A DNA stretch of 35,567 bases from Amoeboaphelidium protococcarum X5 (GCA_023515725.1 JALDTO010000036.1:1-35567), one strand, 5' to 3'. Shown: positions 1 to 35,567, counted from the stretch's first letter. The notes: a model not told the origin generated them from the sequence alone. Numbers and translations: made by a program.

Positions 1-110
1 CCCTAACCCTGCCCTAACCCTGCCCTAACCCTGCCCTGCCCTAACCCTGCCCTGCCCTAACCCTGCCTAACCCTGCCCTGCCTGCCCTGCCCTACCCTGC
101 CCTGCCCTGC
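1..110. repeat. Telomeric array, mixed CCCTAA / CCCTG units (G-strand TTAGGG / CAGGG)
   Basis: The window begins CCCTAA CCCTG CCCTAA CCCTG CCCTAA CCCTG CCCTG. The C-rich strand is at the 5' end, as expected for a left chromosome end. A few degenerate units (CCTAA, CCTG, CCCTA) lie towards the inner edge. Confidence 0.93.
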
Positions 111-241
111 TTTATATCCAAGATGGACGGATAGTAAGACAGGTGTTGAATGATTTCAAAATTGATATCGGCGGTATTGATCCAGAGCAGTTCCAACAAT
201 GGGTGCGTAATCGTGACAAGATTGGCAACGACATGGAATGA
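110..241 (+). pseudogene. 5'-truncated coding remnant abutting the telomere, possibly the C-terminus of an ABC ATPase
   Basis: Open frame LYIQDGRIVRQVLNDFKIDIGGIDPEQFQQWVRNRDKIGNDME-TGA(239-241), with no start codon, followed by AT-rich 3'UTR-like sequence. LYIQDGRIV resembles the terminal strand after the H-loop of ABC ATPases (DRxxxxxDGRIV). Confidence 0.5.
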
Positions 242-339
242 TATTTTCAATTTACTATCATTTCAAGTGCATGCAATTGGAAAAAATATCAACTTCTGAA
301 GATTAATATATGTTTATATGTGAAATCAATCTATTATAT

Positions 340-942
340 TCAAGGCACTACTTTTAAACCCATTGACTTTGCGGTGCTGATTATAGATTTGCAGAGAGAC
401 TACAATTTCACATCTTTATTAACTTGATCTTGCTATTTAATCTTGGCAATTTCGTAAACGTGTTTAAGAGTAACATATAACTCTGACTGCTAATCTTCAC
501 CTTCATCATTGGCATTGGACACGCCATCCAAATCTATAAATGGTTTAGTATGAAGAGGTTACTTGGCTCCCTTAACAGCATTAAGAACAGTCTTGAAATC
601 TACGCCCGCCGCCTATCCACTCTAATTCATGTATATCGACGCCACGGCACGCTTGAGCATATGAGTGGTGGATGGTGTACCGAGATACATAGAGTATGAC
701 TTATCATCTGGATTAACGCGTAAATGAACGCGCACTGGGACTCCACTCTCAAATTTGATATTGCCCATGTGAGGTTCTGCAGCGACGCGTCCACTCGTCA
801 AATCATTGAATTTCTTCACAAAATCAATAGCCTTCAGCCCTTTACTGCCCAGTGCAGGTCCAATTGGTGGAGAAGGAGTAGCCATCTAGGCAGGCACCCT
901 CAATTTAATGAGCATCTTAGATACTTTATCCTTTTTAGACAT
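340..942 (-). CDS. MRPL11: Mitochondrial ribosomal protein uL11m (200 aa, table 6)
   Basis: MSKKDKVSKMLIKLRVPA[TAG=Q]MATPSPPIGPALG...VTLKHVYEIAKIK...SIISTAKSMGLKVVP-TGA. The L11 N- and C-terminal signatures lie in one frame through several TAA/TAG codons. Confidence 0.92.
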
Positions 943-1415
943 TTTGTATGGTTTTGTGGTTTTATATCGAGCTCCTCTCCTGCGAACAATAGTAGATTCC
1001 AGTGATTGAAAGTGAAGAAAATTCAAATTGTGTCGCTTTGAAAGATTGATGACATGCCATTAAACCCGCATAATACTTTCATCACTCACAAATGAAATAT
1101 GCAGAGAGAAAGAGTAAGAGAGTAAATTCCAAGTATACTCTGCATGTTTAGAAATGTTAGAATTTCATAGTGTCTCCAAGTCTCACTCCTCAATGCTTGT
1201 GCTGAAACGCGATAGGGAAATGTCAACCAACAAATAAAGCGCAGTTTTATTCAAATTTCAGTTTCAGCCAAGAATTCTATTTCGTTTCCTCCTTCATTCT
1301 CTCTCTCTCACTTTCTATAGACAGTTCATCCATCTTACTTCCTCTTTAGGCTTAAGTGTGTAAATTATAGTACAAGTAGAACATAAAATTTGAAGACACA
1401 AAGAAAGCAATAGGT

Positions 1416-2972
1416 ATGCCAAAGAGTTCAAAGAATAAGGTGCCAGATCCGTCCACCTACAACAGTGTTGTTGATGGTCTCAAGACTCTGTACAAGATGA
1501 AGATTAAGCCTTTGGAGGAGAATTATCGTTTCAATGATTTTCACTCTGCTGCCCTGACTGACATTGATATTGAGGCTAAGCCGTTCGTTCTGTTGATGGG
1601 TTAATATTCTACTGGTAAAACGTCCTTTATCTAATATCTTTTGGATAGAGCCTATCCTGGCAGTCATGTTGGTGTTGAGCCAACTACCGATAAGTTCGTA
1701 GCCATCATGAACGGTGCTGATGACAAAGTTATACCTGGATAAGCGGCTGCAGTGTCTTCGGATCTACCATTCCGTGGCCTGACTAGATTTGGTTCCTCAT
1801 TTCTGAATAAATTTCAAGTCAGTCAGCTGCCTGTTCCGTTCTTGGAGAATGTTACTCTAATTGATAGTCCTGGTATTCTGAGTGGAGAGAAGCACAGCCT
1901 TGGTAGAGCGTATGATTTCAATGCTGTTATTGAGTGGTTTGCTGAGAGGTGTGATTTGATATTACTGCTATTTGATGGTAGTAAGTTGGATATTTCTCCA
2001 GAGTTGAAGTCGGCGATTGATGTGCTGAAGCCTCATAGCGAGAAGATTCGTGTGGTGTTGAATAAATGTGATCTCATCAAGCCGTAAGAGTTGATGCGTG
2101 TCTATGGTGCTCTCATGTGGTCTCTCGGTAAGGTTGTCAATACACCGGAAGTGATTCGTGTGTACATTGGTTCATTCTGGGACAATATCGATAAGAATCA
2201 TGATAACTATGCTTTGTATATGAGCGAGATGGAAGATTTATTGCACGATTTGCGTGACTTGCCTCGTAATGCTGGTATTCGTAAGATTAATGAATTGGTA
2301 AAGCGTTCGCGAATGGCCAAGGTTCATGCTCAAATCATTGGGCACTTGAAGGCACAACTTCCATCAGTATTTGGTAAGAACAAAAAGTTGGAAGAGTTAA
2401 TACAGAACTTGGATCAGGAATTTCTTAAAGTCTAAAAGTAGTATCATCTGCCAGTGGGCGATTTCCCAGATTTGGAAAAGTTTAGAAATAATCTCAAGAC
2501 TTATAACCTGTATGAGTTGAAGAAGCTGGATCCAAAGTTGATCACCTCGATGGATGACGTGTTAGGCGTGGACCTGCCCAAGTTGATGGCATTGTTCCCT
2601 CAAGGCAATCGATCTCTGCCCGATCACGAGCGAAATCCATTCGGAGACGACGACAATGAGAACAAGGTGGTAATTGAACGACCGTTTGACTGGAGCTCTG
2701 TGGAACGTTCTCGTTACGTGGCCAAGTTTTAAAAGCTGAATCCGATCGACGGAAAGATTGCCGGAAACATTGCGCGCCCAATTCTAATGGAGTCTCAGCT
2801 ACCCACGGCAGATTTGGGCAAAATTTGGGCCCTATCCGACTTGACTAAAGATGGCTACCTGGACTCGGACGAGTTTGTTCTGTCTCAGCATTTAATCAGG
2901 CTCAGACTGGCCGGTATTGACTTACCCGACACTCTTCCATAGTCACTGCTACCTCCAAAGAGCAAAGTATGA
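1416..2972 (+). CDS. EHD1: EH-domain-containing dynamin-like ATPase (EHD1/RME-1 family), 518 aa
   Basis: P-loop G[TAA=Q]YSTGKT, VEPTTDKF, DSPGILSGEK, LNKCD, RVYGALMWSLGKV and a C-terminal EH domain (LGKIWALSDLTKDGYLDSDEF). Single frame ending at TGA 2970-2972. Confidence 0.95.
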
Positions 2973-3092
2973 TCATTGAATCTTCCGTGAAATGTGTGTT
3001 GATTATTATAATTGTATGGTCGTTTTTAAAACTATTGATGCGGATAGATTGAAGTGAATGACTGTAAATTTAATTTTATCAACGGCAATTGT

Positions 3093-3746
3093 TCAACTTA
3101 AATCAATGTTTTCACTATAATCACTTTAACTTAATGGGTTTAACTATATCCAAGATTTGACATCTTCAGGATTCTCATATCGAAGGCGTTGTAAAAGAGC
3201 AGAGAGTCGCTCGAGATAATCATCTCCATGTGCCTCCTCCGTGGTCACATCAAATTTATCCACAATTATCGCGTTTGAAGGATTACGCGCAGTCTTGGCC
3301 ACAGAATCATCAAACAGAATTGTGTTGGTATCATTGAAAAGCTTATCTGGATTAATAGCGTCAGAGTCCCACACTTTGCTCAAGTCTTTGACGACGGCAG
3401 GTTTGTGTTTAGATTCCCACCCGACCATTTCACATTCCTCTTTACACCATATAAATTTAAAACTATTCGCTCCCACCAGATGAGGTACAATACCGATAAC
3501 ATTCCGGTGCTCAGCACTAGTCCACAGAGCAACATGAAAGCCTTGATCGAAGAGTGTCTTCATGAACTTATCCACAGATGGCCTTAGAAACACAGCACGT
3601 TGCTGCACCTTAAAGTCATTCTTTAGACGCTTGCTCTCCTCCACAGCTTTCCACAGCTTCCGCCTGTCCTTACCTATTCTGTCTATGAGCACTCCATTTA
3701 GATCGAATATCAATAGAAAGTGTCGCATTGTACGATTTTTACACAT
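3093..3746 (-). CDS. FCP1/NIF-like HAD-superfamily phosphatase homolog
   Basis: LLIFDLNGVL, FLRPSVDKFM, VALWTSA, VKDLSKVW, NTILFDDSVAK...NPSNAI. Reads through TAG 3144-3146 to TGA 3093-3095. The start is uncertain (ATG 3746 or 3728). Confidence 0.8.
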
Positions 3747-3951
3747 TTGCAATAGCGAATCAGTAGATCGCTTAAAGGATCGAACAGCCTGTTGGTTGAC
3801 TGATGCATTTGATCTAAATCGAACATAAGGCTGGATAATCAACACTTTCTATTAGATTAACTTAAGTATGAACCGCGTATCTAATCTTATTTTTTGTGAT
3901 ACAGGTAGATTTAGAGTCTCTGGTGATGTATTTTTAACAATCTCTGTTACG

Positions 3952-3962
3952 GCTGATTGGTT
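3952..3962 (-). promoter_or_regulatory. CCAAT box (NF-Y/HAP-type) upstream of receptor kinase 1
   Basis: Minus strand AACCAATCAGC, about 165 nt upstream of ATG 4125. The same element at the same spacing precedes paralog 2. Confidence 0.5.
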
Positions 3963-4124
3963 GGTTGTGATTACTTTACATATGCCGCTACTGTGATGAT
4001 GCTGACTTCATTCATATCCCTTCTTCCCTCTAATCGTAGTCCAATTTGACTTTAATTCTTAATCTCTGGTAATAGAAAATTACTTTGCTGAGCATTTTTG
4101 AAATCTGAATAGTGAATCTTGGTT

Positions 4125-6902
4125 ATGAGCTTTGCATCCGTGACTTTTGCGAGTGCTAATATAATTTTGAATAGTATTGATTATCGTTAATCAGATGGCA
4201 CCATGTTCATCGCTGGTTAGTCGACAACAGGTATTTCGTACTTGTATCATTATGCTTCCAATGGGACACAGCTATCAATGTAATCCCTATTGCCTAGTGG
4301 CTATTCTTCTTTCGCTATGAAGGCGCTGAAAGTGGATTAAATGACTGGCGAGATAGTTGCCACAGGTTCAGCTATAGCCATTTCTGATTCGCGCTACGTC
4401 GTTGTAGTTTATCGATTCAACGCAGATAAAAGTGTCGCCATGGAAGCATCGTTGCCTTCTTAGAGCGGCGGTGCTCTTCCTTAAGGTTTGGCAATTGATG
4501 GAAGCAGCAGACGTTTGTACGTATCTGGGATAATCGATGGTAACTATGCGGGATACTCGCATAAGGGCGCGTGGGACACATTTCTTGCAGCTATGACTTA
4601 CAATGGCGGTCAACTTTGGATTGTTCAGGAAGGTGCAACTTTAGATGACTATTTGACTAGTATTGAACTTTTTGGCAATAACGTGGTTGTTGGCGGCTAT
4701 TGGAATGATGCAACTTTTTTTGGGCAACCACAAGGTTTTGGTTACCTTGCTTCATACACGACTGCTGGCGTCAAAAATTGGGCTACCAACTTTGTCTTTA
4801 AATCAGCAATTTATTCGGTAATCATTCGCGATAATCTGATCTAAGCATCTGGCGTTTATAATTCTTCGGGTAGCAATTATGAACTCTTTTGGCGGACTTT
4901 CAATCCTTCAACTGGTGCTCTTGTTACATCCGTTTATTAAGCCGGGGATACAGGTAATAATTTGCAGTTCATGAAAGGTACTATTGATCCCGTGAATGAA
5001 ATGAAGGTTTTAGTGGGCACCGGTACGGACGATTTTATTATGACAATTTGCGGTAGTGTTGTCAGTTCACGGTCTCCATTGGCTATCGGAGCAGTTAATG
5101 GTATTGCTTAAGATTTGATTTCGCGCAGATTTTGGGTTGTCGGTGTTTCTGGCTTCAATGGAGTGTTACTTCAAGAGAGTGCTGTCACTCTGCTGGCTCA
5201 AGGTTGTGGAACTACTACCACCGCAGGTGCTACCACTCTCTCTACTACTACAGCGAGTATCATGACAACAACTACAACTACGACTACTACATCGACTGTT
5301 ACTGAAACAATTGTGACTACTACAAGGACTTCTACTCCATCAACAACGACTACAATTAGTTCTACTACGACGACAAAAGCTACCACCACCACCACCACCT
5401 CAACGTCGACAACTACCTTATCTACTACGTCCATTAATGCAACGGCAACACCAACCTCGACTATGCTGTCAACTATTACTAGTATTACGCCAACCACAGC
5501 TGTTACCACGTTTATGATTATGAGTCCTACACCATCGGCGACGACAATCAGCACCTATTCTACTATCATCCCGACGACCAACAGTACATCATCGACTGAA
5601 GTCCCGACAACGTCTACTATTAGTAGCATCGCTAACTCCTCTGATCAGTCTACGGCAACATCTGCATCTATAGCTTTGGCTTTCAACAGCTCTATGGGCT
5701 TTAATGGAAATTTTAGTAGTACTGGTCTATCACATACTAGTGCGTTTGTGCCATCAAGTATCAGTCTTAGCTCTCATTTGTCAAGCCTCAGCTCTAGAGC
5801 TCCCTTTTCTTTTGATTATAACTATGTTGATGGCGGTGCTACTTTGCAGAGTACTTTAACTGACGACAATAATTTGGATGTTGGAGGATAACCACTCAAT
5901 TCTGGAAATTCTAGTATTCTGTCTAATGTTATCGCTGGTGTCTCTGGAATTGTAGCTTTTGTCGTACTTAGCGTTCTGGTGGTACTCTATTTGCAGAGAC
6001 GTAAACGTGCGGTTGCTTAAGCTAAAAAGTAAAAGAGTTCTACCTACGGAGTTATTGCCGGAACAATGTAGATGTCTACAACTTAGACGTCAACTGTCAT
6101 TCCTTCTAGCACTTATTTTAGTTAGACCATGGCTCCGGTTACTGATGTCCTGGCTATCCCGGCATTCCTGATGTTGAAGGCTGGTTATGATTTTAGGCCT
6201 TTAACTTTGCTTGCTCAAACTGGTAATGGATCTCTTTATACTGGCGATCTTCTGAATGACAATGCTCGGCAGAAGTTTGGGGTTTCTACCGTGGTTATCA
6301 AAATAGTGTCTGAAAGTGTGTTAAGTATGGGTGACAGAAACAGAAACTCCTTCTATCAAGAGTTGACTTTGATGTACTTGTTCAAAGATCAGCCTTAATT
6401 TATTAAATTGGTAGGTTATAGTGAGTAGCCAGCGGCTATTGTTATGAAGCATTACTAGCCTGGAAGTTTGAAAGACTTTATATTTGGAGAGCAGCGTGCA
6501 TAAGGTCTGGTTTACAGCAAGTATTAGTTATTACTGATTCTTAAATAACTAGCTATTGGCTACAGACATATGCACAGTATGAACATTGTCCATTTTGATA
6601 TAAAACCTGATAATGTGTTGCTGGAATTCTGTGCTCCATAATTGGTGATGCCGATAATCTGCGACTTTGGAATCACCTAAATTTTCGACTCTGACGCATA
6701 CAAAGTCAAATCACTCTAGATTAGCAATATTCGCGGTTTAAGTTTAATTTACGCTGCACCTGAATTGCTGGTTGAATTTAGGCGTTAATTCTGTAATGGC
6801 TTGTAACGCGAAGCTGGTAAATCAATGGATGTTTACGCGTTCGCTGTGATGATGTTTGAATGCTTAACAAGGTCCAAGGCTAATCATAACTCTTGGTAGT
6901 GA
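4125..6902 (+). CDS. Receptor-like kinase 1: beta-propeller (SBBP-like) ectodomain, Ser/Thr stalk, single TM, C-terminally truncated non-RD Ser/Thr kinase (925 aa)
   Basis: One frame from ATG 4125 to TGA 6900-6902 under table 6. GNYAGYSHKGAWDTFLAAMTYNGGQLWIVQEG; Thr-rich 5210-5760; TM VIAGVSGIVAFVVLSVLVVLYL then QRRKR; kinase motifs VVIK, FYQEL, HFDIKPDN, DFG, YAAPE, DVYAFAV. Confidence 0.88.
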
Positions 6903-7432
6903 ACGAAAGATTGATGAATGAAATAGTGGAACAAAACTAATAAGGGCTTCATATATCAGTCTTGTTTCTGTAAACTATAAATTTCAATAAGATGTAAAAA
7001 CCATTTTGTAGTGCATTACCTCATAAATAACGTGATTAAGTGTGATTTATATGGTTCACCTTGTAGATAAAATTTGATGATCAATAAGATCTGTTCAAAA
7101 TTGCGGCAAGGTATCTTGCAATTAAGCCATCTATTACATTTCATCGACCGCCAATATTATCATTACCAGCACTTCCAATGGAGTGGAATAATAAGAAATA
7201 TCGCAGCATGTCGCGTATCAAATTATAAGCATCTTGATTTCGGATTGATGATGTTTCAAATTTGGAAATCCTATGACTTTGTTTAAAAAGGCTATATAAT
7301 AAAAAAAGGTTCTTTTTAACTATTTGAGATACTTGGTTTCATTAACGATAAAGTATTGCGTGAGTTATTGAACTGGATAACTAAAAGTCTTCACGAATCT
7401 TCTGCGGTTTATTTATAACACTGATTGACGCT

Positions 7433-7443
7433 GCTGATTGGCT
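7433..7443 (-). promoter_or_regulatory. CCAAT box upstream of receptor kinase 2
   Basis: Minus strand AGCCAATCAGC, about 164 nt upstream of ATG 7605. Confidence 0.5.
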
Positions 7444-7604
7444 GACTCTGGACTGATTAAATATGCTGCTGTTGCTATTGCACTGGTGTTGGCACAATCA
7501 TATCACAGTCTTTTTTTACAACATCTCTTTCAGTAAACCTCAAGCTATTAAAATTCATATTTTAAAATCTTTTAAATCCTAAAATAATTTAATATTGAAT
7601 TGAT

Positions 7605-10364
7605 ATGAGCTTTGTATCGCTTCCGTTTAGTGGGACTATGTTGACTAGTATTGCTTTTAGGTAATCAGATGGAACAATGTTTATTGTGGGCCAAGGCGAT
7701 GGCTCATCATATCTCTATCAATATGCTGCAAATGGCACACAACTGTCCAGTTAATCCCTATTGCCTAGTGGATATACTTCTCTTTAGCTGGATGCGGTAA
7801 AGGTGGACTAGACAACGGGCGAGATTGTAGCTACAGGTAACGGAAGATCTACGTCTTTGGCGCGTTTTGTTGTCGTTATTTGTCGATTCAATTCTAATAA
7901 AAGTGTCGCCACATTCGCATCACTGCCTACTTAAAGTGGTGATGCTTTTCCTTATGGCTTAGCCTTAGATCAAGGCAGTAGGCGTGTGTATCTTTCTGGC
8001 CTGGTGGGTGGTAACTTTGCTGGATACACATACAGGGGCGGTCCTTGGGATACTTTTGTTGCAGCTATGGACTACAATGGAAACTAGCTATGGGTTGTTT
8101 AGGAAGGTACAACGGCTGTTGATTAGCTGTATTGTCTTGAACTTTACGGTAGTAACGTAATTGTTGGCGGCCTTTGGAATGCTGTATCTTAGTACAATTT
8201 ACCTTATGGATATTTGGCTTCATTCACTACAGCTGGCGTCAAAAATTGGGCCACTGTTTTTAATTTCAATTCTGCAGTCTATTCAATTACTATTCGTAAC
8301 AATCTGATTGAAGCATCCGGTGTATACAACTCTGCGGGCAGCAACTATGAACTCTTTTGGAGAACCTTCAATCCCTCAACTGGTGCTCTTGACACCTCTA
8401 TATATGCAGCTGGTAATACAGGCATTAATCTGGTTAATATGGTAGGCATCATTGATCCTGTGAATGAGATGAAAGTGTTAGTTGGCACTGGCACAAGTGA
8501 TTTCATTATGAGAATCTGTGGTACTGTTGTCGGTTCAAGATTTGCATTAGCTATCGCCACTGTCAAAGGTATGGCATAAGATTTAAACTCATAAAGGCTT
8601 TGGGTGGTTGGCGCGACTAGTGGTGGTCTTGGAGTTTTGTTGTAAGAGAGTGCCGTCACTAAATTGGCATAAGGTTGTGGTACAACTACTACTACAACAT
8701 CTACTAAGACTACCTCGACTCCTACTACTACTACAACCACAACAACAACTACGACTACCACTACTACAACCACGACAACTACTACGACTACCACCACCAC
8801 TACAACGACGACTACCACTACCACTACTAGTACCACTAGTACCACTACTAGCACGACTACTACCTCGACGCCGACCTCGACTACCACCACCACCACGACT
8901 GCTACGAGTACTACACCGACTACGACGACAACTGCAATTACTACACCAATAACGACATCAACGACAACAACAAGTACACCAACAACGACGACTACTACAA
9001 GAGCAAATTCTACAACGACTGGTCCGATTATCTCCTCTGCAATAAGTACCTCATCCACCACAACATCAGCTGAAGTCTCCTCCTTATCTATCACTACTAC
9101 AAGCTAGATCTACTCGTCGACTCTGACGACGACGTCTATTGATATACTGACATCTACATTCTCGACGTTGACTTCTAGTAATTCAGTGGCATTGGATGGA
9201 TATTCCAGTAGTGGTTGGCACAAACTCCTCAGCACTTCTGTCCCTTCAACTTCCATTGCACTAATTTCATTTGACTATAACTCTAATGGCCAAGGTGCAT
9301 ATTTTCAGAGTAGTGTTGCTGATATTACCTAATCAGATGTTGGAAATGGGCCAGGGTAGCAGATTTATTCCGGTAATAATGGTATATTATCCAGCATAAT
9401 TGCGAGCGTCTCTGGCTCCATTGCTTTGGTAATACTTGGCCTTTTTGCGGTGCTCTTGGTGAAGAGGCGTAGGAGGGCGGTCGCTGGAAGATATAAGAGT
9501 TCAACTTACGGAAGCTCTTTCGCTACAACACATATGCATACGGCTCACACGTCTACTGTCATCCCTAGCAGCACGTATTTTAGTTAGACGTTGGCTCCGG
9601 TTACTGATGTGTTGGCAATACCGGCATTTTTAGTTTTGAAAGCTGGTTATGATTTCAGGCCTGTAACTTTGTTGACTAAGACAGGAAATGGAGCCTTGTA
9701 TACTGGTGATCTTCTCAACAGTAATATTGGTTAGCAGTTTAACATCTCTACTGTGGTTATCAAAATAGTTTCTGATAGTATTTTTAGTATGGGAGATAGA
9801 AGTAGAAACTCCTTCTATCAAGAGTTGACTTTGATGTATTTGTTCAGAGACTAGCCACAGTTTATTAAGTTGGTAGGTTATAGTGAGTAGCCGGCGGCTA
9901 TTGTTATGAAACATTACTAGCCTGGAAGTTTGAAAGACTTTTTATCTGGAGAGCAGCGTGCAGAAGGTATGGTGTATAGCAAGTATTAGCTCTTGTTTAT
10001 TCTTAAATAGCTAGCCATGGGTTACAGACATATGCACAGTCTGAACATTGTCCATTTTGATATAAAGCCTGATAATGTGTTGCTGGAATTCTGTGCTCCA
10101 TATTTGATGATGCCGATAATCTGTGACTTTGGAATCACTTAAATTTTCGACTCTGACGCGTACAGAGTCAAGGCGCTGTAGGTAAGCAATATTCGTGGTA
10201 TAAGTTTTACTTATGCTGCACCTGAACTGCTGATTGAGTTTAGGCGTTAATTCTGTAATGGCTTGTAACGCGAAGCTGGTAAATCAATGGATGTTTATGC
10301 TTTCGCTGTGATGATGTTTGAATGCTTAACTAGGGAAAGAGCTTGTCAAAGCTATTGGCAATGA
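7605..10364 (+). CDS. Receptor-like kinase 2 (paralog, 919 aa)
   Basis: MSFVSLPFSGTMLTSIAFRQSDGTMFIVG...; long poly-Thr stalk; TM IIASVSGSIALVILGLFAVLLV then KRRRR; HFDIKPDN, DFG, YAAPE; TGA 10362-10364. Confidence 0.88.
8681..9000 (+). repeat. Coding ACN trinucleotide (poly-Thr) low-complexity tract, mucin-like stalk
   Basis: Runs of ACT/ACC/ACA/ACG codons. These explain the spurious poly-Val ORF on the minus strand. Confidence 0.9.
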
Positions 10365-10648
10365 AAGTTTGATATGATTTAATAACAGTAATGATAATAC
10401 GTTTTATGCATACTTTCATTTTTGTTTACTTCACATGGACAATGCAATCAACCACCTGGTGATAACGCCAGATTTCTGGAAAGTCTATTTTTGGAATAGC
10501 AACTCGATGGCTGTGGTTACCTCATGTGTGCTCCGTTTTTTCTCTAATCCTTGTTGATCCTTTAATATTGACATTATTGATAATTATTGATTGTTTACTT
10601 TATATTATCTTTATTGAAAAGACTTTGGATTGATATTAAATTTTGGAA

Positions 10649-13366
10649 ATGAGCTTCAATCAGCAGACTGTGGCAGGTGCTCGCGTATTGAAAGACATTG
10701 CTTATAGACAGTCTGATGGCATCATGTTCATCATAGGCGACTCTTCTGACAACAGAAATATTCTTTATTAATACGCTTCAAATGGCACGTAATTGAAAAA
10801 TATGGTTTGGCTTCCTGGTGGTCTAACTAGCAGTGCCACTGAAACACTCGTCATTGATCAGGCGACGGGCGATTTGTTCATGGTTGGAAATGGTCTTTCA
10901 GGTAGTTTCTACGCGATGACGGCTTTCCGCTTTCACCCTAATGGCACTGTTGCATGGACAAAGGTGACTACAGCATCTGGTGGCAGTACTTTTCCCTCTG
11001 GTTTGACTTTGTATGAGTCTCAGGAAAAGCTGTTTTTCAACGGACACACCTCGGGGTCATTTCCTGGCTATAGCAACCAAGGCTAGTAGGATGGCTTCAT
11101 TGCTGGTTTGGATTACAATGGCACTTACTTGTGGATCAAGTAAAGCGGAACATCGCAAGTTGACATGATGTATGATCTCACGCGTTATGAAGATCGTCTC
11201 ATTGCTGGTGGTAGGTGGAATAGCGTATCATCAACGAATCAGTTTGGATTTCTGGCTTCTTATAACGTCAATGGTACTTAATAATGGTTCAATGTTTTTG
11301 CGTTCAACTCGGCTGTTAATACGATTTTGATTGATCAGGGACTTATATAAGTTAATGGTGTCCGTCAATATAGCGGATTGTCGTATGAGATTTTCTGGTA
11401 TACACACAATATCATTGATGGCTCGTTTAATTCAACAATTTACTGGCCTGCTAGTACTGGAGTGAATTTTGGGTCTGCGAGCTCAATGATTGATCCCGTG
11501 AATCAGATGAAGATTATAGGGTCGTCTTACTCCACTGGCTCAAGCTCTGTAATATTTACCATCTGCTAGTAAAATGTTAGTCAACGATTTCCTCTCACCA
11601 TGAATTACCTCTATGATGTTGCGGAGGATCTTAATACGCGAAAAATCTGGATTGTTGGCCAGCAGTCCAGTGTGGGAGCCTTGGCAATCGAGAATTCTGG
11701 TGCTTTGCTGGCCTTAAGCTGCTCCTTAAGTTCATTGAGTAGTACCTAAACCACCACAACACTTACTGCATCAAATTCTCGTAGTATGACGACATCTACT
11801 ACCACAACATTTCCTGCATTAAGCTCGTCGTTATACTCAACTTCCACCTCACTTTTGTCACTAATTGTTACCACCACAGATTCTACAACTTCCGTGCCAA
11901 TTACTACTATAATAAGTACAACATCTGGTAAAATCACATCGTCTACTTTGCTTGAAAGCTCTATTGCCACTGCTACTACTTTGTCCACTGCTAACTCTGT
12001 CGCCACTAACACCACCAGTTCTAGTGCAACTACCTCCACTACAACTATCATTACTGCCTCTTCTGATACTGCTACCACCACCACACTTAATCAAGTAACG
12101 TCGACTGGTAATAGTCAATAAGTGAATTCGCCAACGACGTCTTTTTCACCAAGTGTCACTAATCTAATTAGCCATACTAGTGAGGCTTCAAGTGCTCTTG
12201 TTGGGCCTTCAAATGCTGATATAGCCAGCGGATCAGTCATTAGTTCAAGTGGCTTATATGTGTAATCAATCTCATAGTCAAATGGTCTTTAATTTGTGCT
12301 CCTTTCACACAGTCTCTCTTCTGTATTAACGGCAACAACTTCTGGTGTATATTCCTCTGTAAATTAGGATGGCAATTAGGTGGTATCAGCAAATGGCACT
12401 TCTCTTACTTTACTTCTGGCGATCATTGCTGGTATCATTGCATTCATAATCATCTGTCTATTGTTGATGCTCACGTATAGAAGAAGGACTTATCGTAAAA
12501 AAGTCACACAAGTCAGAGCGTCGGCCAATGCCACTTCAACGACTGTTGTGGTAGCATTAACTGGGTCGTAAGCTACCTCAACCACTATGTTTACCAGTAC
12601 TTATGCTCCAACCACCGATATCTTGGCAATCCCAGTATTTTTGAGGCTGTAGGCTGGCTTTGGATTTAGACTGAAAAATCTGCTGACAGTCACTGGTAAT
12701 GGCTCCTTGTACTTTGGCGACATTCTGGACAAGAACGCGCGCCAGCTCTGTGGAGATTAGCAAGTGATAGTCAAAGTTGCTGCGGACAACTTGGAAGCCA
12801 TGTCTGATAGAGCTCGTAATGCTTTCTTTTAAGAGTTAGTGCTGATGAATCTATTCAAAGACTAACCACAATTTATAAAACTATATGGTTATAGTGAAGT
12901 TCCTGCGTGCATCCTTATGAGATACTACCCACTGGGTAGTTTGAAAAGCTATATGCTCGGGCAAAGTGTTATTAGTCATGTTTCTTATAGTAAGACCCAG
13001 CTGGTTTATATCTATAAGATGCTCGCTGCAGGGTATTCATTCATGCATCAGAAGAACATCGTCCACTTTGACATCAAGCCTGACAATGTTCTGCTTGACT
13101 ATAGTGGAAACGATCGATTGATGCCGATTATTTGCGATTTTGGTATCACCCAAGTGTTCGATACTAATGCTTATAAAGTAAAAGCTCTGCAGCTGAGTAA
13201 TGTAAGAGGCTTAAGTTATGTGTACGCAGCACCCGAGTTGATCGTCCAGTTTAAGAGCGCGTTTGCGGAAGGTCTCTAGAGCGATAGGTGCAAGTCGATG
13301 GACGTGTATGCCTTCTCGATGTTGATATACGAGACGCTGAACAGAATTTATGCTTACGATAAGTGA
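10649..13366 (+). CDS. Receptor-like kinase 3 (more divergent paralog, 905 aa)
   Basis: MSFNQQTVAGARVLKDIAYRQSDGIMFIIG...GHTSGSFPGYSNQGQQDGFIAGLDYNGTYLWIKQSGT; S/T stalk; TM LLLAIIAGIIAFIIICLLLMLTY then RRR; HFDIKPDN, DFG, YAAPE; TGA 13364-13366. Confidence 0.88.
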
Positions 13367-13432
13367 TGTTGATGACTTCTCGTAGTAATTCTAAAACTAT
13401 AATATAATTGTACTGCTGATTATTCAAAGATG

Positions 13433-13441
13433 TTTTCGCGC
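13433..13441 (+). promoter_or_regulatory. E2F/SCB-like site TTTTCGCGC upstream of thymidine kinase
   Basis: Matches the E2F consensus TTTSSCGC and, on the reverse strand, the SCB consensus CRCGAAA. About 145 nt upstream of ATG 13587. Confidence 0.4.
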
Positions 13442-13586
13442 TTTAGCAATAGCGGTTGTTCTAGTGTGGGCAACTGTTTCATGAAGAAATCTTGTTTTAA
13501 AAAATTCGTTTCAACTCTCAAGCTTATTTCAATTACTAACATCGATAGTATACTGTACTTAATATCTTGTATCAAACAACAACATT

Positions 13587-14325
13587 ATGGCAAAATTGTT
13601 CTTCTACTACAGCTCCATGAATGCTGGTAAGACAACAACCTTGCTTCAGTCCTCTTTCAACTACAATGAGCGTGGTATGAAAACGCTCCTGTTTGTAAGT
13701 TCACTCCTATAATGTATCAATAAAAAAAATCTACATAGAAATTTTTGTAGGCTCCTGTGATAGATGATAGATATGGCGTTGGCAAGATTACAAGTAGAAT
13801 TGGGTTGCAGTAGGAAGCTATTGCTTTTGAGATCAATTTCAATTTTTATCAGTTTGTCTAAGACGCTGATGCACAAACCAACGACCGTTATAGTTGCATT
13901 CTCGTGGATGAAGCCCAATTTCTGACGAAAGATCAAGTTCTCTAGCTCTCTGATATTGTTGATATTCTCGGTATTCCAGTTTTGTGTTACGGTCTCCGCA
14001 GTGATTTTCGCGGTGAACCTTTTGAAGGTATGGAGTTTGTACTATACAATTTTCAATTAAAAGTGAGTGTGATAGTTTAAATCTGAATGTACCTTTTGTA
14101 GGAAGCGCGTATTTGTTATCAATTGCCGATACATTATCCGAAATAAAGACAATTTGTCACTGCGGCAGGAAGGCGACGTTTAATGCGCGCGTCACTGTAG
14201 ATGAGAATGGCGATGAGAAGATGGTTCTGACTGGAGATTAGATTCTTTGCGGTGGCAATTCCGTGTATAAAAGCCTATGTCGTAGGCATTGGAAGTTGCA
14301 ATAACTGCACAATGATGCCAAATGA
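13587..14325 (+). CDS. tdk: Thymidine kinase, proteobacterial (E. coli Tdk-like) type; exons 13587-13694, 13751-14027, 14102-14325
   Basis: [31 protein letters not shown]...[16 protein letters not shown]...[11 protein letters not shown]...[24 protein letters not shown]...[12 protein letters not shown]...[13 protein letters not shown]. Two GT-AG introns restore the frame. Confidence 0.93.
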
Positions 14326-14611
14326 TGATATGTTGTGATCATTGATCTATAGTTATAAACGCGTTGTACAATAAAAGTTTCTGCTGTTGATGATGATGTT
14401 TTTGTTGTTCATTGGTATGAGTGATCTGAAACACGATTTTCCTCTCGCGCGCTTTCTCAGCTATATCCATCGCTCCGCAATCGTTGCCTTTGAATTAAGT
14501 AGAGCAGAGACGATGGGAGATCGTTCTGAGCAGTTCCTCTCGCGTTTTCCATCTTTTGACTTTCTCAGAATCTTTTCTTTCTTGCGACAAGTTGGAATTG
14601 TAAAATTGTTA

Positions 14612-15215
14612 ATGTCTGAATAATTTTGCCCATAATTTGCACCATTCTTTGGATTTGCTGGTATGATATTACTGTCATCTAAATAATAACTTGTAATTTA
14701 TTATATTTGTAGGTGCCACACTTGCAATGGTCCTGACTGCTACTGGATCAGCAATAGGTGAGAATATATCATTTGAACAATTGACTGAGATTGACACTTC
14801 TCGATTTTAGTATGTAGGAACTGCAAAGGCGGGAGCTGGTATTGTGGGAATGGGATAATTTAAACCTCAGTTGATTATGAAGTCCTTGGTACCAGTTGTT
14901 ATGGCGTCCATTGTGGGAATTTACGGTCTAGTTGTGGCAGTATTGATTTCCTAAAGTCTGTCTCCCGACCGGCCGTATTCACTATTTTCTGGTGCAGTTC
15001 ATCTAGCTGCCGGTCTTACCACTGGATTATCTGGTTTGGCTGCTGGATGGGCTATCGGAATTGTGGGAGATGCATCAGTGAGGCAGTACACGTTCCAAGA
15101 CCGAATATTCATCGGCATGGTGTTGGTGTTGATTTTTGCTGAAGTTCTCGGCTTGTACGGTCTCATTGTCAGTTTAATTCTCAATTCAAAAGCTGGCGAC
15201 TACAAATGCTCGTGA
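14612..15215 (+). CDS. VMA11: V-ATPase V0 proteolipid subunit, c' (Vma11)-like; exons 14612-14660, 14713-14757, 14818-15215
   Basis: FAPFFGFAG...[33 protein letters not shown]...[25 protein letters not shown] and FKPxLIMKSL resemble Vma11 rather than Vma3. The family call is secure; the paralog assignment is less so. Confidence 0.85.
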
Positions 15216-15302
15216 TATATATATATATATTTAGTTTATAAATGTGTTAAAACTATTATTACATTTATATTTGTTAACAACTAGTATTACTAGATCGGAG
15301 AG

Positions 15303-16247
15303 TCATTAGTCAATGTTCATCGCGTTCGTAGTAGCCATAGAATGGTCTTCATTAGTAGTAAAAGTCTCTTTAGATTTTGAGATTGCCAACAGTTATGCCA
15401 GAGACTACTATGCTTCGGTAGTAGTAAAAGGATAGTTTTAGTCCTATATATGTCCCTTTTGAGTCTCTAATACTTGTTCATATTCCCATAGCAGGTATCG
15501 AACGTCCAAATTATCCAATGCAAACTCTCCAAGCTCAACCAACAGCCGCAGAGATAATAGCCAATTCTCAATTACATTTCCTTCACTTTAATCAAACTGA
15601 GCATTATATTACGTGATTTAATCTTCAACATCTTTCAATGAATAAAAAGATTGTTATGTTGGCATTTTAATCAACTTCAACTTTTGCCATCCATCTGGAC
15701 TTAATCGCTGCATCTAATCAAAATACTTTCGCAATCGACCGTTCTGCACTTCAAACGGTGATACGACTCCCACTATGAGTTGGACTATTTTATCAATATT
15801 TTCAATTTTATCTAATGGGATGCACTGGATACTAAATTATTCATCTGGATCTTGACCGTCCTGGATGCCACTAGACATCAAGACCTTACGTTATGCCTTG
15901 AACAATTTGACAATAACGCGTCGAACCTCTTGACACTTGGTCTAATTGAACTATATGAATAACTTCTGCATGGCGATACTGATTATATGCACAGATTCTT
16001 TGATCATACTTTAATCTTCACTACTTTGATAGCGGTTTATAATTGCAGAGTGATGATAGATTACGTCCATTATTTAAGATACAGCTTGATAGATTTGACT
16101 AAATTACAATCGCGGTCCCAGCCACGTTATTTTAGACTAATTACCACCACCTAAATTCGATCGGTTCATTAACTAAAGAGAGGCTTGGGATATTTAAGCA
16201 TCATAATCGAGAACGCTTTACAATGTATATTCTGCGTCAATAAACAT
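15303..16247 (-). CDS. Hypothetical helical protein (314 aa), weak resemblance to the Integrator subunit 7 N-terminus
   Basis: TGA-free frame of 315 codons from ATG 16247 (MFIDAEYTLQ...) to TAA-TGA. Absent from the ORF track because of frequent TAA/TAG. Confidence 0.65.
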
Positions 16248-16412
16248 GAATTATCTTTATTCTATAATGGAAGGATCCGTGATTGCTTTCTAAGTAGGCT
16301 GGTAGAAAAAAAATCAATGAACGATAACCTTTAATTTCTATTAATCATTCCACCATAGTCAACAATCATATCGTATTCTAAAATCAAGTATCTTCACGCT
16401 CACAGCGTTACA

Positions 16413-19400
16413 TCAAAAGCGAGTCTATTACAAATTAATCGTGAGCCAGCACTATTGACAGTAAGGATTCTCATTGCGCTCGTAATACTGAGTGCGGGAG
16501 AGGTTGGAATCGCACTTGGTGCAGTTAAAATGATCAGCATGGTAGCGATACTAAGCTTTCATGGCCACCAGAACTTGACTCTAAATCGGTTGATGGCACC
16601 CTCTGCAACTTAATAATTCTTCACGATGAGATAGACACACCACTCCGCCATTGAACGCGAAATAATGCTTACCCGCGAGACTTGTGCCACAATGATCGCA
16701 CTTCTTACAATCCAAGTGATACTTTCTATCAAAAATGGTGGTATACTAGCCGTCAATAATTTCTCCACATGCACCACAATATAGGCCTGCTCTTCTATAG
16801 TAATCGTCTTTACAGTAAGGTAATCCTTCAAATGGCACAAATGCGCTAGTCAGATCATCACCACACGCGGCACAAAAGAAGCACTCTTTATGCCACTTTT
16901 TATCCATAGCCTCAAGTGCGGCATCGACTATATCTTAATCACAGCGAGCACAAATACCACCGGGCTTGCGGGATGGATTGTGACGTTGGCAGTACAGTTG
17001 ACTTTGGAAGAAAGCTGCAGTATTGTCTGCATTAGCCTGCGCACTTAACACTAGTTTACACTCTGCACATTGAAAATGTTCCGCGTGCCAATACTTTCCA
17101 AAAGCAGAAACTTAATCTTTCGTCTCGCTGATAAGAGATGAACAACCAGCACAGGTATTAAGAAATTATCCAGCAGATGCTACGGATACTGTGCCCATTG
17201 CAGCTTGAAGTTGAGCTAAAGCTTTCTCTCTAGATGCTGCATCACCTGCTCCACCGGGGGAGGCACTTCTGGGACCTTTACGATTACGAACCGACGCAAT
17301 AACAGGAGACGAATATGTAGGAGATGCAGGCAGTGATTAAGATTAATTTAACGTATCAGCTGCAGCCATGAACTAACTCTTCTAATCTGCAGGCGCCTTG
17401 CTGACCACAGGAGACGATGGTTGAGTTTTGACACTGGTGGGGAAATGCTAGTTTACCTGTGAGATTGGCGGTGATTATTAGTTAGCCATATTATCAATTG
17501 GAGAGCTTGCTACCAGACTAATGGAGCTAAGGGATTACTGACTGGTGGACGAACTCAAATTGTCTTGACTAGACTAATTCCCACTCAGACCTTTGACAGT
17601 TTAACGCGTCGCAACTTTAACAATTACAGGCGATACCGGTGCAGATGAAGTTTAAGACTAATTCTACGAACTATCTCCCCTTTTTATGACTCTTAACGTT
17701 GCAGATGATAATTGAGGCACAGCAGATCTGCTCGCAGTTTGTACCGACAATTTCTGAATCTCTGTTGGTTTCTGTTAAGAATATGTCTCAATACCACTAG
17801 GAGCAATGTTGTCTTGTACAGCTTTTTAATCTACAGAAGAGCTGATAGTGGAATCGTCAATGATATCACTCTACGCGTCCTGATTTTTCAAAGCCACCGC
17901 TGGTTATTCTTTACTGTCCACCGGACCAGTGGAAGACGTCGCAGCAGAATCATCAACTTTATCCGAGACAGCCAAGGACTCTTGAGGAACAACAGAGCTG
18001 CGATTAGATAAAGTACCAAAATCAGCGAATAGAGATCCGACGTGAGACTTGGCATCTTAAGCAGAAAAACTACCGAATTCACGTCTGCCCATCTTAATTC
18101 TACTGTTGCGGGAATCACCGACCAGAGAATTCGATCTCTCTGATCTAGATGGAGTGTGTGGACTCACGACCGCTTACTCCTCCACAATTAAACTCACAGT
18201 CTATCCCAACTCAACACTTAGCGGAGTATCCCTGTCGTTATTGTCTTGCTGCTGAATTTCAATAACGTCTGGTGCCTTGTCGCCACTTCCTTACCCATTG
18301 CCTTTATTATTAGATTCAGCTGCAGGTAGAGGATTGACAAATGTTCTCGACTTGACAGAAGATACCTCCGACATCTCACCACTTTAATCGCCATCCACAT
18401 TCATAAACTAAGGCGTATTATCCATAGCACTCGTGATCACCTTCAAATTCGGATTATTCTCTGCAGCGCTGGCTGCAGAATCGTTGTTACTACCATTCTG
18501 TTTCTTTCTCTGACTTTATAACTCATCAGATATACGCGCCAGTTCAATATATAAATCGCGCAGAATCAATTTTTCAGCTTATTCAGTGGCCTTCTCCAAC
18601 ATTTTATCAGCGTATTTGACAAAGAACTCATACAAACGAGCCAGGATTTACGCCTTCTTTGAGTCTGACAGTGGCTCCTTCACCACGGAATATCTTACCA
18701 TAGAGGATCGCTTAGATACCGGAGGTGCAGCACTAGATACATCATTCAAAAACTACTTCATCTGTGGCATCTTAGATCTAATAAACTCATTCATGGGAGT
18801 CATATAAGGTTCTTTAGCGCCAAACTCCACCAGATTAGCCAGATTCTACAGCGTCTTGGCAAGTAAGGTGAGTGTTCTAGACGTCTTATCATCAGTGTAC
18901 TCGTCGATAATACCAAACAGCTTTGGCCCTAAGATAGCAGGTGCAAACATTCTCAAAAAAAGAAAGCCCGCGACAGCAGTGAACTTTACCACATTGTCCG
19001 TGGGAAACTTCCTCAGAGCCTGATCTGACAATTCAACGTAGATCTCACGCATCTGGTCCGGCAGATTATGCTACGTAGAGAAAATAGCATGTACGATAGC
19101 ATTCATATATCCCAGCAGATTCTTCCAATTCATGTCCAGGTTATCGCCCTTCTTCAACCGAGTAGGATCCACCTCACAAGCCTTGTTAGACTAGACAATG
19201 TTCTTGATGATGGGCCCAAGAGTGGACTTTAAGTACTAGATGCCCACGACCTTCTGATAGACATCAATATTCTTGGATGCAAGAGAATTTGCTCTGAACA
19301 AAGTCTGGGCATCCAACGCGATTTTAAACTCATTGGCAATAGTGGATTTAATGTATGGAATCACAGAGAAGTTGTCTTCAAATATAGAGACAAACAACTT

Positions 19401-20728
19401 GGCAGCCTCTTCACGCTCCTGCACAACCTTTCCAAGCACGTTACACGCTAAAAAATCATGTTTTGCAATCACTTATAGGAATTCAGAGTATTTATTGGAC
19501 TTCAGCACAGGCGTAACAGAGTATTTAACTTTCATTCTAATCAAGCGCAAAGTACCGCAATTACTCGCAATGTACTTGGAGCATTTCACATGACAACTCA
19601 CACGACACTCTTTGCATTGCATCTGACTTGAGCCGGACCACATGATACCAGAACAATGACCACAGTATGACAGAGAGTTCAACTTAGAATCGACAAACTT
19701 GTGTGGCTTCTTATTTTTCACATTGATGGCAGCTTCCAAATCCGCCGTCTATAGAGCTAGAGCAAACATTTTAGGCTTCGTGATTGCCTCTGATGAACGC
19801 TTCTTCTTATACTTTTCCATCATTTGATACAGATCGGAAATGTGCCCAGGCTTAGGCAATAGTGTATACCACTTGTCGCTTCTTTACAACTGCACAATTG
19901 ATGAGAGGGGAATACTGGAATGTCCCATAAATACGTCTTCACCTCTAGCGTCTTGATGCCACACGGATAGATGGATCTCATGTTCCGGCTTAAGCTCATC
20001 AATAGAGAATATGAAAATCTCATTAAACGTGGGAGAAGTGTCATGAACTATCTTCGATTTCTACGTACTGCGGACTCTCAGATCAGGCAAAAGATGAGCC
20101 ACAACGTACACATTACAAGAGCCATCAGAGTTCCTGGGCATGAGATTACGTGCAGCCATAACATTAACAGAAACTGTATGAAGTGGATAATCCATCTTTG
20201 GCTAACTGTACGTCAGTCTCACCCTCAAGTCTCCGCTAATACAATTCTCTACATCAACAGGAGACAGGGCAAACCACTGATCATCATCCATATTGCCAGA
20301 GGTAACTAGCGCTCTAGGGAAAAACACTTGACCGAGGGCAATGTCCTACTATTGTTATTGTGACGAGGATTAATCCTTGTCCCCACTCACATCACCAGAT
20401 TGTTATTGTTTGTGATAGACTGTGGCCGAAAGTTGCCGAAAATCAGCTGGGACATCATCAAATATAAACTCTTCACCCCAGAACGGATTACTATTACCAC
20501 TAATCAAAGGTGTCTTTTCCTCCCTCTTGTCCAAATTGACCACAACATAAGAATCAATAAGTTCTACATTATAAGGATAATATGAAAGACTGATTAGATA
20601 TAGAAAACAATGAGTACACAAATCCAATGCTTACTAACTTTGTCCAGTGTCAAGTTCTTGGCCTCACTCACCTTGCAAGTTATGGTTCTATCTAAGCTGA
20701 CTTAGGAGACTGATTCAGGCTTCAACAT
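16413..20728 (-). CDS. GAP1-family RasGAP with architecture C2-C2-C1-RasGAP-disordered linker-4xLIM (about 1414 aa); intron 20564-20634
   Basis: C2 (VSEAKNL...NPFWGEEFIF), second C2 (VNVMAARNLMPRNSDG), C1 (HKF...YCGHCSGIMW...CKECRVSCHVKC), RasGAP (TLFRANSLASK, FLFLRMFAPAI, KTL[TAG]NLAN) and four LIM domains at 17155-16440 (e.g. CAGC..WHAEHFQCAEC..YCQRH). Same frame throughout, no TGA until 16413-16415. Confidence 0.88.
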
Positions 20729-20967
20729 TTCTAATTATTATTGTTTCACCTCTTATTGATCCTTCAATGATCGTTTCAGTTTCAACTAAGATCTAAATAG
20801 GAAATGTGAAACAACAAATGGCAAATGGAACTATATCGCCGTCGTTCTCTCGCCTGGGAACTTTACGGCGAGATTGATCAAACATGGTAACATGAAAGAT
20901 CTACAAAATCAATTCAAAAAAATGTAATATCAAGTGAACTCAAATAAAAACATAACATAAATTCTAT

Positions 20968-22296
20968 TCAATTCCATTCACGATCGGGCAAGACGAGAGG
21001 AGCGACAAGTGTCCAAATGTACATCAGATACGCCATCCAGCTGGTAACCACCTTGACCCATGTGGCCTGCCATGATCTTCCTAGTTGGATTGCCTCATCG
21101 GCCGAGTCTGCCGTTTTGACAATGTCCCAGTTGGTGAGCAGCATTGCCACGTACATACTTCCAATGGCGAATATGATGTGAAAGAATGAGTAATTGTAAG
21201 TGCATCCATCGCTCTCATCATTAAAGTTGGGATCATTTAGAGCATCATCGCCATCACGCGAAGAATCTCCACCTGCTCCTCTCTCGTTGTCAGAGATCAA
21301 AGCAATTCCATCTTCACCATTAGATCGAATAAATGCGCCACTATTAGATGCTGCACTTGACGTGGAATAAACTAAAGCGAGAAATGTCAGAATAACGCCA
21401 ATAATGACTTGGTCGTTTCTCTTGTGATTCTACGCCTAACTAAAGTTACACTTTGCATCCGGTTCACTGGATAAAGCCGTATAAACCAAGTATGTAGAGT
21501 ACAACATTAGGAATGCTGATTGAGGGAGACCACTTTAAGGATTTTCTTCCTGTATACTTGGATAGATGGACACCACGGCAGATATCACACCTAGAATCAG
21601 GTTGAACGAAATAAAGAATTGATTAAGCTTGCAGTGGGGCATACCGTAGTACGCAAACAGAAAGCCGGTGATTACGATAGATCCTATTAGCATCAAAATG
21701 GATCCACCAGCCAGGATAACCATCCAAGATCTATCATCACTTTCTTCGTATTTTTCAAGACAAATTTCGCTCCATCTGTAAGCCATATCAATAAGTAAAA
21801 CAAGTTGGATCAGAATAAATATGCCTGATGTGAATGTTGCAACTCCACCATACGCCAGTATCATGCTGTTCGGCAGATAAAAACAGGTCACAGTAAGCGC
21901 AACTATAATCAGCAATTTAATTCCCCAATACCCATTCTAAATACCAGCTCTGAGATCATTCGTCGAGCGTATGCCGTACGTGAACAGAGCCATGATGAGA
22001 TGAAACAAGGTGAGAGCCATTGTGATTCGATACGTGGCTAATGTGCCATAACATACTCCCTCTGGACAATCAATCTTATAAAATGGTATCTTATCAAACC
22101 GCTCTTTCAACGCCTTGATAGCCCAATCGCTCAGCATTACCCACGCAACAATGCTATTAAGCATGAATATTATGGCATAAGATATGCGGGTGGATGTTGA
22201 TAGTGTGGTGCCTAGAATTTGATAGAAGCACTTACAGGCCATAGAGCCAAAACAACAAGCCAAATCAGTACCCAAGCACGCTAATACCGCTCCCAT
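20968..22296 (-). CDS. TMS1: Serine incorporator (SERINC/Tms1) membrane protein, 442 aa
   Basis: MGAVLACLG..ACCFGSMAC, STRISYA, RAGI[TAG]NGYWGIK, FILIQLVLLIDMAY, YNYSFFHIIF, WVKVVTSW..YIWTLVAPLVLPDREWN-TGA. Confidence 0.93.
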
Positions 22297-22479
22297 ATTG
22301 TCTTTTATTTAGTAGTTATCAGTGGATTAGGTTGAAGAGAGTAGCTTTTTCAATTTGACCTCAATGAGAAAGAGAAAAATAGAGAGTTATAAATATACCG
22401 GACAAAACAAGTTCTAAAAAGAACCAATAAATAAGAAAATTTAATGTTATGCTTATTATGTGAATATTTATTGGTGAAA

Positions 22480-23934
22480 TTAAATTTCATCTTCCGATTC
22501 ATCTTCATCGTAAGATACATCTTCTGAGGTGTCGTCAGAGACAGAAGTATCAGACTGTTCATCGGCATAATTGTAGTGCTGCGAGTAATCTCCATCAGCA
22601 TCAGACATTAATTGATTACTGCTCACAAAGCCGCGATCATAAGCAGATTCCATCATCATGGTATCATCCGCATGATCAGATGGAGATTATACGGGAAACT
22701 TTTAAGAATATTAATCCCCAAGTTGAGAGTATGTGGACGAGGACAGCTCTTGCTTAAACCGATTCATAAAGTCCAATTCACTCTGCAGTTGCAACTTATC
22801 ACACAAAAGCCGCGAATCTTCAAAATCTATCCTATCTGCACATCTTTTCAATACTTGATGATACCGATCATTCAGCTGTATACTCCGCTTCTAGAAATGC
22901 GATGTATTAGACGATATACCAGACTGAAACTATTCATTGTCATACGAAAAATCTTACTCTTGATACTAGCAGAGATGATAAGGCATCAGCCGTTAAAGAG
23001 CATCAGAAAATGATTAAAATTTAGTTAAATTACTCTGGGCAAGTTTATCTTGATCCTACTTTAATCTCTTGGCTACCAGAGTGGACACTTGTGAAGATCG
23101 CACCATCAACTACTACCTAATCTAATCAATAGCCGATCTTTAAGATTACTACTAAAAATGTAAGGGGTTAACGTGCTAAGCATGCTATAGATTCATATAC
23201 TGCTACTACTATTGATGCTACTACTATTGATGCTACTACCATTACTACTATTATTGCTAATACTGCTACTTTTATTATTACTATTATTACATAGATGATT
23301 CAGATCTTGGTTGACTGATATTTTACATTTTCTGAGTCTACTTTTATAAAGCATTCTAATTCTACACAATGGAAGGCCCAACAACAGTCATTTAATCAAG
23401 ATTCATCTGTTGCCCGATAGCATTAAAATTAATGGGAGAATAAGGTGCTGCCATCAGCTTGGCCTAATTCAGCAACTGCTACTATTACTACTAAAGCATC
23501 AAGAGATCTCTTTACTACAGCGCTTAAACTTCCATCATTAATTACTACTACTAAGACTGCGGTACAGCTTTAATGTTAGCATTAGGAGCCAACTTGTACT
23601 TGAACAAACCATTCGATCCCAGATACTTCATCACTGGCAGGCCGGCAATTACCAGATGCTCAATATTTCTATTCAAATTATTCCCACCTTGGGTAGTATT
23701 AGTATTAGTGGAAGACTAGCGGGAAGGAGGCTAATGATGTGATAAAGACGGCGGAACAGCGGACTACTGCGGAGATAGTACAGAACTAATAACAGCATCT
23801 TAATTGGAATTCACATTACTCGCAGCAGGATCATTATTATTATTATGAGGAGTATTTATGGCAGTCGAGGGAGAAATTTGAGCAGGAAATCCGTGGCCAG
23901 AGGCAGAGGAGGAGTCATGCTTGTTTGAAGCCAT
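22480..23934 (-). CDS. GLTSCR1/BICRA-domain protein, Gln-rich with an acidic tail; 3' end uncertain (no TGA)
   Basis: ATG 23934; polyQ tracts made of TAA/TAG/CAG; KRLKQDQDKL...FQSFSDALQRLMPYHLCQ matches the GLTSCR1 domain core; acidic tail ...YDEDESEDEI followed by TAA at 22482-22480. The end is placed at that TAA provisionally. Confidence 0.7.
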
Positions 23935-24657
23935 GTGATGATGTCAATGGATAGGTTGTCGTCGTCGTCGTTTCACCTCAAGAATTCTCTTCTCTTTCTC
24001 TTTCTCTCTCTTCAGAGTTCTCTCCTCCTTCTCCTGTTCAACCGTTGGGCTCTCATTGCGCTGACAAACAATCGAACGATCGTCGTTCCCAGCAACCTTA
24101 AGGTTAGCGCCCGACAACGCGTCGCTTCATAAAAAAGGGATTACACGCGCTTCCATGACGGACTTTTTGTTTCATAAGTTTTGACTATTAAAGAATGCTG
24201 TATGGGGTTAAAATGAAAAGGTCTGATTGAATTTACTTTAACCGTATAAAGTTATGTGTAATGTACAGTAAATTGACTGAATACAACAGCGTTTGTTGCA
24301 TCTATTTTAGAATCTAATAGTTCATTCAGAATTCTATTGATAGTGATTTGACCTTCTATAATGCTAGCCATTAAATTCAAAACTTGGAATATTGTGAAGG
24401 CAGGCAGAGCAATGTATATTCAGTCAGTCAGTCGGCTCTAAATTGAGTCAGTGGATTTGTTTGATCCGATGCTCAGCCACCAGATGATTCTCTCACGCTT
24501 CAGGGAAAGAACAAACAAACAGCGCGAGTTTCATTTCCAGTCAGCCAGTTCATTCATCAGAGATCGCTCTCTCTCCTTGAAATACTCATCGAAACACTAA
24601 AAACTGCGAGAAGAAACATCTGACACGAATCACGCCCGTTTGAATAGATTCAGTATC

Positions 24658-26277
24658 ATGCTCAAGAATAGCACTAGTAGTATTAATCATTAATAGCCTG
24701 ATTAGGATTTGTCTTTTCAGCGTTCCGGTGCTCATCAAGGTACAACGATGCAGCGTAGTAGTTATCAGTATCCTAAAGTGCCCATAATATCGATTCCCAA
24801 TACAGATAACGTGCCGCATTCAAGGAAAGAGAGCACAAGTGTTGTACTATCACCTCGATCCATAGTGACCAGGGTGGATAGTATTGATCTATTTCCATCA
24901 GTGATTCATGGGTACTATATGGCCAAGATGGTTTCCGTACCTGGCTCTTCAGAGTGTATTCTGCATTCTAACAATGTTTATCTTCACATTATTGACGATT
25001 CTGTGGCTGCCGTGGCTCGAGATGGTGATTCTAATCTGCCCGCCGCCGACACTGATATTGCGTCATCGCCATTGCGTAATTGTAATAAATCATCCGATTG
25101 TTAAATGGTGGCGGAGTATTGCGATACTACTGGCGATGTATATGGCCATGTGTAAGTGAGTACTAGAGATTAGTATGCCGCTGTATAAGTAGATGGTGTC
25201 AATGATCTATATAGAAACTCTTATGGCCGTCTGAGTAGGAGTAGTGTCGCTAGTATATCTGATTTTGAGGTGGATGCGGATCAGAGCCCCGTTTTGTATA
25301 ATTAAGATAGTCATGGTTAGAGTAATGATATTGCTGCTTAGATGATTAGTTGCGAGTAACTTCCTATTGATCAGAGTGAGAATAAGAGTTAGTAGCATCA
25401 TCATGAAGACCATAGTGGCTCTCGACGATTTAAATTGCCATTGTCTATTGGACGCGATTTCTCAAAGATTCTGCCCCAAGTTCCACACCATGAGAATAAA
25501 AGTCACGTCAAAACTTCTCACAATGCTCACTAACATCTGCATCATCATCATAATCATCATAGTCATCATCATGTGAAAGAGTATGATAGTAAGAGCTGTG
25601 GTGGAGATGCCGGGGATCTTATTAAGTATTAGTCTCCTCTGCGGAACTCCTTTGTTCCAACAATGGACACTAGTTCTAGTTCAAGCGACAGTCTGAGTAC
25701 TGTTAGTACTAAAGATCAGCTTAGTGGAGAGGTTGTTCAGTCTAATTCCACTGCTTAAAGTGGCTCAGGGCACTAGAAAGTCTCTCATGATTGTCACCAC
25801 TCTGCACTTGCACATCTGGCAAACTATCAGTAGAGTAGATATTCTGGGAAAAGTCTAAGGCCGTAAATAATAGTAGAAGAGCCAACTATCAGTAGTAATG
25901 AGACTGATGAAAGTGTTCGGGATACGTCTTATGGCGGAATTAGTCATCACAAACCTATTGTTAATGGAGTATACTCACTGCGGCCGTTGGTTGGATCTAC
26001 AGCCAATGTACATAACGACATTTGTGATTATCATCCAGATTACATTGTGGTCTTCTATGATCCTCAATAATAGAATTAGACGAGGAGCGGTGCGCGTTAT
26101 TCCTAATCATAGAGTTGCATGCGGAAAATATCACCTAGCACCTCATCTACAGGGAAGCCCGCGTCAGAGAGTCGACGTAAACGCGTTTTAATTGAGATGT
26201 TACAACAGCATTCTGACGCTTGCGATAGTCACCTAAAGCCATCCGCTCATTTTGGTCCCATTGAAGAAGTTAGCTGA
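24658..26277 (+). CDS. Hypothetical Ser/His-rich disordered protein (539 aa)
   Basis: TGA-free frame from ATG 24658 to TGA 26275-26277, with His tract HQHLHHHHNHHSHHH. No recognised domain. Confidence 0.65.
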
Positions 26278-26542
26278 ATGTATGTATGTATATCTCTGCC
26301 AATCAATGTGAAGAATATGTATATGATATAAATAGTTGTGTGAAATAAATTGTCTATATGCGGTATATTTATGGTTTACATCTCTTTCATGTACAGTAAA
26401 TTTGTGATCTTGAATCGCCACATTTGACGTTCCAGCGCTTTTTCCTCTCCGAGCTTAACATTTGGCTGAAAATAAAATTTCCATCTTAAGTTCCTTTTAA
26501 AGTAGACAGTAGCTAAGTTTAATCTAAGAGCTTTTAAAGATT

Positions 26543-28570
26543 ATGCAGAAGCGGGAAGAGGTGAACATTGTCGTTGTTGGCGATGATAAAGCTGGTAAAT
26601 CTACGCTTATTAATACGTTTGTGAAGGAGGAGTTTGAAGAAGATTTGCCCCAGGTGCTGCCTGTCTACATGATCCCCGCCGATATCACGATTGATCATTT
26701 AAACACTTTGATCGCAGACACCAATTTGTCATAGATGGTTCATTTAAAAGAGTCGCTTTATACCGCGGATGTTGTATGTCTTGTTTACGATGCTTGTCAG
26801 GCGTCTATTATGCCATCCGGGCCCCAGAGTGATAACATAGCAGGCAGTAAAGTCATTGATCGAATCGCCACGTTCTGGATGCCTCTGATTAGATCGAATA
26901 CAAGATAGCAGGTTCCCGTGATTCTGGTTGCCAATAAGATTGATCTGCAACCGAGAAGGCATTCCAATGCGTTCAATGGTACATCGTCACCGACCAATAT
27001 CCACGCAATGTCATTGATGTAGAAATTCAAAGAGATCGAGAGCTGCTGTGAAGTTTCGTGTAAAGAAATGGTTAACGTGGCTGAAGTTTTCTATTTCTGT
27101 AGTAAAGCTGTGCTTCATCCTACCTCTCCACTTTGGGATGTTCATAGTCACTCCATGAAGCGTGAGGCTAAAGAAGCCTTGGAGCGTATTTTCAAGCTAT
27201 GCGATCTGGATAATGATAATCTGTTGGATGATTCTGAGTTGAATAGATTCTAGCGCAAGGTTTTTGGAAGTCCTTTATAGAGCTCTGAGCTGGAGGGAGT
27301 GAAGGATGTCGTGCGTTAAGGTCTACCGGCTCAGGCTGGTGTACGTAACAATGCACTTACTGTGGAGGGGTTTGTGTACCTGCACTCATTGTTCATATAG
27401 CGTGGCAGACGGGAGACCATCTGGAAAGTTTTGAGAAAGTTTGGTTATGATAATCAAGTGGAATTGCGCTTAGACTTCATAAGTCCAGAGCTCAAGGTTG
27501 GTGACGGAGATGCGACTGAGCTTAGTCCGCGTGGATATTAGTTCTTTATCGATTTGTTTAGAAGATTTGATTTGGATCATAACGGATCGCTAAGTGATTA
27601 GGAGATTAACGCTCTATTCAGTACGTGTCCTGTGTTTAATGGTACCAGGATACCGTGGAGTAATTATAGTGAACGCACTGTAAGCAATGGTCCTGAGTTG
27701 ACGTTATAAGGATTTTTAGCTCTGTGGAGTATGACCACTCTGTTGGATTATAACAAGACGCTAGCATATTTGGCTTATCTTGGATTTGAGGGTGATACTA
27801 GGAACGCGGTGAAAGTTATTAAGAATCGCCGTGATGGTACAATTAGGAAGAGGAATGCTCGCAATGTGTTCCATTGTTTACTGCTTGGTGCCAAAGGATG
27901 TGGTAAGACTGAGTTTTGTCGATTTATGGCTGAGAAGCAGTTCCATCCGCAGTATGATCCGAATTATCCATCAATGACGTATGTGAATGCTATCGATAGT
28001 CAAGGATCGGAAAAGTATTTAATTATCTAGGAGGTGGCCATAGATGAAGTTACGCGTGTGACTGGAAATAAGTAGCTGATGGTAGATGTAGATGCTGTGA
28101 TTATGATGTACGACTGCTCAGATGCCAATTCTTTCAACTACATTACTTCGCTACGATCATAAAGTCACGATTTGGACTTTCTTCCACTTGTGATTGTGGG
28201 AAGTAAGCGAGATTTACCAATGGTCAAATAATTAGATTGTCCGCTGTAGCCTGCAGAGTATTGTTAGTCGCTGAAGATCCCACCACCTTGCATGGTATCC
28301 TGCAAGACCAAAGATGTGGGTGAAGTATTTACTCATGTCGTATAAGTATGTCTCGCTCCATACCAGGCTATACCACATTCAAGCACAAGTATTACGCGTA
28401 TACTATCATCTAATAAGCGATTAACTAGATGGCTTGGTGTATCTTCCTTTGCCGCAGTTCTATGTGCGAGTGGATTTTGGATGCTTCGAAGGTATCCTAC
28501 ATCTATCAGAAGATTATGGACTAGAATTACATCTGTGTTCTACCCCGGATCGTATCAAAGTATATAATGA
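26543..28570 (+). CDS. GEM1: Mitochondrial Rho GTPase Miro/Gem1 (675 aa)
   Basis: GTPase 1 (GDDKAGKST, VILVANKID), KAVLHPTSPL, EF-hands (DLDNDNLLDDSE, DLDHNGSLSDQE), WSMTTLLDY..LAYLAYLGF, GTPase 2 (GAKGCGKT) and a C-terminal TM. Ends TAA-TGA. Confidence 0.94.
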
Positions 28571-28781
28571 TATAGTGATCACTAGATATTAAAGTATCAT
28601 TGCGAATAATAAGGTACCTGTTTCTTCTTAAACCATTTGAATCTGCCACACAAACTCCTTCAAAGTTGTTTGTTAAAGACTGACGGGAATTGATGACAAT
28701 TCGAATATTAGGAAACTTTGTTGGACTTTAGACGAAAAAGAATTGAACTGAAACAACTATCTATTAATATCATTCCTACGC

Positions 28782-28920
28782 TTTTCGCGTCGCATTATCT
28801 ATGTTATTGCCGTTCCAATATCAACGTTTTATGGTCTGAAACGCGTCGCTAAAGTTGGCTTGATCTCTCTCATCGTCGCTGCTTTTCAAACATTTCTCTC
28901 AACTTTTATTTAAGCGCGTT
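28782..28920. promoter_or_regulatory. Cluster of CGCG-core (MCB/SCB/E2F-like) sites upstream of CAF-1 p60
   Basis: TTTTCGCGT 28782-28790, ACGCGT 28841-28846 and GCGCGTT near 28914, all in AT-rich intergenic DNA. Confidence 0.4.
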
Positions 28921-29067
28921 TTTTGGACCTTCTGTTTCATCTCAATTTGGCTGGTCTTCTTGTCTCTTTCGTATATCGTCTATATACATAAAAATCTGGT
29001 GTATACTGTCTGTAATAGTTGATACTATTCTGAGCGATATCATTTAGCTAGAAGTACGTTTGAAGTT

Positions 29068-30817
29068 ATGCGGGCCAAGACTTTGACAATCTACTGGCAC
29101 AATAAGCAGCCAATTTATGCTTGTGATTTCTAGAAAAGCGACGGTGTTACTTTCAGTGGTGGAACTAGTAGTAATATTGGGAGATTTGCTACAGCTGGGG
29201 CAGATTCTTGTGCACGTGTAAGATTGTATTTTGTATTATGTTATTAGAGTTTAGTATATCTAACATCTTAGTGCAAAAAACATTGTGTAGTTGTGGAGAG
29301 TGAATGCTGATGAAAGTGTAAAGTACTTGTGCACACTTTAGAGACATGATGCCGGTGTGAATTGCGTGCGCTGGTGTCCTAATAAACCGCTGCTTGCCAC
29401 TGCTGGAGATGACGGAGTTATTGTAGTGTGGAAGTCAAGTGACTAAAATGCAGATGGATCGAGTCGTTAGGTTTCTTCAGCATTCCAGTAGGCACTTGGT
29501 GACGCGGATGGAGATGAAGAGGTTGAAAAGTGGATTCCGCTGTGTATATTGCTGTAATCTTACTATTCTTATATATTTCAAAGTGTATATTGTTTAATTA
29601 ATTTTGATTATATAAATGTAGAGGTCCACAAAGAGCTGCTATATTCGATTTAGCTTGGTCACCATGCGGAACTTATATCGCGTCCGTATCTGATATTGAT
29701 AATGCTCTGCGCATCTGGAATTTTAATGAAAGTAAGATTATTAACTTGCATTTGGGATAAAAATTTATTTTATATTTATTTAACGCAAACATGTAGAGAA
29801 ATTGGTGTGTCAATAAGTTGATCATAAACATTTTGTTCAAGGTGTCAGTTGGAGTTCTGACGGTTTACAAATTGCTACTCAGTCTTCAGACAGGTTTGAT
29901 ACATATTTATACACCTTATTCACTAATTTATTTCTGCTCTATATCAATCAATGTGTAGATCGGTTATTGTATATTCTGTTAAAAATAATGGAAAGACGTT
30001 GAAACTTATTGTAAGTCTAAGGTCCTCTAGGCTGGAGATCCCTTTAATCGCTGAAAATAACTAAGGATCTATAACTGAAAATGCTCCTTAAACTCAGGAG
30101 AATTCTGCATAGAGTGGTGAACCTAGTATCCAGAGTATTCCTAAAAAGACTTCTAATCACGTTAAATTGTATCAAGATGAGAATACATCGTCTTTCTTTA
30201 GGCGCTTATAATATTCGCCTGATTGCAAAATCCTGGCATGTCCTTCTGGTATATATTAGGATTCTAGTAACAGTCATAGCACCGTCAAATGTGTATATGC
30301 TTACGCTGCACATAACATCAAAGCTGGACCTGTGTGTTGTTTCAATGTCGGTAAAAAGCCTGCAGTGGCTGTCAGATGGTCTCCAGTGAAATACGCTCTC
30401 AATCGAAATATCAATAATGTCATTCCACCCGTGTTCAATCTGCCGTACCGTATGCTTCTTGCTGTTGCTACTCATGACGCTATTATTGTCTTCGATACCC
30501 AGCAAGAGGTGCCGCTGACTTTGGTAAAGAATTTGCATTATCATCACTTGACTGATCTGACATGGGCACCTGATGGACTTTCGTTGCTTGTAGCAAGTTC
30601 TGACGGCTTCTGCTCAGTCATACAATTTGATCAAGGCGAGTTGGGAGATTTGTATGAATGCAATGATGTGGCTGATCAAAGCGCGTCATCCATGTAAACC
30701 ACAGTGGAGAATGCGTTGACACCATCTGAGATTGGTAAATAGTCTATCGCTTCATCTATTAACATTCTGTCCGTCTCCAAGAAAGCCGCATCTGATGATT
30801 GTATCATCATTGAATGA
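29068..30817 (+). CDS. CAC2: Chromatin assembly factor 1 subunit B (Cac2/p60, WD40); introns 29218-29290, 29554-29621, 29732-29796, 29894-29958
   Basis: MRAKTLTIYWHNKQPIYACDF, RFATAGAD, HDAGVNCVRW, IFDLAWSP, HKHFVQGVSW, QSSDRSV, LYQDENTSSFFRRL, FNLPYRMLLAVAT, NLHYHHLTDLTWAPDG..SSDGFCS; TGA 30815-30817. Confidence 0.92.
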
Positions 30818-31112
30818 TTAATTACGTGAATGCTAAACTCCGCCGCGTCAACCAATAAGAGGCGCTGTTACGAGTTTAATGAAATACTATAGTAATCTCT
30901 GTCTGAATCATCATCACTACCTTCCCGTTTCCATTTCCATTCATGACGTTGACGGGTGAAACAGGCGACGATCGTCCGATTTCAGTTTCGATCTCGCCTT
31001 CTTTTAATGTTTACGCGTTGCTTATTTGGTTCTTATTTCCCACAGGTCTTGATTGCATATTCTGTACATTGCACATTTGAACTGTCGTTGCTGAAAACTC
31101 TTTGTTCCTCAT

Positions 31113-31113
<1 letters not shown>

Positions 31114-31137
<24 letters not shown>
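31114..31137. repeat. (CT)n microsatellite in the 5' region of the sulfotransferase gene
   Basis: About 12 CT units. Confidence 0.8.
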
Positions 31138-31143
<6 letters not shown>

Positions 31144-31202
31144 GTATGCACTTACTTTCAGCCATATAAAGTCTCATTCAATAGATACCCAGAGGCATTA
31201 AA

Positions 31203-32247
31203 ATGTAGAGACAAATGGCAAAGAAAGTGATATATCTCGTAGTGTTGTTGATAGTGGCATCGTTTTTGCTCTTTCTACAGCGCAAAAAGCAGAAAATTGT
31301 TCTGCTATATGGTCGTGGCGGTCCCAATTTTGAAACAAGTCAAGATAATCATCAATGCAGTGTCAGCTAGTGTAAGTATTACGCGTTGTTTATAAAATTT
31401 TTAAATTTTATTCTATATACTCGAGTGAATGCGTGTAGCTGTAAGAAAGGATAATGTTGATAGAGTCACAGCACTTGCATCGTTCCCAAGGAGCGGAAAT
31501 TCCTTCTTGCGGTACCAGGTGGAAAGTTGCACTTAATACACCACGTCATCAATGTACTGCGACAAGTACTTGAGAAAGACATTCAAGTCAGAGTGTGATA
31601 AGACTGATAAGTTCTTGGTGAAGACGCACTATCCAGTGACATCACTGAAACGATACCCAGATCCGCAGACTCATTGGCAGGGATTCGACCAATTTATTCA
31701 TTTGGTGAGAAATCCGTTCGACTCGATTGTCTCGTATCATCACTGGCACCGAAATGTGTAAAATCACACTAAAAAGGTGTAAGAAGTTGAGAGTTTTCGC
31801 GATTCATTACGTTTGGACAAGTTGCAATGGTATGTTGACAAGTATCGCAGTCATTATCTGTATTGGAAATCCGTTCCACTTCCGTCCATCCTGGTAAAGT
31901 ATGAAGAGCTTAGATCCGATTAGCTTCTGGAAATGTAGCGTGTAATCAAAATGCTTTTGCCATCAGAGTACTTGGATGATAGCGAATATTATGTTGGACA
32001 GATCTATTGCGCAATTAATGATAAGGGATCGCCTTATACATCCAAGACTTAATCTAATGACAACTACTATGGTTTAGCATGGTTGAGCGATGAACATATC
32101 TCTTTAATTAAAGATCAGCTCGGGCCTATTTTGTGCGAATTGGGTTACGCTGGTGATGTCAAATTAGATTGTCTATAATACAACGCGTCAGTTGATTTTT
32201 AACATAGAATTGACGAGCTTATACAAAGAGATAACAGTCAGAAGTGA
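31203..32247 (+). CDS. Type II membrane PAPS-dependent sulfotransferase (WSCD-like catalytic domain); intron 31372-31438
   Basis: N-terminal TM (VIYLVVLLIVASFLLFL); 5'-PSB motif ALASFPRSGNSFLR; LVKTHYP; 3'-PB motif IHLVRNPFDSIVSY; VKYEEL; TGA 32245-32247. Start is ATG 31203 or 31215. Confidence 0.82.
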
Positions 32248-32356
32248 TATGAATGAGATTCAAAGTATCGCTTTGAAACAAAGTCAATTTGTACAATAAG
32301 AAAATAGTTTTCATAGCTGAGTAGTCTTTGTCATTTTATAAAGAATCATAATAAAC

Positions 32357-34858
<2,502 letters not shown>

Positions 34859-35022
34859 AACGCAATTAAATCACACAAGATATATAGAGATATTATTGAA
34901 ATAGTTTGCAAATAGGAGAGGTATACTATGCAAGAGTGACTAATCTGTCATACAACTGATAAGGAAGGATGAACAGAATAGAATAGGAATGTTTTAGCCA
35001 ACAAAAGAGGAAAGAAGGCAGA

Positions 35023-35044
35023 TCAATCAATCAATCAATCAATC
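35023..35044. repeat. (TCAA)n microsatellite
   Basis: About five TCAA units in the divergent intergenic region upstream of YAK1. Confidence 0.75.
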
Positions 35045-35054
35045 CAAACGAAGA

Positions 35055-35567
35055 ATGATTGATGTGGCTTAGCTTTACGATCTGAAGAAGATTTAACATT
35101 CCAGCCCGTTTCACTTTAACTTTTTCTTTCATTGCACCTATACTTTTAAGAAGAATTTGTATTGTTCAATATTATTGTTGCAGTCTTTAATTCATGGCAA
35201 ATATCATTTGTTCATACTGACTTGTGGTGTAAGTCTATAATTTTGTACCTCAGCCTCAAACTTTTTACATATGTAGTATTTAAAAGTCAAAATCAACTTG
35301 AATAATGCGTAGAGAAAGACGATGATGAGAAAGTTCTAGATGAATCCTACGATAGTATAGCGATTGGACAATTGGTAATATGTCAAGGAAGAATATGGCC
35401 TTACAATAGTACTCGTCAAGAATAAGACTATACAGGATTCTCTTTCACTAGTCACACTGTTAAGAGCATAAAACAGGGTCACATCTCAATATCAATGGCG
35501 CAAAAGCTGCATGATGATTCAAAGGTAGATCATTCATCTCACTAAACAGCAATATTTGAATCTGCTG
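35055..35567 (+). CDS. Probable 5' part of a gene running off the window; frame and product unresolved
   Basis: Candidate intron GTAAGT(35229)...ATGTAG(35276). Two + frames are TGA-free downstream of it; one reads SIAIGQLVICQGRIWPY, vaguely like an OB-fold strand. Confidence 0.3.

What the first reader, a model, noticed from the sequence alone, without database searches (positions are those of the whole stretch)
4125..13366. Telomere-proximal tandem array of non-RD receptor kinases with bacterial-type beta-propeller ectodomains
Seen: three intronless head-to-tail paralogs, each with a ~360 aa beta-rich domain, a variable Thr/Ser stalk, one TM with a basic stop-transfer, and a kinase with HFD in place of HRD and DIKPDN (Ser/Thr type). 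Ectodomain motifs (GxTxGxFxGYxxxGxxDxFxAxxDxNGxxLWxxQxGT) resemble SBBP seven-bladed propeller repeats of bacterial surface proteins. Established: non-RD receptor kinases are associated with pattern recognition in plants and animals, fungi mostly lack single-pass receptor kinases, and a receptor-like kinase expansion has been reported for aphelids. Inference: a diversifying host- or surface-sensing receptor system, perhaps built from a horizontally acquired propeller.
Basis: partly seen in the sequence, partly recalled or inferred. Interest (0 to 1): 0.8.

Follow-up and report, generated by a model that had tools for sequence, protein, structure and literature searches.

The report
Three aphelid propeller receptor-like kinases
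Three neighbouring genes of an alga-parasitising relative of fungi encode membrane proteins with a bacterial-style propeller domain, a sugar-rich stalk and a shortened kinase; they are a divergent branch of a receptor-kinase family already reported for these organisms, and oddly lack an export signal.

Summary
Read that way, three head-to-tail ORFs of 925, 919 and 905 codons lie 4 kb from a telomere. Each has a ~360-aa beta domain, a Thr/Ser stalk, one TM helix with a basic stop-transfer, and a non-RD (HFD) Ser/Thr-type kinase.

- **Ectodomain:** it is homologous to prokaryotic SBBP propeller repeats. Two blades fold confidently. Seven blades are inferred, not shown.
- **Family:** the trio is a divergent subfamily of a larger SBBP receptor-like kinase family in this genome. 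This scan already described that family on other DNA.
- **Selection:** the genes are under purifying selection (dN/dS 0.07-0.23), so "diversifying" is not supported.
- **Position:** the homeologous trio lies inside a 1.1-Mb contig, so telomere proximity is incidental.
- **Horizontal origin** of the propeller is plausible but untested.

- The kinase ends about 10-20 residues after helix F.
- This subfamily has no canonical signal peptide.
- The kinase halves of copies 1 and 2 show gene conversion.

Interest is moderate.

The parts
1..110 (.). Telomere repeat (CCCTAA / CCCTG units) at the contig end
   Evidence: Read directly. Colinearity with C146 starts at window base 110.
4125..6902 (+). RK1, 925 codons plus TGA (27 TAR=Gln codons)
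   Evidence: Code-6 ORF. Homeolog at C146:895210-897999 with 93% aa identity in the ectodomain and 90% in the kinase. Covered by RNA-like contigs.
4125..5210 (+). RK1 ectodomain (aa 1-362): degenerate SBBP-type beta-propeller. The canonical repeat is at aa ~118-175. Cys309 and Cys361 are conserved.
   Evidence: phmmer of 4485-4841 finds 2781 hits, and all ten top hits checked carry SBBP PF06739. AF2 pLDDT 90.8 with 8 strands; best PDB match is the CylK propeller. hhalign against a prokaryotic SBBP profile gives 98.6%, E 1e-15.
5211..5927 (+). RK1 Thr/Ser-rich stalk (239 aa, 53% S+T)
   Evidence: dN/dS 0.81 against the homeolog.
5928..5987 (+). RK1 transmembrane helix, followed by YLQRRKRAV
6156..6899 (+). 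RK1 kinase (aa 678-925): TGNGSLY, VVIK, FYQEL, HFDIKPDN (6591-6614), DFG (6663-6671), APE (6756-6764), MDVYAF. It ends 19 aa after that motif.
   Evidence: A contig at 6777-7326 is colinear across the stop, and run X5 has no depth at 7000-7400.
7605..10364 (+). RK2, 919 codons plus TGA. Ectodomain 7605-8681, stalk 8682-9380, TM 9381-9461, kinase 9618-10361 (HFD at 10053).
   Evidence: Homeolog at C146:891770-894487. Contigs at 7456-8806 and 7535-8768 are colinear.
10649..13366 (+). RK3, 905 codons plus TGA. Ectodomain 10649-11725, stalk 11726-12394, TM 12395-12475, kinase 12629-13363 (HFD at 13064).
   Evidence: Pfam Pkinase 4.7e-16 on 12866-13276, model positions 71-169 of 263. Homeolog at C146:888781-891492.

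Best explanation
These are three functional, expressed paralogs of an aphelid-specific family of single-pass receptor-like kinases. They are read in the UAR=Gln nuclear code that is documented for Amoeboaphelidium protococcarum; the organism itself was not identified by a direct test. Each protein has five parts. First, an N-terminal, strongly diverged SBBP-type beta-propeller of about 360 aa: one canonical repeat, one weaker repeat, and the rest recognisable only by colinearity with seven-repeat prokaryotic propellers. Second, a mucin-like Thr/Ser stalk, presumably O-glycosylated. Third, one TM helix with a basic cytoplasmic flank. Fourth, a ~55-aa juxtamembrane segment. Fifth, a compact non-RD (HFD) Ser/Thr-type kinase that keeps Lys, Glu, Asp, Asn, DFG and APE but stops shortly after helix F, so it lacks helices G-I. 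The likely mechanism is inferred: the propeller binds an extracellular ligand, plausibly a glycan or wall component of the algal host. Clustering then brings the kinases together, and signalling runs through juxtamembrane or partner phosphorylation rather than activation-loop phosphorylation, as in other non-RD receptor kinases. The trio is an old divergent subfamily (A-type, HFD, no signal peptide) of the larger SBBP-RLK family (B-type, HCD, with signal peptide). It was duplicated with the genome, and its position next to a telomere is secondary.
For: Genetic code and ORFs: and PMC5304391. Kinase: Pfam Pkinase at 59.4 bits against a cut-off of 31.7, with catalytic motifs conserved in all 12 family members aligned. 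Propeller: phmmer finds 2781 hits at E<=1e-3, and all ten top hits checked carry SBBP and are prokaryotic or metagenomic. AF2 of aa 121-239 gives pLDDT 90.8 and two four-stranded blades; Foldseek's best match is the CylK propeller (TMq 0.74, E 5e-6), followed by other propellers. hhalign against a prokaryotic single-propeller profile gives 98.6%, E 1e-15, and is colinear over 13-358 against 40-428 of 439. Family link: hhalign of the A-type against the B-type ectodomain gives 94-95%, E 1e-7. SBBP Pfam hits lie ~2 kb upstream of kinase hits at more than 15 loci. Function retained: dN/dS is 0.07-0.23 in the ectodomain and 0.08-0.13 in the kinase. Expression: contigs are deep over the genes and shallow or absent between them, and exact matches occur in a freshwater metatranscriptome. 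A conserved Cys pair and a conserved NGT sequon in the ectodomain fit a lumenal or extracellular location.
Against: There is no canonical signal peptide. Maximum hydrophobicity is 1.1-1.8 against 2.6-3.6 in B-type paralogs, no conserved upstream exon exists, and the ORFs are closed by TGA 2-5 codons upstream of the ATG. Pfam's own SBBP model does not score the pieces, even at E<=10. The C-terminal half of the ectodomain gave a useless model (pLDDT 39), so a closed seven-bladed propeller is inferred. A kinase without helices G-I and with a degenerate glycine loop may be inactive. Ligand, topology and activity are all untested. The runs that look like RNA have no library record, and contigs break in the stalk, so no single contig joins the ectodomain to the kinase.
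Confidence: 0.65

Rival explanations
1. The proteins are surface adhesins or scaffolds whose kinase-like domain is a pseudokinase. The propeller and stalk bind the host surface. The truncated cytoplasmic domain only docks partners or the cytoskeleton and transfers no phosphate.
For: The kinase lacks about 50 C-terminal positions of the Pfam model, covering helices G-I. It is non-RD. The glycine loop is degenerate (TGNGSLY). The N-lobe piece alone gets no Pfam hit.
Against: The VAIK Lys, helix-C Glu, HxD Asp, Asn, DFG and APE are conserved across 12 paralogs of two subfamilies. Kinase dN/dS is 0.08-0.13.
Confidence: 0.2
2. The A-type proteins are not cell-surface receptors. Without a signal peptide the large N-terminal domain stays in the cytosol, or the protein is not membrane-inserted in the expected way. 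The subfamily would then have taken an intracellular role.
For: There is no hydrophobic N-terminal core, clearly so in RK3. No upstream coding exon exists. B-type relatives do have signal peptides.
Against: The basic residues on the C-terminal flank of the TM predict a cytoplasmic kinase and an exoplasmic N-terminus. The mucin-like stalk, a conserved Cys pair and a conserved NGT sequon fit an extracellular domain. The ectodomain is under strong constraint.
Confidence: 0.1
3. The three ORFs are decayed pseudogenes full of stop codons, and the apparent proteins are an artefact of reading through stops.
For: Under the standard code each gene carries 23-27 in-frame TAA/TAG codons.
Against: There are no frameshifts and no in-frame TGA in six ORFs of ~900 codons. 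TAR aligns mainly with TAR and CAR-Gln. dN/dS is well below 1. UAR=Gln is published for this lineage (PMC5304391). TAA/TAG also lie inside nearly all kinase-domain matches elsewhere in the genome.
Confidence: 0.02

Closest known systems
SBBP-propeller receptor-like kinases elsewhere in this genome (B-type: C181, C137, C212, C192, C264, C155...). They are part of the aphelid RLK expansion cited in PMC10608142 (its ref. 9, which I could not read).
   Same: Same order of parts: propeller, Thr-rich stalk, TM, non-RD kinase. Same kinase end 8-20 aa after helix F. Ectodomains are homologous (hhalign 94-95%) and kinases are 29-36% identical.
   Different: The A-type has HFD where the B-type has HCD. 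It has only one or two recognisable SBBP repeats against three or four. It has no signal peptide. Only six genes exist, at two homeologous loci.
Prokaryotic SBBP (PF06739) repeat proteins, e.g. MCR6624504.1 (Ca. Culexarchaeum) and MCO5142164.1 (Oligoflexia). The nearest solved fold is the beta-propeller of CylK (7fh6, 7ron).
   Same: Repeat motif with 30-40% identity per repeat. Colinear with ~440-aa proteins in which Pfam scores up to seven SBBP repeats. Same blade structure.
   Different: None of the 152 retrieved relatives has a kinase. Most blades of the aphelid domain have lost the motif.
Plant CRINKLY4 receptor kinases (propeller ectodomain; bioRxiv 10.1101/2020.08.10.245050 abstract, seen) and Mycobacterium tuberculosis PknD (NHL propeller sensor; from memory).
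   Same: A beta-propeller serves as the extracellular sensor of a single-pass Ser/Thr kinase.
   Different: The propeller families are unrelated (WD40-like or NHL). Those kinases have a complete C-lobe. CR4 has a signal peptide. PknD has the kinase at the N-terminus. No sequence relationship was found here.
Non-RD pattern-recognition receptor kinases of plants and animals (e.g. FLS2, XA21, IRAK1; general knowledge)
   Same: The Arg before the catalytic Asp is absent, in a receptor-type protein.
   Different: There is no specific sequence affinity. The best PDB matches are generic (CDPK, TAK1, TYK2, Aurora at E 1e-10 to 1e-6). The C-lobe is truncated.

Membership tests
Eukaryotic protein kinase domain (Pfam PF00069 / PF07714) | Significant match to the family model | tested here: met
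   Piece 12866-13276 scores 59.4 bits on Pkinase (cut-off 31.7) and 52.8 bits on PK_Tyr_Ser-Thr.
Eukaryotic protein kinase domain (Pfam PF00069 / PF07714) | Catalytic residues: VAIK Lys, helix-C Glu, HxD Asp, Asn, DFG, APE | tested here: met
   VVIK/VIVK, FYQEL/FFQEL, HFDIKPDN, DFG and APE are present in all three genes and their homeologs.
Eukaryotic protein kinase domain (Pfam PF00069 / PF07714) | Complete C-lobe (subdomains X-XI, helices G-I, conserved Arg of XI) | tested here: not met
   The match ends at model position 169/263, and only 29 residues follow. The ORFs stop 17-19 aa after MDVYAF. There is no joint and no downstream coverage in run X5.
Non-RD kinases | No Arg immediately before the catalytic Asp | tested here: met
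   HFD in all six A-type copies and HCD in six B-type copies.
SBBP beta-propeller repeat (Pfam PF06739) | Match to the curated Pfam model | tested here: not met
   No SBBP hit on the stop-free pieces, even at E<=10. No C36 site is among the 20 genome matches. The full-length protein could not be scanned, because the tools take no read-through.
SBBP beta-propeller repeat (Pfam PF06739) | Sequence homology to bona fide SBBP proteins | tested here: met
   phmmer E-values reach 3.5e-44, and all ten top hits checked carry SBBP. A repeat HMM scores 46-61 bits at aa ~118-175. hhalign gives 98.6%, E 1e-15.
SBBP beta-propeller repeat (Pfam PF06739) | Four-stranded blades that form a closed (seven-bladed) propeller | tested here: inconclusive
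   Two blades are modelled at pLDDT 90.8 with propeller matches. The C-terminal half gave pLDDT 39. Seven blades rest on length and colinearity only.
Type I single-pass receptor kinase | Cleavable N-terminal signal peptide | tested here: not met
   Maximum KD(10) is 1.1-1.8 against 2.6-3.6 in B-type paralogs. No upstream exon exists. No dedicated signal-peptide predictor was available.
Type I single-pass receptor kinase | One TM helix with a basic cytoplasmic flank between ectodomain and kinase | tested here: met
   A hydrophobic stretch of 20-27 residues is followed by RRKR, KRRRR or RRRTYRKK.
RLK/Pelle (IRAK) kinase family of plants and animals | Specific phylogenetic or sequence affinity of the kinase domain | tested here: inconclusive
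   The PDB search gives only generic kinases at E 1e-10 or weaker, with none of the family among the top hits. No tree was built.

The most novel reading that the evidence does not exclude
The A-type trio is a signal-peptide-less offshoot of the family whose ~600-aa propeller-plus-mucin N-terminus reaches the cell surface by a non-classical route, or has been redeployed inside the cell. Across the whole SBBP-RLK family, a protein kinase that ends after helix F and lacks helices G-I is catalytically active, which would define a new minimal form of the eukaryotic kinase fold used by receptors.
Probability: 0.25. Interest if true: 0.7.

Novelty: new variant of a known kind. Interest (0 to 1): 0.45.

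Why it matters
Fungi largely lack single-pass receptor kinases. Aphelids are their sister group and find and invade algal cells. A receptor family built from a prokaryote-type propeller and a minimal kinase is a candidate for host recognition, and it bears on which signalling tools were present or lost at the origin of Fungi. The C-lobe-less but highly constrained kinase tests how much of the kinase fold is needed. The missing signal peptide in one subfamily poses a concrete membrane-topology question. However, the RLK expansion is already published and the family was already described by this scan, so this window adds one divergent subfamily and no new system.

Tried and rejected
- **Standard-code ORFs:** only fragments appear.
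- **Pfam on stop-free ectodomain pieces:** no hit, even at E<=10.
- **Upstream signal-peptide exon:** short hydrophobic mini-ORFs exist upstream of each gene. They are not conserved between homeologs (indels not in threes), RNA-like contigs are colinear there, and an in-frame TGA lies 2-5 codons before each ATG. Rejected.
- **Downstream exon completing the kinase:** there is no joint, a contig runs colinear over the RK1 stop, X5 has no depth at 7000-7400, and only 285 bases separate RK2 from RK3. Rejected.
- **AF2 of the C-terminal ectodomain half:** with an 8-row alignment it gave pLDDT 39 and is unusable.
- **A first alignment for that job** misplaced repeat-shifted rows and was discarded.
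- **Subtelomeric diversification:** rejected by synteny with an internal locus and by low dN/dS.
- **Kinase group assignment from PDB hits:** only generic matches.
- **The primary aphelid genome paper** (Curr Biol 2022) is not held, so what it says about these genes could not be checked.
- **Whole-protein searches** (Pfam, word search, fold of the full ectodomain or kinase) were left out, because the tools take no protein read through a stop. Code-6 translations were used only inside scripts.
Full report
**Genetic code and gene models**

With the bacterial or standard code the window has only three ORFs over 150 aa, and the finding's region is broken into fragments. Reading frame by frame shows long frames interrupted only by TAA/TAG, never by frameshifts. 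Each is followed by TGA.

Their 77 TAR codons align in the other copies with TAR 132 times, CAR-Gln 77 times and the next residue (Ser) 27 times. None of the six ORFs (window plus homeologs) has an in-frame TGA. UAR=Gln is published for Amoeboaphelidium protococcarum (PMC5304391). The assembly (23.6 Mb, largely duplicated) fits that species as described in PMC10608142. I did not identify the organism by a direct test.

**Anatomy**

All three proteins share the same order of parts:
- **Beta-rich N-terminal domain:** about 360 aa, with a conserved Cys pair (309/361 in RK1) and a conserved NGT sequon.
- **Stalk:** 223-239 aa with 49-64% Ser+Thr.
- **TM helix:** 20-27 hydrophobic residues followed by RRKR, KRRRR or RRRTYRKK.
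- **Juxtamembrane segment:** about 55 aa.
- **Kinase:** TGNG(S/A)LY, VVIK/VIVK, F(Y/F)QEL, HFDIKPDN, DFG, APE and MDVYAF.

The stop-free kinase piece 12866-13276 matches Pfam Pkinase at 4.7e-16 (59.4 bits, cut-off 31.7), covering model positions 71-169 of 263. HFD makes it non-RD, and DIKPDN is the Ser/Thr-type catalytic loop. The best solved relatives are generic kinases (CDPKs, TAK1, TYK2, Aurora; E 1e-10 to 1e-6). No affiliation with the plant/animal RLK-Pelle group is shown.

**Truncated kinase**

Only 29 residues follow the Pfam-matched part in RK3. All three ORFs stop 17-19 residues after the subdomain IX motif MDVYAF, so about 50 model positions (helices G-I, subdomains X-XI) are missing.

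This is not a gene-model artefact:
- A contig lies colinear from 6777 to 7326 across the RK1 stop.
- No joints were found anywhere in 3800-9799.
- Run X5 has no depth at 7000-7400.
- Only 285 bases separate RK2 from RK3.

Six B-type paralogs from three other contigs end at the same point. Related kinases with complete domains do exist in the genome. An earlier first-reader note (s1-546869) and an earlier follow-up on another array (s1-555405) say the same. I tested it independently here.

**Ectodomain**

Pfam finds nothing on the stop-free pieces, even at E<=10. Other evidence shows it is an SBBP-type domain:
- **Exhaustive sequence search:** phmmer of RK1 aa 121-239 against 1.84 billion representatives gave 2781 hits at E<=1e-3 and 453 at E<=1e-10.
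- **Identity of the hits:** all ten top hits checked carry SBBP PF06739, with up to nine scored repeats. Those with names are archaeal or bacterial "SBBP repeat-containing proteins". The ESM Atlas lookup agrees.
- **Where the signal comes from:** mainly one canonical repeat at aa ~118-175, scoring 46-61 bits against a repeat HMM built from the hits. A second, weaker unit lies at ~175-231, with only traces elsewhere at about 50-aa spacing.
- **Profile-profile comparison:** the six-sequence ectodomain profile against prokaryotic single-propeller proteins gives 98.6%, E 1e-15. It is confident over aa 21-224 and, in greedy mode, colinear over 13-358 against 40-428 of 439.
- **Structure, N-terminal part:** AlphaFold2 of aa 121-239 with a 48-row alignment gave pLDDT 90.8 and eight strands, which is two blades. 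Foldseek's best PDB matches are the propeller of CylK (TMq 0.74, E 5e-6), then designed, PQQ, BamB and NHL propellers.
- **Structure, C-terminal part:** the C-terminal half (RK2 homeolog aa 200-355, 8-row alignment) gave pLDDT 39, all-beta but unusable.

So "SBBP-type propeller" is supported, while "seven blades" is inferred from length and colinearity.

**Family context**

The exact ectodomain occurs at only two places in the genome:
- the window, and
- C146:888.8-898.0 kb, which holds the same three genes in the same order.

Weak kinase-less relatives with a TM anchor sit on C233 and C214.

The kinase has well over 100 relatives. At more than 15 loci a kinase hit lies about 2 kb downstream of an SBBP Pfam hit, often in tandem arrays. 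These B-type genes have the same architecture plus clear signal peptides. Their ectodomains are homologous to ours (hhalign 94-95%, E about 1e-7, in register from the N-terminus).

The trio is therefore a divergent subfamily of a larger SBBP-RLK family. This scan had already described that family on other DNA of this genome (s1-570544, s1-555405). [quoted passage not shown] I could not read that paper.

**Telomere and evolution**

The window is colinear from base 110 to at least 21877 with C146:902013-880001, at 88.5-90.7% nucleotide identity. C146 is 1.10 Mb long, so the homeologous array lies about 200 kb from the nearest contig end. The telomere at 1-110 therefore sits at a point that is internal in the other copy. 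Telomere proximity is a property of this chromosome end, not of the array.

| Comparison | Ectodomain | Kinase | Stalk |
|---|---|---|---|
| Homeolog dN/dS | 0.07-0.23 | 0.08-0.13 | 0.41-0.81 |
| aa identity, RK3 vs RK1/2 | 39-41% | 56-58% | 35-36% |

The genes are constrained, not diversifying, at domain scale. Site-level positive selection cannot be tested with these data. The paralogs are old: dS between RK3 and RK1/2 is far higher (1.6-2.9) or beyond what the Jukes-Cantor correction can estimate.

The kinase halves of copies 1 and 2 show concerted evolution. RK1-RK2 dS is 0.54 in the kinase against 1.38 in the ectodomain. On C146 the two kinases are 95% identical, against 85% here. This agrees with note s1-547047.

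**Expression**

One recorded freshwater metatranscriptome (X1) holds exact-match contigs inside RK1 and RK2. Three runs of organism A have no library record. They cover the genes at depths of about 50-1400, while the RK1-RK2 spacer is at 0-113, which is an RNA-like profile. All contigs are colinear with the genome. They break in the repetitive stalk, so no single contig joins ectodomain and kinase. The single uninterrupted ORF and continuous coverage are the evidence for one transcript.

**Missing signal peptide**

All six A-type proteins start MSF... and have no hydrophobic core. The maximum Kyte-Doolittle mean over 10 residues is 1.1-1.8, against 2.6-3.6 in six B-type paralogs. Three checks rule out a hidden coding exon:
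- Each ORF is closed by TGA 2-5 codons upstream of the ATG.
- The small hydrophobic upstream ORFs are not conserved between homeologs.
- Contigs run unspliced over the 5' ends.

By alignment, the A-type N-terminus corresponds to the mature N-terminus of the B-type proteins. The positive-inside rule, the mucin-like stalk, the Cys pair and the sequon still favour an exoplasmic N-terminal domain. How about 600 residues would cross the membrane without a signal peptide is unexplained. This agrees with note s1-547046.

**Horizontal origin**

The nearest relatives outside the genome are prokaryotic, and none of the 152 retrieved proteins has this kinase. That fits a propeller of prokaryotic origin fused to a eukaryotic kinase. 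However, no eukaryote-rich database or tree was available, so this remains an inference. I put it at roughly even odds.

**Verdict**

The object is a divergent, signal-peptide-less, three-gene subfamily of an aphelid receptor-like kinase family with prokaryote-type propellers and a C-lobe-less non-RD kinase. Most of this is already known or already found by this scan, so interest is moderate.

Noticed in passing
window 1-345; C146:902013: Colinearity with the homeologous contig C146 begins at window base 110, directly after the telomere repeat, while C146 runs on for about 200 kb more. This chromosome end looks like a break healed by telomere addition at an otherwise internal site.
   Followed up: partly
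window 6156-6899 and 9618-10361; C146:891770-897999 (L002): The kinase halves of copies 1 and 2 evolve in concert. RK1h-RK2h are 95% identical in aa against 85% for RK1-RK2, and RK2 is closer to RK1h (91%) than RK1 is (90%). The ectodomains follow orthology.
   Followed up: partly
window 7605-8681 vs C146 RK2 homeolog: The RK2 ectodomain is much more diverged from its homeolog (dS 0.80, 80% aa identity) than RK1 (dS 0.15) or RK3 (dS 0.25). This may reflect an old conversion or a different history for that segment.
   Followed up: no
window 8883: A 3-base deletion in the poly-Thr stalk of RK2 is seen in runs X2 and X5 but not X3. This is a stalk-length polymorphism or cross-mapping from the homeolog.
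   Followed up: no
window 7463-7535: An upstream ATG at 7463 opens a long out-of-frame ORF that is not conserved in the homeolog. The deepest run's contig starts at 7535, just after a strong acceptor-like TTTCAG. The transcription start or a 5'-UTR intron here is unresolved.
   Followed up: partly
window 3949-3960 and 7436-7444: A conserved GCTGATTGG (inverted CCAAT) lies about 160 nt upstream of the RK1 and RK2 start codons and is kept in both homeologs.
   Followed up: no
L008:2601-4199 (C233) and L009:5152-6957 (C214): A homeologous pair of genes encodes a signal peptide, an SBBP propeller with five recognisable repeats, a TM helix and a short acidic tail, but no kinase. They are the nearest relatives of the A-type ectodomain.
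   Followed up: partly
L010 (C1:1-5684) and L011 (C238:1-950): Further SBBP-RLK gene copies sit on very short contigs (5.7 kb and 0.95 kb). These are probably collapsed or unplaced repeats of the C181/C137 arrays.
   Followed up: no
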